Positions 1-64,000 of a DNA stretch of 64,000 nucleotides are shown in pieces. The position numbers and the translations under genes were made by a program. The first letter of the stretch is position 1; each line of letters starts with the position of its first letter. The notes beneath the pieces are model-generated. The model did no database searches, had not been told where the DNA came from, and worked only from the letters and a program-made list of their open reading frames with translations. Source of the stretch: an uncultured Candidatus Actinomarina sp. (GTDB lineage: Bacteria > Actinomycetota > Acidimicrobiia > Actinomarinales > Actinomarinaceae); NCBI GenBank assembly GCA_902555985.1, contig CACDUI010000005.1, forward strand, positions 508 to 64,507, given 5' to 3'.

Positions 1-11
1 AAACATCAATT

Positions 12-719
12 ATGCAAAGCATTGACGATTTAGAGGGTGAAGAGTTGAAAAAGTTTCGAAGAAATATTCAAATGATATTTCAAGATCCATATGAATCATT
101 AAATCCAAGGTGGAATATCAAAGATATAATTCTTGAACCGTTAAATATTCATAACATAGGAGATTTAAATGACAGAGAAGAAGCTGTATATCAAATACTA
201 AAAACTGTAGGCTTAACCCCGCCTGAAAACTATATGCCTAGATATCCACACGAACTTTCTGGTGGCCAAAGGCAAAGAGTTTCTATTGCAAGAACTTTAA
301 TTATGAAACCTAAATTTGTAGTTTGCGACGAACCTACATCAATGTTGGATGTTTCTATTCGTATTTCTATTATGGATTTAATGTTGAATCTTGCAAGGGA
401 TTTAGAAGTTTCTTATCTCTATATAACTCACGATTTGGCAGTCGCAAGATATATGTGTGATCGAATAGCTGTTATGTTTAATGGAAAAATTGTTGAAATT
501 GCTGAGACAGAAGAATTATTAAGTAACCCAATTCATCCTTATACTAAACGTTTAATCTCTTCTATACCTATTCCTGATCCCACTTACAAAAGGGAAAAGT
601 ATGAACTAAATTTTTCAGAATTAGACAATATTATTGCTAATAATTCCAACGACTCTGGAATGGCAGAAATAAACGATGGTCACTATGTGGCTACACATGA
701 TGTAAAAGGGCTTCTTTGA
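12..719 (+). CDS. Oligopeptide/dipeptide ABC transporter ATP-binding subunit (OppF/AppF type), 5'-truncated by window edge
   Basis: QMIFQDP Q-loop, LSGGQRQR signature, VVCDEPT Walker B, ITHD switch, HPYT C-terminal oligopeptide domain; Walker A is absent and the frame is open to the window start. Confidence 0.93.
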   Translation: MQSIDDLEGEELKKFRRNIQMIFQDPYESLNPRWNIKDIILEPLNIHNIGDLNDREEAVYQILKTVGLTPPENYMPRYPHELSGGQRQRVSIARTLIMKPKFVVCDEPTSMLDVSIRISIMDLMLNLARDLEVSYLYITHDLAVARYMCDRIAVMFNGKIVEIAETEELLSNPIHPYTKRLISSIPIPDPTYKREKYELNFSELDNIIANNSNDSGMAEINDGHYVATHDVKGLL

Positions 720-1246
720 ACTTTAAGGATATTCTCCTCCTTCCAAATTTAATTACTTTATTTAGATTTTTTTCTGCTATTTACTTATTTTTTTATTATT
801 CTCCACAAGATTTTAATGTTTTTATATTAGTTTCTATCATTGCAATAATTGGCCTTTCAGATTCATTAGATGGGATTGTCGCAAGAAGATATAATCTTGT
901 ATCTGAATTAGGGGTTATTCTAGATCCATTAACAGATAGGATAGTTTTTATTATTCTATTATTTTGGTTAAATATATTTATTCCAAATAGTTTAATTTAT
1001 GCAATTTTGCTTCGTGAATTTTTAGTATTAATAGGGTCTCTATATGTATTGATTAAAGGATTAAAAATTAATGTTTCCAATAAGGGTAAATTTGCTACTG
1101 TTTTGTTATTCATTAATATATGTCTATTTGTTATAAACTCTTCTTTAAGTATTCCTTTTATCAATCAATTAACTGTTATTGTTATAATTTTTTACTTTTA
1201 TGTTGCAATTGAATATTTGTACAACTTAATATATAAGAGTGGATAA
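716..1246 (+). CDS. CDP-alcohol phosphatidyltransferase (PgsA2/cardiolipin synthase-like)
   Basis: PNLITLFR and DSLDGIVARR...G..LDPLTD motifs; hydrophobic; lies before garA as in actinobacteria. Confidence 0.9.
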   Translation: MNFKDILLLPNLITLFRFFSAIYLFFYYSPQDFNVFILVSIIAIIGLSDSLDGIVARRYNLVSELGVILDPLTDRIVFIILLFWLNIFIPNSLIYAILLREFLVLIGSLYVLIKGLKINVSNKGKFATVLLFINICLFVINSSLSIPFINQLTVIVIIFYFYVAIEYLYNLIYKSG

Positions 1247-1586
1247 TCAGACAATACCGTTCGACTCAGCAGGTAATTCAGCTGATGATCCTCTTTATAT
1301 ACTTTCATTATTAAATAATGAACTAATGTCATATTCTTGGAAATTAATTAATAAAGATTACAATATTGGCAGGTCATCAAGTAATAGTGTAATTCTAGAT
1401 GACGTCACTGTATCAAGAGAGCACGCAATTCTTACAGTTAGCAACAACTCACCATATATAAAAGATACAAACTCTACAAACGGCACATACGTAAACAATG
1501 AACTTATTCAAGAATGTAAACTAAAATCAGGTGATAAGATTCAAATAGGAAAATATTTACTGCTACTTACTGAGGTTAGTAAGTGA
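1239..1586 (+). CDS. garA: FHA-domain protein, GarA/OdhI-like
   Basis: FHA motifs IGR, LDDVTVSREHA, STNGTYVN, GDKIQIGKY; N-terminal Thr (QTIPF); synteny with MerR and DUF151 genes. Confidence 0.8.
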   Translation: MDNQTIPFDSAGNSADDPLYILSLLNNELMSYSWKLINKDYNIGRSSSNSVILDDVTVSREHAILTVSNNSPYIKDTNSTNGTYVNNELIQECKLKSGDKIQIGKYLLLLTEVSK

Positions 1587-2161
1587 ATATTGGAGAAGTT
1601 GTAAAAAAGTTACAAGTAAAACATCCATCTGTAACTATTTCTAGAATACGTTTCTTAGAAAAAGAAGGTTTAGTTAATATCAAACGTTCTCAAGGTGGAA
1701 CAAGAAAATTTTCAAATAATGATATTGAAAGAATATCAAAAATAATATCATTACAAGAAACAGAATTTTATAGTTTAAAAGCTATAAAGAATAATCCATC
1801 GTTATTTAAAAACAGTAAATCTAAAAGTATTACTATTGATAGTTACTCACTAAGAGATTTACTTAAACAAGCAGGATTGAATAAAGAACAGTACAATTCA
1901 TTAATCTCATATGGTTTTGAAGAAGAGAAAGATGATTACAACAATAAAGATTTATTAAGATTAAAGTCATGGTCCTATTTCTACTCTATAGGTCTTGAAC
2001 CTAAAAACTTTTCTGTTTTAAAGTCGATAAATGAACGTTCAGGTGATTTTGTTGAATTTATTAATAGTTTATTGCCTGATGATACAAATGCAGATAAAGA
2101 AATAATTATTAAAAATTATTCAAATTTAATCAGGAGTTATTTATTAAAAAACAATTTTTGA
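1583..2161 (+). CDS. MerR-family transcriptional regulator (Rv1828/FtsR-like)
   Basis: IGEVV...VTISRIRFLEKEGLV..R..GG.RKF MerR HTH; follows garA. Confidence 0.85.
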   Translation: MNIGEVVKKLQVKHPSVTISRIRFLEKEGLVNIKRSQGGTRKFSNNDIERISKIISLQETEFYSLKAIKNNPSLFKNSKSKSITIDSYSLRDLLKQAGLNKEQYNSLISYGFEEEKDDYNNKDLLRLKSWSYFYSIGLEPKNFSVLKSINERSGDFVEFINSLLPDDTNADKEIIIKNYSNLIRSYLLKNNF

Positions 2162-3225
2162 TATTTACTGTTTTATTATTTGTAACATCATCATCGATTG
2201 CTGTTGAATTAGAAGAGGATCTAGTATCTACTGATTATTATTTATCATATGATATAGAGAATAATTCTATTTTGCATGATAAGAACATAAACGAACCTAT
2301 ATCACCGGCTTCTATTACTAAATTAATGACAGCATTGTTACTTTATGAAAATTCAAATTTGGATGATTTAGTGACAATATCTTACCCAAAAGATTATTCT
2401 TTCGAAGGTAAAGTTGCATATCTTAATAAAGGTTCTGTAGTTTCTGCAGAACAATTAATAGAATTCTTATTAGTGTTTTCTGCAAATGATGCCGCTTATG
2501 CCTCTGCAGAATACGTTTCTGGTAGTACAAATGAATTTATTAAGTTAATGAATTTAAGAGCTAACCAGTTAAACATGGATAATACAAATTTTAAAAATCC
2601 TGATGGTTTAGATGAAATAGATCACTACACAACATTGAATGATTTGTTATCACTGTCTAAATATATTTTAGAAAATACCAAACTGATCGATATTACAAAT
2701 AAATCAAAATTTTATTACGATCAAGATGGGGAAGTCAAAGAATACAAAAATACAAATTTACTTATAGATGATGGTTTTATAGGTATGAAAACTGGGTGGA
2801 CCTCAAATGCCGGATTAACGTTTGTCGGTTATAACCAAGGAAATAATAGAAATATTATCACTATAGTTAACAAATCTTTTGTTGATAAGGACAAGCAAAC
2901 ACATTTTCAAGACACAAAAATACTATATAATGAATCAATAAATAATTTTTACATGAGTACGATTTTAAACGAATCCACACCTGTATACAAGATTATCAAT
3001 CCATTGACAGATAAAAGATTTTTGGCTGTATCAAGTATCACAAAATTTGGGTATAAAGATATAAAAACCAATATAGATTTAAATAAAATAATTAAAAATA
3101 GTGTAAGTTTTTCAAATAATTTTGACAATGAATTAATAGAAATTCAAATAAATGATTCTAGAAATTCAATAAATTATGAATTTCTAAAGTCAAATATTTT
3201 ATTCAAAATATTTTCATCTAGTTAG
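2158..3225 (+). CDS. D-alanyl-D-alanine carboxypeptidase (peptidase S11)
   Basis: PASITKLMT (SxxK), SANDAA (SxN), FKNPDGL, GMKTGWT (KTG); N-terminal signal-like segment. Confidence 0.92.
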   Translation: MIFTVLLFVTSSSIAVELEEDLVSTDYYLSYDIENNSILHDKNINEPISPASITKLMTALLLYENSNLDDLVTISYPKDYSFEGKVAYLNKGSVVSAEQLIEFLLVFSANDAAYASAEYVSGSTNEFIKLMNLRANQLNMDNTNFKNPDGLDEIDHYTTLNDLLSLSKYILENTKLIDITNKSKFYYDQDGEVKEYKNTNLLIDDGFIGMKTGWTSNAGLTFVGYNQGNNRNIITIVNKSFVDKDKQTHFQDTKILYNESINNFYMSTILNESTPVYKIINPLTDKRFLAVSSITKFGYKDIKTNIDLNKIIKNSVSFSNNFDNELIEIQINDSRNSINYEFLKSNILFKIFSSS

Positions 3226-3256
3226 CACTATTTCACTTCAAGATTACTCTTTTATT

Positions 3257-3736
3257 ATGAGTGAGAAAGTAGTTGTAGAAGTTTCTGGTATAAGACTTGA
3301 AGAAGATTCAGAGACTCCAATTATGCTTCTTCAGGATCCTAAAACTTTTAGATTTCTACCGATATGGATAGGTACAATTGAAGCTGTATCTATAGCTTAC
3401 GCACAAGAAGGATATGTTCACCCAAGACCTCAAACGCACGATCTACTTATAGATATTGTAGAGTCGTTGAATGCATCAATTTCTGAGGTTTGTATTACTG
3501 ATATAAAAGAGAAAACATATTTTGCTGAAATTACATTAAGCACTTTAGAGGGAAATGTTACTTTGTCATCTAGACCAAGCGATGCCATTGCATTAGCAAT
3601 AAGGTCTGATTCTAAAATTACTGTTGATAATGAATTATTTAGTAGTAATTCAATCATATTAATTGAAGAAAATAACGAAGAAATACAAGAATTTAAGCAG
3701 TTTATTGATGATATTTCTCCAGAGGATTTTTCCTAA
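3257..3736 (+). CDS. Bifunctional nuclease family protein (DUF151, Rv1829-like)
   Basis: LPIWIG, RPQTHDL, SRPSDAIALA motifs and C-terminal FKQFIDDISPEDF. Confidence 0.92.
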   Translation: MSEKVVVEVSGIRLEEDSETPIMLLQDPKTFRFLPIWIGTIEAVSIAYAQEGYVHPRPQTHDLLIDIVESLNASISEVCITDIKEKTYFAEITLSTLEGNVTLSSRPSDAIALAIRSDSKITVDNELFSSNSIILIEENNEEIQEFKQFIDDISPEDFS

Positions 3737-3762
3737 ATCCTTGATTAACTGTTTTTATCTAG

Positions 3763-3768
3763 TAGATT
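3763..3768 (+). promoter_or_regulatory. Putative sigma-A -10 box of a leaderless transcript (TAGATT, 6 nt before ATG 3775); -35-like TTGATT at 3741-3746
   Basis: TANNNT-N6-ATG geometry recurring at many gene starts in this window. Confidence 0.55.
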
Positions 3769-3774
3769 GAAACT

Positions 3775-4215
3775 ATGCAACAGGGTTATACAGGTCCAGA
3801 AGTTTGTAATATAACTGGGATATCATATAGACAATTAGATCATTGGACGTCAACGAACCTTATTAATGCTTCATTAAGAAACATAAAAGGGTCAGGATTT
3901 CATAGACTCTATTCGTTTAACGATATTGTATTAGTAAAACTAGTTAATAAATTGCGAGATGCAGGAATAAGTTTACAGAAAATTAGAATCGCATTAAAGA
4001 ATGTCTCTACACTTTTAGGTAAGAATAAAAACATTACAGATGTATCTATATTTTCGGATGGAACATCAATTTATGTATTAACTGATAGCGATCAAATGAT
4101 TGATTTACTCAAAAAAGGGCAAGCTGTATTCGGAATTTCTTTAGGGCCAGTTCACACTGAAACGGAAGCAGAAATTTTTTCTTTATATCCAGAAAAAATT
4201 TCTCAAAAAATTTAA
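3775..4215 (+). CDS. MerR-family transcriptional regulator (Rv1830-like)
   Basis: GYTGPEVC..TGISYRQLDHW, GSGFHRLYSFND, GISLQKIR, GQAVFGI motifs typical of this actinobacterial family. Confidence 0.9.
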   Translation: MQQGYTGPEVCNITGISYRQLDHWTSTNLINASLRNIKGSGFHRLYSFNDIVLVKLVNKLRDAGISLQKIRIALKNVSTLLGKNKNITDVSIFSDGTSIYVLTDSDQMIDLLKKGQAVFGISLGPVHTETEAEIFSLYPEKISQKI

Positions 4216-4547
4216 TGAAATTTGCTCATTATTCAGAAAATATTTTCGCTGAACACTTAGATCTATTTAATATCGAATGGATTTATGAACCTACAAGCTT
4301 CCCACTCAAGTGGGGTAGTGGTGCTATAAAAATGATGTTTACTCCTGATTTTTACTTGCCACAACTAGATACATTTGTTGAAATAACAACCATGAATCAA
4401 AATTTAATAACAAAAAAACAAAAGAAAATTAAATTAGCTAAGAAATTGTATCCTCAATATAAATTTAAGTTAATTAATGAATCTCAGTTTTATAATTTTT
4501 TAAATAGTGATAATGAGTCTTTAGTTAAGGAAGCTATCGCTAGCTGA
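4215..4547 (+). CDS. Small PD-(D/E)XK nuclease-fold protein of unknown function
   Basis: SE..FA..LD, WIYEP..F, FTPDFYLP, FVEITT motifs; TAATG coupling to upstream MerR gene. Confidence 0.65.
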   Translation: MKFAHYSENIFAEHLDLFNIEWIYEPTSFPLKWGSGAIKMMFTPDFYLPQLDTFVEITTMNQNLITKKQKKIKLAKKLYPQYKFKLINESQFYNFLNSDNESLVKEAIAS

Positions 4548-5462
4548 ATACTTTATAAGCTCTAAAGGATTTTTTATTCCTGTTAATTTAGCCATTTCTA
4601 ATTCTTTGAGTACATTTGTACTACTCATAAGCCTATTGTCTGTATTTAATGAAATATTGAAACCTAAGTCATATAATTTAGCTATTGGATGTTCATATAC
4701 ATCGGTGTACATATTTGTGTGTATGTTTGATGTAATACATATTTCCAGTGGGATTTGTTCTTTTAAAATATAATCAGCTGTTTGCCCAAGGGAGTTGTCT
4801 GCATTTACATCTTCTATTATTCGCACTCCATGTCCAATTCTTTTAGCTCCATTATCAAGAGCATCTTGTATAGAATGTACACCGTCACCTTCTCCAGCAT
4901 GAATAGTTATATTAACTCCTGCGTCACTTATTTTTGTAAAACTATCTTTATACAGTGATGGAAGGAAGTTGTATTCAGGCCCGGCTATATCAAATCCTAT
5001 AATTTTGTCTTTAAATTCTACAGCTAAATCTGCTACAGCTTTTACATTTGCATGATCATGGCGCATCCCACAAAGAATTAACCCTGAAATAATTCCTTTT
5101 TCTTTTTCTGCTTGTTTAAATCCAGAATTTATTGCATCAATGACATCAACGGGGGACAAGGTATTATTTACTGAATAAAATGGCGCATATCTTGATTCAT
5201 AAAAATTTATGCCATTATCACTCATATCTGCAGCTGCTTCATACGCAATTTGTTCAATATTTTCAAATGTTTGCATTAAAGCTATTGTATGTGTGAAAGC
5301 TTCTAGATAATCTTCTAATGATTCACAATTAGATCTATCAAAAAATTTGTTAACATCGTCTATTTCATTTATAGGTTTATATTCAATTCTTTTTGCTATT
5401 TCTTTAGCAGTAGAAGCACGTAAACCGCCATCTAGATGGTCATGGAGAATTTGATTACTCAT
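4521..5462 (-). CDS. add: Adenosine deaminase
   Basis: LHDHLDGG, GFDIAGPE, TIHAGE, RIGHG, NTDNRLMS motifs. Confidence 0.92.
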   Translation of the reverse strand: MSNQILHDHLDGGLRASTAKEIAKRIEYKPINEIDDVNKFFDRSNCESLEDYLEAFTHTIALMQTFENIEQIAYEAAADMSDNGINFYESRYAPFYSVNNTLSPVDVIDAINSGFKQAEKEKGIISGLILCGMRHDHANVKAVADLAVEFKDKIIGFDIAGPEYNFLPSLYKDSFTKISDAGVNITIHAGEGDGVHSIQDALDNGAKRIGHGVRIIEDVNADNSLGQTADYILKEQIPLEICITSNIHTNMYTDVYEHPIAKLYDLGFNISLNTDNRLMSSTNVLKELEMAKLTGIKNPLELIKYSASDSFLN

Positions 5463-5500
5463 AACGCAACATAATATATATTATAGGACAAACAACAAGT

Positions 5501-6388
5501 TTAGATAATTTCACTAATTACACTCTCCTTATGTGTTAATGGTAGCCAATGATCAGCATTTTTAACTTCTTTAACCGCTACATTTGATCCTGAAATTTTT
5601 AATCTATTAATCATCTTGTCATTTAATTTTACTGCAGCATCATTCTCACCAAATAAAAAAGTAACTTCTGTGTCAATAGTCCTTCTCCATTGCTTTGAGA
5701 TCTCTAAATTAAGATCTATGTTCGAATACCACGATATAGATTGTTTTAAACCGTTCTGAAAATGGTTAACTAATGAATCGATATCAATATTATGAATTTT
5801 GTTGGCGTAGTTATGGGTAGTAAATAAACTTTTTAACGATAAATCTAACAAACCATAATCAATTTTCGGTGTTACTCGGTAAGCAGATCTAAAGAATAAA
5901 TCTAGATTTTTTGTAAGTAATTTATCTGCTTCCTCAGAATTTTGAAATGAACTAATATAATGCTGACCAGACTCAAAAACTAAATTATCATAAACACTTG
6001 TTGATGGGAACTCAGTACCACCACAAATTAATATTAGTTTATCAATCTCTACCTGTCCTCTGCTAGCTACAGCCCACGCAACAATAGAACCCCAGTCATG
6101 TCCGACTATGACAAGCTTATTAGTTAGTTGTATTTTGTTTATTAACTTTTCAATATCTAATGATAAATTTTCAATATTAAAGTCACTTACTATAGAATCT
6201 TCAATGGATGACAGAGGGTATCCTCGTTGTTCAACAACTGTAACTCTTAATTTATCTTTTAATTCGTTTTTTAAATCATTCCAAAAATACATATTAGAAG
6301 GGAATCCATGTAGAAATAACACATCTCTCCCCTCTCCTTCAGTTATATAAGACAATTCGAAATCTTCTAATTGTAATTTATTTATCAT
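5501..6388 (-). CDS. Alpha/beta hydrolase, epoxide hydrolase-like
   Basis: FLHGFP, GHDWG nucleophile elbow, C-terminal DHW catalytic His. Confidence 0.88.
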   Translation of the reverse strand: MINKLQLEDFELSYITEGEGRDVLFLHGFPSNMYFWNDLKNELKDKLRVTVVEQRGYPLSSIEDSIVSDFNIENLSLDIEKLINKIQLTNKLVIVGHDWGSIVAWAVASRGQVEIDKLILICGGTEFPSTSVYDNLVFESGQHYISSFQNSEEADKLLTKNLDLFFRSAYRVTPKIDYGLLDLSLKSLFTTHNYANKIHNIDIDSLVNHFQNGLKQSISWYSNIDLNLEISKQWRRTIDTEVTFLFGENDAAVKLNDKMINRLKISGSNVAVKEVKNADHWLPLTHKESVISEII

Positions 6389-7053
6389 ATAAGCTTATTT
6401 TTTCTCAATATAACAATTGATAAACATATTGCAAAAAATAACCATTGAAAAGCATAACTTAAATGTGGTGCATCATATGGCTCCGTGAGGTTGATACACT
6501 CAATATTTTTTCCACATTCTTCTGTTAATGTTATGTAATATTTCTGTAAAGCTATATTTTTTTCATTTTCTATAAATAACTTATCTACTCTAAATAAATA
6601 ATTCGATTGGGATATATCATCCTGTCCAATAGTCTGTGTGTCATAAGTCATTAATTTTCCAATATATTTAAAATCTTCAAATTTATCTATCGAATCTAAA
6701 TTAAAATCAAGAGGAACCCATCCCCTGTTAACAATCATGTAATTACTATAATTATCAGAGATAAGGTCAATTCTGTTATATCCATTCTGTCCATTATGTA
6801 CCCTAGACCTTAAAAGCCATGTGTCTAATAAGGATATAGTCTCATCAATTTGAATATACTGGAATTCAGACAAATTATTTACATCTGATATAGATACTTC
6901 TAATAAATTTTCATATTGAGTAAGACTTTCTAAATTATTTGTATCATCATAATGACTTGATATCTGCCAATAAGATAATCCAAGAAAAATTATGACAATA
7001 ATAAATCCTAAGTAAAACAGGACTTTGAAAGGTAACTTTTCTAACTTTCCCAA
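6385..7053 (-). CDS. SURF1 family cytochrome oxidase biogenesis protein
   Basis: L..WQ, VNRGWVP, HLSYAFQWLFF motifs, two terminal TM helices. Confidence 0.92.
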   Translation of the reverse strand: MGKLEKLPFKVLFYLGFIIVIIFLGLSYWQISSHYDDTNNLESLTQYENLLEVSISDVNNLSEFQYIQIDETISLLDTWLLRSRVHNGQNGYNRIDLISDNYSNYMIVNRGWVPLDFNLDSIDKFEDFKYIGKLMTYDTQTIGQDDISQSNYLFRVDKLFIENEKNIALQKYYITLTEECGKNIECINLTEPYDAPHLSYAFQWLFFAICLSIVILRKNKLI

Positions 7054-8471
7054 CTAGTATCTCCTCTTCGTTTGTCACCAAATGAAAAAATACTGTTACT
7101 TAATCCTGAAACACAAACTCCTCCAAAATACATATCGTATTTTTCAGTTATGGTTATGTCATTATCATTATCTAATGAGCCAGGTTCTGCTCTAACAGTA
7201 CCATCTCCATTTACGTGAAATCTTGGTTCATCAATTGCTTGTTTCCAGTTTTTACTTTTTGAATAATTTATTAATACTTGTGCAATTGCAGAACTAATTC
7301 TGTCAGCTCCTGGTGATCCAATTGTGCTTACACCTTCATTTGTTTCAATAATAAGGGGGCTCATATTTGATATTAACCTATCGCCTCTTGTATCACCAAG
7401 AAATCCTTGAGGGTTGAGCTCAACCTCTCCCAGAGAGTTATTAAAATACATTCCGGTATTTTTGCAGAGAACTCCAGAACCATATCCACTTGAAAAGGTA
7501 ATGGAGAAATGATTATTAGCTTCATCTGAAGTGTTTGCTTGTATTGTTGAAGATGATTGAGTAATCTTATTAATTTCGTTATTTATAAATTCACTTCTGT
7601 TACCAAAAAATTCGTAATTTTTCTGTCTATCAATGTAGACATTTTTCAATGTTTCTGCCTTGTTGTCAGATTTGATTGAAAGACCTTCTAAATATTTCAG
7701 TACCATTAGTCCCCCTATAGATGGACCTGCATGACCGGTTAATATTAAATCTTTGTATTTGTAATTAAATTTGTTTTCTGAAATTAAGTCATAATTATTA
7801 AAGTCATCAGCAGTAGCATGACCACCTTCATGTTCCAAGGTTTCAAGAATGGATTTTGATATATCACCAGTATAAAAATCATTGAATCCCTCGGTAGACA
7901 TATAACTATATGTGTCTGAAAGTTTTTCAAGTTTTACAATTCCATTATCTAGATCTTGATAAACGCTATTTAAAACATTCTTTGAGTATTCATGCCACAT
8001 AAACATTGGTTCCAGTGAATGTATAAAGTAGTCTTTTGTTGGTTGTGTTAATTTAAAGCCATCTTTGGCAATCTTTATTGGATATTCTAATAATTTATCC
8101 AAAGGTAGTGATGCATATCTTTCATAAACAAAATCTAGTATTTTATATATACCTGGAACCGCAAAAGTATTTCCTCCTTTACATGTTTCAACATGTCCAC
8201 CGTATGTCATAGAAATTCTGTGTTCTTCATGATCGTTTCCATCAAATGATTTAGGTGCAACAAAGTAACCATCTATTGTATGTTTTGTGTTCTTTTGACC
8301 ATCATAATAAGACAGTAATCCTGATGCAGTTGGAGACACTACACCAAGGTCAGTAACCATTGAGGTAATTACACTAACAATTAAAATATCTGCAGCATTT
8401 GGATTCAAATCATTGATAGATTCAGCTGCTTTAGAACTATATTCTGCTGTACTCGCTAAAGAAACTTTCAT
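7041..8471 (-). CDS. Gamma-glutamyltransferase family (Ntn hydrolase), divergent
   Basis: AVPG, A..GF, FY.G.I, GYGSGV...GMYFNN, SNMSP, GSPGADRI, PRFH, D.RRG motifs. Confidence 0.85.
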   Translation of the reverse strand: MKVSLASTAEYSSKAAESINDLNPNAADILIVSVITSMVTDLGVVSPTASGLLSYYDGQKNTKHTIDGYFVAPKSFDGNDHEEHRISMTYGGHVETCKGGNTFAVPGIYKILDFVYERYASLPLDKLLEYPIKIAKDGFKLTQPTKDYFIHSLEPMFMWHEYSKNVLNSVYQDLDNGIVKLEKLSDTYSYMSTEGFNDFYTGDISKSILETLEHEGGHATADDFNNYDLISENKFNYKYKDLILTGHAGPSIGGLMVLKYLEGLSIKSDNKAETLKNVYIDRQKNYEFFGNRSEFINNEINKITQSSSTIQANTSDEANNHFSITFSSGYGSGVLCKNTGMYFNNSLGEVELNPQGFLGDTRGDRLISNMSPLIIETNEGVSTIGSPGADRISSAIAQVLINYSKSKNWKQAIDEPRFHVNGDGTVRAEPGSLDNDNDITITEKYDMYFGGVCVSGLSNSIFSFGDKRRGDTSWES

Positions 8472-8514
8472 TTAAACAGTGTAGTTTATAACTTTTATAT
8501 GCAAAAATATATAT

Positions 8515-9438
8515 ATGAAACAGGACATTATAAAGTTTGATGAAAATATTTATCAAATTGACGTATTTATGGAAAATAAACCTGGTCGTATGTCTTGTTA
8601 TTATATTGATTCAACGAACCCCATATTGATAGAAGTAGGACCATCTAAATCATTCCCCTACCTTATATCAAGCCTCGAATCCTTAGGAATCAATGAAGTA
8701 AAAAGATCGGCAATGACTCATTTACATTTAGATCATATAGGAGGAATCGGTCACATGGTAGAAAAATATAAAGAACATTTTGTTTATATTCACGAACTGG
8801 GTATCAAACACCTTCCTAATCCAGAAAAATTATGGAAAGCTGTATCTGAAGTTTATACAGAAGAGTGGTTAACAACCAATTGGGGTGAAATTAAACCGAC
8901 TCCAATAAATAATCTTCGTTCACTTAAAGATAAAGAACTTATAGATCTTGGAAAAGGCAGAAAATTAGAAGCTATATACGGACCAGGTCACGCAAAGCAT
9001 CATTACACATTTTATGATGAATATTCTAAAACTCTTTTTATGGGAGATACATTAGGATTAATTTATCCCCATGGTAATTTTGTACAACCAAACCTTCCAC
9101 CTCCTGATTTTAATAAAGAAGTTTTATTTAATACTTTAGATGAATTGTATAAGCTAGATCTTAATTATTTAGCACTAGCCCATTTTGGAATTCATAATAA
9201 TCCCTACGAATTGATAATAAATGCAAAACAAAATATAGAAGAATGGATAGTTTTTATTAATAATTTGAATGATATGTCAGATGAATTTGCTATTGAATCT
9301 ATAAGAAGTTGGGTAAGGGGTAATTATGAATTTCTTAATATTGACAAAAATACTATCGATAATTATATAAACAATGCTAATTTTGAAATGCAAATAAATG
9401 GAATCAGGAATTATCTAATAAATAAGAAAAACCCCTAG
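8515..9438 (+). CDS. MBL-fold metallo-hydrolase
   Basis: THLHLDHIGG, PGHAKHH, FMGD, AHFG motifs. Confidence 0.9.
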   Translation: MKQDIIKFDENIYQIDVFMENKPGRMSCYYIDSTNPILIEVGPSKSFPYLISSLESLGINEVKRSAMTHLHLDHIGGIGHMVEKYKEHFVYIHELGIKHLPNPEKLWKAVSEVYTEEWLTTNWGEIKPTPINNLRSLKDKELIDLGKGRKLEAIYGPGHAKHHYTFYDEYSKTLFMGDTLGLIYPHGNFVQPNLPPPDFNKEVLFNTLDELYKLDLNYLALAHFGIHNNPYELIINAKQNIEEWIVFINNLNDMSDEFAIESIRSWVRGNYEFLNIDKNTIDNYINNANFEMQINGIRNYLINKKNP

Positions 9439-9455
9439 TTTCCTAGGGGCTCTTC
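9425..9455 (-). terminator. Intrinsic terminator hairpin, probably the ancestral rrn terminator; overlaps the stop codon of the convergent MBL gene
   Basis: CCCCTAG-tttc-CTAGGGG stem with an A-run on + (U-run on -), directly after the displaced 5S 3' fragment. Confidence 0.75.
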
Positions 9456-9456
9456 A

Positions 9457-9484
9457 TTAAAAGTTTGCAGTGTCCTACTCTCCC
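9457..9484 (-). repeat. Duplicated 3' end of 5S rRNA (att-like site)
   Basis: 26/28 identity to 10256-10283; perfect 18-bp core GCAGTGTCCTACTCTCCC at 9467-9484 and 10266-10283. Confidence 0.92.
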
Positions 9485-9507
9485 CGTGGTTTCCTATAAT
9501 TCCGGAT

Positions 9508-9532
9508 GAAACTGAGCCAAAACTGAGCCAAA
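9508..9532. repeat. 25-bp direct repeat copy 1 (tandem AACTGAGCCAA x2), arm-type site candidate
   Basis: GAAACTGAGCCAAAACTGAGCCAAA, identical to 10176-10200. Confidence 0.95.
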
Positions 9533-9537
9533 ATTAA

Positions 9538-10146
9538 TTAATTTTGTAATATCTCCCAGTCGGGATGGTCTTGCCATTTTTGAGGATTTTCTAAAATATC
9601 TTTTAATTCTAAAATCATATATTTAATTTCAGTATGTAAATCTATTCCATAATCACCTTGGTTTCTACCAAGTAATCCACTTTTCCATCCACCTTTAAGA
9701 TTTCCTTCAACAGCTATAAAAGATTGAGTTTCATGAATTACACGCAAAATTAATTCTTGGAGTACTCGAGCATCCTCTTTAGGAAAGTAACCTAAAGTAT
9801 TTTCTTTCATGTGAAGTTTAGGATTTCTTACTGAAACTGCGTACTTATCAAATTCATTATTGACTTCTGGTATGAGAAGTAATAGATCTATATGTGAGTA
9901 ATTAGATTCTTTTGACTTTTTCCCAAATGCTTTTATAAAATTTTTTTGGACAAAAGATTCTCCAACAACGTCTTCATAAGAAAGTTTATTACCATCACTA
10001 TCTTCACTATCAAGCATGATTATATTATTGCCACCGCCTGGACTTTTTTTACCTGTTGTTGGCCATATCATTTTATCAATAAGTTCTGCTCTGCTTCTGT
10101 ATTCAGCTTGAGACAACCATTTTGATTTTTTTGAGAAAAATTTCAT
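9538..10146 (-). CDS. HIRAN-domain protein (cargo of the 5S-integrated element)
   Basis: VVGES, LIPEVNNEFDKYAVSV (HIRAN L.PE..N..D..AV.V) and LGYFPK motifs; own extended -10 TGATATAAT 6 nt before ATG. Confidence 0.75.
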   Translation of the reverse strand: MKFFSKKSKWLSQAEYRSRAELIDKMIWPTTGKKSPGGGNNIIMLDSEDSDGNKLSYEDVVGESFVQKNFIKAFGKKSKESNYSHIDLLLLIPEVNNEFDKYAVSVRNPKLHMKENTLGYFPKEDARVLQELILRVIHETQSFIAVEGNLKGGWKSGLLGRNQGDYGIDLHTEIKYMILELKDILENPQKWQDHPDWEILQN

Positions 10147-10175
10147 ATTAAAATTATATCATCTTTTTATAATGA

Positions 10176-10200
10176 GAAACTGAGCCAAAACTGAGCCAAA
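10176..10200. repeat. 25-bp direct repeat copy 2
   Basis: Identical to 9508-9532. Confidence 0.95.
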
Positions 10201-10225
10201 TTCTGTAAAAGTTAATCAATTAAAT

Positions 10226-10255
10226 GAAAAAACCCCGATTTCTCGGGGTTCTTTC
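10226..10255 (-). terminator. Intrinsic terminator after 5S rRNA (probably element-supplied)
   Basis: Minus strand AACCCCGA-gaaa-TCGGGGTT followed by a U-run. Confidence 0.85.
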
Positions 10256-10261
10256 TTAAAA

Positions 10262-10379
<118 letters not shown>

Positions 10380-10423
10380 TCAACTTCTTAAAAATTCTAT
10401 AGCAAGCGCTCAAGCTCAGTATT

Positions 10424-13484
<3,061 letters not shown>

Positions 13485-13522
13485 TATATGAATACTTTGC
13501 AATTGCGCTTGCTATACAATTT

Positions 13523-13563
13523 TCAAAAAGCCAATTTGACTTTTTCACAGCTGAGTAAAGTAT
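13523..13563 (-). promoter_or_regulatory. ITS boxA-like element and 16S processing-stem arm; no tRNA in the ~130-bp ITS
   Basis: TCAAAAAGCCAATTT occurs at 13523-13537 and again in the leader at 15327-15341; CTGAGTAAAGTAT (13551-13563) is the reverse complement of ATACTTTACTCAG (15311-15323). Confidence 0.7.
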
Positions 13564-13616
13564 CAGTCTTGTAGACAACCGACGATTGACCTTAGAACCG
13601 AAGTTCTATGCTCCTT

Positions 13617-15141
<1,525 letters not shown>

Positions 15142-15348
15142 ATAATCTTTGAATAATTTAAATCTGACCAAAGAATCAACATGGGTTTTACCCATTTCAA
15201 CTTAAAAAAGTTGAATCAACTTAATGAAAAGTTGACAAAATATTTGTCTACTTAGTTAAAAGTCGACAAAAAAAGAGTGCTAGATATTTCTATCTGCACT
15301 ACCGGCGTTCATACTTTACTCAGTTGTCAAAAAGCCAATTTTTTTCGT

Positions 15349-15377
15349 AATATATACAGTAACAGGTCTCTGATTAA
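15349..15377 (-). promoter_or_regulatory. Putative rrn promoter (TTAATC-N17-TATATT)
   Basis: Sigma-A-like hexamers with 17-nt spacing just upstream of the boxA-like leader. Confidence 0.45.
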
Positions 15378-15390
15378 GTGTGTAAAAAAT

Positions 15391-16563
15391 TTAATTAAAA
15401 GTGAAAAATGTTCTTTTACCTATTTGAAGTGTCTTATTCAATAATTTATCAATTTTTATGTCAAGACCTGTATATTTTTCGTCACTTATCTTAAAACTAC
15501 CAGATGTAATTAACCTTCTTGCTTCAGAATTTGATTTTGTAAGGCCATTTTCTGTTAAAACTTTGGGTAAATGTACTTCGCCTGTTTTATCTATGGTGAA
15601 TTGTTGTATATCTTTAGGTGCATTTTTGTTAATAGTTATATTTTCAAATGAAGTTTCAGCTATATTTGCATCCTGGTCGCTATAAAGTTCAGTAACAATA
15701 AGTTTGCCTAATAATTTTTTTGCATTAAATGGATTTTCGTTATCATTATTTATGGATTTTTTTAAATCTTCTATTTCTAATAAATCTAAATCAGTTAACA
15801 TTGTAAAATATTCCCACATTACTTCATCAGGTATACTCATAATTTTTCCATAAATATTTTCTGGATCATCAGAAATTGATATGTAGTTATCTAATGATTG
15901 TGACATTTTCTTTGAGCCGTCAGTACCAACTAAAAGAGGAAATGTCATTGCTACCTGTGGTGTCTTTTTATAAAATTTTTGAATTTCTCTGCCAAGCATT
16001 AAATTCCATAATTGATCATGACCACCTATTTCAATATCAGAGTTAACTGCAACTGAGTCATATCCTTGAAGAAGAGGATAAAAGAATTCCATTAACGATA
16101 TAGGTGAATTACTAGAATATCGAGTAGAAAAATCTTCTCTTTCTAGCATTTGTGCAAGAGTTGTGGATGATGCTAAGTTGATAAGATCAGAACTAGATAA
16201 TTTAGATAACCAATCTTTATTCGATACTATTTCAAGATTTTCTTTATGAAGGATATTTTCAATTATTGGCAATACACCTTCAGAGTTTTTACTAATTTCA
16301 TCTGTGTTAAGTTGGGTTCTCATTTCAGATTTTCCAGAAGGATCACCAACTTGCGCAGTAAATTCTCCAAGTATTAATACTGCAGTATGACCATACTCTT
16401 GAAATTTTCTTAATGCTCTTAAAATTGCATACCAGCCTAAGGTAACATCTGGAGCAGTTGGGTCAACTCCAAGTTTTATACGTAAAGGTTTTTTAGATTT
16501 TAATAATTCATTAAAATCGTCAAGAGGACTAATCGCACTTGCACGTTCTTGAAGATATTTCAT
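15391..16563 (-). CDS. tyrS: Tyrosine--tRNA ligase
   Basis: KLGVDPTAPD, GDPSGK, YPLLQGYDSV, GGHDQ, KMSQS motifs and C-terminal S4 domain; ATG at 16563 preferred over 16587. Confidence 0.95.
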   Translation of the reverse strand: MKYLQERASAISPLDDFNELLKSKKPLRIKLGVDPTAPDVTLGWYAILRALRKFQEYGHTAVLILGEFTAQVGDPSGKSEMRTQLNTDEISKNSEGVLPIIENILHKENLEIVSNKDWLSKLSSSDLINLASSTTLAQMLEREDFSTRYSSNSPISLMEFFYPLLQGYDSVAVNSDIEIGGHDQLWNLMLGREIQKFYKKTPQVAMTFPLLVGTDGSKKMSQSLDNYISISDDPENIYGKIMSIPDEVMWEYFTMLTDLDLLEIEDLKKSINNDNENPFNAKKLLGKLIVTELYSDQDANIAETSFENITINKNAPKDIQQFTIDKTGEVHLPKVLTENGLTKSNSEARRLITSGSFKISDEKYTGLDIKIDKLLNKTLQIGKRTFFTFN

Positions 16564-17135
16564 TTTAAAATTAAAGAGTAACGCCAAAGATGCTTGTCAT
16601 TCCTTTTAGCATTCTTTCTTTGTTTAGCTACTGCTCTGTCTAAAGGATGAATTCTTGGTGATAAATTAATAATTCCAGATAGAATATTTTCACCATCTAA
16701 GCTTTTATCTATACCTAGACTTTTAGTTATATTTCCTGGACCATTTAATTTATCAAATTTCATTTTTGTTTTTCTTCTTTTTTCAATATGTTTTTTACCC
16801 AATAAAATTACTGATGACCTTATTAAAACTGCTTCAGCAGAACCTTTTTTACCACAAAGTAAAAAAAGTCCTTTATTTGAACCATAAGAACGAAGCACTG
16901 CGACATGTGGTGGCCCCAAAGTTATTGAGGTTGGTATATTTTTATAAGTATTAAGTAATGCCATTTTGTCAGTTGATTTTCTTCCATAAGCTTCTGTCTC
17001 GGTAATCATTAATTCTACAAATTTGTTATCTATAGAAGTAGACAGTCTCATTCCAAGTAAATCCACTGCAGCTTTAGAAGCAGATTGAGACAGTGTTTTT
17101 AGAACTCTATTATTTAAACCATTAGGTTGCATCAT
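16560..17135 (-). CDS. DNA-3-methyladenine glycosylase (MPG/AAG family), divergent
   Basis: ITETEAY, AVLIR, NGPGNIT..LGI, SPRI, WRY motifs; usual neighbour of tyrS in actinobacteria. Confidence 0.8.
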   Translation of the reverse strand: MMQPNGLNNRVLKTLSQSASKAAVDLLGMRLSTSIDNKFVELMITETEAYGRKSTDKMALLNTYKNIPTSITLGPPHVAVLRSYGSNKGLFLLCGKKGSAEAVLIRSSVILLGKKHIEKRRKTKMKFDKLNGPGNITKSLGIDKSLDGENILSGIINLSPRIHPLDRAVAKQRKNAKRNDKHLWRYSLILK

Positions 17136-19494
17136 TACCGCTCTTATTTAATTTAATTGAGTATTTTGATTGAACATTTTCAACAATCATATCTAAAATA
17201 TCACCACTTTCAGTGTCTGTATAAGTCTTGTTATAGTTTCTCGTAACTATTCTAATTCCTAAATTTCTAGATTTCTCATTTCTGAAATTGTCAAATATTG
17301 ATATTTTATTTTCATTGTTTGGCAATAGAGTTTCTATATATTCAATAAGTTCTGAAGCTCTGAAATCATTTTTAACAGAAAATGATAAATCAAATTTAAT
17401 AAACGGGAAAGATGATAGAGGTTGATATTTAATAACTTCAACTTCATTTAAATTAAAGTTTTCAGTATTAATTTGCATAATATAAAGTGAGTTATCTAAA
17501 TTAAAAGAAGACTGCGCTTTATATGATAATTTACCCATAAACCCGATAATCTGATTGTTTAATTTCAATATATATGAATAGTTTTTATGAAAACCTGGTC
17601 TTGAAATTTGTTCAAACTGAACTTGTGGGAATAGCAATTTTATAAAATTTGTTAATGAATGAATATCATTGTGAATCAATTCTCCACGAGAGTCTGTATT
17701 GGTTTCGTATTCAGGAATTAAAAAGCCAAGAGAATATTCCTGATTAGGAATGTTTTTATATAATTTATGTTTACCGTCATCGTATATGTTATTTATTTCA
17801 TAGTATTTGTGAGATACAGAGTTGTTTTCATAATTATATTTGTAAGTATTTATCAATGAGAAAAGTAAATTTGTTCTTAAATTTTCTTGTGTTTGATCAA
17901 TCGGGTTAATAACAGTAACTGGATTTTTTTCAGGTGAAAATATTTTATTTGACTCGCTATCCGCAAAAGACAATGTTTGTATTTCATAAAAATTATTAGA
18001 AGATAATAATTCTGAAATATATTTACGCTTATACCAGTATTCTCCTTTATTGTTTAAATTATTACCAACTGGAAGTGTTGATTGAAAATTATTAAATCCA
18101 TAGTGTTTTGCTAATTCTTCAATTAAATCAATAGGCCTTTCTAAGTCGTATCTCCAACTCGGAGATTTAAAGGTTATCTTATTACTAGTTACTTTTGATT
18201 TAATTTGTAGTTGAGATAATGTATTTTTAATAAAATCATCGCTCATCTCTACTCCTAATATTTTAAATATATCATCTTTATCAAAAGTAACTTCTTCATA
18301 AGAAATACTCTCTTTTTTACTTGATGATATTTTAGAGTAATAGATGTTTTGATCATTTTTAAAAACTGAAATAAACCTTTCAAGTCCTTTATTCTGTAAT
18401 TCATAATCTATTCCTCGTTCAAATCTAATTGATGCATCTGAAATTAAATTTAATCTACGAGAGGTTTTCATTATTGAAACTTTATCAAAGTATGCACTTT
18501 CAATTAATAAATTTTTAGTAGATTCTGTAACTTCACTATTATATCCTCCCATTACACCGGCTAGAGCAATGGGTGTGTCATTGTCTGTAATTATTAGATC
18601 TTCATTCGATAATTTTCTAGTTTGTTCATCAAGAGTTTTTAATGTTTCGTTATCTTTTGCTTTTCTAACTGAAACAGTGCCAAACAGTTTGTCTCTATCA
18701 AATGCGTGTAGAGGTTGACCTATGTCATGAAGTACATAGTTCGTATAGTCAACTACATTGTTTATAACCCTAACGCCAACAGAAGAAAGCCTGTATCTAA
18801 CTTTTATATCAGAATCAGTAATATCAAAATTTTCTATTTCAACTGATAAATACGAGTTGCAAAATTTAGTTTTACCGCTGTTAACTTTTATTACATTTTC
18901 AATGTTTGGATCTAGTTTTATTTCATTTGATTTAATTGGTGTCTCGAAATATCTAGACAACTCTCTTGCTATACCTAAGTGAGACATACAATCTCCTCTA
19001 TTAGGAGTAACTCCTATTTCCCAGATTGTGTCAACTGATGAATAAATTTTGGCAAAGTCAGAACCAACTTTAGTATTTTCAGACAGTTTTAATATCCCAG
19101 CATGGTCATCCCATAGATCTAGTTCAGATGCAGAACAAATCATTCCATTAGATTCAACACCTCTTATATCGCGTTTTTCTATTTTGAATCCATCTTTAAT
19201 TTCACTATTTGGTAATGCAACTGGAACAATCGCATTTATATCAAAATTCCAAGCACCACATACTATTTCATATACTTTTGATCCAACATCAACTTTTGTC
19301 ACCCGTACTTTGTCTGCATTTGGATGTTCGTAAATATCTAATACTTTTCCAACAACAATGTTTTTATAATTGGGTATCTTATCGATTCTTGATTCTATTT
19401 CAAAACCAAGTGATTCTAAAGCATCTGATATCTCATTTGAATCTATATTTTCTATATCTATCCAGTCATTAAGCCAGGACTTAAGTATCTTCAT
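17122..19494 (-). CDS. pheT: Phenylalanine--tRNA ligase beta subunit
   Basis: HPNADK, IVCGA, RGVESNGMICS, TPNRGDCMS, GQPLHAFD, RFERGID motifs. Confidence 0.97.
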   Translation of the reverse strand: MKILKSWLNDWIDIENIDSNEISDALESLGFEIESRIDKIPNYKNIVVGKVLDIYEHPNADKVRVTKVDVGSKVYEIVCGAWNFDINAIVPVALPNSEIKDGFKIEKRDIRGVESNGMICSASELDLWDDHAGILKLSENTKVGSDFAKIYSSVDTIWEIGVTPNRGDCMSHLGIARELSRYFETPIKSNEIKLDPNIENVIKVNSGKTKFCNSYLSVEIENFDITDSDIKVRYRLSSVGVRVINNVVDYTNYVLHDIGQPLHAFDRDKLFGTVSVRKAKDNETLKTLDEQTRKLSNEDLIITDNDTPIALAGVMGGYNSEVTESTKNLLIESAYFDKVSIMKTSRRLNLISDASIRFERGIDYELQNKGLERFISVFKNDQNIYYSKISSSKKESISYEEVTFDKDDIFKILGVEMSDDFIKNTLSQLQIKSKVTSNKITFKSPSWRYDLERPIDLIEELAKHYGFNNFQSTLPVGNNLNNKGEYWYKRKYISELLSSNNFYEIQTLSFADSESNKIFSPEKNPVTVINPIDQTQENLRTNLLFSLINTYKYNYENNSVSHKYYEINNIYDDGKHKLYKNIPNQEYSLGFLIPEYETNTDSRGELIHNDIHSLTNFIKLLFPQVQFEQISRPGFHKNYSYILKLNNQIIGFMGKLSYKAQSSFNLDNSLYIMQINTENFNLNEVEVIKYQPLSSFPFIKFDLSFSVKNDFRASELIEYIETLLPNNENKISIFDNFRNEKSRNLGIRIVTRNYNKTYTDTESGDILDMIVENVQSKYSIKLNKSGNDAT

Positions 19495-20486
19495 TAGAAT
19501 TGCTCCAGAAATCTTATATCATTATCATAAAAGTTTTTAATATGATCTATTTGATATTTCAACATTGCAAGACGTTCTATTCCAACACCCCATGCAAATC
19601 CTTGAAATTCCTCCGGGTATCCAACATGCTTTAAAACATTTGGATCAACCATACCGCAACCAAGTATCTCAAGCCATTCACCGTTTTTCCATTTGACTAA
19701 CACTTCAGCCGATGGTTCAGTAAATGGAAAGAAATGTGGTATAAATTTAGTTTCAATTTCACTTCCAAAGAATTGTTTTACGAAATATTCCAGAGTTCCT
19801 TTTAAATCTGTGAACTTCAGGTTTTTATCTATAGCTAAACCTTCTAGTTGATGAAATACTGGTGAGTGTGTTGCATCAAGCTGATCTGATCGAAAAACTC
19901 TTCCCGGTGCGACTATATAAGCAGGAGGATCATTATTTTCCATATGCCTTATTTGTACAGTACTAGTTTGTGTTCTTAACAATGTTTCAAGATTTGTATT
20001 TGTATATAGAGTATCTGATTCGTATCTTGCTGGATGCCAGTCTGGAGTATTTAGAGCATCGAAATTATGCCATGATGTTTCAACCTCTGGGCCATAAGCT
20101 ACTTTGTATCCTATAGATGAAAATATATCAACTACTTCATCCATTACTTGAGATATTATGTGTCTGTGTGTTCCCTTTTTGGTGACCCAATTTATTGTTA
20201 CGTCTTCATCTTCAGAGTCTTCAAGGTCAGAGTATTTTTTTTCAATAAAATCCTGCTTTGATTTTATAATTTTTTCTGATATTGATTTATTAATTTGATT
20301 AAGCTTCTCACCGTAACTTTTTTTATCTTCTTTGGAAAGAGTTGATAACTTCTTTCTTTCATCAGATAATAATGAATCTTTACCTAGATATTCTTTTGAT
20401 ATTTCATCAAATTCATTTTCTGAAATAACTTCATCTAGTCTAAGCCTTAAGGATGCTAAAACTTTGTCAAAGTTTAACTCAGCCAT
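19494..20486 (-). CDS. pheS: Phenylalanine--tRNA ligase alpha subunit
   Basis: NFDALN..HPAR, LLRTQTS, DATHSPVFHQ, FPFTEPS, GIERLAM motifs. Confidence 0.97.
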   Translation of the reverse strand: MAELNFDKVLASLRLRLDEVISENEFDEISKEYLGKDSLLSDERKKLSTLSKEDKKSYGEKLNQINKSISEKIIKSKQDFIEKKYSDLEDSEDEDVTINWVTKKGTHRHIISQVMDEVVDIFSSIGYKVAYGPEVETSWHNFDALNTPDWHPARYESDTLYTNTNLETLLRTQTSTVQIRHMENNDPPAYIVAPGRVFRSDQLDATHSPVFHQLEGLAIDKNLKFTDLKGTLEYFVKQFFGSEIETKFIPHFFPFTEPSAEVLVKWKNGEWLEILGCGMVDPNVLKHVGYPEEFQGFAWGVGIERLAMLKYQIDHIKNFYDNDIRFLEQF

Positions 20487-20838
20487 TTAAATTCTTTTTA
20501 GCTAGATCTACAAGTTTTTTAAAACCTTTAGGATCATTTACAGCTAAGTCTGCAAGAATCTTTCTATCAACTTTCACACCAGCATTATTTAATCCATTGA
20601 TAAATTTTGAATAAGGTAAATCGTGTTGTCTTGAAGCTGCATTAATTCTAGATATCCATAGTTTTCTAAAGTCAGCCTTTTTATCTTTTCTGTGGGTGAA
20701 TGCATCAGCACCTGCATGCATAACTTGTTCTTTAGCAGCTCTCAGTCTTTTACTTCTAGCACCCGTATAACCCTTAGCTTTTTTAAGAACTTTCTTTTTA
20801 CCTTTTTTACTTTGTACAGAACTTTTTATACGAACCAT
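20479..20838 (-). CDS. rplT: 50S ribosomal protein L20
   Basis: AKGY.G, FRKLWISRINAA, DRKILADLA motifs. Confidence 0.97.
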   Translation of the reverse strand: MVRIKSSVQSKKGKKKVLKKAKGYTGARSKRLRAAKEQVMHAGADAFTHRKDKKADFRKLWISRINAASRQHDLPYSKFINGLNNAGVKVDRKILADLAVNDPKGFKKLVDLAKKNLNG

Positions 20839-20840
20839 AA

Positions 20841-21029
20841 TTAACCTAACAACTTTCTTATTTTCTTACTATCTCCACTTGATGCTTCAACATCTCGTTT
20901 TAATCGTTTCCAAGTACCAGAGCTTTTCGCTAATTTGTAATGTGATCTATGAGACCTACGTCTCATATATTTTCCAGTACCAGTAACTTTTACTCTTTTT
21001 TTCATACTCTTATGAGTTTTTTTCTTCAT
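20841..21029 (-). CDS. rpmI: 50S ribosomal protein L35
   Basis: KTHKS..KRVKVTGTGK; lies between infC and rplT. Confidence 0.95.
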   Translation of the reverse strand: MKKKTHKSMKKRVKVTGTGKYMRRRSHRSHYKLAKSSGTWKRLKRDVEASSGDSKKIRKLLG

Positions 21030-21541
21030 TTCTTTCCTCCAAAAGGTGCAAGTACCATTGTTAAAGATTTTCCATCAGGACTAGAAGTTGATTCAATCAT
21101 CGCTATATCACTTAATTCTTCAACATAATTATCTAATACTTTTTGCCCAAATTCCGGGTGTTCTGCTTCTCTTCCTCTAAATCTCATAGTGAATTTTACT
21201 TTATCACCTGAATCTAAAAATTTTCTTGATTTGTTTAACTTAATCTTGAAGTCATTAGTATCAATTTTTGGTTTTAATTGAATTTCTTTTACAGAAATCT
21301 TTACTTGTTTCTTTTTAGATTCTTTAGCTTTTTGTGCTAATTCATATTTGTATTTCCCATAATCCATTAATCTTGCGACAGGTGGTTTACTTTCTGGTGA
21401 TACTTCTACTAAATCTAAATCTAATTGTTCAGCAACAATTAGTGCTTTTTTAAGTTCTAAGACTCCTATTTGTACACCATCTGGTGCAATTACGAGTAAC
21501 TTCTTCGAACGAATCGCTTCATTTATTTTTAATTCTGGTAT
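21026..21541 (-). CDS. infC: Translation initiation factor IF-3, probable non-canonical ATA start
   Basis: INEAIR, LDLVEV...PPVARLMDYGKYKY, FRGRE motifs; AAGGAG SD 5 nt before an in-frame ATA at 21541. Confidence 0.95.
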   Translation of the reverse strand: MPELKINEAIRSKKLLVIAPDGVQIGVLELKKALIVAEQLDLDLVEVSPESKPPVARLMDYGKYKYELAQKAKESKKKQVKISVKEIQLKPKIDTNDFKIKLNKSRKFLDSGDKVKFTMRFRGREAEHPEFGQKVLDNYVEELSDIAMIESTSSPDGKSLTMVLAPFGGKK

Positions 21542-21557
21542 TTCTACTCCTTTCAAC

Positions 21558-21585
21558 AAAAAAAAACAGCACGAAGCTGTTTTTC
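21558..21585 (-). terminator. Hairpin plus U-run just upstream of infC (attenuator or terminator)
   Basis: Minus strand AAAAACAGC-ttcgt-GCTGTTTTTTTTT. Confidence 0.7.
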
Positions 21586-21628
21586 AACCTTACTATTTTT
21601 CACAGTAGGTGGAACATTGTTCGCTTAA
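21586..21628 (-). ncRNA. L20 leader-like cis-regulatory RNA
   Basis: Minus strand TAAGC-GAAaatGTTC-type short stem, then CACC-stem-GGTT architecture, upstream of infC-rpmI-rplT. Confidence 0.55.
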
Positions 21629-21655
21629 CTTAAGTATACATACAATGTTAATTAC

Positions 21656-22057
21656 TTAGAGAAAAAGATTATTTAAAGCTGAAGCTGCTTCTGATCCTTT
21701 ATTTTTATTATCAGATATACGTTCATTAGCTTGTTCTAGATTCAGAACGTTTAAAACACAATTAGCAATATAAATGTTGTTATGAATGGTTAAATTTATT
21801 AAACCATCCGCAACACTTTTTGATATGTATTCGTAATGATCTGTATCACCCTTCACAATTACACCAATTGCGATAAATTTATCAAAACTTTTATTCTTTG
21901 ATAATTGATTAATTTTGTAAATAAGTTCCCACGCTCCATCAACCAAAATAACTTCTACATCAAAGGAAGGATCTAAATTATCTTTAGCACCATTTATGAG
22001 TCCTTCAGTTATATTTTCATAATAATTAGAACATACTAAAGCAACTTTATTCTTCAT
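21656..22057 (-). CDS. ribH: 6,7-dimethyl-8-ribityllumazine synthase
   Basis: VDGAWEL, IGVIVKGDTDHYEYI, NKGSEAA motifs. Confidence 0.94.
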   Translation of the reverse strand: MKNKVALVCSNYYENITEGLINGAKDNLDPSFDVEVILVDGAWELIYKINQLSKNKSFDKFIAIGVIVKGDTDHYEYISKSVADGLINLTIHNNIYIANCVLNVLNLEQANERISDNKNKGSEAASALNNLFL

Positions 22058-23249
22058 CGAAATTATGTCCCATTCTTGATTCTTTAGTTTCTAAATATTT
22101 AGAATTTTGCGGAGTTTTGTTTCCTAATAAAGGGGTTCTTTTTGTAATGCTTAATCCGTACCCTTCTAGCCCAGCTCTTTTTTGAGGATTATTTGTTAAT
22201 AAGTTCATTCTTTCTATACCCAAGGCTCTCAAAATTAAAGCTCCAGTACCATAATCTCTTTGATCATTTTCAAAACCTAGTTTTAGATTGGCATCTACAG
22301 TATCATCACCACTGTCTTGAAGTGAGTATGCTTTTATTTTATTACCTAATCCAATCCCCCTTCCTTCATGGCCCCTCATATATAAAAGAACACCTTTACC
22401 ATTATTAGAAATAGTATTTAATGCGTTAGACAACTGTGAACCACAATCGCATTTTGAAGAAAACAAAGTATCACCAGTTAAGCATTCTGAATGGACACGT
22501 ACCATAGTATCCTCACCATCCAAGTAATTACCAAGAGTTAATGCTATGTGTTCAGTATTGTCAATCGTATCTTTATATACATGACCTATAAAATCACCAT
22601 AATCAGTTGGAATATTAGATTTAGAAACAAATTCAACTGGATTTGAGCTATCTAAGCGATATTGTATTAAATCTTTAATTGTTCCAATTTTTAAATTATG
22701 TTCTTTGGAAAATTCAATTAAATCAGGCATGCGTGCCATAGTTCCATCATGGTTAATGATTTCACATATTACTGCAACTTCTTTGTGACCAGCAATACTA
22801 CATAAATCAATCGCTGCCTCTGTGTGCCCTGCTCGTCTTAGTACTCCACCATCCATTGCTTGAAGAGGAAATATATGTCCTGGTACATTAAAATCTTCCC
22901 TTGTTGAGTTTTCATCAAGTAGCCCTTTTATTGTTTTATGCCTATCATCTGCTGAGATACCTGTAGTTACGCCGTTTCCTTTTAAATCTACTGAAGCAGT
23001 GTACGCAGTTTGCATTTCATTATTAACACCTTGCATAAGTGGTAATTTTAATTTTTTTGCGATGTCTGATGAGATTGGTGCACACACTAATCCTTTACCA
23101 TACGTTATCATGAAATTAATATGTTCAGAAGTTAAGTGCTCTGCTGAAATAATTAAGTCACCTTCGTTCTCCCTATCTTCATCATCAACAAGAATTATCA
23201 TTTCACCATTTTTAAATGAGTTTATAATACTTTTTATATCAGTTATCAT
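22047..23249 (-). CDS. ribBA: Bifunctional DHBP synthase / GTP cyclohydrolase II
   Basis: DDEDRENEGD, RAGHTEA, RVHSECLTGD..S.KCDCG, EGRGIGL motifs. Confidence 0.96.
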   Translation of the reverse strand: MITDIKSIINSFKNGEMIILVDDEDRENEGDLIISAEHLTSEHINFMITYGKGLVCAPISSDIAKKLKLPLMQGVNNEMQTAYTASVDLKGNGVTTGISADDRHKTIKGLLDENSTREDFNVPGHIFPLQAMDGGVLRRAGHTEAAIDLCSIAGHKEVAVICEIINHDGTMARMPDLIEFSKEHNLKIGTIKDLIQYRLDSSNPVEFVSKSNIPTDYGDFIGHVYKDTIDNTEHIALTLGNYLDGEDTMVRVHSECLTGDTLFSSKCDCGSQLSNALNTISNNGKGVLLYMRGHEGRGIGLGNKIKAYSLQDSGDDTVDANLKLGFENDQRDYGTGALILRALGIERMNLLTNNPQKRAGLEGYGLSITKRTPLLGNKTPQNSKYLETKESRMGHNFDEE

Positions 23250-23814
23250 AATTTAGCTTCTCTAGATATTTTATTATTACGTCGTACTCAACGTTAACTG
23301 AGCTTTCATTTTTTAAGTATTTAAAATTTGTACGATTGTAAGTTTCGTTTATTACCGCAACTTCAAAATTATCTGCAGATGGAGATACTACTGTTAAAGA
23401 TATTCCGTTTATTGTTATTGAGCCTTTATCAACTAAATATTTTGAAATAGCATCTTTAAATTTAAAAGTCCACATTCCATTTTCTAACTCTGCGATATTT
23501 GTAATTTTAATTGTTGAGTCAACATGACCCTGTACAATATGACCGCTTAAAAAACTATTTAAAGTTGAGGGAAGTTCTAAATTAACGTATCCACAATGGT
23601 CTTTATTTAAAGCAGTTCTACTAAATGTTTCTTCTGATACTTGAAATACTAGATTGTTATTCTCATAATCTGAGAGAGTTAGACAGCAACCATCAATTGC
23701 AATACTTGTACCAAGTTCTAAATTTGAAAATTGTGGATTATCAAATTTAACAACCAACTTATCATTATTTAATTCAACAATTTTGCCTATATCAATAATT
23801 ATTCCAGTAAACAT
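23239..23814 (-). CDS. ribE: Riboflavin synthase alpha chain
   Basis: MFTGII N-terminus, GHIVQGHVD, KGSITINGISLTV. Confidence 0.95.
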   Translation of the reverse strand: MFTGIIIDIGKIVELNNDKLVVKFDNPQFSNLELGTSIAIDGCCLTLSDYENNNLVFQVSEETFSRTALNKDHCGYVNLELPSTLNSFLSGHIVQGHVDSTIKITNIAELENGMWTFKFKDAISKYLVDKGSITINGISLTVVSPSADNFEVAVINETYNRTNFKYLKNESSVNVEYDVIIKYLEKLNYDN

Positions 23815-24851
23815 TAAATATAAGTATATGTTGTTAATTGGTTATCTTTAAGAGGAAATTTATTAATTACTTTATATTCATTGTTTAATTTACTTAATAT
23901 TGGATCAGATAACGGGTAACCGTTATTTATTTTTTTACTACTTTTAAACCAGTAAAAATTGTCATATTTCACATTGTTTAGAAGAAATTTGTGTAAGTAG
24001 TTACCACCTTCAACTAACACGGAGTTTATCTTTAATTCTGAATATATATTGTTAAGATTAAAATCATCATTTAGTAATGGGTAAACATTAGATGCTGAGT
24101 GATTAAATGATGTTAAGAATATAAAATCATGATATATGTCGATATATTTTTCTATATTCTTAACATCTGATCCCCAGAAAACTATTTTCATTGGAGTAAC
24201 ATTTGTAACGTCTGAATTACGTATATTTAATTTAGGTGAATCAGTGATTAGAGTATTTTTACCTATGGCTATACCATCTACAGTAGCTCGCAAATAGTGA
24301 GTTACTGACAAAGAGATTTCGTTTGTAATGTATTTATCTATTGAATTATTTTCATATATAAAATTATTATCAGATGTCGCAATTTTTCCTATGATTGTTG
24401 GCTTAACAATTGATAATTTTTGATTTTTATAATGTGGATTAATAAATAGGTTTGCATTTTTTTCAAATGATATATTTACATTATTTTTCTTTAATAATTC
24501 AATACTTTTACCATTTGTCCTAATATCTATATCAATATCTCCTATAACTATATTTTTAATTTGAGTTTTTAGAAGTTCAGCACAACATGATGGCGAACTA
24601 TCAGTATGAAAACATGGCTCAAGCGTTACGTACAATGTGTCTTCTTCAGTTATAACTGAATTATTTATAATTTCAATTTCTGCATGGTTTGTGCCCGGTC
24701 CATGATGGACGCCAGTGCTTTTAATATTTCCATATTTATCTACAAGTACTGCCCCAACTTTAGGGTTTGGGAAAGTCTGAGTATTTAAAGCTGCTATTAT
24801 TGCTTCTTGCATATAGATTGAGTAATTAATATATGTAAGAGATTTATCCAA
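23814..24851 (-). CDS. ribD: Riboflavin biosynthesis deaminase/reductase
   Basis: PNPKVGAV, HAE, TLEPC...C, VLVEGG motifs; TTG at 24851 follows an AGGAGG SD (ORF track starts at 24881). Confidence 0.9.
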   Translation of the reverse strand: MDKSLTYINYSIYMQEAIIAALNTQTFPNPKVGAVLVDKYGNIKSTGVHHGPGTNHAEIEIINNSVITEEDTLYVTLEPCFHTDSSPSCCAELLKTQIKNIVIGDIDIDIRTNGKSIELLKKNNVNISFEKNANLFINPHYKNQKLSIVKPTIIGKIATSDNNFIYENNSIDKYITNEISLSVTHYLRATVDGIAIGKNTLITDSPKLNIRNSDVTNVTPMKIVFWGSDVKNIEKYIDIYHDFIFLTSFNHSASNVYPLLNDDFNLNNIYSELKINSVLVEGGNYLHKFLLNNVKYDNFYWFKSSKKINNGYPLSDPILSKLNNEYKVINKFPLKDNQLTTYTYI

Positions 24852-25431
24852 AAATTGCTCCTCCTTGAACAGCAATATCAACTCCTAGATCTTCATAGTC
24901 AGTTAAGTCAGTATCTTTTATACCTCCATCAAGAATTAAGATACCATCATAATCTGGAAAGATTGTTACAAATTCTTTAGCTTTATCTAATAATGAGATG
25001 ACTTTAGATTGATTTGAGAATCCAGGGTTAACTCCTAGTAATAAAACTCCAGCTGCTTGGGGTAAGTATTCTTTAAGATTTAAATTGGATGTAGAAGGCA
25101 AGGAAGCAATGCCCATAAATTTATGCTTTTCACTTAACTTATAAAAATTTTCAACAGAAATTGATTCACTATGAACGGTAACAAAATCTGCACCATTCTC
25201 GAAAGCTACATCAGTATACTTTACATTATCTTCAATCATTAGATGAACATCAATGTAGTAGTCGGTTGCTTGCTTGAGCTGTTTAATAATCTTATATGAC
25301 ATGCTTATATTATCGGCAAAATGTCCATCAGTTATATCTATATGCAGTTGATGAAATTTATCATTGTTATTATTTATATCTTCAAGAAGATTAAGTTGAT
25401 TTGCAGCTTGTACACTTGCAGATATTTTCAT
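24844..25431 (-). CDS. rpe: Ribulose-phosphate 3-epimerase
   Basis: HIDITDGHF, DVHLMI, V.PGF, DGGI motifs. Confidence 0.92.
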   Translation of the reverse strand: MKISASVQAANQLNLLEDINNNNDKFHQLHIDITDGHFADNISMSYKIIKQLKQATDYYIDVHLMIEDNVKYTDVAFENGADFVTVHSESISVENFYKLSEKHKFMGIASLPSTSNLNLKEYLPQAAGVLLLGVNPGFSNQSKVISLLDKAKEFVTIFPDYDGILILDGGIKDTDLTDYEDLGVDIAVQGGAIFG

Positions 25432-26243
25432 TTAATACCTCTTATATAATCAGGAAATAGCATTTTGTTCTTTCCCTCAGGAGTTACATATTCTGGATAA
25501 AGCACACCCTCTTTAAACATTATACCTTCAGAATCTTCAACATTTGAGTAAGAATGTATCTTTAAAATTTTATCTCTATAGATTGTATACGCTGGTCCTA
25601 ATACGTTAAAAGCTCTAATTTTAATTTTGGATTTATTTAAGTTATCGTTGAGAATACTAAAATCAGATTTGGAAAATTTACTTGTTAAAGAGCCTGTACC
25701 AGTTTGTTTTGTGCCATCAGAATAAAAATCCATTGAATTATAACTTTTATTAAAAACCTGAGATAGTTTTTCGTAAAGATCAGACGCATAGTCGTTACTT
25801 CCTACATAAATTTGTTCTTGATATACAATTTTTCCAGTATCTATAGATTCATTAACTTCGAATACAGAAATTCCAGATATAGTAAAATTATTTAAAATAG
25901 TAAATTCAACCGGTGAAGGTCCTCTAAGTTCAGGTAATAGACTTAAATGGATATTGAATATTTTATTATTATTCTTAAGAAAATTTGGATTGAAGATTTT
26001 TGAAAAACTAGCACTTATACCAAAAATCATATCATCATATTTGTCATTACTTTTGTAGTAATAGAATTCAATGTCATTATTTAAACAGTATTCTTCAACT
26101 GCATTCAATATAAATTTCTTCCCTCGACCTTTCTGAATAGGTGGAGTGGTTACAACTTTTATATTTTTATCACTATTAAATATTGTTGTTAGATAAGGTA
26201 TGCTTCTTGAATCTGAACCAAAAAAATATTTATATTTTGTCAC
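25428..26243 (-). CDS. fmt: Methionyl-tRNA formyltransferase
   Basis: VVT.P...GRG, NIHLSLLP.LRG.SP, DTG motifs; follows def. Confidence 0.9.
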   Translation of the reverse strand: MTKYKYFFGSDSRSIPYLTTIFNSDKNIKVVTTPPIQKGRGKKFILNAVEEYCLNNDIEFYYYKSNDKYDDMIFGISASFSKIFNPNFLKNNNKIFNIHLSLLPELRGPSPVEFTILNNFTISGISVFEVNESIDTGKIVYQEQIYVGSNDYASDLYEKLSQVFNKSYNSMDFYSDGTKQTGTGSLTSKFSKSDFSILNDNLNKSKIKIRAFNVLGPAYTIYRDKILKIHSYSNVEDSEGIMFKEGVLYPEYVTPEGKNKMLFPDYIRGIK

Positions 26244-26724
26244 CTGGAAATCCTTTTATAGATATTTCTTTCATTGCTTCTTTTCTAATTTTTCTTTTAA
26301 GTTGTTTCAATAATAGGTGTCCTTGTAAATGATCATATTCATGTTGTAGAACTCTTCCTAAAAGATCTTCTCCTTCGTATATTACTTCTTCACCTTTTTC
26401 ATTTATACAGGATACTTTTGCATATTCATGTCTTTCAATATCCCAGTAATAACCAGGAAGAGAAAGACACCCTTCCATAAAAATAATTGAACCTTGAAGA
26501 TCTTCTATTTTTGGATTTATAGCTACCTTAGGGCCATCCCCTGCATCAAATACAAATAAATTCTTATTAATACCTATTTGAGGTGCAGCTAACCCAACAC
26601 CAGGCGCTTCATACATAATGTCAATCATTCTTTTTGCAAGGGAAACAATATATTCATCGATGTGTTCTATATTTTCAGATTTCATGTTTAATGCTGGATG
26701 ACCAAATGTCACAATATCATTCAT
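26230..26724 (-). CDS. def: Peptide deformylase
   Basis: GVGLAAPQIG, EGCLS, QHEYDHLQG motifs. Confidence 0.97.
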   Translation of the reverse strand: MNDIVTFGHPALNMKSENIEHIDEYIVSLAKRMIDIMYEAPGVGLAAPQIGINKNLFVFDAGDGPKVAINPKIEDLQGSIIFMEGCLSLPGYYWDIERHEYAKVSCINEKGEEVIYEGEDLLGRVLQHEYDHLQGHLLLKQLKRKIRKEAMKEISIKGFPGDKI

Positions 26725-28067
26725 TAAATAAACCTAGCTCTATTTAAATCATAATTTTTAAGATCTTTATACATATTCATAATTTCTAAATAATCATAAC
26801 TTTTTTGTAAATCTATATTAATTTCATATAAATAACCATCGTCTTTCTCAATTGGTCCTTTAACAAGGTTTTTATTTATATTTTTTAACGGATTTTTACT
26901 AATAAACGTAAATATTTTATTTAATAAGCTGGGTCCATATTTTGATCTTGTTTCTTGTTCTTTTTTAATCCATTTATTTATATTTTTACTATTTAAAACT
27001 TTATTAATATTTATTTCATTAGTTGAAAATATAATCGTCTTTATATTGTAAGTTTTAGCATGGTTCAATATGGATAAAAGATATATAACTTTATAAGAAT
27101 TAATAATATTATTTGTTACTAAAGTTGGGTTTATAAGCAAAATAGCCTCTATTTTTGTATCCGTTACTTTATCTGCATATGTAAATATATCTGTTTGAGT
27201 TAAGGGACTGTTTGAATATACGTTAAGTACTTTATCAGGGTTTTTATATGAGAACAAATTAATACAATCTTCAATAGAATTTTCAATATAATATTCTAAT
27301 TCATAATTATGATCGCCTTTATATTCAAACGGTTGATTGTAAAATTCTAAATTTGGAAATTCATTAATAAAAAAAAATGATCCACCAAATATATTCTGCT
27401 TAAGATGAGCTGCTTCTGTAATGTTTAGATTATTTAATTTTGGCAATCTCCATGCTGGATGATTTGAATCATAAAAATAGTAATTTGTATTTTGTTCTAA
27501 ATTAATCTTTTCAAAATTTGTATTAAGTAAGATAATGTTTTTAAATTTTTTACTTAATATATTAGTAATCTCATCTTTACCACCAAATTTTTGATAAAAG
27601 TCAATATTTGTAATTTTAGATAATTGGTTATTTAAATTTTTGGCAATTTTAAGGGAAGGAACAAAAAATACATTATTCCTATTTGTGTCTATATTTTTTA
27701 AATTAGCGAAGGGTATGTTTTTTATCATTTTATTATTCATTACTTTTTGATTTTTATAATTTGAAATGTCAAATAAATTATAAAGAATAATACCAATATT
27801 CAACTTATTAGATATCGCCAGCTGTTTAAGGTAATCTAAATGCTTTCCATTTAACGTAATACCTAAATATTTGTTTATTTCTTTTACATTCAAAATGTCA
27901 GTTTTATCAGTAAGAGACAAAACAATACCTTTGTAATCTTTGTTTCTAAATGGAACACTAACTATTGATCCAATACTTATTTTATCTGTTACATTATTAG
28001 GAACTTTGTAGGTAAATAAATTATTTGTATATGTATTGTTTGAGATTACTTCAATATCAACATACAT
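26724..28067 (-). CDS. priA: Degenerate primosomal protein N' (PriA): 3'-DNA-binding domain retained, helicase motifs and Zn region not recognisable
   Basis: FTYKVP...IGSIVSVPFRNK...GIV N-terminal domain; position between coaBC and def; only 447 aa. Confidence 0.65.
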   Translation of the reverse strand: MYVDIEVISNNTYTNNLFTYKVPNNVTDKISIGSIVSVPFRNKDYKGIVLSLTDKTDILNVKEINKYLGITLNGKHLDYLKQLAISNKLNIGIILYNLFDISNYKNQKVMNNKMIKNIPFANLKNIDTNRNNVFFVPSLKIAKNLNNQLSKITNIDFYQKFGGKDEITNILSKKFKNIILLNTNFEKINLEQNTNYYFYDSNHPAWRLPKLNNLNITEAAHLKQNIFGGSFFFINEFPNLEFYNQPFEYKGDHNYELEYYIENSIEDCINLFSYKNPDKVLNVYSNSPLTQTDIFTYADKVTDTKIEAILLINPTLVTNNIINSYKVIYLLSILNHAKTYNIKTIIFSTNEININKVLNSKNINKWIKKEQETRSKYGPSLLNKIFTFISKNPLKNINKNLVKGPIEKDDGYLYEINIDLQKSYDYLEIMNMYKDLKNYDLNRARFI

Positions 28068-28068
28068 A

Positions 28069-29181
28069 TCAATACTCTAAAGTTGTAAGTATCGCCTCAG
28101 CAATATCATGCTTGTCTAAAGTATCGGATTTATAAATTAATTCTTCACTATTTATAATAGATATTTTATTAGTGTCACTACCAAATTCATTTTCTAGAAT
28201 GTTATTAATAACTAGATAATCTACATTTTTTGATTTAATCTTCTTAAAGTTTAACTCATCATCAACTTGTGCAGAGAAAGCTATACATTGAATATTTGGG
28301 TAATTAGATTTTATAGATGCAATAACATCATTATTAGGGATAAGTTCTAGATTTATTTTTCCACTATTTCTACTAATTTTTCCATCACTTTTATTAATAG
28401 TGAAGTCTGAAACTGCAGCTGTCATAAATATAGACATAGTATCATTAACTTCAGCCACAATAGTTTTATGTAGATCTTCTGAATTTGTAAATGAAATATT
28501 TTGAATACCAGGAATTGTGTTAATCATTTTTGAGTGTACATATACAACTTCGTAGCCCCTTGCAGTTAATTCAATTGCAATTGACCTACCTTGCTTACCT
28601 GATGAATTATTTGTAATTACTTTTACATCATCAATAGGTTCTGTTGTTGGGCCAGAAGTCACAATAATTTTTCCTCTTACCTTATTAATTCTATCTTTCA
28701 ATTCATTCGGTTCTATTAATCTACCTAATCCTCGGTCACCAATGTCAAGATTTCCATAGCGAGGACCTACAATATAATTGCTCTTTGAAAGATTATTTAT
28801 ATTTATATTTATTTGATCATTTATATACATCTCTTCATGCATAGCTGGACATATATACATTGGTTTTGGAAACATAAGGATTGTAGAAGTTAATAAATCA
28901 TCAGCTATTCCTGCTGAAATTTTTGATATAAGGTTTGCAGAAGCGGGATATATAATAAATTCATCAGCCCATCTTGAAAGTTCTATATGAGGTGAACCTG
29001 GTAAATCTTCCCATTCGGAATATACATTGTGAGTATTTAAAAAATCTTTAGATAAATATTTCAATCCATTGAAGGTTGCAAGTATCTTAAAGTTAAAATC
29101 TTTTGAATACTGGTCTATGAATGTTTCAGCTTTTGAACATGCAATACTACCTGTTACACCAAGTAGTATATTTTTTTTCAT
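28069..29181 (-). CDS. coaBC: Phosphopantothenoylcysteine decarboxylase/ligase
   Basis: LGVTGSIA, PASAN, PAMH, VTSGPT.E.ID.V..I.N.SSGKQG, AAVSDF motifs. Confidence 0.95.
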   Translation of the reverse strand: MKKNILLGVTGSIACSKAETFIDQYSKDFNFKILATFNGLKYLSKDFLNTHNVYSEWEDLPGSPHIELSRWADEFIIYPASANLISKISAGIADDLLTSTILMFPKPMYICPAMHEEMYINDQINININNLSKSNYIVGPRYGNLDIGDRGLGRLIEPNELKDRINKVRGKIIVTSGPTTEPIDDVKVITNNSSGKQGRSIAIELTARGYEVVYVHSKMINTIPGIQNISFTNSEDLHKTIVAEVNDTMSIFMTAAVSDFTINKSDGKISRNSGKINLELIPNNDVIASIKSNYPNIQCIAFSAQVDDELNFKKIKSKNVDYLVINNILENEFGSDTNKISIINSEELIYKSDTLDKHDIAEAILTTLEY

Positions 29182-29408
29182 TAATCTTGGTCTGAAACTT
29201 CGACCTTTCCTGCTGCGATTTCTTCAAAAGCAACAGTTAGAGGTTTTCTGCTTAAACTTTGAACTTGAGGAGGTGTATATGCTCCGATACCCTCACCTAG
29301 TTGATTAAAGTATGAATTTATATTTCTAGCTCTTCGTGCTGCTGTAATAACTAAAGCAAATCTTCCTGGTGTTTCTTTTAATAAATCTTCAATAGGTGGT
29401 TTTATCAT
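29181..29408 (-). CDS. rpoZ: RNA polymerase omega subunit
   Basis: PPIEDLL, ALVI.AARRAR.IN.Y, KPL.VAFEEI (actinobacterial type). Confidence 0.95.
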   Translation of the reverse strand: MIKPPIEDLLKETPGRFALVITAARRARNINSYFNQLGEGIGAYTPPQVQSLSRKPLTVAFEEIAAGKVEVSDQD

Positions 29409-29938
29409 GATTCCTCCAATGAATATATTATATCAAGTATGTGATTAACGGAAGTATTTATATCTACATTGTCTACATGGTATTGATATTGTGATTTCTT
29501 CTCTCTCTGTTGTGTAGCCAATTTCATTCTTTTATTTATAAAATCGTTATCATGACCTCGATTTTTTAACCTATTTATTAACTCATTATCATCAATATCA
29601 ATAAAAATACCTATAAAATCGTCATTTTGACTTAATAGTTTTGTTGCACCATTTACTTCTAGATCCAATAAAATTATATTGCTTTCTTTCAACAATTCTT
29701 TTTTACTAGTCCCATAACAAAATCCACCATATTGCTCATATTCAATCATTAAATCATCATTTATTAATGAATTAAACTCATCGTTACTGATAAAGTAATA
29801 ATCTTTACCGTCAACTTCACCTTCACGCTGAGGTCTAGTTGTGTGAGATACTGAAAAATAAAAATCTAAATCTGTTGACATAGCTTCAATAATTGTATTT
29901 TTTCCTACACCTGATGGACCTGTAATTATGTATATCAT
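29405..29938 (-). CDS. gmk: Guanylate kinase
   Basis: GPSGVGK, SVSHTTR..R.GE.DGKDYYF, YGT motifs. Confidence 0.96.
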   Translation of the reverse strand: MIYIITGPSGVGKNTIIEAMSTDLDFYFSVSHTTRPQREGEVDGKDYYFISNDEFNSLINDDLMIEYEQYGGFCYGTSKKELLKESNIILLDLEVNGATKLLSQNDDFIGIFIDIDDNELINRLKNRGHDNDFINKRMKLATQQREKKSQYQYHVDNVDINTSVNHILDIIYSLEES

Positions 29939-30217
29939 TTAATTTTTAATATATTCAATTATTAATTTAATTTGCTTTTTATCTATATCTGTAAACCTAC
30001 TATTTTCATCTAGGTTTATTGAAGAAAGAAACTTTGCAGTTGCAACTTTCCCAATATCACCTGTACTTGTAAGATATTTGTGTACTCTAATCGATTGTAA
30101 GTTAATATTTTCGCATGTATTTAAAATATCTTCTTCAGTTAAATTTAAAGGATTAAATGAATTTATAAAAATATCTCTTTCACTCTTAATATTTTGAATT
30201 TCTTTATAAAGGTTCAT
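29939..30217 (-). CDS. mihF: Actinobacterial integration host factor (mIHF/sIHF)-like protein, divergent
   Basis: IRV..YL....DIGKVA....L..I.L.E..R...I...Q resembles the mIHF H2TH core; lies immediately upstream of gmk. Confidence 0.6.
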   Translation of the reverse strand: MNLYKEIQNIKSERDIFINSFNPLNLTEEDILNTCENINLQSIRVHKYLTSTGDIGKVATAKFLSSINLDENSRFTDIDKKQIKLIIEYIKN

Positions 30218-30584
30218 TATTTTTACTTATATTATCTAGGATAGCATTTACAAATTTAGCACCATCTGATGATCCATGTTTATCAGTTAATTTAGTCCAT
30301 TCTGAAAGTATTACCTTAATAGGTGTTAAATTCATCATTATTTCTGAGATACCAAGAATAAGTGAAGTTTTTTCTGTTTTTCCTATTCTATCAATACTCC
30401 AGTTGTGCGAATGCCCTTGCATTAACTTAATAATTTCATCAAAATTATCACGGGTATTTTTTAATAATTGTTCAGCTCTAACAAGCTGATTATCTGAAAG
30501 ATCGTTATCTACAAGTACACAAGAGTCAATATCTTCGTTTGAAAAAAGGGATATAAGACAATAATGTCTGAAATCAAATTTCAT
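30204..30584 (-). CDS. nusB: Transcription antitermination factor NusB
   Basis: W.IDRI, TP.KVI.SE...L, FVNAILD motifs; follows efp. Confidence 0.85.
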   Translation of the reverse strand: MKFDFRHYCLISLFSNEDIDSCVLVDNDLSDNQLVRAEQLLKNTRDNFDEIIKLMQGHSHNWSIDRIGKTEKTSLILGISEIMMNLTPIKVILSEWTKLTDKHGSSDGAKFVNAILDNISKNNEPL

Positions 30585-31138
30585 GCTCTGGTAATGTAAG
30601 CTTGAGTTTTTGAATCAATTTTTATTAAATCATCTTCGTTAATAAACATCGGTACTTGTAAAGTAAAGCCTGTTTCACATGTAACTTCTTTAGTTGAAGA
30701 ATTTACGGAGTCTCCTTTGACGGCTGGTTCAGATTTTGTAACTTTTAGTGTTATTGTTGTTGGGAGTATTATGTCGATTGGGTTATTATCAAACATTGCA
30801 ATTGTAACTTCTTCATTTGGCTTTAATAATATTTCCTGTCCATTTAAAATATTTTTATTTAAAGATATTTGTTCGTAAGTTTCATTGTTCATGAAATAAT
30901 ATTCATCAGTTTCATTATATAAAAATTGAAACGATTGTTTGTCAATGAATGCTTGTTGTACGTCTTCGTCTGCCCTAAAAGTTTTCTCAATTTGACCACC
31001 ATTTGTTAAATTTTTCAATTTTGTTTTAACAAAAGCTTTCCCTTTACCAGGTTTTACATGTTGATATTCTAAAATTTGGTAAAGAATATTATCAACTAAT
31101 ATTGACTGACCTGGCCTAATGTCGTTAGTAGATACCAT
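30581..31138 (-). CDS. efp: Elongation factor P
   Basis: QHVKPGKGKAFV, P.VKGD, ETG..LQVPMFI motifs. Confidence 0.97.
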   Translation of the reverse strand: MVSTNDIRPGQSILVDNILYQILEYQHVKPGKGKAFVKTKLKNLTNGGQIEKTFRADEDVQQAFIDKQSFQFLYNETDEYYFMNNETYEQISLNKNILNGQEILLKPNEEVTIAMFDNNPIDIILPTTITLKVTKSEPAVKGDSVNSSTKEVTCETGFTLQVPMFINEDDLIKIDSKTQAYITRA

Positions 31139-32217
31139 TATGGGATTACACCTTCTTCTTTAGCTTTATTTTTTAAATTAATAAAGTCTTCATAGTTATT
31201 TGTAAATGTCATTTTTCCATTAATGTCTGTTAATAGATAGTATATAAAATCATTTTCAGGAGTGTCGAATATTGCCTGCATAGCTTTTTCGCCAAAACCA
31301 GAAATAGGTGTGGGCGGTAACCCTGTAAATTTATAGATATTATATGGACTATCGACTTGTAAATCGATTAATAAAACTTGAGACTTCCTCTTCTGAAGTG
31401 CATAAAGCACAGCCGCATCAATTTGTAATAACATATTATCGTTTAATCTATTTCTAATGACAGATGATACTAAAGGCCTATCTTCATCAAGTTTTGCTTC
31501 TGCTTCTATTAAGCTTGCTACTGTAAAAAATTCATTTGAATTATTAATCCATTCCGGTACTGAGTAATTAGATAGGAGCAATTCATATCTTTTTTCTAAT
31601 TCGGAAACCATAATTTGTAAAATTTCTTCACCATTTGCCTCTATATCTATTTGATAAGTATTTGGAAACAATAATCCTTCCCAATTTTGAAGTTCTAAAG
31701 CTTCAGTACTATCTAGATAACTACTAGTAACAAGTCCTGAAGTAAGTGAATTTTCTAATTGTAAAACGTCGTAACCTGTTTGTGCAGATAATATTTCAAG
31801 TGTTTCGGAAATCCATAATCCTTCTGGAACAGTAATAGTATAAGTTTTTAGAGGAGGTCCTTTAAGGAGTAGCGCAGTTACTTCTTCAAACGATAAATTA
31901 TTTGGCAATTCGTATGTTCCCGCTCTTAATTTATCTGTTAGGTTTTCATTTCTAAGATATAATTCAAATGCTAATTTAGAAGTTACAATACCTGTGGAAT
32001 CAAGAATACTTGAAATTTCTGATGCTGCTGAGCCTTGTGGTATATTCACTGTTATTACTTCTACTATTCCTTGATTTGAAATTTCGTTAATTTGGTTGCC
32101 TTCAATAGAATCTGCAGTAGAAGTAACAAAATTATATAAAGCGTATATAAATATTAGTGTTGTGACAAGCTGGATTGATGTTCGATTTTTCAGAAATAAA
32201 TTATTCATTTTGTGCAA
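31138..32217 (-). CDS. mltG: Endolytic transglycosylase MltG
   Basis: EGLLFPNTY, ASLIEAE, NRL...MLLQID, SPYN.Y...GLPPTPI motifs; N-terminal TM. Confidence 0.93.
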   Translation of the reverse strand: MHKMNNLFLKNRTSIQLVTTLIFIYALYNFVTSTADSIEGNQINEISNQGIVEVITVNIPQGSAASEISSILDSTGIVTSKLAFELYLRNENLTDKLRAGTYELPNNLSFEEVTALLLKGPPLKTYTITVPEGLWISETLEILSAQTGYDVLQLENSLTSGLVTSSYLDSTEALELQNWEGLLFPNTYQIDIEANGEEILQIMVSELEKRYELLLSNYSVPEWINNSNEFFTVASLIEAEAKLDEDRPLVSSVIRNRLNDNMLLQIDAAVLYALQKRKSQVLLIDLQVDSPYNIYKFTGLPPTPISGFGEKAMQAIFDTPENDFIYYLLTDINGKMTFTNNYEDFINLKNKAKEEGVIP

Positions 32218-32578
32218 TGTAGCTTTCTAATATTGCCAATGCTGAAAGATCATCAATTCTATCACTTTCATTATTTTTAAAAAGTTTAGATGAAAGTCTT
32301 TCATCAATTTTTTGAATCTTTACATTTAAATAAAGTAAATCTTCTATAAAATTGTTTACTAAATTGGTCATTCTATTTTCCGAATTGTTTAGGCCAATTG
32401 GATATCCTATAACTATTTGATTAATTATATATGTATCAATATATTCTTTAATAGTTTTCAAAGTATTATCTTTTTTCCTATCAATAACAGCAACAGGAAT
32501 CGGAATTGTTGTTTTATCAGTTCTTACCGCTAAACCGAGATATCTCTCACCATAATCAATCGATAATATATTGTTCAA
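32201..32578 (-). CDS. ruvX: YqgF/RuvX pre-16S rRNA nuclease
   Basis: IDYG...GLAV, VIGYP, IDERLSS, ID..SA..IL motifs; follows alaS. Confidence 0.92.
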   Translation of the reverse strand: MNNILSIDYGERYLGLAVRTDKTTIPIPVAVIDRKKDNTLKTIKEYIDTYIINQIVIGYPIGLNNSENRMTNLVNNFIEDLLYLNVKIQKIDERLSSKLFKNNESDRIDDLSALAILESYIAQNE

Positions 32579-32580
32579 AA

Positions 32581-35103
32581 CTAAGATTCTTTAGATATTA
32601 TTTCTTTAGCTAATTTAAGTGCTTTTACCGTATCAAAATTATTTGGACCACCACCGATTGAAAGATTTTCATCTTTAGACGCTCCTCCACCGTATAATTT
32701 AGATATTTCTGTTACAACAGATGATATATTTAATTTAATATTATTTTTAGTTGCACCAACTATAGAATTCTTTCCATTGATAGATGAATAAAGTAATGTT
32801 ATTTCTACTTGAGTATCGTTTACAATTTGTAATGCTAAGTTACGTAATTCATTAGGACTATCTAGATTAACTTCATCTACATAAACTTTTCTGTCATTAA
32901 TAATTTCAGCGTTATCTTCAATATTTCTAACTAAAGACGTTATTTCTTTACTCCTTATATTTTTGAATTTCTCTTCAAAATCCTCTAAAGTTTCTAGCTG
33001 CGATTTAAGCTTTACAGGTACTTCTTCAACACTTACATTTAGAATATTTGATACTGACTTATAAGATTTGTACGCATTAGACAAAAATTCGTATGCTAAT
33101 TTACCTGATAACATTTCAACTCTTCTTAAATTTGATCCAATTGATGATTCTTGCAATAAAACTATTAACCCTACATCATGAGAATTGTGCACGTGAGTTC
33201 CACCACATAACTCCTTAGAAAAGTTACCTATATTTACAACACGTACATCATCATCGTACTTGTCACCAAAAAATGCTAAAGCGCCTTCGCTTTTTGCGTC
33301 ATCAATATTCATAATTTTTGTTTTTACTTCGAAATCTTCAAAAATAGCATTGTTAGATAATGAAAATATTTCATCTAACTCAGAAGGGGAAACTTTCTCA
33401 GTATGACTGAAGTCGAATCTAAATTTACCTGGAGATACATTTGATCCAGCTTGAGCTACATGATCACCCAAAATATTGCGTAATGCAGTATGTACGATAT
33501 GAGCACCTGTATGGCTTTTAGAAACACCAGATCTAAAACTCTCATTAACTTTTAATTGTATTTCTTGGTCTATCTCAAAATTATCTTTATCAATTAATAA
33601 ACCAGTGGCACCATTGTTAGCTTGGTATACGTCTAACACTTCAAATGCGTCATCTTCTGTATGGATTGTTCCTTTATCTGAGATTTGACCGCCAGCTTCA
33701 AAATAAAACGGATTTTCTTTTGGAAATAATATGAATTTATCTTTAAATTTTTCAATATGATAAATATTTGTTTTTATACTTATTTGTTCATAACCTACAA
33801 AAGTATTCATATCTACATCAAAATTAATCATCTCAGTTTCTTTAGATTTTTCAGATTTTGATTTCACCTTGTGCTCATCATAAAGCTTATAAAATTCCTT
33901 GTCATCAATTTCTAAATCATTTTCTAATGATATTTCCTTTGTAAGTTCGTAAGGAAAACCAAATGTTTCAAAAAGATAGAATGCATCTTTTGGTGTTACT
34001 TGTTTATTAATGTCAATTAATGAATTTATCTCTTGAATACCTTTAATTAGAGTTTTTTGAAATAAATCTTCTTCTTTTTTGAAAAGTTTAATTATTTTAT
34101 CTTTATTGGTTACGAGATCTGGATATGAAGTTTTATATATATCTATAACAATTTTAATTAAATAATCCAGACTAGAGGGTGAGTTTTTAATTTGGTTATA
34201 AGCTCTAATTGCTCTTCTTATCAATCTTCTTAAAACATACCCTCTGCCTTCATTCGTAGGTACAACCCCATCAGAAATCATGAATGTTGAAGATTTTATA
34301 TGATCAATAATAATTTTTTCGTATTTATGATCGGTATTATTAGTATTTTTTAATAATGCTTTATACAAGGGCTGAAATAAATCAGTATCAAATAGATTGT
34401 CTTTATCTTGCATAATCATTGAAATACGCTCTAGTCCCATACCAGTATCAATATTCTTTTTAGGAAGTTCATCAACGATTTGAAATGGTTGATCTTGTAT
34501 TGATTCCATGAACACTAAATTCCAGATTTCAATAAACCTATCTTCCCCACCACCTATTGGTCCCCCGTCTTTTCCGTATTTAGATCCTCTATCAATAAAT
34601 ATTTCTGAACACGGACCACATGGTCCTGGTATATTCATATGCCAAAAATTGTCTTCATTTCCTCTTTGGATACGTTCTTCTGGTATACCAATTACATCTT
34701 TCCAAATTTGGTAGGCTTCTTCATCGTTTTTGTAAACAGTAAACCAAAGCTTGTCTTTATCAACTTTAAGTACATCAGTTATGTACTCATAAGAATATTT
34801 AATTGCATCTTCTTTAAAGTATTTACCAACACTAAAGTTTCCTAGCATTTCAAAGAAAGATAAATGCCTATCTGTATCACCAATAATATCAATATCGATA
34901 GTTCTTATACATTTTTGTGATGAAACCATATTTAGTGATTCAGGAACTTTATTACCTAAGAAAAAATCTTTTAAAGGAACCATACCAGCGGCTGTAAATA
35001 GGAGAGAATTATCGTGGGGAATTAGAGAAGAAGATGGTATTACCTTATGGTTTTTGGATTCAAAATAATCCAAAAAACTTTGTCTAATTTCGTTACTATT
35101 CAT
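32581..35103 (-). CDS. alaS: Alanine--tRNA ligase
   Basis: LLFTAAGMVP, FEMLGNFS, GPCGPCSEI, HTGAH, ELCGGTHV motifs. Confidence 0.98.
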   Translation of the reverse strand: MNSNEIRQSFLDYFESKNHKVIPSSSLIPHDNSLLFTAAGMVPLKDFFLGNKVPESLNMVSSQKCIRTIDIDIIGDTDRHLSFFEMLGNFSVGKYFKEDAIKYSYEYITDVLKVDKDKLWFTVYKNDEEAYQIWKDVIGIPEERIQRGNEDNFWHMNIPGPCGPCSEIFIDRGSKYGKDGGPIGGGEDRFIEIWNLVFMESIQDQPFQIVDELPKKNIDTGMGLERISMIMQDKDNLFDTDLFQPLYKALLKNTNNTDHKYEKIIIDHIKSSTFMISDGVVPTNEGRGYVLRRLIRRAIRAYNQIKNSPSSLDYLIKIVIDIYKTSYPDLVTNKDKIIKLFKKEEDLFQKTLIKGIQEINSLIDINKQVTPKDAFYLFETFGFPYELTKEISLENDLEIDDKEFYKLYDEHKVKSKSEKSKETEMINFDVDMNTFVGYEQISIKTNIYHIEKFKDKFILFPKENPFYFEAGGQISDKGTIHTEDDAFEVLDVYQANNGATGLLIDKDNFEIDQEIQLKVNESFRSGVSKSHTGAHIVHTALRNILGDHVAQAGSNVSPGKFRFDFSHTEKVSPSELDEIFSLSNNAIFEDFEVKTKIMNIDDAKSEGALAFFGDKYDDDVRVVNIGNFSKELCGGTHVHNSHDVGLIVLLQESSIGSNLRRVEMLSGKLAYEFLSNAYKSYKSVSNILNVSVEEVPVKLKSQLETLEDFEEKFKNIRSKEITSLVRNIEDNAEIINDRKVYVDEVNLDSPNELRNLALQIVNDTQVEITLLYSSINGKNSIVGATKNNIKLNISSVVTEISKLYGGGASKDENLSIGGGPNNFDTVKALKLAKEIISKES

Positions 35104-36799
35104 CTCTATTTATATATTTAAGGTTATATTCTTCTAATATTTCCTCATCAATGCTTGCAGGGGCGTTTGTTAGTGGATCAAGTCCAGATTGGGTTTTTGG
35201 AAAAGGTATTACATCTCTTATAGATGGTTGATTTAATACTTCAGCAACTAATCTATCAATACCTATAGCAAATCCTGCATGTACAGGTGTACCGTAGGAT
35301 AATGCTTCAATAAACCAGCCAAATCGATCATCAATTTCATCCTGACTTAATCCCCACTTTTCTAACACAATTTTTTGTATTGATGGTTTATTAATTCTTT
35401 GTGATCCAGACCCTAGCTCAACACCATTAAGTACTAAGTCATAGTGCAACGCTGTTGCATTAATAGGATCATTTTTAAATATCTCATCATCTTTTGGTGA
35501 AGTAAAAGGATGATGTGATGGTTGGAGATTTCCATTTTCGTTTTCAAAAAAAGGAAAATCTTCTATCCAAATAAAAGAGTATGCTTCATCAGAAGATGGT
35601 TTAAAAATAGTTCTTCTAATCAAATCTAAATATTGACTAATTAATATAAGTTCTCCAGCTTGGAATAATAAAGTACCAGAACCATGTTTGAGAATTTCAT
35701 TTTTTTCATTATCGTTTAGTATTTTTGCTAGAGGACCGCTAATTTCTTTGTTTTCGATTTTAAACCAACCTAATCCATTAGAACCTAGTTCTTTTATTTG
35801 AGTATCTATTGAATCTATTTGTTTACGAGAAAGTAGTTCATCAGTGTGTAGAGCTTTTATAACTCCTCCTGAACTTATGATATCTTTCAAAAAATTGATT
35901 TCAGTATTTAAAAATATATCACTTATGTCCATCAAAGTTTCAACTATCCTCATGTCAGGCTTATCTGTACCATATAAATTCATAGCATCAATATATGAAA
36001 TTGATTTAAATGGTGTATTTATTTTGCAATCATATGCATCTGAAAATACATATTGAACTATTTTTTCAATATTTGATTTAACTATTGAGGGATTAGCATC
36101 AGAGAATTCTAAATCTAGTTGTGTAAATTCTGGTTGCCTATCCTTTCTTGAATCTTCATCTCTATAGCATTTAGCTATTTGATAATAATTAGGAAACCCT
36201 GACATCATAAATAATTGTTTATACATTTGAGGAGATTGAGGTAGTGCATAGAAACTACTTGGAGATTTTCGAGATGGTACAAGAAAATCTTTTGCACCTT
36301 CGGGCGTTGATTTTATAAGCGTAGGTGTGTCTATTTCATATATATTTAATTCGTTCATTATAGATCTGATACTTTTAAATGTATTTGAACGAGTCAGTAT
36401 ATTAATTTTCATTTGTTCTCTGCGAAGATCAAGATACCTGTATTTGAGTCTGATATTTTCGTCAGTATCAATATCATTAGATATTTGGAAAGGTAAAGTT
36501 TTACTTATGCTTATAACTTCTAATTCAGATACTTCTATTTCTGAATCTCCTAAAAAAACTTTATTATTAACTAATGATTTATCCCTTTTTTTGAATAAAC
36601 CATTAATTGATATATAAAATTCGTTCTTTAATTTTAAATCGATTTCTCCACTTTTATCAAATACAAGCTGAATAGAACCAGTAAAATCTCTCAGATCAAC
36701 AAAAGTTAACCCTCCATGATCGCGTATACTGTCTACCCATCCTGTTAAACCTACAACTTGATCATCGTTTTTATAATTTGTGAGCTCGTTAATGTTCAA
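35096..36799 (-). CDS. aspS: Aspartate--tRNA ligase (probably non-discriminating)
   Basis: RDHGG, RLKYRYLDLR, TPEGAKDFLVP, RDED.R.DRQPEFTQ, GIDRL motifs. Confidence 0.97.
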   Translation of the reverse strand: MNINELTNYKNDDQVVGLTGWVDSIRDHGGLTFVDLRDFTGSIQLVFDKSGEIDLKLKNEFYISINGLFKKRDKSLVNNKVFLGDSEIEVSELEVISISKTLPFQISNDIDTDENIRLKYRYLDLRREQMKINILTRSNTFKSIRSIMNELNIYEIDTPTLIKSTPEGAKDFLVPSRKSPSSFYALPQSPQMYKQLFMMSGFPNYYQIAKCYRDEDSRKDRQPEFTQLDLEFSDANPSIVKSNIEKIVQYVFSDAYDCKINTPFKSISYIDAMNLYGTDKPDMRIVETLMDISDIFLNTEINFLKDIISSGGVIKALHTDELLSRKQIDSIDTQIKELGSNGLGWFKIENKEISGPLAKILNDNEKNEILKHGSGTLLFQAGELILISQYLDLIRRTIFKPSSDEAYSFIWIEDFPFFENENGNLQPSHHPFTSPKDDEIFKNDPINATALHYDLVLNGVELGSGSQRINKPSIQKIVLEKWGLSQDEIDDRFGWFIEALSYGTPVHAGFAIGIDRLVAEVLNQPSIRDVIPFPKTQSGLDPLTNAPASIDEEILEEYNLKYINRDE

Positions 36800-37961
36800 G
36801 AATTACCTCTATGCTAAAATCTTCAGTTTCATTAGTTATTAAGTTCTTTATTGTATCTTCATCTGTGTTTATTAAATACATAACGTTCTGTTTTTTAGCT
36901 TCTTTGAACTGAGAATTAGCTTTGGATAGTCTTGCAGGTTTGTTGTAATTGATATTATGTTGATCGAGCATTTTTGAATATTTAGTTAGATTTTTAACGT
37001 CAGTTCCTAGAAGATAATATTTCGTATAATTTTCTGGTATGGATATGTTGTTCATAATTCTTTCTACACCAAAGGCAACACCAACTCCTTTAAACTTTCC
37101 AAGTGATAGTATCTCAGCTAAATTATCATATCTACCACCTCCTCCAATTACTACATTATTAGATGTTGCAAATTCGAATGTAAGGTCATTGTAATAATCA
37201 AGACCTCTGACTAAAGATTCATCAATTTCATATGAAATTTCTGCACTATTCAAGTTATTAAGTATCAAAGAAAATGATTTTTGCGATTTCGCGTTAATGA
37301 AGTCATTGATTTTTGGTGCACTTTTTATTATTTCTAAATCATCAGTATTGTTTGAATCAAGAATACGTAGAGTGTTGTTTTCTAATTTTTCAATGCTTTC
37401 TTGTGATAATTTATCTTTATTATTAATGAAATAATCATATAAAACTTTTACATACTTTTCACGGTCAGAAATACTTCCAATAGTATTAACCTTCAATTTA
37501 GTATCTGGTATCAATTCATTAATAAAGTTATATGAATCATTAATTATTTGAAAATCGGAATATTCATCTATTAATCCAACTATTTCAACTCCTGCTTGAT
37601 TAAATTCTCTATATCGATTTTTTTGTGGATTTTCATAACGGAACATAGAACCAAAATAAGAATATTTATTTGTAGTGTCTTTATTAAACTCTGAATGGTA
37701 CCTAACTATGCTTGATGTGCCTTCAGGTCTTAAAACAAGTTCCCTACCACCTTTATCGGTAAGTTCATACATTTGTTTAGTAACAATTTCTGAAGACTCA
37801 CCTATTGATTTATCAAATAGTTCTTTATATTCAAGAAGTGGAGTTTGTATATATTTATATCCATAATCACCAAATTTATTTAAAAAAAGACTTTGAATAT
37901 ATAGATATTTTAAAGAATCATCATTTGATATGTTTTGAGTTCCTTTGACTTGTTCAATCAT
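36789..37961 (-). CDS. hisS: Histidine--tRNA ligase
   Basis: LRPEGT, FRYE.PQ..RYREF.Q, LVRGLDYY, GGGRYD motifs. Confidence 0.96.
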   Translation of the reverse strand: MIEQVKGTQNISNDDSLKYLYIQSLFLNKFGDYGYKYIQTPLLEYKELFDKSIGESSEIVTKQMYELTDKGGRELVLRPEGTSSIVRYHSEFNKDTTNKYSYFGSMFRYENPQKNRYREFNQAGVEIVGLIDEYSDFQIINDSYNFINELIPDTKLKVNTIGSISDREKYVKVLYDYFINNKDKLSQESIEKLENNTLRILDSNNTDDLEIIKSAPKINDFINAKSQKSFSLILNNLNSAEISYEIDESLVRGLDYYNDLTFEFATSNNVVIGGGGRYDNLAEILSLGKFKGVGVAFGVERIMNNISIPENYTKYYLLGTDVKNLTKYSKMLDQHNINYNKPARLSKANSQFKEAKKQNVMYLINTDEDTIKNLITNETEDFSIEVILEH

Positions 37962-38580
37962 TTAGTAAAACCTTTATATATTCATTATTATTTTTTATAC
38001 TTCTTACTTTACCCGATGGACCGTGTCCTGGAAGTATTTCAAATTCTTCTTCAAAATTAAGAAAAATTTCTCTTAATGATATATTCATCTGATCCATTGA
38101 ACCAGAAAATAGATCAGTCCTCCCAATACTATCTTTAAATACGAAATCACCAGTAAATATTAATCCTTCATTTGGAAATTCATAAGAAACACTTCCCTTT
38201 GTATGGCCTGGATTTTTATGAATAATTATATAATCAGAATTTAGTGTATCAATTGATTTTAATTCACCATTATATTCTTCGATATCAACATCTTGCCCTA
38301 AGAAAGATTTGATTTGTTCATCAGGATTTCGAGCTAAAAATTCATCATCAAGGTTTATATATGCATGTCCATCAAACATATTAAGACCGAGGGCATGATC
38401 ATAATGTCCATGTGTAAGCAAAGCTCCTGCTATTGAAAGATTATTAACTTTTATATAATCAAGTACTGAATCTAAATCTGGTGGCAAATCAATTATAAAA
38501 CACCTTTCATCATTGAATGGTTTAACTATATAGCAGTTAGAAGTTGTAAAGCTTGTAAATGTATTTAGGACAGCTGTCAT
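37954..38580 (-). CDS. MBL-fold metallo-hydrolase (glyoxalase II-like, YcbL type)
   Basis: THGHYDH, PGHTKGS, FTGD..F..SIGRTD, PGHG motifs. Confidence 0.92.
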   Translation of the reverse strand: MTAVLNTFTSFTTSNCYIVKPFNDERCFIIDLPPDLDSVLDYIKVNNLSIAGALLTHGHYDHALGLNMFDGHAYINLDDEFLARNPDEQIKSFLGQDVDIEEYNGELKSIDTLNSDYIIIHKNPGHTKGSVSYEFPNEGLIFTGDFVFKDSIGRTDLFSGSMDQMNISLREIFLNFEEEFEILPGHGPSGKVRSIKNNNEYIKVLLND

Positions 38581-40742
38581 TTTCTTCCAGGATATATTCT
38601 TGAAGCATCAAAGACATTCTCAATATCTTTTGAATCTTTAATTATTGCATCAAGTTGGTCAATGTCACTAATTTCTATTTGAAAAATTAAATTAACTATA
38701 CGTTTACTACTGGTAACTGATTTTGCTACTAAAATATTTCCACCATTATCTGAAATAGCTATCGTTGCATCACGTAATAAGTAAGGTCTATCTATTGCTT
38801 CAATTTCAAGCCATACAATTGTGCCAGTATTTCCTGTATATGCCCAACTTACATCTATTATTCTTTCGCCCTGTTTTGAATCAATTTTTACATTTAAGCA
38901 ATCAGATCTATGTATAGCGATACCATTAGATATTGTTACGAAACCTAATATATCATCACCTGGAACTGGAACGCAACACTTACCCATTCTTACTTTTATG
39001 TCGTCATAACCCTCAACAATAACTAAATCAGATTGTTGATCTTGTTTTATTTCAGGAGAATATAAGTCATCGTCAACAGATATTTCCCCTGGGAAAATAA
39101 GTTTTTTAATACGATTACTTACTGAATTTATCCCAGTATTTCCATTGCCTAAATTTTGATATAATGTTTCAACATTTGGCAGTTTTAAATCTAAAAGTAG
39201 TTCATTCATCATTTGATCTTTTGATGTAGCTTCTAATACTTCATGGTTTTCGTCAAGCCAAGTATTGAGTATTGTTTTACCCTTTTGAATATCTTCATTT
39301 TTCATTTGTTTCTGATACCATTGTTTTATTTTTGAACGAGCTCTTGAGGTCTTAACTATATTTAACCAATCTCTAGAAGGTCCCTTGTCTTTATCTTTGC
39401 TTGTTAATATTTCAACAGTGTCTCCAGATTTAAGAATGCTACTTAAATTAACTAATTTACCATTTACTTTCGCACCTATTAATTTTTCTCCTACTTGAGT
39501 ATGTATTGCAAATGCGAAATCAACAGGACTGGAACCTTGAGGTAGAGCTAATACGTCACCTTCAGGAGTGAGACAAAATACCTCATTCTCATATAAATCT
39601 AATTTCATATGTTGTAAGAACTCATTTGGATCTGGATATTCATTTGATATTTCAGATAATTCATTTGTCCATGATGTTAAATCAGTAGAAGGTTTCTCTT
39701 TATATTTCCAATGAGCAGCAACACCATATTCTGCTCTGTAATGCATATCGTGCGTCCTTATCTGGATTTCCATTTTTGTTCCATTTTCAGTTAATACTGT
39801 TGTATGTAAGCTTTGGTATAAATTAAATTTAGGCATTGATATAAAGTCTTTAAATCTACCAAGAACAGGTTGAAAATTAGCATGAATCAACCCTAAAATC
39901 GTATAACAATTTTTGACATCGTCTGTTGTTATACGTATACCAATTAAATCATTAATTTCATTAAATGATAGTCCGTTGTTAACAATTTTTTTATAAATGG
40001 AGTAGTTGTGTTTAGGTCTACCATAAACTTCTGCTGACATAGAATTGTCACTCAATAAAGTTTTAATAATTTTAATTGATTCATCAATTTGGCTGACCCT
40101 ATCAGGATTAGCTTCAGTAATCATATCTCTTATTTCTGCATCCTGATTTGCATGTAATATTCTAAATGATACGTCTTCTAATACGTGTTTAATTGATTGA
40201 AGTCCTAATCTATGAGCAAGTGGTGCGTATACATACAATGTTTCACTTGCTATTTTCTCCTGTTTCCAGTCTTTGTGATACTCAATTGTTTCAATATTGT
40301 GAAGCCTGTCAGCTAATTTAAGAATTAATACACGTATATCTTTGGACATTGCAATCACCATTTTTCTAATTGCATCGGCTTTAGCTTCTTCATTCGAATT
40401 GTATTTTATTTTATCTAATTTTGTAACACCATCGACAATATCTGCTACTTCTTCACCAAATATCTTTTTTAAATCCTCATATGTTACATCTGTGTCTTCA
40501 ATTAAATCATGTAAAAGAGCAGCTGCTATTGTTTCTTTATCAAAATTTAAATCTGATAAATATATTGCAACATGTAACGGATGAGTTATATAGGGTTCAC
40601 CGGATTTACGATTTTGACCAGCATGACCATCATACGCATATTGAAATGCTTTATTAATATAAGTCTGATCTTTAGGATTAAAATATCCTAATAACTTATC
40701 ATAAAGTTTATTAACTTCTTTTGATGGACTTATTGTTGCCAT
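38577..40742 (-). CDS. relA: Bifunctional (p)ppGpp synthetase/hydrolase Rel
   Basis: HD hydrolase (LLHD..ED), RFKD, YQSLHT, EIQIRT, TGS, CC and ACT domains. Confidence 0.97.
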   Translation of the reverse strand: MATISPSKEVNKLYDKLLGYFNPKDQTYINKAFQYAYDGHAGQNRKSGEPYITHPLHVAIYLSDLNFDKETIAAALLHDLIEDTDVTYEDLKKIFGEEVADIVDGVTKLDKIKYNSNEEAKADAIRKMVIAMSKDIRVLILKLADRLHNIETIEYHKDWKQEKIASETLYVYAPLAHRLGLQSIKHVLEDVSFRILHANQDAEIRDMITEANPDRVSQIDESIKIIKTLLSDNSMSAEVYGRPKHNYSIYKKIVNNGLSFNEINDLIGIRITTDDVKNCYTILGLIHANFQPVLGRFKDFISMPKFNLYQSLHTTVLTENGTKMEIQIRTHDMHYRAEYGVAAHWKYKEKPSTDLTSWTNELSEISNEYPDPNEFLQHMKLDLYENEVFCLTPEGDVLALPQGSSPVDFAFAIHTQVGEKLIGAKVNGKLVNLSSILKSGDTVEILTSKDKDKGPSRDWLNIVKTSRARSKIKQWYQKQMKNEDIQKGKTILNTWLDENHEVLEATSKDQMMNELLLDLKLPNVETLYQNLGNGNTGINSVSNRIKKLIFPGEISVDDDLYSPEIKQDQQSDLVIVEGYDDIKVRMGKCCVPVPGDDILGFVTISNGIAIHRSDCLNVKIDSKQGERIIDVSWAYTGNTGTIVWLEIEAIDRPYLLRDATIAISDNGGNILVAKSVTSSKRIVNLIFQIEISDIDQLDAIIKDSKDIENVFDASRIYPGRK

Positions 40743-40760
40743 ATCCTAATGGTACTAAAT

Positions 40761-41669
40761 TTAATTACTTTTAATAATTTTTGATAAAAATGGGACAGTT
40801 ACAAATATTGAACTGTAAGTTCCAGATACTATGCCAATTAATAATGGAATAGCAAAGTCAGCAAGATTACCTTCAATTCCTAAAAAATTTCCTATTACGA
40901 TAATAGAAATAATCGGTATAGCTGAAGTGAGCGATGTATTAATACTTCTCATCAAAACTTCATTGAATGTTTTGTTTAAGACATCACTGGTTAAGTTACT
41001 AATTTTAAATGATTTTTGAGTGTCCTTTAATTTATCGAAAAGAATTACTGTATCGTAAAGCGAGTAACCCAAGATTGTTAACAATGCAATAACAGTGGAA
41101 GGTGTTATTTCTAAGCCTATTAAAACATATATTGAAAAAGTTAATAGTAAATCATGTAGTAAAGCTGCTAATGCAATGAGTGAATATCTGTATTCATATC
41201 TTAAAGATATTAATAATGCTATTAGAGTCAAGAAAATGACAAGTGCCCTAATCCCTTTTTCTGTAATATCTTGACCAAAAGTAGGACCAACTCTTTGAAA
41301 TTCTATTTCATTTGTAACAACATCGAATTTATTAGACAAATAATTAAGAAATTGAGTTTCGTTATCTTGTGTAGACTCAACAGCTCTAAAAATAATAGTA
41401 TTTGAATTTTCAAAAGTTTGATATCTTGATACTTCGAGAATTGTATTACTTAAAATATCTGATATATCTTCGTCAGTATACGGTGTATCAAGTTGATATG
41501 TAGTTCCACCTGTGAAATCAACAGATAAATTCATATTCAATAGTCCTGTAAGTGACCCTACTATTACTGCAATAAACAATACTGCTTCAACTATGAAAAT
41601 TTTATAAAACTTACCACCTAGAACTTTAAAATTAATTTCAGTGGTACCTAAAAATAGCTTTTTAAACAT
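40761..41669 (-). CDS. secF: Protein translocase subunit SecF
   Basis: DFTGGT, VGPTFG, LLHD, GYSLYDTVILFD, RSINTS motifs. Confidence 0.96.
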   Translation of the reverse strand: MFKKLFLGTTEINFKVLGGKFYKIFIVEAVLFIAVIVGSLTGLLNMNLSVDFTGGTTYQLDTPYTDEDISDILSNTILEVSRYQTFENSNTIIFRAVESTQDNETQFLNYLSNKFDVVTNEIEFQRVGPTFGQDITEKGIRALVIFLTLIALLISLRYEYRYSLIALAALLHDLLLTFSIYVLIGLEITPSTVIALLTILGYSLYDTVILFDKLKDTQKSFKISNLTSDVLNKTFNEVLMRSINTSLTSAIPIISIIVIGNFLGIEGNLADFAIPLLIGIVSGTYSSIFVTVPFLSKIIKSN

Positions 41670-43107
41670 TGTCTATATCTTTCCTGCTTAGTGGATAATA
41701 AAATCTTGGATTATCCGTAATTCTTCCGACAAGTGGAACTGCTGTTGAAATATACATTCTTGTGTAAAATAGATCAAAAATTGTTGCTAAACCAAGAGTT
41801 AGTGCAAAACCTCTAATAGGTCCAACTGCTAAAAGATAAAGAATTACTGAAGCAATAATAGATACAAAATCAGCTACTAATATTGTGTTCCATGCTTCTT
41901 TAACAGCTTTTTCTGTAGCAAATTTAAAAGATCTTCCTATTTTAAGTTCATCTTTAAGCTTTTCGAATATAACAATATAAGAGTCCGCAGTTAATCCTAT
42001 AGATACTATAACTCCAGCTATACCAGCAAGTGTTAAGGTATATCCTTGCCATTCACCAAGTAATGCTATCACTGAATAAAATAATGCTCCAAAGGAAGCT
42101 AGCCCTAATATTGCAATTAAACCAGATAATCTGTAATACAAAAAAAGAAATATACTGACAATTATTAAACCAATTAAACCAGCTTGCAATCCTAGGTTTA
42201 ATGTATTTTCACCAAGTGTTGCTGAAACCTTTTGTATTGATGATCTTTCAAACGATACGGGTAAAGCACCATATCTTAAAATAACTGCAAGATTATTTGC
42301 TGACTCTCCTTGATCAGCATTACCCATTGAAATAGATGCAGTACCACCTGTTATACCAGTGTCTGGACTTACATCAAATGCTACGCCCGGTGCAGATATA
42401 ACTTGTTCATCTAAAACTATGGCTAATTTTCTCTGCTCGCCAATATTGGAAGCAAGCTCTTTTGTTAGTTCTGTAAATTTGTTAGCTGATTCATCTTTAA
42501 AGTTAAGTTGAACAATCCATTCGTTGCTTGGATACACTGCAAGTGCATCATCAATATCATTTCCTGTTAATACAGCAGGACCAAGTTGGTAAATTATAGG
42601 GTAACCATCACTAAGTGATAAAAGATATGATGTTCTAGATGGATCGTCACTTATTGTTAATCCTGTTAATTCATCTACTCCCGATGGAGCTGATACTAAT
42701 GGATTTTCAGGATCATCTGGATTTTCAGTAAAAGTAAGGGCTGGTGAATATCCTAGTTGTAATGAAGAATTAATAACAGGTCTGAATGTAAGCAAACCTG
42801 TTGTACCAACTGCTTCAAGGGCTTTTTCCTGATCAGTTAAACCGGGTAACTGTACAAGTACTGAATTTTCACCACTTATAGATATTTCAGGTTCTTGAAC
42901 TTCACCAAATGCTGCTATACGAGTACGCATTATTTCTACTGCTTGCTCAATTAATTCAGGTTCAGTCTCCTCATCTGCTGTTAGTATCACTGATATTCCG
43001 CCTTGAAGATCTAATCCTAACTTAGGCTGTATAGAATTTATGAAAACATAACTAAATAATGATATTGAAAGAATCGGTAAAAACAGTAACTTTATAAGAT
43101 TTCTCAT
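41662..43107 (-). CDS. secD: Protein translocase subunit SecD
   Basis: LGLDLQGG, LAIVLD, LRYGALP, TLAGIAG, GPIRGFA motifs. Confidence 0.96.
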   Translation of the reverse strand: MRNLIKLLFLPILSISLFSYVFINSIQPKLGLDLQGGISVILTADEETEPELIEQAVEIMRTRIAAFGEVQEPEISISGENSVLVQLPGLTDQEKALEAVGTTGLLTFRPVINSSLQLGYSPALTFTENPDDPENPLVSAPSGVDELTGLTISDDPSRTSYLLSLSDGYPIIYQLGPAVLTGNDIDDALAVYPSNEWIVQLNFKDESANKFTELTKELASNIGEQRKLAIVLDEQVISAPGVAFDVSPDTGITGGTASISMGNADQGESANNLAVILRYGALPVSFERSSIQKVSATLGENTLNLGLQAGLIGLIIVSIFLFLYYRLSGLIAILGLASFGALFYSVIALLGEWQGYTLTLAGIAGVIVSIGLTADSYIVIFEKLKDELKIGRSFKFATEKAVKEAWNTILVADFVSIIASVILYLLAVGPIRGFALTLGLATIFDLFYTRMYISTAVPLVGRITDNPRFYYPLSRKDIDNV

Positions 43108-43108
43108 T

Positions 43109-43357
43109 TTAATTATGAAGTATCTTGCTCTTTAAAATTTCAATTTCACCTTTTTTAAGAACAAGTGTGATACTTTCATCTTTAATGTTTACAATTCTTC
43201 CAAATATACCTGATTCAGTGACAACATCATCGCCTATTTTTAGGGACTCAATATATACTTTATGTTTTTTTTGTCTTCTTCTTTGAGGTATGTAAAGAAC
43301 AACATAAAATATAAAGAATACAGTTACAAGAGGCAAGATTGCTATAAAATCATCCAT
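43109..43357 (-). CDS. yajC: Preprotein translocase subunit YajC
   Basis: N-terminal TM, PQRRRQK, LKIGDDVVT.SGIFG. Confidence 0.93.
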   Translation of the reverse strand: MDDFIAILPLVTVFFIFYVVLYIPQRRRQKKHKVYIESLKIGDDVVTESGIFGRIVNIKDESITLVLKKGEIEILKSKILHN

Positions 43358-44435
43358 TTAAAACACTTTCTTTATATTTATCAAATTCTGAGTTTAATAT
43401 ACTTTTTCTAACTTCGTTAAGAATATTTTCAGTCTGTACTATGTTGTGAAGTGTCAAGTAAAACCATGCTGATGTCGACTCGTTAGTTAGTAAATGTCTA
43501 AGATAAGCTTTAGAAAAATTTGAGCACACAAAACATTTACATCCAATTACTAAAGGATCAGTATCCTTCTTGTATTTACTATTTTTTAAATTAAAGAATT
43601 TCCCCCTGTTTATTATTTTGCCATGTCTTGCTAGCCTTGCGGGCCAGACACAGTCAAATATATCAACACCAAGTTCGATTAAATCTAACATTCCTTCAAT
43701 ATCACCAAGACCCATAACATACCGTAACTTGTTCTGAGGAAGCATTTCTACAGTAAAATCTACAATTTCTTTTCTTTCTTGCTGTGTCTCTCCTATTGCT
43801 AAACCTCCGATAGCATATCCGTTAAAATCAAGTGATAACATATCAATAGCTGATTTTTCCCTTAACTCCTTATGTTTACCTCCTTGAACGATTCCAAAAA
43901 GTGATTGGTTAGAGTTTGAGTGATGTTCGCGAGCCTCTAATGCCCAATTTTTAGTAGTTTGTATTGCATTTAATTGTTCATCATACTCTTTGTTAATGTC
44001 AATTAAGCTATCAAGTATCATTGCAATGTCACTGTTTAATGTTTGCTGAATGTCCATAGATAGAGTTGGATCCATAAAAAACTTAGACCCATCATATATA
44101 TTTTTAAATTCAATACCGTCATCATTAAATTTATTTGGAATTGACCACCCTTGGAATCCGCCTGAATCGGTTAGAATAACTTTGTTCCAACCAATAAAAT
44201 TATGTAAACCACCAAATTCTTTAATAACTTCTAAACCTGGTCGAAGGTAAAGATGGTAAGTATTAGCAAGGATTATGTCAGTATCATCTAAATAATTAAA
44301 TGGGAGTGACTTCAATGCTCCTCTGGTTGCAACAGGCATAAATAAAGGCGTTTGGAACTGCTTATTATTTAAAGTAACTTCATTAAGACGAGCTTTGCCA
44401 TCACGTGCTACTGTTTTTAATTCTATGTCATTCAT
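43350..44435 (-). CDS. tgt: tRNA-guanine transglycosylase
   Basis: TP.FMPV, NTYHL.LRPG, TDSGGFQ, FGIVQGG, CKC..C...H zinc site. Confidence 0.95.
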   Translation of the reverse strand: MNDIELKTVARDGKARLNEVTLNNKQFQTPLFMPVATRGALKSLPFNYLDDTDIILANTYHLYLRPGLEVIKEFGGLHNFIGWNKVILTDSGGFQGWSIPNKFNDDGIEFKNIYDGSKFFMDPTLSMDIQQTLNSDIAMILDSLIDINKEYDEQLNAIQTTKNWALEAREHHSNSNQSLFGIVQGGKHKELREKSAIDMLSLDFNGYAIGGLAIGETQQERKEIVDFTVEMLPQNKLRYVMGLGDIEGMLDLIELGVDIFDCVWPARLARHGKIINRGKFFNLKNSKYKKDTDPLVIGCKCFVCSNFSKAYLRHLLTNESTSAWFYLTLHNIVQTENILNEVRKSILNSEFDKYKESVLNG

Positions 44436-45423
44436 TTACTTTAAATAATACTGCATCACCAAAACTTAGAAATTTCATACCCGAATTTAAGGCATATTCA
44501 TAAAGTTCTATCCAATTATCTCCATATACACATGATACGATAGAAAGTAGTGAACTTTTTGGCGCATGAAAGTTTGTAACTAAGTAATTAGGAATATTAA
44601 TTTTCGAATCAGGAAATATGAAATAATCTGTACTGCCTTTTAAAGTACCCGTTAAATATGCAGACTCAACAGCTCGAAGAGTTGTCGTGCCTATACAATA
44701 GATATTCTTTTTTGTTTCTTTTGCACTTAAAATTTTATTAAAGTCAGATTCTTCAATACTATAATTCTCTTCATGAATATCATGATCATGCAAATATTTA
44801 ACTGTAACTGGTTTAAACGTATCAATATTCACGTCTAAATTTATATAAACAATTTCATGTCCTTGTTTTTTTAATAAATCAATCTGTTTGTTGGTAAAGT
44901 GTAATCCTGCAGTTGGAGATGCTACTGAAAAACCTCCATCAGAGAATTGATTATTGTAGTATTTATATTTCTTTGAATTATCTTCAATATACGGTGGTAA
45001 CGGTGTTATTCCATAGCTTTCAATAATTTCGTTTACTTTTTTATTTGTGTGAATATGAAATGTATCATTTTGAATTTTAATTATTTTAAATTTGAAATCG
45101 TCTAAATCATAAACCTTATTTAATTTTTTTGTATCAGAGGAGCGAATTAAACATTTTGCTATATTTTCACCTAATATTTCAAGAAAAAAAATCTCAATTG
45201 ATCCCTTGGTTTTTTTCTTTGTTTGCACTCTTACATTTCTAACAGTTGATTTATTTAATATGAAAAGAGAAGGTTGTTCAATTATTGTATTAAATTTTTT
45301 AAATTTTATTATTTCTTTGCTGCCAGCTAAAAGAAGTTTAGAATTATTTGGATTTTTGTATGGATTTTGATTTATTGAGTCTTTTGGTAGGTTGTAATCA
45401 AAAATATCAGATTTAAAAGGCAT
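44428..45423 (-). CDS. queA: S-adenosylmethionine:tRNA ribosyltransferase-isomerase
   Basis: FDYNLP, PLPPYI, SVASPTAGLHFT, GTTTLRAVES, TNFHAP.S, SFGDA motifs. Confidence 0.93.
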   Translation of the reverse strand: MPFKSDIFDYNLPKDSINQNPYKNPNNSKLLLAGSKEIIKFKKFNTIIEQPSLFILNKSTVRNVRVQTKKKTKGSIEIFFLEILGENIAKCLIRSSDTKKLNKVYDLDDFKFKIIKIQNDTFHIHTNKKVNEIIESYGITPLPPYIEDNSKKYKYYNNQFSDGGFSVASPTAGLHFTNKQIDLLKKQGHEIVYINLDVNIDTFKPVTVKYLHDHDIHEENYSIEESDFNKILSAKETKKNIYCIGTTTLRAVESAYLTGTLKGSTDYFIFPDSKINIPNYLVTNFHAPKSSLLSIVSCVYGDNWIELYEYALNSGMKFLSFGDAVLFKVNE

Positions 45424-45776
45424 TATTTGTTCATCAATTTAACAAATAAATCATATGACATTGTAACTACTTCAGGCATGCCATCAGAAGATCTTCTTGA
45501 ATTCCCATCTCTTTTCTTTAACTTCTTCCAAAATAAAATTGTATTTTCACTACCTGATTTATCGATAGCTTTATCTAATGATTGATGAATATTTAAATTT
45601 TGACGAGATTTGGCTTCAATATAATATTCTTCGTCACCAACAAGAAGCTGTATGTCGCCTAAATCGTTAGATCCGCCTTCAGCGAAACGTTGTGATTTAA
45701 ATAATTTATTTTTATTAAGTCTATTAACTATATTGGTTTCGTAAGTTGTTCCCTGTTTTTTTGCTTTATTTACCAT
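45423..45776 (-). CDS. Hjc-like / phage-type Holliday junction resolvase (PD-(D/E)XK)
   Basis: KKQGTTYE (G9, E13), R30, GDI (D41), IEAK (E54, K56) match the Hjc catalytic pattern; occupies the usual ruvCAB position. Confidence 0.7.
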   Translation of the reverse strand: MVNKAKKQGTTYETNIVNRLNKNKLFKSQRFAEGGSNDLGDIQLLVGDEEYYIEAKSRQNLNIHQSLDKAIDKSGSENTILFWKKLKKRDGNSRRSSDGMPEVVTMSYDLFVKLMNK

Positions 45777-45795
45777 ATCTAAATATTACTTTTAA

Positions 45796-46539
45796 TTATT
45801 CAGAAAGTAGTGACTCTAGTTCTTTTTCTTCTATGTCAAAATTTGCATAAACATCTTGTACATCGTCTAAATCTTCTAGAGATTCTATCAATTTAGTAAT
45901 TTGTGAAAATTGTGATGCATCTAAATTTATAGAAGTTGATGGTATATTTGCTACTTCAGCATTATCAGGGTTATATCCACTTTTCTTAAACATCTCATAT
46001 GTATTTTTAAAATTATTAGGTTCAAACTCAAAAGTAATCCCATTACTCAATTCTTGTATTTCTAAGCAATCGGAATTAATAGCAATCTCAATTAGTTGAT
46101 CATCGTATTGTTCAAATTGAAATATAGCTTTAAGTTCAAATAAATATGCTACGCTACCTGGATTACCCATTGATCCATTGTTTCTAGTTAATGCAGCCCT
46201 CACATCTGAAGATGTACGATTTTTATTATCTGTTAAACAATTTATCAGTATTGCAACACCGTGTGGACCATAACCTTCATAAGTAAGTTCAAATATTTCA
46301 CCTGCATCAGAATCTCCATCAATACGTTTAAGAGCCCTTTCAATATTGTCATTAGGTACTGAATTGGATTTAGCTTTTTGAATAGCTTGATATAGAGGTG
46401 CATTAGCCGAAGGGTCCGTACCGCCATTTTTTGCAGCAACTTCTATTGCCTTTATAAGTTTTGCAAATAACTTGCCTCTTTTAGCATCATTCGCACCTTT
46501 TTTCCTTTTAATGGTTGACCATTTAGAGTGTCCTGACAT
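45796..46539 (-). CDS. yebC: YebC/PmpR family protein
   Basis: MSGHSKWSTIKRKKG, YEGYGP.G, TDNKNRT, DDVQ.VY.N motifs. Confidence 0.96.
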   Translation of the reverse strand: MSGHSKWSTIKRKKGANDAKRGKLFAKLIKAIEVAAKNGGTDPSANAPLYQAIQKAKSNSVPNDNIERALKRIDGDSDAGEIFELTYEGYGPHGVAILINCLTDNKNRTSSDVRAALTRNNGSMGNPGSVAYLFELKAIFQFEQYDDQLIEIAINSDCLEIQELSNGITFEFEPNNFKNTYEMFKKSGYNPDNAEVANIPSTSINLDASQFSQITKLIESLEDLDDVQDVYANFDIEEKELESLLSE

Positions 46540-47104
46540 TTTCACCTTCCTTTATGAAATTGTCTAACCAATTTAAATAATATTTATCATTATTTAATTC
46601 TGGGTGGAAAGTTAAAGCAACAATATTATCTTGTTTTACTCCAACTATCTCTTCGTTATGTTTTGCAATTACTTCAACTTTGTCAGTTAGGATATTTGTA
46701 ATTTTAGGTGCCCTAATAAAACAGTAAATATCGTTATTATCATAAAAACTTACACTTCCCTCAAAAGATTCGGTTTGTCGTCCATACGCATTTCTTGTTA
46801 CTTGAATGTCAATATTTGGAATTGTAGTATCTCCTCCAATAACCTCTTTAGCTAACAATATTGTTCCCGCACATGTTGATAGTGTTGGTTTTCCTGATTT
46901 AATAAAATCATCTAATACACTAAATACTTTTAAATAGCTATCAATTTTCTTCATTGCTGTAGATTCACCACCGGGAAGTATTAAAGCATCTAAATCATAA
47001 ATATCTGCTTCATTTTTAATTAAAACTGGTGTAGCACCAATAGATAAAATACTTTTTGAATGGTCTAGAAAACTACCTTGGAATGAAAGTATTCCAACTT
47101 TCAA
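46523..47104 (-). CDS. pdxT: PLP synthase glutaminase subunit
   Basis: LPGGEST, TCAG, RNAYGRQ..SF, FIRAP, FHPEL motifs. Confidence 0.96.
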   Translation of the reverse strand: MKVGILSFQGSFLDHSKSILSIGATPVLIKNEADIYDLDALILPGGESTAMKKIDSYLKVFSVLDDFIKSGKPTLSTCAGTILLAKEVIGGDTTIPNIDIQVTRNAYGRQTESFEGSVSFYDNNDIYCFIRAPKITNILTDKVEVIAKHNEEIVGVKQDNIVALTFHPELNNDKYYLNWLDNFIKEGENVRTL

Positions 47105-47989
47105 TTACCAACCTCTTTTAGCTAATTTCTCTTCTTCAGAAAGCGTGTCTATATTAATTCCAACCATAGGTTCGCCTAAGTCTTTTGAAATTTCAGCCAA
47201 TACTTTAGGATCATTAAAATTTGTTGTTGCAATAACAATTGCTTCTGCTCTTTCCGCAGGATCGCCACTCTTAAAAATTCCGGATCCTACGAATACTCCG
47301 TCACAACCTAATTGCATCATAAGCGCTGCATCAGCTGGTGTGGCAATACCTCCAGCTGCAAAATTTACTACTGGCAATTTTTTTAATTCTTTAATCTCTT
47401 CCAAAACGTGTAGTGGAGCTCTAAATTTTTTACTTAAAGCCACAACTTCATTTTCATCACAAGCGATTACTTCATTTAATTCATTAATAATGGTCCTCAT
47501 ATGTCTAACAGCTTCTACTACATTACCTGTACCAGCTTCACCTTTAGTCCTAATCATTGATGCACCTTCAGCTATCCTTCTAGTTGCTTCGCCAAGTCCT
47601 GTTGCACCACAAACAAATGGAGCTTTAAAATTTTGTTTATTAATATGATTAACTTCATCTGCTGGAGTCAGGACTTCAGATTCATCCATAAAATCTATTC
47701 CAAGAGAATCTAAAATTTGCGCTTCTACAAAATGACCAATTCTAGCTTTAGCCATCACAGGGATTGAAACTGAATCCATTACTTCTTGAATAACACCTAC
47801 AGAAGACATTCGAGCTACTCCACCATCCGCTCTTATATCGGCAGGTATTCTTTCCAGTGCCATAACAGCTGATGCTCCTGCTTTTTCTGCAATTCTTGCT
47901 TGCTCAGCGTTTACCACATCCATAATGACTCCACCTTTGAGCATCTCTGCTAAGCCTCTTTTAACTTTATTTGTTGATTCAATTTTCAT
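47105..47989 (-). CDS. pdxS: PLP synthase lyase subunit
   Basis: [43 protein letters not shown] motifs. Confidence 0.98.
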
Positions 47990-48004
47990 ATATTTAATAA
48001 TACA

Positions 48005-48994
48005 TCATAAGTTTGTATATATAGAAATGAACTCCTTCATATTTTTATCTAAATCATATTTTTTTATTTCTTCATATTGATTTTTCCAAAGTTCAGCTAA
48101 TTTACTGTGAGTTAGATTTGAAAGAACTTCAATTAATGAATCAAAATCTTTATTTTTAAATACAATATGCGATTCAACAAGTACATTTTTAAACGCATTC
48201 AAATTACTTGTAATTGCTAAGTTACCATTATTTACAGCTTCTAATATTGTTATACCAAAACTTTCACTTTTAGTATTTAACGCAAGATATATATTCGTTA
48301 GTTTAAATATATCCTTTTTTTGATTTTCACTTGGATTTATATAAACTTCTATAATTTTTGAATAAATTAATTTATTTGTGATTGCAATAAATTTTGAATT
48401 TTTGAAATTTTTATGATCTGACAATAATTTAAAGTATTCAAAATTTTTACGTTTTTCTTGTCTTCCAATAAATAAATATCCTTTTTCTTCACTAAACGAC
48501 ACATCTTTATTTATTTTTATCATATTTGGAATTAACTGACTTTTATTGTTTAAAGTTAAAGCATTATTCATAGAATCTTTGCTTACATGAGTACTTGAAG
48601 AATTAAATGAAAATAACTTATATAAAATTTTTAATAAAAAAAGCACATACGGATGAAGTGCTGCATGATGTGTAAATACATATTTAATATTTTTAGGCAA
48701 TCTCCAAAATAATATTGGGACAAAAGGTTCATGCACATGCACAACATCTGCCCAACTTAAATATTGTTTAAAAAGTTCTCTATTTGGAAATAACATAACC
48801 GAAGAAACTGACGAATTAAATGGAATATTGAATATTAAAGATTTGTCTAGTTTTTTATGTTTTCCATGAGCAAAAACTTTAACTTTAAATTCTTCGTGTG
48901 TATCGAGGTACTCTTCAATTAAATTAACTTGACTTTGAACTCCCCCATATTTTTTAAAGGAATATGGAGTTAAAAGGAGAACGTTAGTACTCAC
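48005..48994 (-). CDS. pimA: GT4 glycosyltransferase, phosphatidylinositol mannosyltransferase PimA-like
   Basis: PYS....GGVQ, HVHEP, GR.E.RK, ESFGI..LEA motifs; third gene of the pgsA1-patA-pimA operon; GTG at 48994 preferred. Confidence 0.85.
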   Translation of the reverse strand: MSTNVLLLTPYSFKKYGGVQSQVNLIEEYLDTHEEFKVKVFAHGKHKKLDKSLIFNIPFNSSVSSVMLFPNRELFKQYLSWADVVHVHEPFVPILFWRLPKNIKYVFTHHAALHPYVLFLLKILYKLFSFNSSSTHVSKDSMNNALTLNNKSQLIPNMIKINKDVSFSEEKGYLFIGRQEKRKNFEYFKLLSDHKNFKNSKFIAITNKLIYSKIIEVYINPSENQKKDIFKLTNIYLALNTKSESFGITILEAVNNGNLAITSNLNAFKNVLVESHIVFKNKDFDSLIEVLSNLTHSKLAELWKNQYEEIKKYDLDKNMKEFISIYTNL

Positions 48995-49832
48995 TTGTCC
49001 ATACGGGTTGTATTGAGTGCCATTGATTTGGATCAAGAAGTATTAATTTTTCTAACTCTTTACTTAAAACTTTTAAACCATGTTGAATACTTTGTGCATC
49101 ATTTTCAAAGTGTGGAACAATAAACGGTTTACCAAAAATTAATTTATATTCATTATCGATATTTATAAAAGCAGCGGGTATAACTGGTAATTGAGTCTGA
49201 AGTGATAGTGCTATAGGACCTTTTGGAAAAGCAGCCATTTGATTAAAAAACTCAACACCAACACCACTATTTCCTACATGTCGATCAGCTAATAAGCATA
49301 CATGGAATCCTTCTGATAAATGATTTACCAATTTTTCATATGTATTTTGGCCTTTACCGCCTAATATAATTTTACATCCCAATGACTCTCGCAATCTTGT
49401 GAACCAATTAAGAATATCTTTATCATCAAGAGGTTCGGCAACTGCCATAAGATTAAGATCTAGTTTTTGACCCATTGGAATAGCAAATTCCCAATTTCCT
49501 GTATGAGGGAGTGCAATAATATATGAATTATAATTTTTATTTAATTTTCTAACTTCATGCTCATTTACAATTTCAACATTGTCATAAACTTGATTTTTAT
49601 AACCTTCTTTTGATAACCAAATAGTTTCTATCCAATACTTTACGTAATTAATTTTGACTTTTAATACTGAATAATTTTCAATATATGTTTTTCGTTTTGA
49701 TAGTCTATAACTGTTAAAGGGTGTAAATATAAAATATAAAAACCCTATTGGATAAGATATAAATGATAACTTACGAATATTTAAACCCTTTATAAATTTA
49801 TGTAAATTAATGATTATTTTATATTTAGTCAT
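48984..49832 (-). CDS. patA: Phosphatidylinositol mannoside acyltransferase
   Basis: ALPHTGNWE, AVAE.L, CLLADR, V.FF....FP.GP, QWH.IQP.W motifs. Confidence 0.85.
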   Translation of the reverse strand: MTKYKIIINLHKFIKGLNIRKLSFISYPIGFLYFIFTPFNSYRLSKRKTYIENYSVLKVKINYVKYWIETIWLSKEGYKNQVYDNVEIVNEHEVRKLNKNYNSYIIALPHTGNWEFAIPMGQKLDLNLMAVAEPLDDKDILNWFTRLRESLGCKIILGGKGQNTYEKLVNHLSEGFHVCLLADRHVGNSGVGVEFFNQMAAFPKGPIALSLQTQLPVIPAAFINIDNEYKLIFGKPFIVPHFENDAQSIQHGLKVLSKELEKLILLDPNQWHSIQPVWTSEY

Positions 49833-50397
49833 TTAGATGATTATATAAGTAGAGAAATCTTTGGAAAGCTGTAATCCAAGTAATAACTGCAAAAATATAA
49901 ACGTAAAGAAAATGAAAATCAAAAAACATAAATAGTACTGCAAAAATAACTCTTTCTGGTCTCGCAGCTATACCTTTTTTGTTTTCTAAACCATAAGATT
50001 CTGATTTAGCTCTCATGTAAGGAATTAAATTAGATGAAACAATAATTGCAAATATAGTAAATAACTCTATATCTGTGTCTGTGTATGATATTCCTACAAC
50101 ACTCCAAATTATTAATTCACCAATTCTGTCTATCAATGAATCTAATATTGCGCCACTTTCAGATTGTAAATTGGTTTCTCTCGCATAAGGTCCATCTAAA
50201 CCATCTATAGCACTACCAAGGAAAATCAAAATGATACCTAGTTGTATATTTCCTAAATAAAAAAAATATGAACCAAAAAGTATAACTACAACCCCTGCAA
50301 TAGATACCGTATTGGGCTTTACTTTAATAATTTTAAGAATTTTAATAAAAGGTTTAGCGAATGATTCTGAATACTTCTTAAAATATTTCTCAAGCAT
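49825..50397 (-). CDS. pgsA1: Phosphatidylinositol phosphate synthase (CDP-alcohol phosphatidyltransferase)
   Basis: DGLDG..AR, GA.LDS.IDR, Y.RAKSES.G, RPER motifs; PIM operon context. Confidence 0.85.
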   Translation of the reverse strand: MLEKYFKKYSESFAKPFIKILKIIKVKPNTVSIAGVVVILFGSYFFYLGNIQLGIILIFLGSAIDGLDGPYARETNLQSESGAILDSLIDRIGELIIWSVVGISYTDTDIELFTIFAIIVSSNLIPYMRAKSESYGLENKKGIAARPERVIFAVLFMFFDFHFLYVYIFAVITWITAFQRFLYLYNHLND

Positions 50398-50875
50398 TTA
50401 TATTTTCTGTATAAGGTTCAGTAACAATCTCTCCACTTAATGCATTTATTTCTACAATTGTTTTAAATTGAGGCGGATTTTCATGAGAATAAACAATCAC
50501 TGTCCACACGGGTGTAAGAATATTTCTAATTGAAAACAAAAATGTTAAAGCAATTGAGTAATAGCCAATTGAGTGCTCTATAGAATCAGTTATCTTTTCA
50601 ATAACTTCCTGCTGCTGAATTCTGAATTTATTATCAATCAAAAAAAGCAAAATAACAACTGAAAGAAGAATTATAAAAGTTGGAGTAAAAGTAACAAAAT
50701 CAATAACTAGAGATGTAAGGTATGTTATTACTAATACAGCAAATACAAAAAAAGGATACTGAGATCTCTTACGGGGATCAGGCACTACATAACTTCCAAC
50801 TGCTAGTGAGTTTAAATCATCCGGTAATAACGTCTCCTCAGCAACTTCTTTATCTATTTCAATTCCATCAACCAT
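50390..50875 (-). CDS. Hypothetical membrane protein
   Basis: Two TM helices; C-terminal W.V.VYS.ENPP....VEINA.SGEI (PepSY-like); overlaps neighbours in the operon. Confidence 0.7.
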   Translation of the reverse strand: MVDGIEIDKEVAEETLLPDDLNSLAVGSYVVPDPRKRSQYPFFVFAVLVITYLTSLVIDFVTFTPTFIILLSVVILLFLIDNKFRIQQQEVIEKITDSIEHSIGYYSIALTFLFSIRNILTPVWTVIVYSHENPPQFKTIVEINALSGEIVTEPYTENINA

Positions 50876-52805
50876 TTAGATTAAACTCCGGTTCTTTAAG
50901 TAATTTACGAACAATTTTAATACCCTCTTTATATTCAATATCTTTATTATTGTCCTGATCAAAAATATTTATAGCCATCGTGCTATTTTCATAATCTTTT
51001 TCACCAACAATAATTTGTATTGGTGTTTTAGATTTTTCAGAATTATGAATTTTTTCCCCTAATCTAATATTTCGATCATCTAATGTAACTCTAAATCCTT
51101 TTAGGTCACGTATTATTTTATCAGTATATTTTTCTACATTACCAATAGTTAGCACATCAACTTGATTTGGAGATAACCATCCAGGTAAATTTCCAGCATA
51201 ATGCTCAAGTAAAACTGCGGTAAATCTCTCAACAGATCCTAGTAAAGCTCTATGTATCATTACCGGTTTTTCTTTTTTATTGTCTGAATTTACAAATTCT
51301 ATATTAAAGTTATCGGGTTGTGCGAAATCTATTTGAATAGTACTTAATTGCCATCTTCTACCGATAGCATCTTTTGCATGTAAATCTATTTTTGGGCCAT
51401 AAAATGCTCCTTCACCATCAGCAATTTGATACGGTACACCTAACTCTGTTAACGATTGTTTTAAACTACTTGTAGCGTTATCCCAATCACTATCACTACC
51501 AATATATTTTTTTGGTTTAGTAGATAAATCTGCTTCAATTTCTGTCAGTCCATAACTACCTAATAACTTTACAGAAAAAGAAAGCAATGTTTTAACTTCA
51601 TCATTTATTTGATCTTTGGTACAAAATATATGAGCATCGTCTTGTGTAAATCCTCGAAGTCTTAGTAATCCATGTAAAACACCAGTTTTTTCATATCGAT
51701 ATACAGATCCGAATTCAAAATATCTTAATGGTAATTCTTTATAGGAATGAAGATCACTTTTGTATACAAGAATATGAAAAGGACAATTCATAGGTTTCAA
51801 ATAATAAGTTTCATTGTTTTCTTCATGATTAATTGGCGGATACATATTTTCGCTATAGTGTTCAAGATGTCCTGATGTTTCCCATAAAACAGACTTTCCT
51901 ATATGAGGTGTATTAACTAATGAATAACCGTTATCCAGATGAGCTCTTTTACTATAACTTTCTATGACATCACGCAAAACTGCACCTTTTGGTTTCCATA
52001 GAAAATTTCCTGAACCTAATTCTTCACTAGATGTAAATAGATTTAATTCATTACCTAATTTTCTGTGATCACGCTTTTCAGCTTCCTCTTGCTGAGTTAA
52101 GTATGTGTTTAAATCTTCTTTAGTGAACCAAGAAGTTCCATATATTCTTTGTAGTTGTACATTTGCTTCATCACCGCGCCAATATGCTCCTGATATTTTT
52201 GTTAATTTAAAATGTTTTAATAAACCAGTATTAGGTAAGTGAGGACCCATACACAAATCAACAAATTTATTATTTGTATACAGAGAAACTGATTCATTAC
52301 CAACGCCTTCACCAGTTTCGGCTGATTCAATAAGTTCTTTTTTTAAATTTTGATTTTTAAAAAGTTTAATAGCTTCCTTTTTGGAAATTTCACTCCGTAT
52401 AAACGATTGCGAACTTTTTGATATTTTTTTCATTTCTAACTCTATATTTAGTAAGTCACTTTCTTTTATAGGATTAGAAAATAAAAAATCATAATAAAAA
52501 CCATTTTCGATACTTGGACCAACGCCAAATTGTGCATCCGGATAAATATTTAATACAGCCTGAGCTAATATATGCGCTGATGAATGTCTAAGTATATGCA
52601 ATGCATCTAGATCTTTATTTGTAACTATTCTTACTGTATTGTTTTCAGTAATTGAAAATGATAAGTCTTTAAAAGTATTGTTTATTTCAATACAAATAGC
52701 ATCCTTTAATAGCCTTGGACCAATACTCTCAGCTATTTGATACCCAGTAACAGGTGAATCATAATTCCTTATTGATCCATCAGGTAATTTAATGTCGATA
52801 CTCAT
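50868..52805 (-). CDS. thrS: Threonine--tRNA ligase
   Basis: TGS domain, RHSSAH, DLC.GPH, RDHRKLG, KPMNCPFH, RGFTQDDAH, MIHRA motifs. Confidence 0.98.
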   Translation of the reverse strand: MSIDIKLPDGSIRNYDSPVTGYQIAESIGPRLLKDAICIEINNTFKDLSFSITENNTVRIVTNKDLDALHILRHSSAHILAQAVLNIYPDAQFGVGPSIENGFYYDFLFSNPIKESDLLNIELEMKKISKSSQSFIRSEISKKEAIKLFKNQNLKKELIESAETGEGVGNESVSLYTNNKFVDLCMGPHLPNTGLLKHFKLTKISGAYWRGDEANVQLQRIYGTSWFTKEDLNTYLTQQEEAEKRDHRKLGNELNLFTSSEELGSGNFLWKPKGAVLRDVIESYSKRAHLDNGYSLVNTPHIGKSVLWETSGHLEHYSENMYPPINHEENNETYYLKPMNCPFHILVYKSDLHSYKELPLRYFEFGSVYRYEKTGVLHGLLRLRGFTQDDAHIFCTKDQINDEVKTLLSFSVKLLGSYGLTEIEADLSTKPKKYIGSDSDWDNATSSLKQSLTELGVPYQIADGEGAFYGPKIDLHAKDAIGRRWQLSTIQIDFAQPDNFNIEFVNSDNKKEKPVMIHRALLGSVERFTAVLLEHYAGNLPGWLSPNQVDVLTIGNVEKYTDKIIRDLKGFRVTLDDRNIRLGEKIHNSEKSKTPIQIIVGEKDYENSTMAINIFDQDNNKDIEYKEGIKIVRKLLKEPEFNLNG

Positions 52806-52890
52806 GCTTTAATATTAATCTCTATTGAATGTAAATTTGAAGTTCCTCGTTAATTAAAATAATCATTCAAAAAAACTATAAAATATATAT

Positions 52891-53469
52891 ATGAAAAATA
52901 ATATCAAATTTTCAAAACATGAAATTATTTATCTATTTACAAAAATTAATAAGAAATACAATATTGAATTTAGTTATGCATTTATAAATGAATACCAATT
53001 ATTAAATAATTCTGTAAAAATATTTACAGAGTCTAATAATGAAATGAGTTCTATTGATATAAGAAATCTAAATATATATTCACTAAATAAAAAAGCATTA
53101 AAGCAAATAACTAATTATTCAGAAATTGACCCAAAAAACTTTGTAAAACACACGGGAAATAACAAATTTAACAAGTTTGATTTAAAAAAAATTATTAAAC
53201 AAATTAAAAATCGGCATACTGACAATAGACCTGAATTGATGTGTTTATATGCATATATTTACAATTATTATATAAATGCAAATTACAATAATTATTCATT
53301 ATTTCTTTCAAAAAAGTTAAATTATTCTGATAATTATATTAAAAATCTTTCAAAAGAGTTATTTATTGATAAATACTTAATTAAAAATACCACAGGTGTT
53401 GCAGGCGGTATTTTTAGTAAAAAAACTTTAAAAAAGTTTAATTCTCAAGAATTTCAACAGTATTTATAA
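52891..53469 (+). CDS. Hypothetical, extremely AT-rich protein with possible C-terminal HTH
   Basis: 192-codon open frame in very stop-prone AT-rich DNA; TAAAAT -10 box 6 nt before ATG. Confidence 0.6.
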   Translation: MKNNIKFSKHEIIYLFTKINKKYNIEFSYAFINEYQLLNNSVKIFTESNNEMSSIDIRNLNIYSLNKKALKQITNYSEIDPKNFVKHTGNNKFNKFDLKKIIKQIKNRHTDNRPELMCLYAYIYNYYINANYNNYSLFLSKKLNYSDNYIKNLSKELFIDKYLIKNTTGVAGGIFSKKTLKKFNSQEFQQYL

Positions 53470-54076
53470 TTACATCTTCGGTTGGTTTATCAGCTGTATC
53501 TGTTTCTACTTCTGCAATCTTATCTATAACATCAAAACCATCTGTAACTTTACCAAATATTGTATAACTGTATGGTAGTGGATAATCAGCATGCATTATA
53601 AAAAACTGACTTCCGTTAGTATTTGGACCTCTATTTGCCATTGCTAATATGCCTTTTTCATAAGGTCTTTGATTGTTTAACTCGTCATCAAATTCATAAC
53701 CTGGAAATTTGCCATACTCACCATGACCAGTACCAGAAGGATCACCACCCTGAATCATAAATCCAGAAATTACACGATGAAAAATAACATTATCGTAATA
53801 CCCATCGTTAGATAAAGTAACAAAATTATTAACAGTCACTGGAGAATCTTCCATATAAAATTCAACTGTCATTTCTCCAAAGTTAGTTTTAATTACAGCT
53901 GAATAATCTGAATCTAAGTTTATATTCATATCAGGTTGTTTATCGTATACTTTATCGTTCATTGTTTCTCCTATTGTTGTAGTTGACTCAGTTTCTATTA
54001 CTGCATTATCTTCATTTGCAACATCATCTGAAGAGCAAAAGTTAATAAATAATAATATTATTAAAAATTTTTTCAT
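53438..54076 (-). CDS. Cyclophilin-type peptidyl-prolyl isomerase, probable lipoprotein
   Basis: FHRVISGFMIQGGDP, LAMAN.GP.TNGSQFFI motifs; signal peptide ending in Cys. Confidence 0.95.
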   Translation of the reverse strand: MKKFLIILLFINFCSSDDVANEDNAVIETESTTTIGETMNDKVYDKQPDMNINLDSDYSAVIKTNFGEMTVEFYMEDSPVTVNNFVTLSNDGYYDNVIFHRVISGFMIQGGDPSGTGHGEYGKFPGYEFDDELNNQRPYEKGILAMANRGPNTNGSQFFIMHADYPLPYSYTIFGKVTDGFDVIDKIAEVETDTADKPTEDVIINTVEILEN

Positions 54077-54456
54077 TTTATTTTACTTAATCTTACTTTA
54101 GAAATGGCACAAAGCTTTTCGTTATGATAAATTTTAGATTCCCATAGTTGATAGGATCTTCCAATCTTAATTGGTTCAGCAATACATAAAATTTCACCAT
54201 CTTCTACACTAGATAAAAAATCAGTATTATTATTTACACCGACAAAGACACCCTTATCTAAAAAATTAGCACCGTAAGAACATATAGTTTCTGATAATGT
54301 AGCGTAGATTCCTCCGTGAACTAATCCCATAGGTTGTTTATGGTGGTCTTCTATTTTAAGTTTTGATTTAACATAATTTTCTTTAATTTCGATCATTTCG
54401 TGACCAAGAAAGTTGTCAAGATTTTTACCTTCAAAATTTGAATAACTATTCGTCAT
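54073..54456 (-). CDS. PaaI/hotdog-fold thioesterase
   Basis: QPMGLVHGG...L.ET motif. Confidence 0.9.
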   Translation of the reverse strand: MTNSYSNFEGKNLDNFLGHEMIEIKENYVKSKLKIEDHHKQPMGLVHGGIYATLSETICSYGANFLDKGVFVGVNNNTDFLSSVEDGEILCIAEPIKIGRSYQLWESKIYHNEKLCAISKVRLSKIK

Positions 54457-55015
54457 ATATACTCCTTAATCTTGACTCCCCTACATTATTCACAAACCAC
54501 CAATAACCTACGGAGAATGTAATCAGCGTAAGAATAATTATAAACACTAAATAATTAATGCTGTTCATAAGAGTAACAAGATTGTATATTGCATATACAT
54601 AAAGTGCTACACCATAGAATGTAATAAATAAAGTGACAAAACTAAACCATGAAAATTCTTTACCAATTTTTGCAACTACTATTTTTTTATCTTGTATTGG
54701 AAAAAAATAACTATTTTCTAATTTATGAGTAATAAATATCTCACTATTTGACTGTTTGTTAATCTTTTTTTCTAAGTATTCGGAGTAATTTCTAGAAAAT
54801 ATAAGAAAATAAGCATGAAAAGCGAGCATAACACTTCCAAATAAAGATATTAAAGGTAGTAGATACAAAACAGTTTCATTATTAAAAGAAATTATTAGTG
54901 AAATAATACTAATAGCAAAGAAATAGCGTACATCCTTTAAAAATTGTAAATGATAAAATTTATTCATTGAACGCATTCTTTTAAGTTGATTTTCTAATAT
55001 GTTTATTTCATTCAC
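54446..55015 (-). CDS. Hypothetical membrane protein (about 4 TM)
   Basis: Long ORF with hydrophobic helices; TACACT -10 box 7 nt before GTG. Confidence 0.7.
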   Translation of the reverse strand: MNEINILENQLKRMRSMNKFYHLQFLKDVRYFFAISIISLIISFNNETVLYLLPLISLFGSVMLAFHAYFLIFSRNYSEYLEKKINKQSNSEIFITHKLENSYFFPIQDKKIVVAKIGKEFSWFSFVTLFITFYGVALYVYAIYNLVTLMNSINYLVFIIILTLITFSVGYWWFVNNVGESRLRSIYDE

Positions 55016-55036
55016 TTAGTAAAGTGTATTTAGTTT

Positions 55037-55405
55037 ATGTTTAATAGAAAATCTTTTTTGATTATTTTAATTTTACTATTCCTTATAAGCATATTTAATT
55101 TATTCAGTGAGGTAACACTTGAATATGTGGGAATATCATTAAATCTATATAAAGAATTTGAAATAAGTTGCGGTACTGCATATGAAATTTTTTCAAATAT
55201 AAACAATACATCCTTTATAGAAGAATTAGGTGTTAATAAACGCTCTTGTATTGGCGGAGCAATTGTTAAAGTAATTAACTTTCTTAGCCTTACTATTGTT
55301 CTTTTATTCATTACATACTTTGGGCTAAAGTATTTCAAAAGGATTGAAAACAGAGAAGATCTTTCAGATTTAATATCAATCTTAAAAAGACGAAATTCGA
55401 AATAG
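55037..55405 (+). CDS. Hypothetical membrane protein (2 TM, extracytoplasmic Cys pair)
   Basis: TM-loop(SCG...C)-TM architecture; fills the gap between genes. Confidence 0.65.
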   Translation: MFNRKSFLIILILLFLISIFNLFSEVTLEYVGISLNLYKEFEISCGTAYEIFSNINNTSFIEELGVNKRSCIGGAIVKVINFLSLTIVLLFITYFGLKYFKRIENREDLSDLISILKRRNSK

Positions 55406-55418
55406 CTATAATAATTTT

Positions 55419-56360
55419 ATGAAAATTGGTGCTTTTATTCCACAAGGTTGGAGAATGGATCTTAACGGAATTCCGTTAGAAGACCAATGGGATACCATTA
55501 TTTCTACAGCAAATGCTATTGAAGACCTAAATTACACATCAGTATGGGTATATGACCATTTTCATACAGTTCCTATACCTACACAAGATCCTACATATGA
55601 ATGTTGGTCCTTAATGGCAGCTCTTTCTCAATCAACTTCAAAATTAAGATTAGGACAGATGTGTACATGTAATTCATATCGTAACCCTTCATACTTAACA
55701 AAGGTAGCTTCTAATATCGATGTTATGTCTGGCGGTAGACTTGAATATGCAATAGGTGCTGGTTGGTATGATCAAGAATATAAAGCTTATGGTTACAACT
55801 ACCCAACCGCAGGTATTAGGTTAAAAATGTTAGAAGAGTCATTAATCATATACAAACTTATGACAACAGAGGAAACACCATCTTTTAATGGAACATACTA
55901 TCAAATAGATGGTGCAATTAATCAACCAAAACCTATTCAAAAACCTTATCCTCCGCTTTGGGTATGTGGTGGTGGAGAAAAAGTCACACTTAAACTTTTA
56001 GCTAAATATGGAGATTATGGAAACTGGGATGTTGATGTTGAAGGGTTTATTCATAAAACAAAAATTTTAAAAGAACATTGTAAAAATGAACAAAGAGATT
56101 TTAACGAAATAGGTAAAACTCTCCATACAAATGTACTTATCGCAAATACCAAAAGTGAATTAGATAAAAAAATTGAGAAACTTTCAAAGTACACAAACAT
56201 TCCTCAAGAAAATTATTACGAAAAACCACTTATAGGCACAAAGGAAGAGGTTTTTAATACTATTAAAGAATTTGAAGAAGTTGATTGTTCATATTTAATA
56301 GCTTATATCCCTGACATAGTTTGGGGAGATACGTTAAACATACTGTCTGAATTAAATTAG
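55419..56360 (+). CDS. LLM-class, probably F420-dependent oxidoreductase (Rv1855c/TIGR03560-like)
   Basis: WVYDHFH, YRNP..L.K....D.MSGGR...IGAGW...E, PKP.Q.P.PP.WVCGGGEK.TL motifs. Confidence 0.88.
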   Translation: MKIGAFIPQGWRMDLNGIPLEDQWDTIISTANAIEDLNYTSVWVYDHFHTVPIPTQDPTYECWSLMAALSQSTSKLRLGQMCTCNSYRNPSYLTKVASNIDVMSGGRLEYAIGAGWYDQEYKAYGYNYPTAGIRLKMLEESLIIYKLMTTEETPSFNGTYYQIDGAINQPKPIQKPYPPLWVCGGGEKVTLKLLAKYGDYGNWDVDVEGFIHKTKILKEHCKNEQRDFNEIGKTLHTNVLIANTKSELDKKIEKLSKYTNIPQENYYEKPLIGTKEEVFNTIKEFEEVDCSYLIAYIPDIVWGDTLNILSELN

Positions 56361-56364
56361 TCCG

Positions 56365-56435
56365 AAAAATCGGAAGCCCCCATTAAGAGGGCTTCCCAAC
56401 AGGGCTGCGTATCACACTTAATTGAAACGCACTCT
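56365..56435 (-). ncRNA. Candidate ~70-nt structured small RNA ending in an intrinsic terminator
   Basis: GC-rich island; extended -10 TGGTATATT upstream; hairpin TGCGT..ACGCA; terminator GGAAGCCC/GGGCTTCC followed by ATTTTT. Confidence 0.45.
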
Positions 56436-56467
56436 TAATATACCATTGTTGATGTACAAAAGTAAAG

Positions 56468-58207
56468 TTAATTGTCAAAAGTAGGTAAATATGTACTTGG
56501 AACCAAAGAAATCCAAGGTTTTCCTTTTGGTATAAATAGAGAATTACCATTTTTATCAACAATATGAAATGGATCTAGGTTTGAACCTCTTTTCCAATTT
56601 GCATCTAACATTTTTCCGCCATGCATTATTATTGCTCTTCCCTCACCAACAGTTTTTACAGATGGAAGTTGCAATGGGTGAATATAAGGCTCACAAAAAA
56701 GAGCAATTACAGTTGGAAATGATATTTGGCCTGAAGATCCATTTTGATTTATCCAAGTGTGTACGTTTCCTGATGAAGAGCCTCTATATGCATCATAATA
56801 AGTTCTACTATACGAAGAACCATTCCAAGTCCAAGTAGTAGTTGTTTGTGAAGAAAATTTTAATTTTAATGAATTAATACTGGTCCATGAACTAATATTT
56901 GGATCTCCCCATGGAAATAACGGTTGAGGATTTGTTGATTTTTTATAACCCTTAGAAATTGCTGTTGATTTTAATTTAAAAGTATCTGCATAGAGATTAT
57001 GTGGAGCCTTTCTTGAAGAAATTCTAAAATAGTCAGGTCTACGATCAGTTATAACCGGAACGCCCATATCTATTATTTCTGGAATTAAACCTCCAGTTGC
57101 TCCGCTTGCAACCAATACGCCATCTAATGGTCTTAAAACTGTCGGATCAGTGGGTCTAGCAGATCTAATAGGACCATGGTACGTAGTGTCTGATTCATAA
57201 AATAGATTTATAAATCTTGTCATTCCACCCTCTACTAAAACTTCAAAAACTGCATCAGCATTTTGTGGTCCAGATTGTGGTCTTGCTCGTACATTGTTAT
57301 CATTTTTTATTCCAATAACAATAGAATTGTTGGCACCAACCGGCATTAATAAACCATTAACAGGTGAGTTGATGCCATCTTTATAATTCTGTGTTTTAAC
57401 TCTACCAATAGTTACATATGTTTTTTCTTTTTCTAAAGACCAACGATCTGCAAGGTAAGCATCTAATTCTTGTTGAGAATTTACTTGTGCAGTTTTACCA
57501 AACCTATATACAATTACTGGTTTAAAACATGGATCAGGAACCCAAACACTATTCTCATCCACATAGCCTATTACACATGTTTTATTTGGATCATAATTTT
57601 TAAGATCAACAGTTGCTGATTGGCTTATATTTTGAGAACTTCCGTTACTAGATACAACATCAGTAGTTTCAGTAACTTTAATATAGCTTAGTTCTCCCTT
57701 ATCTAATGCTTGTTTTGTTAATGGACCAAGTAAACCATCACTACTAAGTCCTGCTTTAGATTGAAATTTTTTTATTGCTCGAGTAGTACCTGGGCCATTA
57801 ATGCCGTCTAAAGTAGACCCATAAAGACCTAATTCTTTTAACACAACTTGAGCATTGTAAATATCTTGAGAATATGTATTTTTGTTGTTTGTTGTAATTA
57901 CATTTTTTAATATATTCTTTTTAATAATATTTTTTTTATTTAGTAATAAATTGCAAGTTTGACTGCCAACAATACCATCTGGATCAATATTGTTATTTTT
58001 CTGAAAAGAAACTAACGAATTTGATGATATTGGTCCAAATAAACCATCAATTTTGCCCTCATAGTAACCATAAGATTTAAGAACTATTTGCATCATTATG
58101 TCTGATTTAACAGGATGAAAGTCTACAACATCACCGCAATTATTATTGTATGAATTAGATGGAGTAAGAATGAATAGGAAAATAAGCCCTGATATTAAAT
58201 TATTCAC
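56468..58207 (-). CDS. DUF3048 (YerB-like) protein with two N-terminal peptidoglycan-binding (PG_binding_1) domains
   Basis: Q..L...GY....DG.FGP......FQ.......DGIVG..T occurs twice; K.DN...ARPQSG, EGGMTRF, GPIRSAR, APHNLY motifs. Confidence 0.85.
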   Translation of the reverse strand: MNNLISGLIFLFILTPSNSYNNNCGDVVDFHPVKSDIMMQIVLKSYGYYEGKIDGLFGPISSNSLVSFQKNNNIDPDGIVGSQTCNLLLNKKNIIKKNILKNVITTNNKNTYSQDIYNAQVVLKELGLYGSTLDGINGPGTTRAIKKFQSKAGLSSDGLLGPLTKQALDKGELSYIKVTETTDVVSSNGSSQNISQSATVDLKNYDPNKTCVIGYVDENSVWVPDPCFKPVIVYRFGKTAQVNSQQELDAYLADRWSLEKEKTYVTIGRVKTQNYKDGINSPVNGLLMPVGANNSIVIGIKNDNNVRARPQSGPQNADAVFEVLVEGGMTRFINLFYESDTTYHGPIRSARPTDPTVLRPLDGVLVASGATGGLIPEIIDMGVPVITDRRPDYFRISSRKAPHNLYADTFKLKSTAISKGYKKSTNPQPLFPWGDPNISSWTSINSLKLKFSSQTTTTWTWNGSSYSRTYYDAYRGSSSGNVHTWINQNGSSGQISFPTVIALFCEPYIHPLQLPSVKTVGEGRAIIMHGGKMLDANWKRGSNLDPFHIVDKNGNSLFIPKGKPWISLVPSTYLPTFDN

Positions 58208-58216
58208 AGTTAGATT

Positions 58217-59326
58217 TTAGTTATCTATTAAAACTTCGCCTTCATTTGGTAAAATATGTACCCATTGGGTGCTTGGTGGAACTTCAATATTATCACCATT
58301 GATATCAGATAATACAAATGAGTCACTAATGTCACCGCGCCTCCAAGTTCCTTCAATATATTGTCCTTTATTAAAAACATATGCATTACCAACGCCAACA
58401 GTCAAAACACTTGGTAATGTTGTAGCTGGATCTTTATATATTGGTCCTTGAAGAACTACAACAGTTTCTGTTTGTAAGATATCTGTATAATTACCATCTT
58501 GAGTAATAAAATTATGTGCAACAGCATCTTTATCATTTGAATATCCATCAATGATAAATCTTGAATATTTATTATCATCTAATTTCCAAATAACAGTCGT
58601 AAATTCTGAATACTTTATTGTTATTTTGTCTGCACCATCAATCCAATTATTTTGATTCAAGCCAAAGGGATACAAAGGTCCAGGGCCTGGTTGTAAAAAG
58701 TAAAATCCACGTTCCTCAATACGTTCTCTAACAAGTTCAGTATCAGCATATAAATTATGCGGAGCATTACGAGAAGATATACGAAACATTGTTGGGCTAG
58801 ATTGTTCTTCTAGTACTGGAACGCCTAAATCTCTAATTGAAGGGATCAGTCCAGCAGTTGCGCCTGATACAACTAATGTTCCACCATATGGCCTAACTAC
58901 TGTAGGGTCGGTTGGTCTTGCGGATCTTATAGGACCTAGATACTTTGACGTATTGTCATAAAAGAATGCAAGAAATCTTGTCATTCCACCTTCAACTAAA
59001 ATTTCATGAACTGCATCAGCTTCTTGAAGCCCAGATTGAGGTCTTGCATTTATATTATTATCAATTTTGAATGCTACAACTCGTTTAGGTCGTTTAAGCC
59101 ATGTTTCTGGTAAAAGCTCTTCTCCAGTAAAAGGAGACATCTTTTCTACATCAAAAACATAAGAAATATTTGCCTCAGTTGTAGTTGTTGATTCTTTGGG
59201 TTCTGAAGAAATTGTTGTAGGAGTCACTAACGAGGTTGTTGTAGTATCTACAACTGTTGATTCATCAGTAGTTGCTCCGCAGGAAACTAGTACCAATGTC
59301 ATAAGTACGATAGTGAATCTTTTCAT
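58217..59326 (-). CDS. DUF3048 (YerB-like) lipoprotein
   Basis: Lipobox LVSC, Thr-rich linker, KIDN..ARPQSGL, EGGMTRF, GPIRSAR motifs. Confidence 0.88.
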   Translation of the reverse strand: MKRFTIVLMTLVLVSCGATTDESTVVDTTTTSLVTPTTISSEPKESTTTTEANISYVFDVEKMSPFTGEELLPETWLKRPKRVVAFKIDNNINARPQSGLQEADAVHEILVEGGMTRFLAFFYDNTSKYLGPIRSARPTDPTVVRPYGGTLVVSGATAGLIPSIRDLGVPVLEEQSSPTMFRISSRNAPHNLYADTELVRERIEERGFYFLQPGPGPLYPFGLNQNNWIDGADKITIKYSEFTTVIWKLDDNKYSRFIIDGYSNDKDAVAHNFITQDGNYTDILQTETVVVLQGPIYKDPATTLPSVLTVGVGNAYVFNKGQYIEGTWRRGDISDSFVLSDINGDNIEVPPSTQWVHILPNEGEVLIDN

Positions 59327-59330
59327 GGTT

Positions 59331-60980
59331 TTATATTAGTGTTGAAAATACTAATTTAATTAAATTTATTTTTGATTTTGTCGCTTGATAATAAGTCAAA
59401 TTTTTGAATATTCTATGTGCTTTTTTATTAGTTACAAACCATGGAGGGTCAATGATTGGTGCCATTTTAAATTTGGAATAAACAATTCCTTTCTGAGGAG
59501 ATTCAAATAAGTATGAATTGTGAACATACCCCTGGCCACTTTGAATATCATTGTCTTTATTTCCTGGATATCCTCCCCATGGTAATGTTGGTATAACAAA
59601 TCCAATTGCAGACCATTCATTAATTGCAACGGTTCCATAATTGAGATCTTCTACATAAGTATTTAAAATATCATTATTATTCTTTTTTTTGTAGTTTTTA
59701 ATTAAGACAGTAACTCCTAAATTTCCCCATAATTCGTCATTTACGTAATTTATAGAATTTGTACAAAAATCTTCATAGCTATTATATGAAATTTCCTTAA
59801 AAAATAGAGCTGTAGACCAAACTTCTTTGTCCCCATATTCAACTTCCAAATCTAAATCTGATACTAAAAAAGGAGTATTACAGGACAAATTATTAATTTG
59901 TTCATAATTATCTGTATCAATTAATTCATCTAATGTTTCGTTTGATCCAGGATAGTATGAAGTAGTATCTCCAACTTTTTGTAAATAATGCTTAATTTCT
60001 TTTTTTAATCTTTCTGTATACTTCCATCCTTTTGGAAGAACAACGACCTGTGCTGCAATACAATTAAAACCTGAATTATTCAATTTTGCAGTTACTATTT
60101 TTTTAGCTTGATGTTTTATTTCAGAAGTAGACCAGTTTCCTGGATGAACAATTATTGGAGTAACATTTCCAAGTTCGGTAGTTATAGGCTTTTTGTTTAT
60201 TTTTGGTAAAGTTTTTAAAGAACGTTCCTTATCGCTTAATGTTCTTCCATAAACAATATTCTCATAAGTATAATTTGATCCAGTTAAGTGAGTATGTTGA
60301 AAACCATCATGTTTTGTTAGGTATTGAGAAGCTTCAATGTCGCCTTCACTTATTACCATAAAACCTCTTGTTATAAAGGGTTCAAATACTTGATTAAATA
60401 TTGGTAAGAGATAATCATTAACCGGATTAAGTTTTAAATAAATAACTGATTTGAATGCAATCATGTGAAACAAAGAGTCTAATACAGGTATAGATGACAC
60501 ATTGCCTGCACCTAAAACTAAAGTAATTTTTGGTTTATTATTTTCAAACCTATTAGAAAAACCTCTAAATTCATTAATTTGATCAAAATTTAAATTTTTA
60601 CCAAACCTTACTTCACCTTCCAGAAAAGGAAATAAAAGCTTCTCAATATTTTTGGTAGGAAAAACTTTATAACTTTTGTTGGAATCATCATACTTAGAAG
60701 CATCTAAATCATCTTCATTAAGAATTGTTTCAATAAAATACTGTATTGCATAAATACATGAAAAAGGGCCACCAATCCATTCTTCGCCTTCTTTAGATTT
60801 TGTTAGAATTCCTTTTTTTTCTGATGCGAGTGTTGCCCAATAATAAGATATTGATGTAATATTTTCAATTGTTTGTTCAAGCATAGAGATTAAAGTACTT
60901 TTCTCAAGATTTAAAAAATCAGATGAGTTAACTCTTAATTTACTAATATTTCTATCTATATCAATCTTCGATGGATTCAT
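59331..60980 (-). CDS. Aldehyde dehydrogenase family protein
   Basis: LGAGN, H.TGS, ELGNVTP (general base Glu), FNCIA (catalytic Cys). Confidence 0.88.
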   Translation of the reverse strand: MNPSKIDIDRNISKLRVNSSDFLNLEKSTLISMLEQTIENITSISYYWATLASEKKGILTKSKEGEEWIGGPFSCIYAIQYFIETILNEDDLDASKYDDSNKSYKVFPTKNIEKLLFPFLEGEVRFGKNLNFDQINEFRGFSNRFENNKPKITLVLGAGNVSSIPVLDSLFHMIAFKSVIYLKLNPVNDYLLPIFNQVFEPFITRGFMVISEGDIEASQYLTKHDGFQHTHLTGSNYTYENIVYGRTLSDKERSLKTLPKINKKPITTELGNVTPIIVHPGNWSTSEIKHQAKKIVTAKLNNSGFNCIAAQVVVLPKGWKYTERLKKEIKHYLQKVGDTTSYYPGSNETLDELIDTDNYEQINNLSCNTPFLVSDLDLEVEYGDKEVWSTALFFKEISYNSYEDFCTNSINYVNDELWGNLGVTVLIKNYKKKNNNDILNTYVEDLNYGTVAINEWSAIGFVIPTLPWGGYPGNKDNDIQSGQGYVHNSYLFESPQKGIVYSKFKMAPIIDPPWFVTNKKAHRIFKNLTYYQATKSKINLIKLVFSTLI

Positions 60981-60989
60981 ATATACATA

Positions 60990-62495
60990 TTATTCAGTTA
61001 ATTCAAGAAGTTCAAAGTCTCCCCAATTAACTGTTAAATGTTTCGCTGGAATAAGCTCATTTGGCCTACCTACAGGTAAATTTTTAGGATATGATTCTAG
61101 TGAAACATCATCACCTTGGAGTTCATCAATAATAACTTTCAACGTTTCAGCTAAATCATCAAGAGTGTCTACTGTTTGTGTTTCTGTAGGTTCAAACATT
61201 AATGCTTCATCGATTATTAATGGAAAATAGATTGTTGGTGAATGGAATCCTTTATCTAGAAGTGCTTTACCAACGTCATAAGCTTTTATTTTATGTGATT
61301 TTTTAAGATCTTTAACTGTAGCAACAAATTCATGCATACAAGGTTCGTTATAAGCTAAAGGTATAACTTTAGAAATAATTGAACTGAGGTATCTTGCATT
61401 TAGAACCGCATAAGAACCTAAGGAATCTAATCCTTCTTTTCCTAGAAGCTTCATATACACTAAAGCTCTTAAAGCTACAAGAAAATTGCCATGATATCCA
61501 TGCATACGCCCAATAGATAATTTTGGCATATACCAATCGTATTTATCATTTGTTTTATTAACAATTGGACCTGGTAAATATTCTTTTAAAAAACTTTTTA
61601 CAGCTACAGGTCCAGATCCAGGACCGCCGCCACCATGGGGTGTAGCAAATGTTTTATGTAAATTAGAATGGACAATGTCAAATCCCATGTCTCCTGGTCT
61701 ACAAACTCCTACAATTGCATTTAGATTTGCTCCGTCATAATAAACTAGACCACCATTTTCATGAATGATATTTGATATTTCAGTAATGTTTTCTTCAAAC
61801 AATCCACCAGTATTTGGATTAGTTAGCATCAATCCTGCAGTATTCTCATTTACTAATCCTTTTAAATCATCAATATTGACCATACCTCTAATATCTGTTG
61901 ATACTTCTACAACATTAAATCCTGCCATTTTTGCTGAAGCAGGATTAGTTCCATGAGCAGAGTCAGGTACAATTATGTCTTTTTTATTACTGAGATTATT
62001 TTCATCTAAATATTTTTTTATAATCAATAAACCAGTTAACTCTCCTGAAGCTCCAGCTGGTGGTTGAAATGTAGCATTATCCATACCTGTTATCTCAATC
62101 AAGTAATTTTCTAATTCATATAAAACTTCTAAATTACCTTGTGTAAAAGCAGATGGTGTTGCTGGATGAGAATTAGCAAATGTATTTAAGCCAGCTACAT
62201 AGTCTGCAAATCTTGGATTATATTTCATAGTGCAGGATCCAAGCGGATAAAAGCCAACATCTACAGCAAAATTCCTATGTGCAAGTCTTGAATAATGCAT
62301 TACTAAATCATGTTCAGATACTTCTGGAAGAGTGGGTTTGTCATGACGAATTGCTGAATTATTAATTTCTGTTACTGGTACATCTAGTTTTGGAAATCTT
62401 GAAGCTCTTCTTCCAGGTTTAGATAGTTGATTTATTGTAGGTTCAGGAGCACCTCCAACTAAAGGTAAAGAACTTGCATTACCACCACTATGCAT
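60990..62495 (-). CDS. gcvPB: Glycine dehydrogenase subunit 2
   Basis: LGSCTMKYNP, SAHGTNPASA, NLHKTF.TPHGGGGPG, EPTET motifs. Confidence 0.96.
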   Translation of the reverse strand: MHSGGNASSLPLVGGAPEPTINQLSKPGRRASRFPKLDVPVTEINNSAIRHDKPTLPEVSEHDLVMHYSRLAHRNFAVDVGFYPLGSCTMKYNPRFADYVAGLNTFANSHPATPSAFTQGNLEVLYELENYLIEITGMDNATFQPPAGASGELTGLLIIKKYLDENNLSNKKDIIVPDSAHGTNPASAKMAGFNVVEVSTDIRGMVNIDDLKGLVNENTAGLMLTNPNTGGLFEENITEISNIIHENGGLVYYDGANLNAIVGVCRPGDMGFDIVHSNLHKTFATPHGGGGPGSGPVAVKSFLKEYLPGPIVNKTNDKYDWYMPKLSIGRMHGYHGNFLVALRALVYMKLLGKEGLDSLGSYAVLNARYLSSIISKVIPLAYNEPCMHEFVATVKDLKKSHKIKAYDVGKALLDKGFHSPTIYFPLIIDEALMFEPTETQTVDTLDDLAETLKVIIDELQGDDVSLESYPKNLPVGRPNELIPAKHLTVNWGDFELLELTE

Positions 62496-63795
62496 TGTCT
62501 ACCTCCATCAATGATTGAACATAGTTATCTATTTGTTCCTTGGTTCTCTTCTCTGTTACGGCAACCAATATTTCATTATCAGAATATTTAATACCTGCTA
62601 GAAAACCTTTATCACCCATTTCTAAAATAATATCTTCAGATGATCTTTTAGTTTGAATTAGAAATTCCCTTAATGAGGTACTGTTGTTTAAAATATTAAA
62701 TCCATTATTCATTAGAGCTTGTTTCATGTAGGAAGCTTTTTGAATAGCTTGATATCCTATCTCATAAAGACCTTGTGGTCCCAACCAAGATAAATGAATC
62801 GTTGAACCAACAGCATTTAGAGTTTGATTTGTACAAATGTTAGAAGATGCTTTTTCTCTTCTAATATCTTGTTCTCTTGCTCTTAGTGTCATAACATAAG
62901 TTTTAGTGTTATTTGAATCTCGGGACTCACCAATAATTCTGCCTGGAACTAATCTTGCTAATTCTTTTCTAGTAGCAAACCATCCAACAGTTGGACCTCC
63001 AAATGAAAGCGAGGAACCCATAGATTGACCCTCTGATACAACAATATCAAAACCCATTGAACCAGGAGATTTTAATATACCAAGCATGGATGGATCTGCG
63101 TAACAAATTGTTATAACCCCAGCTGCTTTAGCATTTTGGACTATAGAAGTTAAATCTTGAGCTGATCCCTCATAATGAGGTAATGATATTACAAATGCAG
63201 CATCTTCTTCAGAAAAAACATAATCTTCAGGAAATAAATAATCGACTAAATCAACATAATTAATATTAAATTTATTGTTATCAATAAGTGTATTTACAAC
63301 TTCTTTAGTATTTGGATTAAATCCACTAGAAATTACAACATTATCTCTTTTTGTTTTATTAATTGCTACAGAAATTGCTTCTGCAACTGATGTAGCTCCG
63401 TCATATAGTGAGGCATTTGCAAGTTCCATATCAGTTAAATCACAAATTAGTGATTGATATTCAAATAAAACTTGAAGAATTCCTTGAGAAATTTCTGCTT
63501 GATAAGGTGTATAAGAAGTCATGAATTCAGGTCTCATTGTTAAAGATTTCACAGTTTGCGGTAAATAAACGTCATAATGTCCCCCACCAGCGAAACAAAT
63601 CAGATTTTGTGTATTTTTTGACTCTAATAATTCAAATTCACTAATAGATTCAAGTTCAGATAACGAAGGTGGCACGTTTAAACCATCGTTCAACTTTAAA
63701 GTTTCAGGAATATGTGTAAAAAGATCATCTAAAGAACTTATTGAAAGCTCTTCAAACATCTTTTTTAAATCTATTTCAGAATGTGGTACAAACAT
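62488..63795 (-). CDS. gcvPA: Glycine dehydrogenase subunit 1
   Basis: YTPYQAEISQG, NASLYDGA, REQ.IRREKASSNICTNQ motifs. Confidence 0.96.
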   Translation of the reverse strand: MFVPHSEIDLKKMFEELSISSLDDLFTHIPETLKLNDGLNVPPSLSELESISEFELLESKNTQNLICFAGGGHYDVYLPQTVKSLTMRPEFMTSYTPYQAEISQGILQVLFEYQSLICDLTDMELANASLYDGATSVAEAISVAINKTKRDNVVISSGFNPNTKEVVNTLIDNNKFNINYVDLVDYLFPEDYVFSEEDAAFVISLPHYEGSAQDLTSIVQNAKAAGVITICYADPSMLGILKSPGSMGFDIVVSEGQSMGSSLSFGGPTVGWFATRKELARLVPGRIIGESRDSNNTKTYVMTLRAREQDIRREKASSNICTNQTLNAVGSTIHLSWLGPQGLYEIGYQAIQKASYMKQALMNNGFNILNNSTSLREFLIQTKRSSEDIILEMGDKGFLAGIKYSDNEILVAVTEKRTKEQIDNYVQSLMEVDNA

Positions 63796-64000
63796 TAACT
63801 TAAAAACCTCTTATATAACAAATTACCCTCTACTAAATTACCACGAATATCAAACTCTACTAAATCATCAGAAGGATTACTTTTAAACAAAACAAACCCT
63901 ATCGGGAGGCCTAAAACAGGTGAAATGTTACCTGAAGTAACTACACCCTCTACACCATCAGAATTACAAATAGTTCCAGTTCTAGCTATTTGTTTAGCTT
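63795..64000 (-). CDS. gcvT: Aminomethyltransferase GcvT, C-terminal part (runs off window)
   Basis: Own translation IARTG...GVVTSGNISPVLG.PIG...DIRG; TAATG overlap with the gcvPA start. Confidence 0.85.
   Translation of the reverse strand, partial: AKQIARTGTICNSDGVEGVVTSGNISPVLGLPIGFVLFKSNPSDDLVEFDIRGNLVEGNLLYKRFLS

What the first reader, a model, noticed from the sequence alone, without database searches (positions are those of the whole stretch)
9457..10283. Integrase-less mini-element inserted into the 3' end of the 5S rRNA gene
Seen: reading the minus strand, the order is intact 5S gene, terminator, 25-bp repeat, one cargo gene, identical 25-bp repeat, second copy of the 5S 3' end, second terminator. 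The two 5S copies share a perfect 18-bp core (9467-9484 and 10266-10283, 799 bp apart). The 5S 5' strand UUUGCGGUG pairs without mismatch with the displaced tail CACUGCAAA, but not with the tail now on the gene (CACUGCCGA). The displaced copy's terminator overlaps the stop codon of the neighbouring core gene. Upstream of the core, the displaced copy carries a different 5S-like loop (GGAAACCACGG). Established: this is the attL/attR signature of Campbell integration by tyrosine integrases, normally at tRNA or tmRNA genes. Inference: an element family uses 5S rRNA as attB, and this ~800-bp unit is either a trans-mobilised satellite or cassette, or a remnant of a larger element.
Basis: partly seen in the sequence, partly recalled or inferred. 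Interest (0 to 1): 0.88.

Follow-up and report, generated by a model that had tools for sequence, protein, structure and literature searches.

The report
Phage-type gene cassette behind 5S rRNA
A single-gene mobile cassette without its own integrase sits at the end of the only 5S rRNA gene of a tiny marine actinobacterium, in the attachment site of a family of temperate phages that target that gene end, which shows how such streamlined genomes can gain genes.

Summary
On the minus strand the order is 5S rRNA, terminator, 25-nt repeat, one 202-aa gene, the same 25-nt repeat, a second copy of the 5S tail, and a second terminator.

Same-genus genomes show empty sites, other cargo and arrays of up to six 5S-tail copies.

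The decisive result came from viral and metagenome contigs. These carry a tyrosine integrase about 1 kb from an attP that contains the 5S tail. Tandem 11-mer arm repeats flank that attP, 140-150 nt upstream and 71 nt downstream. The window's 25-nt repeats are these arms. They are identical to those of phage contigs L077, L068 and L084 and lie at the phage spacing on the attL side.

The window element is therefore an integrase-less attL-cargo-attR unit of a phage-type system that targets the 5S 3' end. Its attR lacks about 95 nt of arm region that a 99.3% identical sister copy keeps.

The tail now on the gene is the native one. The "5S-like loop" is phage arm sequence.

It remains open whether such units move in trans or are prophage remnants. 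Four literature searches found no report of 5S as a phage attB.

The parts
10261..10377 (-). The single 5S rRNA gene, intact. Its last 20-22 nt are the attachment core.
   Evidence: Rfam RF00001 107 bits, full length 1-120. Relatives score 99-108 bits.
10262..10283 (-). attL core: the native 5S tail GGGAGAGTAGGACACTGCCGAC.
   Evidence: Direct repeat D2. The tail is the same in relatives. It matches the attP core of phage contigs L045, L046, L047 and L099 exactly over 22 nt.
10226..10255 (-). Element-borne terminator that now ends the rRNA operon.
   Evidence: Terminator scan: 13 pairs plus a T run. It differs from the terminator of empty-site relatives. The same type follows the core in metagenome contigs L073, L083 and L097.
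10176..10200 (-). P' arm: tandem 11-mer (TTTTGGCTCAG twice), starting 69 nt after the first 13 nt of the core.
   Evidence: In all 24 phage-type loci whose P' arm was found, it lies 71 nt after that point (22 of the 24 by the arm table). In host-type attL sites it lies at 60-71 nt.
9538..10146 (-). Cargo gene: a 202-aa stand-alone HIRAN-like protein.
   Evidence: ORF. Pfam HIRAN 23 bits against a cut-off of 24.7. 47 of 49 aligned relatives hit HIRAN. AlphaFold model pLDDT 85; the best Foldseek PDB hits are HLTF HIRAN domains, but with TM only 0.2-0.36.
9508..9532 (-). P arm: the same tandem 11-mer.
   Evidence: Identical to the P arms of phage contigs L077, L068, L084, L067 and L071.
9485..9507 (-). 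Stump of the P-arm region (CATCCGGAATTATAGGAAACCACGG). About 95 nt of repeat-rich sequence is missing here.
   Evidence: Alignments with G016, G054, L086 and phage L077. The P arm starts 49 nt before the core, against 133-150 nt in complete copies.
9463..9484 (-). attR core: a copy of the 5S tail with CG>AA (…CTGCAAAC).
9426..9455 (-). The host's original 5S terminator, displaced by the insertion. It overlaps the stop codon of the convergent gene.
   Evidence: Identical to the terminator that follows 5S in empty-site relatives G021, G013 and G001.
8515..9438 (+). Flanking core gene (metallo-beta-lactamase fold), the conserved far border of the variable site.
   Evidence: Pfam Lactamase_B E 9e-20. 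Found next to the site in 21 relatives.

Best explanation
The 799-bp unit is a miniature integrative element of a lambda-type system that targets the 5S rRNA 3' end, meaning a tyrosine integrase that uses arm sites. The host is most likely Candidatus Actinomarina, which has one rRNA operon.

A family of temperate phages carries three things: a 397-aa tyrosine integrase, an excisionase-like gene, and an attP. The attP core is the last 20-22 nt of the host 5S gene. Tandem 11-mer arm repeats flank the core at fixed distances.

Campbell insertion at the 5S end gives two junctions. attL is 5S plus core, an element-borne terminator and the P' arm. attR is the P arm, a core copy and the displaced host terminator. 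The window shows exactly these two junctions, but only one gene lies between the arms. That gene encodes a HIRAN-like DNA-binding protein of host-like G+C content. There is no integrase.

Shown: the anatomy, the homology of both junctions to phage attP, the insertion polymorphism, and the absence of a cognate integrase from the genomes searched.

Inferred:
- A phage integrase supplied in trans inserted the unit. I put about 0.55 on the unit being a cassette that travels as such, rather than what is left of a prophage.
- The crossover lay in or just after the shared tail. The CG>AA difference plus the switch of terminators fit a crossover in the ACTTTTAA that follows the tail.
- The loss of about 95 nt of the P-arm region has probably made this copy unable to excise.

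Repeated insertions of this kind, followed by decay, build the arrays seen in relatives. Cargo where it can be named is mostly defence-like: AIPR, T5orf172, an SF1 helicase and HIRAN.
For: 1. Site polymorphism. Of the 22 stretches that hold both 5S and the flanking gene, 9 are empty, 9 hold 1-2 other genes without a second core, and 4 hold a second core. Of 55 genus genomes with the core, 8 have 2 or more copies, always close together on one strand. G016 has 6.

2. Phage attP.
- A scan for the 5S tail found 3 viral contigs that have no 5S gene.
- A core-plus-arm pattern found 9 viral and 27 metagenome stretches. Some are the same contigs held in both collections.
- 24 of these are phage-type: G+C 0.40-0.44, one core each, P' arm at 71 nt. 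The P arm lies at 140-150 nt in the 21 where it was found.
- 19 of the 24 hold an integrase gene about 1 kb upstream. In the other 5 the stretch ends first.
- The integrase hits Pfam Phage_integrase (E 1.9e-16) and the SAM-like domain. The arm-binding-domain hit is weak (19.6 bits, below the cut-off).
- PHROGs names integrase, excisionase, an Erf-like protein, a WhiB-like protein, a replication initiator and tail proteins.

3. Fit to the phage site. The window's attR and attL together tile phage L077's attP, with identical arm 11-mers.

4. Arm variation. The variable 4 nt of the arms agree between P and P' within an element and differ between elements. The integrase N-terminal 70 residues are the least conserved part: 60-74% identity between most lineages, against 75-96% and 82-91% for the rest.

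5. Integrated forms.
- 11 host-type metagenome contigs (G+C 0.27-0.32) show 5S or an earlier cassette, then core, terminator and P' arm, then unrelated cargo. None of the 11 has an integrase.
- L086 carries the window's cargo and arms at 99.3% identity over 717 nt in a different context, with the full P-arm region.

6. No cognate integrase. It was found in 0 of 64 genomes of the family and in none of 401 class genomes (best identity 30%). Genus genomes have as a rule only two Xer-like recombinases.

7. Cargo composition. Cargo G+C is 0.29, against 0.40 or more in the phages. No phage gene fragments lie between the arms.
Against: - No complete prophage integrated at a 5S gene was found, either in the 64 genus genomes or in the metagenome hits. 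Integration of the phages themselves is inferred from attP-attB identity, not seen.
- Only one phage lineage (L045, L046, L047, L099) matches the genus's tail exactly. The other attP cores differ by 1-4 nt. One type matches the 5S tail of another family of the class (3 genomes of f40). Many of these phages may therefore infect other hosts.
- Phage G+C (0.40-0.44) is well above the host's (about 0.30).
- None of the 24 phage-type stretches carries a second att site or a passenger cassette. The cargo has no close relative in viral contigs. A route for moving a 0.8-kb unit between cells is therefore not shown.
- Many cassettes in relatives have no arms at all (G050, G058, G022, most of G016). They could have spread by homologous recombination.
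- The arm-binding-domain hit is below Pfam's cut-off.
- No read or contig showing an excised circle was obtained.
Confidence: 0.8

Rival explanations
1. Prophage remnant. A whole phage of this family once integrated at the 5S end, and deletions removed everything between the arms except one useful gene.
For: - Both junctions are of phage type.
- Streamlined genomes of about 1 Mb are expected to delete quickly.
- The window's attR has itself suffered a 95-nt deletion.
- No vehicle for a 0.8-kb unit was found.
Against: - At least 10 different units show the same tight build: P' arm, 5-45 nt, cargo, 5-45 nt, P arm. None has any phage gene fragment.
- Cargo G+C is host-like (0.27-0.32) against 0.40-0.44 for the phages.
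- No intermediate stage, such as a partly deleted prophage or an integrase pseudogene at the site, was seen in the 64 genomes or the 11 host-type contigs.
Confidence: 0.25
2. No site-specific step. The cassettes are shuffled between strains only by RecA-type homologous recombination after DNA uptake. The homology would be the 57-nt tail-plus-terminator repeats, or the rRNA operon and the flanking gene. The arms would be inert relics.
For: - Arm-less cassettes are bounded only by the 57-nt repeat.
- G017 carries a duplicate that joins a fragment of the flanking gene to an 88-nt 5S piece. That looks like a circle of chromosomal DNA re-inserted through homology.
- L086 has a hybrid middle arm, as expected from recombination between arms.
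- A paper on SAR11 proposes rRNA genes as recombination anchors for its HVR2 region (PMC2217521, passages read).
Against: - It does not explain why the P' arm keeps its 69-71 nt distance and the P arm its 133-150 nt distance in host copies, just as in phages.
- It does not explain why the arms of one unit stay matched.
- It does not explain the sharp common left edge of the 5S copy at GAGAGTAGG in more than 12 cassettes.
- The shared stretch between the window's two junctions beyond the CG/AA difference is only 8 nt.
Confidence: 0.1
3. Decayed second 5S gene from a tandem duplication, or an assembly artefact.
For: A partial 5S copy lies 799 nt from the gene. G012 and G017 have longer partial copies of 64-88 nt.
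Against: - Upstream of the 20-22 nt tail copy the sequence is phage P-arm sequence, not 5S.
- The same cassette appears in an independent metagenome contig and in contigs of two further runs.
Confidence: 0.02

Closest known systems
Lambda-type temperate-phage integration: a tyrosine integrase with an arm-binding domain, an attP with core and arm sites, and a target in the 3' end of a tRNA or tmRNA gene
   Same: - The integrase is a tyrosine recombinase with a SAM-like domain and a weak arm-binding-domain hit, and an excisionase-like gene is present.
- The attP core is identical to the end of a stable-RNA gene.
- Repeated arm motifs lie on both sides of the core.
- The integrated unit is flanked by a direct repeat.
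- The element brings its own terminator for the target gene.
   Different: - The target is the 5S rRNA gene of the only rRNA operon. My four searches of the paper library found no report of that for a phage.
- The integrated forms seen have no integrase and carry only one or two genes.
Additive flexible genomic islands of Ca. [quoted passage not shown] 2020, PMC7771536; passages read)
   Same: - Same organism group.
- Small cassettes are added one after another next to a stable-RNA gene, each ending in a partial copy of that gene.
- No integrase is reported; the word does not occur in the main text.
   Different: - That paper lists tRNA sites only and treats the rRNA operon as a unit that it removed before read recruitment.
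- It names no recombinase or donor element.
- Here the donor-type attP, its arms and its integrase are identified. The paper's supplements could not be seen.
Integron cassette arrays
   Same: Single-gene, mostly promoter-poor units stacked at one site. Each carries its own recombination site. Cargo is variable.
   Different: - There is no integron integrase next to the array. The genome has only two Xer-like recombinases, which score below the integron-integrase cut-offs.
- The repeated site is a 5S tail plus terminator, with lambda-type arms, and not an attC hairpin.
Tycheposons and their cargo-only remnants in Prochlorococcus islands (recalled; the preprint could not be opened)
   Same: Marine streamlined host. 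Arrays of cargo are bounded by partial copies of a stable-RNA gene. The mobile units depend on a tyrosine recombinase.
   Different: As I recall, tycheposons encode their own recombinase and replication genes and sit at tRNA genes. Here the integrase is on a tailed phage and the target is 5S rRNA. This comparison rests on memory.

Membership tests
Arm-site-dependent (lambda-type) tyrosine-integrase att system | A tyrosine recombinase is encoded by the element family. | tested here: met
   Phage contigs: PF00589 E 1.9e-16 and phrog_1 E 1.8e-52. Inside the window element: none.
Arm-site-dependent (lambda-type) tyrosine-integrase att system | The attP core is identical to the chromosomal target. 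| tested here: met
   22 of 22 nt match between L045/L046/L047/L099 and the genus 5S tail.
Arm-site-dependent (lambda-type) tyrosine-integrase att system | Repeated arm-type sites lie on both sides of the core at fixed distances. | tested here: met
   Tandem 11-mers lie 140-150 nt upstream and 71 nt downstream in phage-type loci. The window has the same motif at 49 nt (deleted side) and 69 nt. Binding itself was not tested.
Arm-site-dependent (lambda-type) tyrosine-integrase att system | The integrated element is bounded by attL and attR that share the core. | tested here: met
   Empty sites exist in 9 relatives.
Arm-site-dependent (lambda-type) tyrosine-integrase att system | Recombination between attP and attB is catalysed by the integrase. 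| not testable with these tools
   This needs a recombination assay. Only contigs, not raw reads, could be laid on the window.
Integron | An IntI-type integrase gene with attI lies next to the array. | tested here: not met
   The neighbours are rRNA genes and a metallo-beta-lactamase-fold gene. The only tyrosine recombinases are Xer-like, and their integron models score far below the cut-off.
IMEX (elements that use XerCD at dif) | The attachment site resembles the host dif site. | tested here: not met
   A candidate dif lies at about 5470-5497, near the GC-skew turn. It has no likeness to the 5S-tail core. The dif motif used was recalled.
Phage satellite (P4, PICI and similar) | Own integrase and genes that redirect helper packaging. 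| tested here: not met
   The unit has one ORF, a HIRAN-like protein.
HIRAN domain proteins (the cargo) | Match to Pfam PF08797 and a HIRAN fold. | tested here: inconclusive
   The protein itself scores 23 bits against a cut-off of 24.7. 47 of 49 aligned relatives match. The best 12 listed Foldseek PDB hits are HIRAN domains at probability 0.72-1.0, but TM is only 0.2-0.5 and rmsd 8-12.
5S rRNA (RF00001), the target gene | Full-length match above the gathering score. | tested here: met
   107 bits, model positions 1-120.

The most novel reading that the evidence does not exclude
The 5S end of Actinomarina would be an integron-like gene-capture site that works without a resident integrase. Single genes would be packaged as minimal attP-bearing cassettes (P' arm, gene, P arm, core). 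A passing temperate phage's integrase would file them in trans, one after another, behind the sole rRNA operon. That would give integrase-free streamlined bacteria a shared, exchangeable pool of mostly defence genes. The same logic may underlie the unexplained tRNA-repeat cassettes of this order.
Probability: 0.3. Interest if true: 0.85.

Novelty: new variant of a known kind. Interest (0 to 1): 0.74.

Why it matters
- It adds 5S rRNA to the stable-RNA genes used as phage attachment sites. In this case the gene is the only copy in the genome.
- It links a set of uncultured temperate phages to marine Acidimicrobiia through an exact attP-attB match, with a WhiB-like gene as a second pointer to actinobacterial hosts.
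- Abundant streamlined ocean bacteria carry 'additive' cassette islands but no integrases, and how those islands grow is an open question. This finding offers a concrete, testable mechanism. The recombination sites, their arm motifs and the candidate enzyme are now all in hand, so a plasmid-based recombination assay can test it directly.

Tried and rejected
- Arm region as a diverged 5S: rejected. No 5S hit was found on the arm regions of G054 or G016 at E up to 1.
- XerCD/dif (IMEX) idea: rejected. The candidate dif is unlike the core, and the two recombinases are ordinary Xer-like proteins.
- Integron idea: rejected as membership (see the membership test).
- The short arm motif CCGGAATTATAGGAA with 2 mismatches in the genus gave chance-level noise; the reversed control gave similar counts. 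Only the exact or 1-mismatch hits in G000, G016 and G054 meant anything.
- Core-plus-arm pattern in genome contigs: 0 hits. My own window's genome may be left out there.
- Arms of the G012 element in viral contigs: 0 hits.
- Cargo protein in viral contigs: no relative. The alignment query was not accepted.
- Sequencing runs: only assembled contigs were served. Two runs hold the cargo on short contigs, and one carries the longer P-arm form. No joint that would show an excised circle or an empty site could be trusted; one contig showed a joint with a 27-nt side inside the repeat. Depth figures were not used.
- Class-wide search for the integrase: only distant relatives at 27-30% identity, not examined further.
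- Tycheposon preprint: the look-up timed out, so that comparison is from memory.
- Supplements of the papers were closed. Fig. S4 and the tables of PMC7771536, and the tables of the 2026 Actinomarina preprint, might show the 5S site.
- Complex prediction was not used, because it cannot model DNA sites.
Full report
**What is in the window.** All positions below are read on the minus strand.

- The 23S gene (13484-10424) is followed after 46 nt by a full-length 5S rRNA gene (10377-10261; 107 bits).
- A strong terminator hairpin follows at 10255-10226.
- Next comes a perfect 25-nt repeat made of two 11-mers, at 10200-10176.
- A 202-aa ORF follows at 10146-9538.
- The same 25-nt repeat recurs at 9532-9508.
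- After 23 more nt there is a copy of the last 22 nt of 5S, at 9484-9463.
- A second terminator lies at 9455-9426. It overlaps the stop codon of a convergent metallo-beta-lactamase-fold gene (8515-9438).
- The 5S tail plus terminator form a 57-nt direct repeat, 79% identical and 799 nt apart, with an 18-nt perfect core.
- The 23-nt arm motif occurs twice in 64 kb, against 0.00 expected.

**Who the host is.**
- The genome has 1.03 Mb in 26 contigs.
- Fifteen named contigs carry the identical 5S tail plus terminator. Twelve are titled Candidatus Actinomarina sp..
- The operon spacing in the window is 134 nt between 16S and 23S, with 5S 46 nt further on. This fits what a 2026 preprint reports for Actinomarina: 135-153 bp and 46-49 bp (10.64898/2026.04.03.716425, passages read).

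**The site is polymorphic.**
- I could read the interval from 5S to the flanking gene in 21 same-genus genomes plus the window.
  - Nine are empty: 5S, one terminator, then the flanking gene.
  - Nine hold one or two other genes without a second core. These are mostly paralogous small membrane proteins, and one is a pyrimidine-dimer glycosylase.
  - Four hold a second core copy: the window, G022, G017 and G012.
- Three relatives were left out of that count. G016 is split over two contigs, G020 has only the flanking gene on its contig, and G006 gave no match.
- Across all 64 genus genomes, 55 have the tail. Eight have two or more copies, always clustered on one strand.
- G050, G054 and G058 have three copies each. 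G016 has six over two contig ends.
- Each unit is one or two genes followed by about 20 nt of 5S tail and a terminator.
- Nameable cargo includes AIPR, T5orf172 (twice) and an SF1 helicase.

**Which copy is the old one.** Empty-site relatives end 5S with ...CTGCCGAC followed by the very terminator that is displaced in the window. That is 55 of 57 nt identical, and the two differences are CG>AA in the tail. The terminator now on the gene is foreign. So the insertion brought a new terminator and pushed the old one away.

**The donor system.**
- A scan of viral contigs for the tail found three contigs of about 40% G+C with no 5S gene.
- In them the tail sits between two pairs of tandem 11-mers, the same build as in the window.
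- About 1 kb away lies a 397-aa tyrosine integrase. It hits Phage_integrase and the SAM-like domain; the arm-binding-domain hit is weak. Tail genes lie on the other side.
- Relatives of this integrase (78-100% identity) gave seven viral loci, all with the same attP build.
- In L053 the gene order is tail genes, attP, four small ORFs, integrase, excisionase-like, Erf-like, WhiB-like and replication-initiator genes.
- A core-plus-arm pattern then found 9 viral and 27 metagenome stretches. At least three contigs are present in both collections. It found none in genome contigs.
- Sorting the 36 stretches gave the following:
  - 24 are phage-type: G+C 0.40-0.44, one core each, the P' arm always 71 nt after the first 13 nt of the core, and the P arm 140-150 nt before it where found. 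The integrase is present in 19; the other 5 stretches end before it could appear.
  - 11 are host-type: G+C 0.27-0.32, no integrase, a 5S gene or an earlier cassette upstream of the core, and the P' arm 60-71 nt after it.
  - 1 is a chance match (L093).

**The window unit is made of phage att halves.**
- The window's 11-mer is identical to the arms of phage contigs L077, L068, L084 and others.
- In a four-way alignment, the window's attR covers the P-arm side of L077's attP and the window's attL covers the core and the P' side.
- Metagenome contig L086 holds the same cargo and arms, 99.3% identical over 717 nt, in another context. It has a second gene and a hybrid middle arm. It also has about 95 nt more between the P arm and the core, full of the short repeats that all phage attP sites have.
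- G016 and G054 carry the full-length form too.
- The window copy is therefore a deletion derivative and may no longer be excisable. That last point is inference.

**Arms and integrase vary together.** The four variable bases of the 11-mer agree, or differ by one base, between P and P' of one element. They differ between elements. Among 12 integrases the first 70 residues are the least conserved part. For example, L046 against L081 gives 70% identity there, against 96% and 90% for the other two parts, and the arms differ. However, L052 and L053 differ in one arm base with 96% N-terminal identity. This is suggestive and not proof.

**No resident enzyme.** The phage-type integrase was not found in 401 genomes of the class, including 64 of the family (best identity 30%). 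Genus genomes have as a rule two Xer-like recombinases, and only G073 and G045 have another intact one. A candidate dif near the skew turn is unlike the core.

**Mechanism.** The best reading is Campbell insertion by a phage integrase at the 5S end.
- Firmly shown: the units carry both att halves with matched arms at phage spacing, and the site gains and loses them.
- Inferred: the units move as cassettes with the integrase supplied in trans.
  - In favour: at least ten units have different cargo pressed tightly between the arms, no phage gene remnants, and host-like G+C.
  - Against: no excised circle, no phage carrying a passenger, and no whole prophage at the site were seen.
- Arm-less cassettes, the G017 duplicate (a flanking-gene fragment joined to 88 nt of 5S) and the hybrid arm of L086 show that homologous recombination also reshapes the array.
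- The host range of the phages is open. One lineage matches the Actinomarina tail exactly. Another matches three genomes of a different family of the class.

**The cargo.**
- The 202-aa protein has few close relatives: 3 in the 5.8-billion-protein search.
- It has 51 relatives at E up to 0.001 among cluster representatives, mostly over residues 55-175.
- 47 of 49 aligned members hit Pfam HIRAN.
- The model (pLDDT 85) finds HLTF HIRAN domains first in the PDB, with low TM-scores.
- Weak hits to a PADLOC candidate defence family and to PHROGs of unknown function add little.
- A role in sensing DNA ends in phage defence is a guess.

**Novelty.**
- Searches for 5S rRNA together with integration site, attB, prophage or Actinomarina phages, and for phrases such as 'integrated into the 5S', found no report of a bacterial 5S gene as a phage attachment site. 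I saw search listings, and passages of six papers.
- Lopez-Perez et al. 2020 describe tRNA-repeat cassettes in this order without naming an enzyme.
- This finding is a new variant of a known kind: lambda-type integration with a new target, and integrase-less single-gene units that form arrays.

Noticed in passing
L005-L007, L012, L019-L021, L033, L035, L036 (relatives G015, G007, G005, G003, G008, G011, G023, G017, G014, G018): One to three tandem paralogous genes for small hydrophobic proteins of 125-140 aa lie between the 5S terminator and the metallo-beta-lactamase-fold gene. They have no 5S-tail repeats around them. The window lacks them.
   Followed up: partly
window 5470-5497: A candidate dif site with a palindromic AT core lies in a 38-nt intergenic gap close to where cumulative GC skew turns (about 4.8 kb). 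The rRNA operon therefore lies within about 5 kb of the likely terminus.
   Followed up: partly
L033 (G017:C4), about 2518-2696: The second 5S copy here is 88 nt long and is joined to a 98-nt fragment of the 3' end of the flanking gene. This looks like a chromosomal circle re-inserted by homology.
   Followed up: partly
L032 (G012:C6), about 2376-3560: An insert with a 64-nt 5S copy, a different new terminator and three copies of another tandem 11-nt-period repeat around two reverse-strand genes. It may belong to a second element lineage. The repeat was not found in viral contigs.
   Followed up: partly
protein P0003: A 168-aa predicted protein on an 866-bp contig joins the first 59 residues of the cargo to a tRNA-synthetase anticodon-binding domain. 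It is probably a chimeric contig or a rearrangement.
   Followed up: no
G073:C3:173982-174512 and G045:C1:228606-229100: These are the only intact non-Xer tyrosine recombinases (367 and 339 aa) among the 64 genus genomes. Their surroundings were not examined.
   Followed up: no
L112: A 4-kb contig of a MAG labelled Opitutales carries the exact Actinomarina 5S tail plus terminator. It is probably a binning error.
   Followed up: no
L117-L119 (G341, G202, G389; family f40): The 5S tails of these 2.3-2.8 Mb genomes of the same class match the attP core of phage contigs L080 and L090 exactly over 22 nt. The phage family therefore probably spans several host families.
   Followed up: partly
window 10147-10175: A TATAAT lies about 7 nt before the cargo ATG, and similar TATAAT motifs follow the terminators of many cassettes. 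This suggests leaderless transcripts. The promoter scan found no full sigma-70 site there.
   Followed up: no
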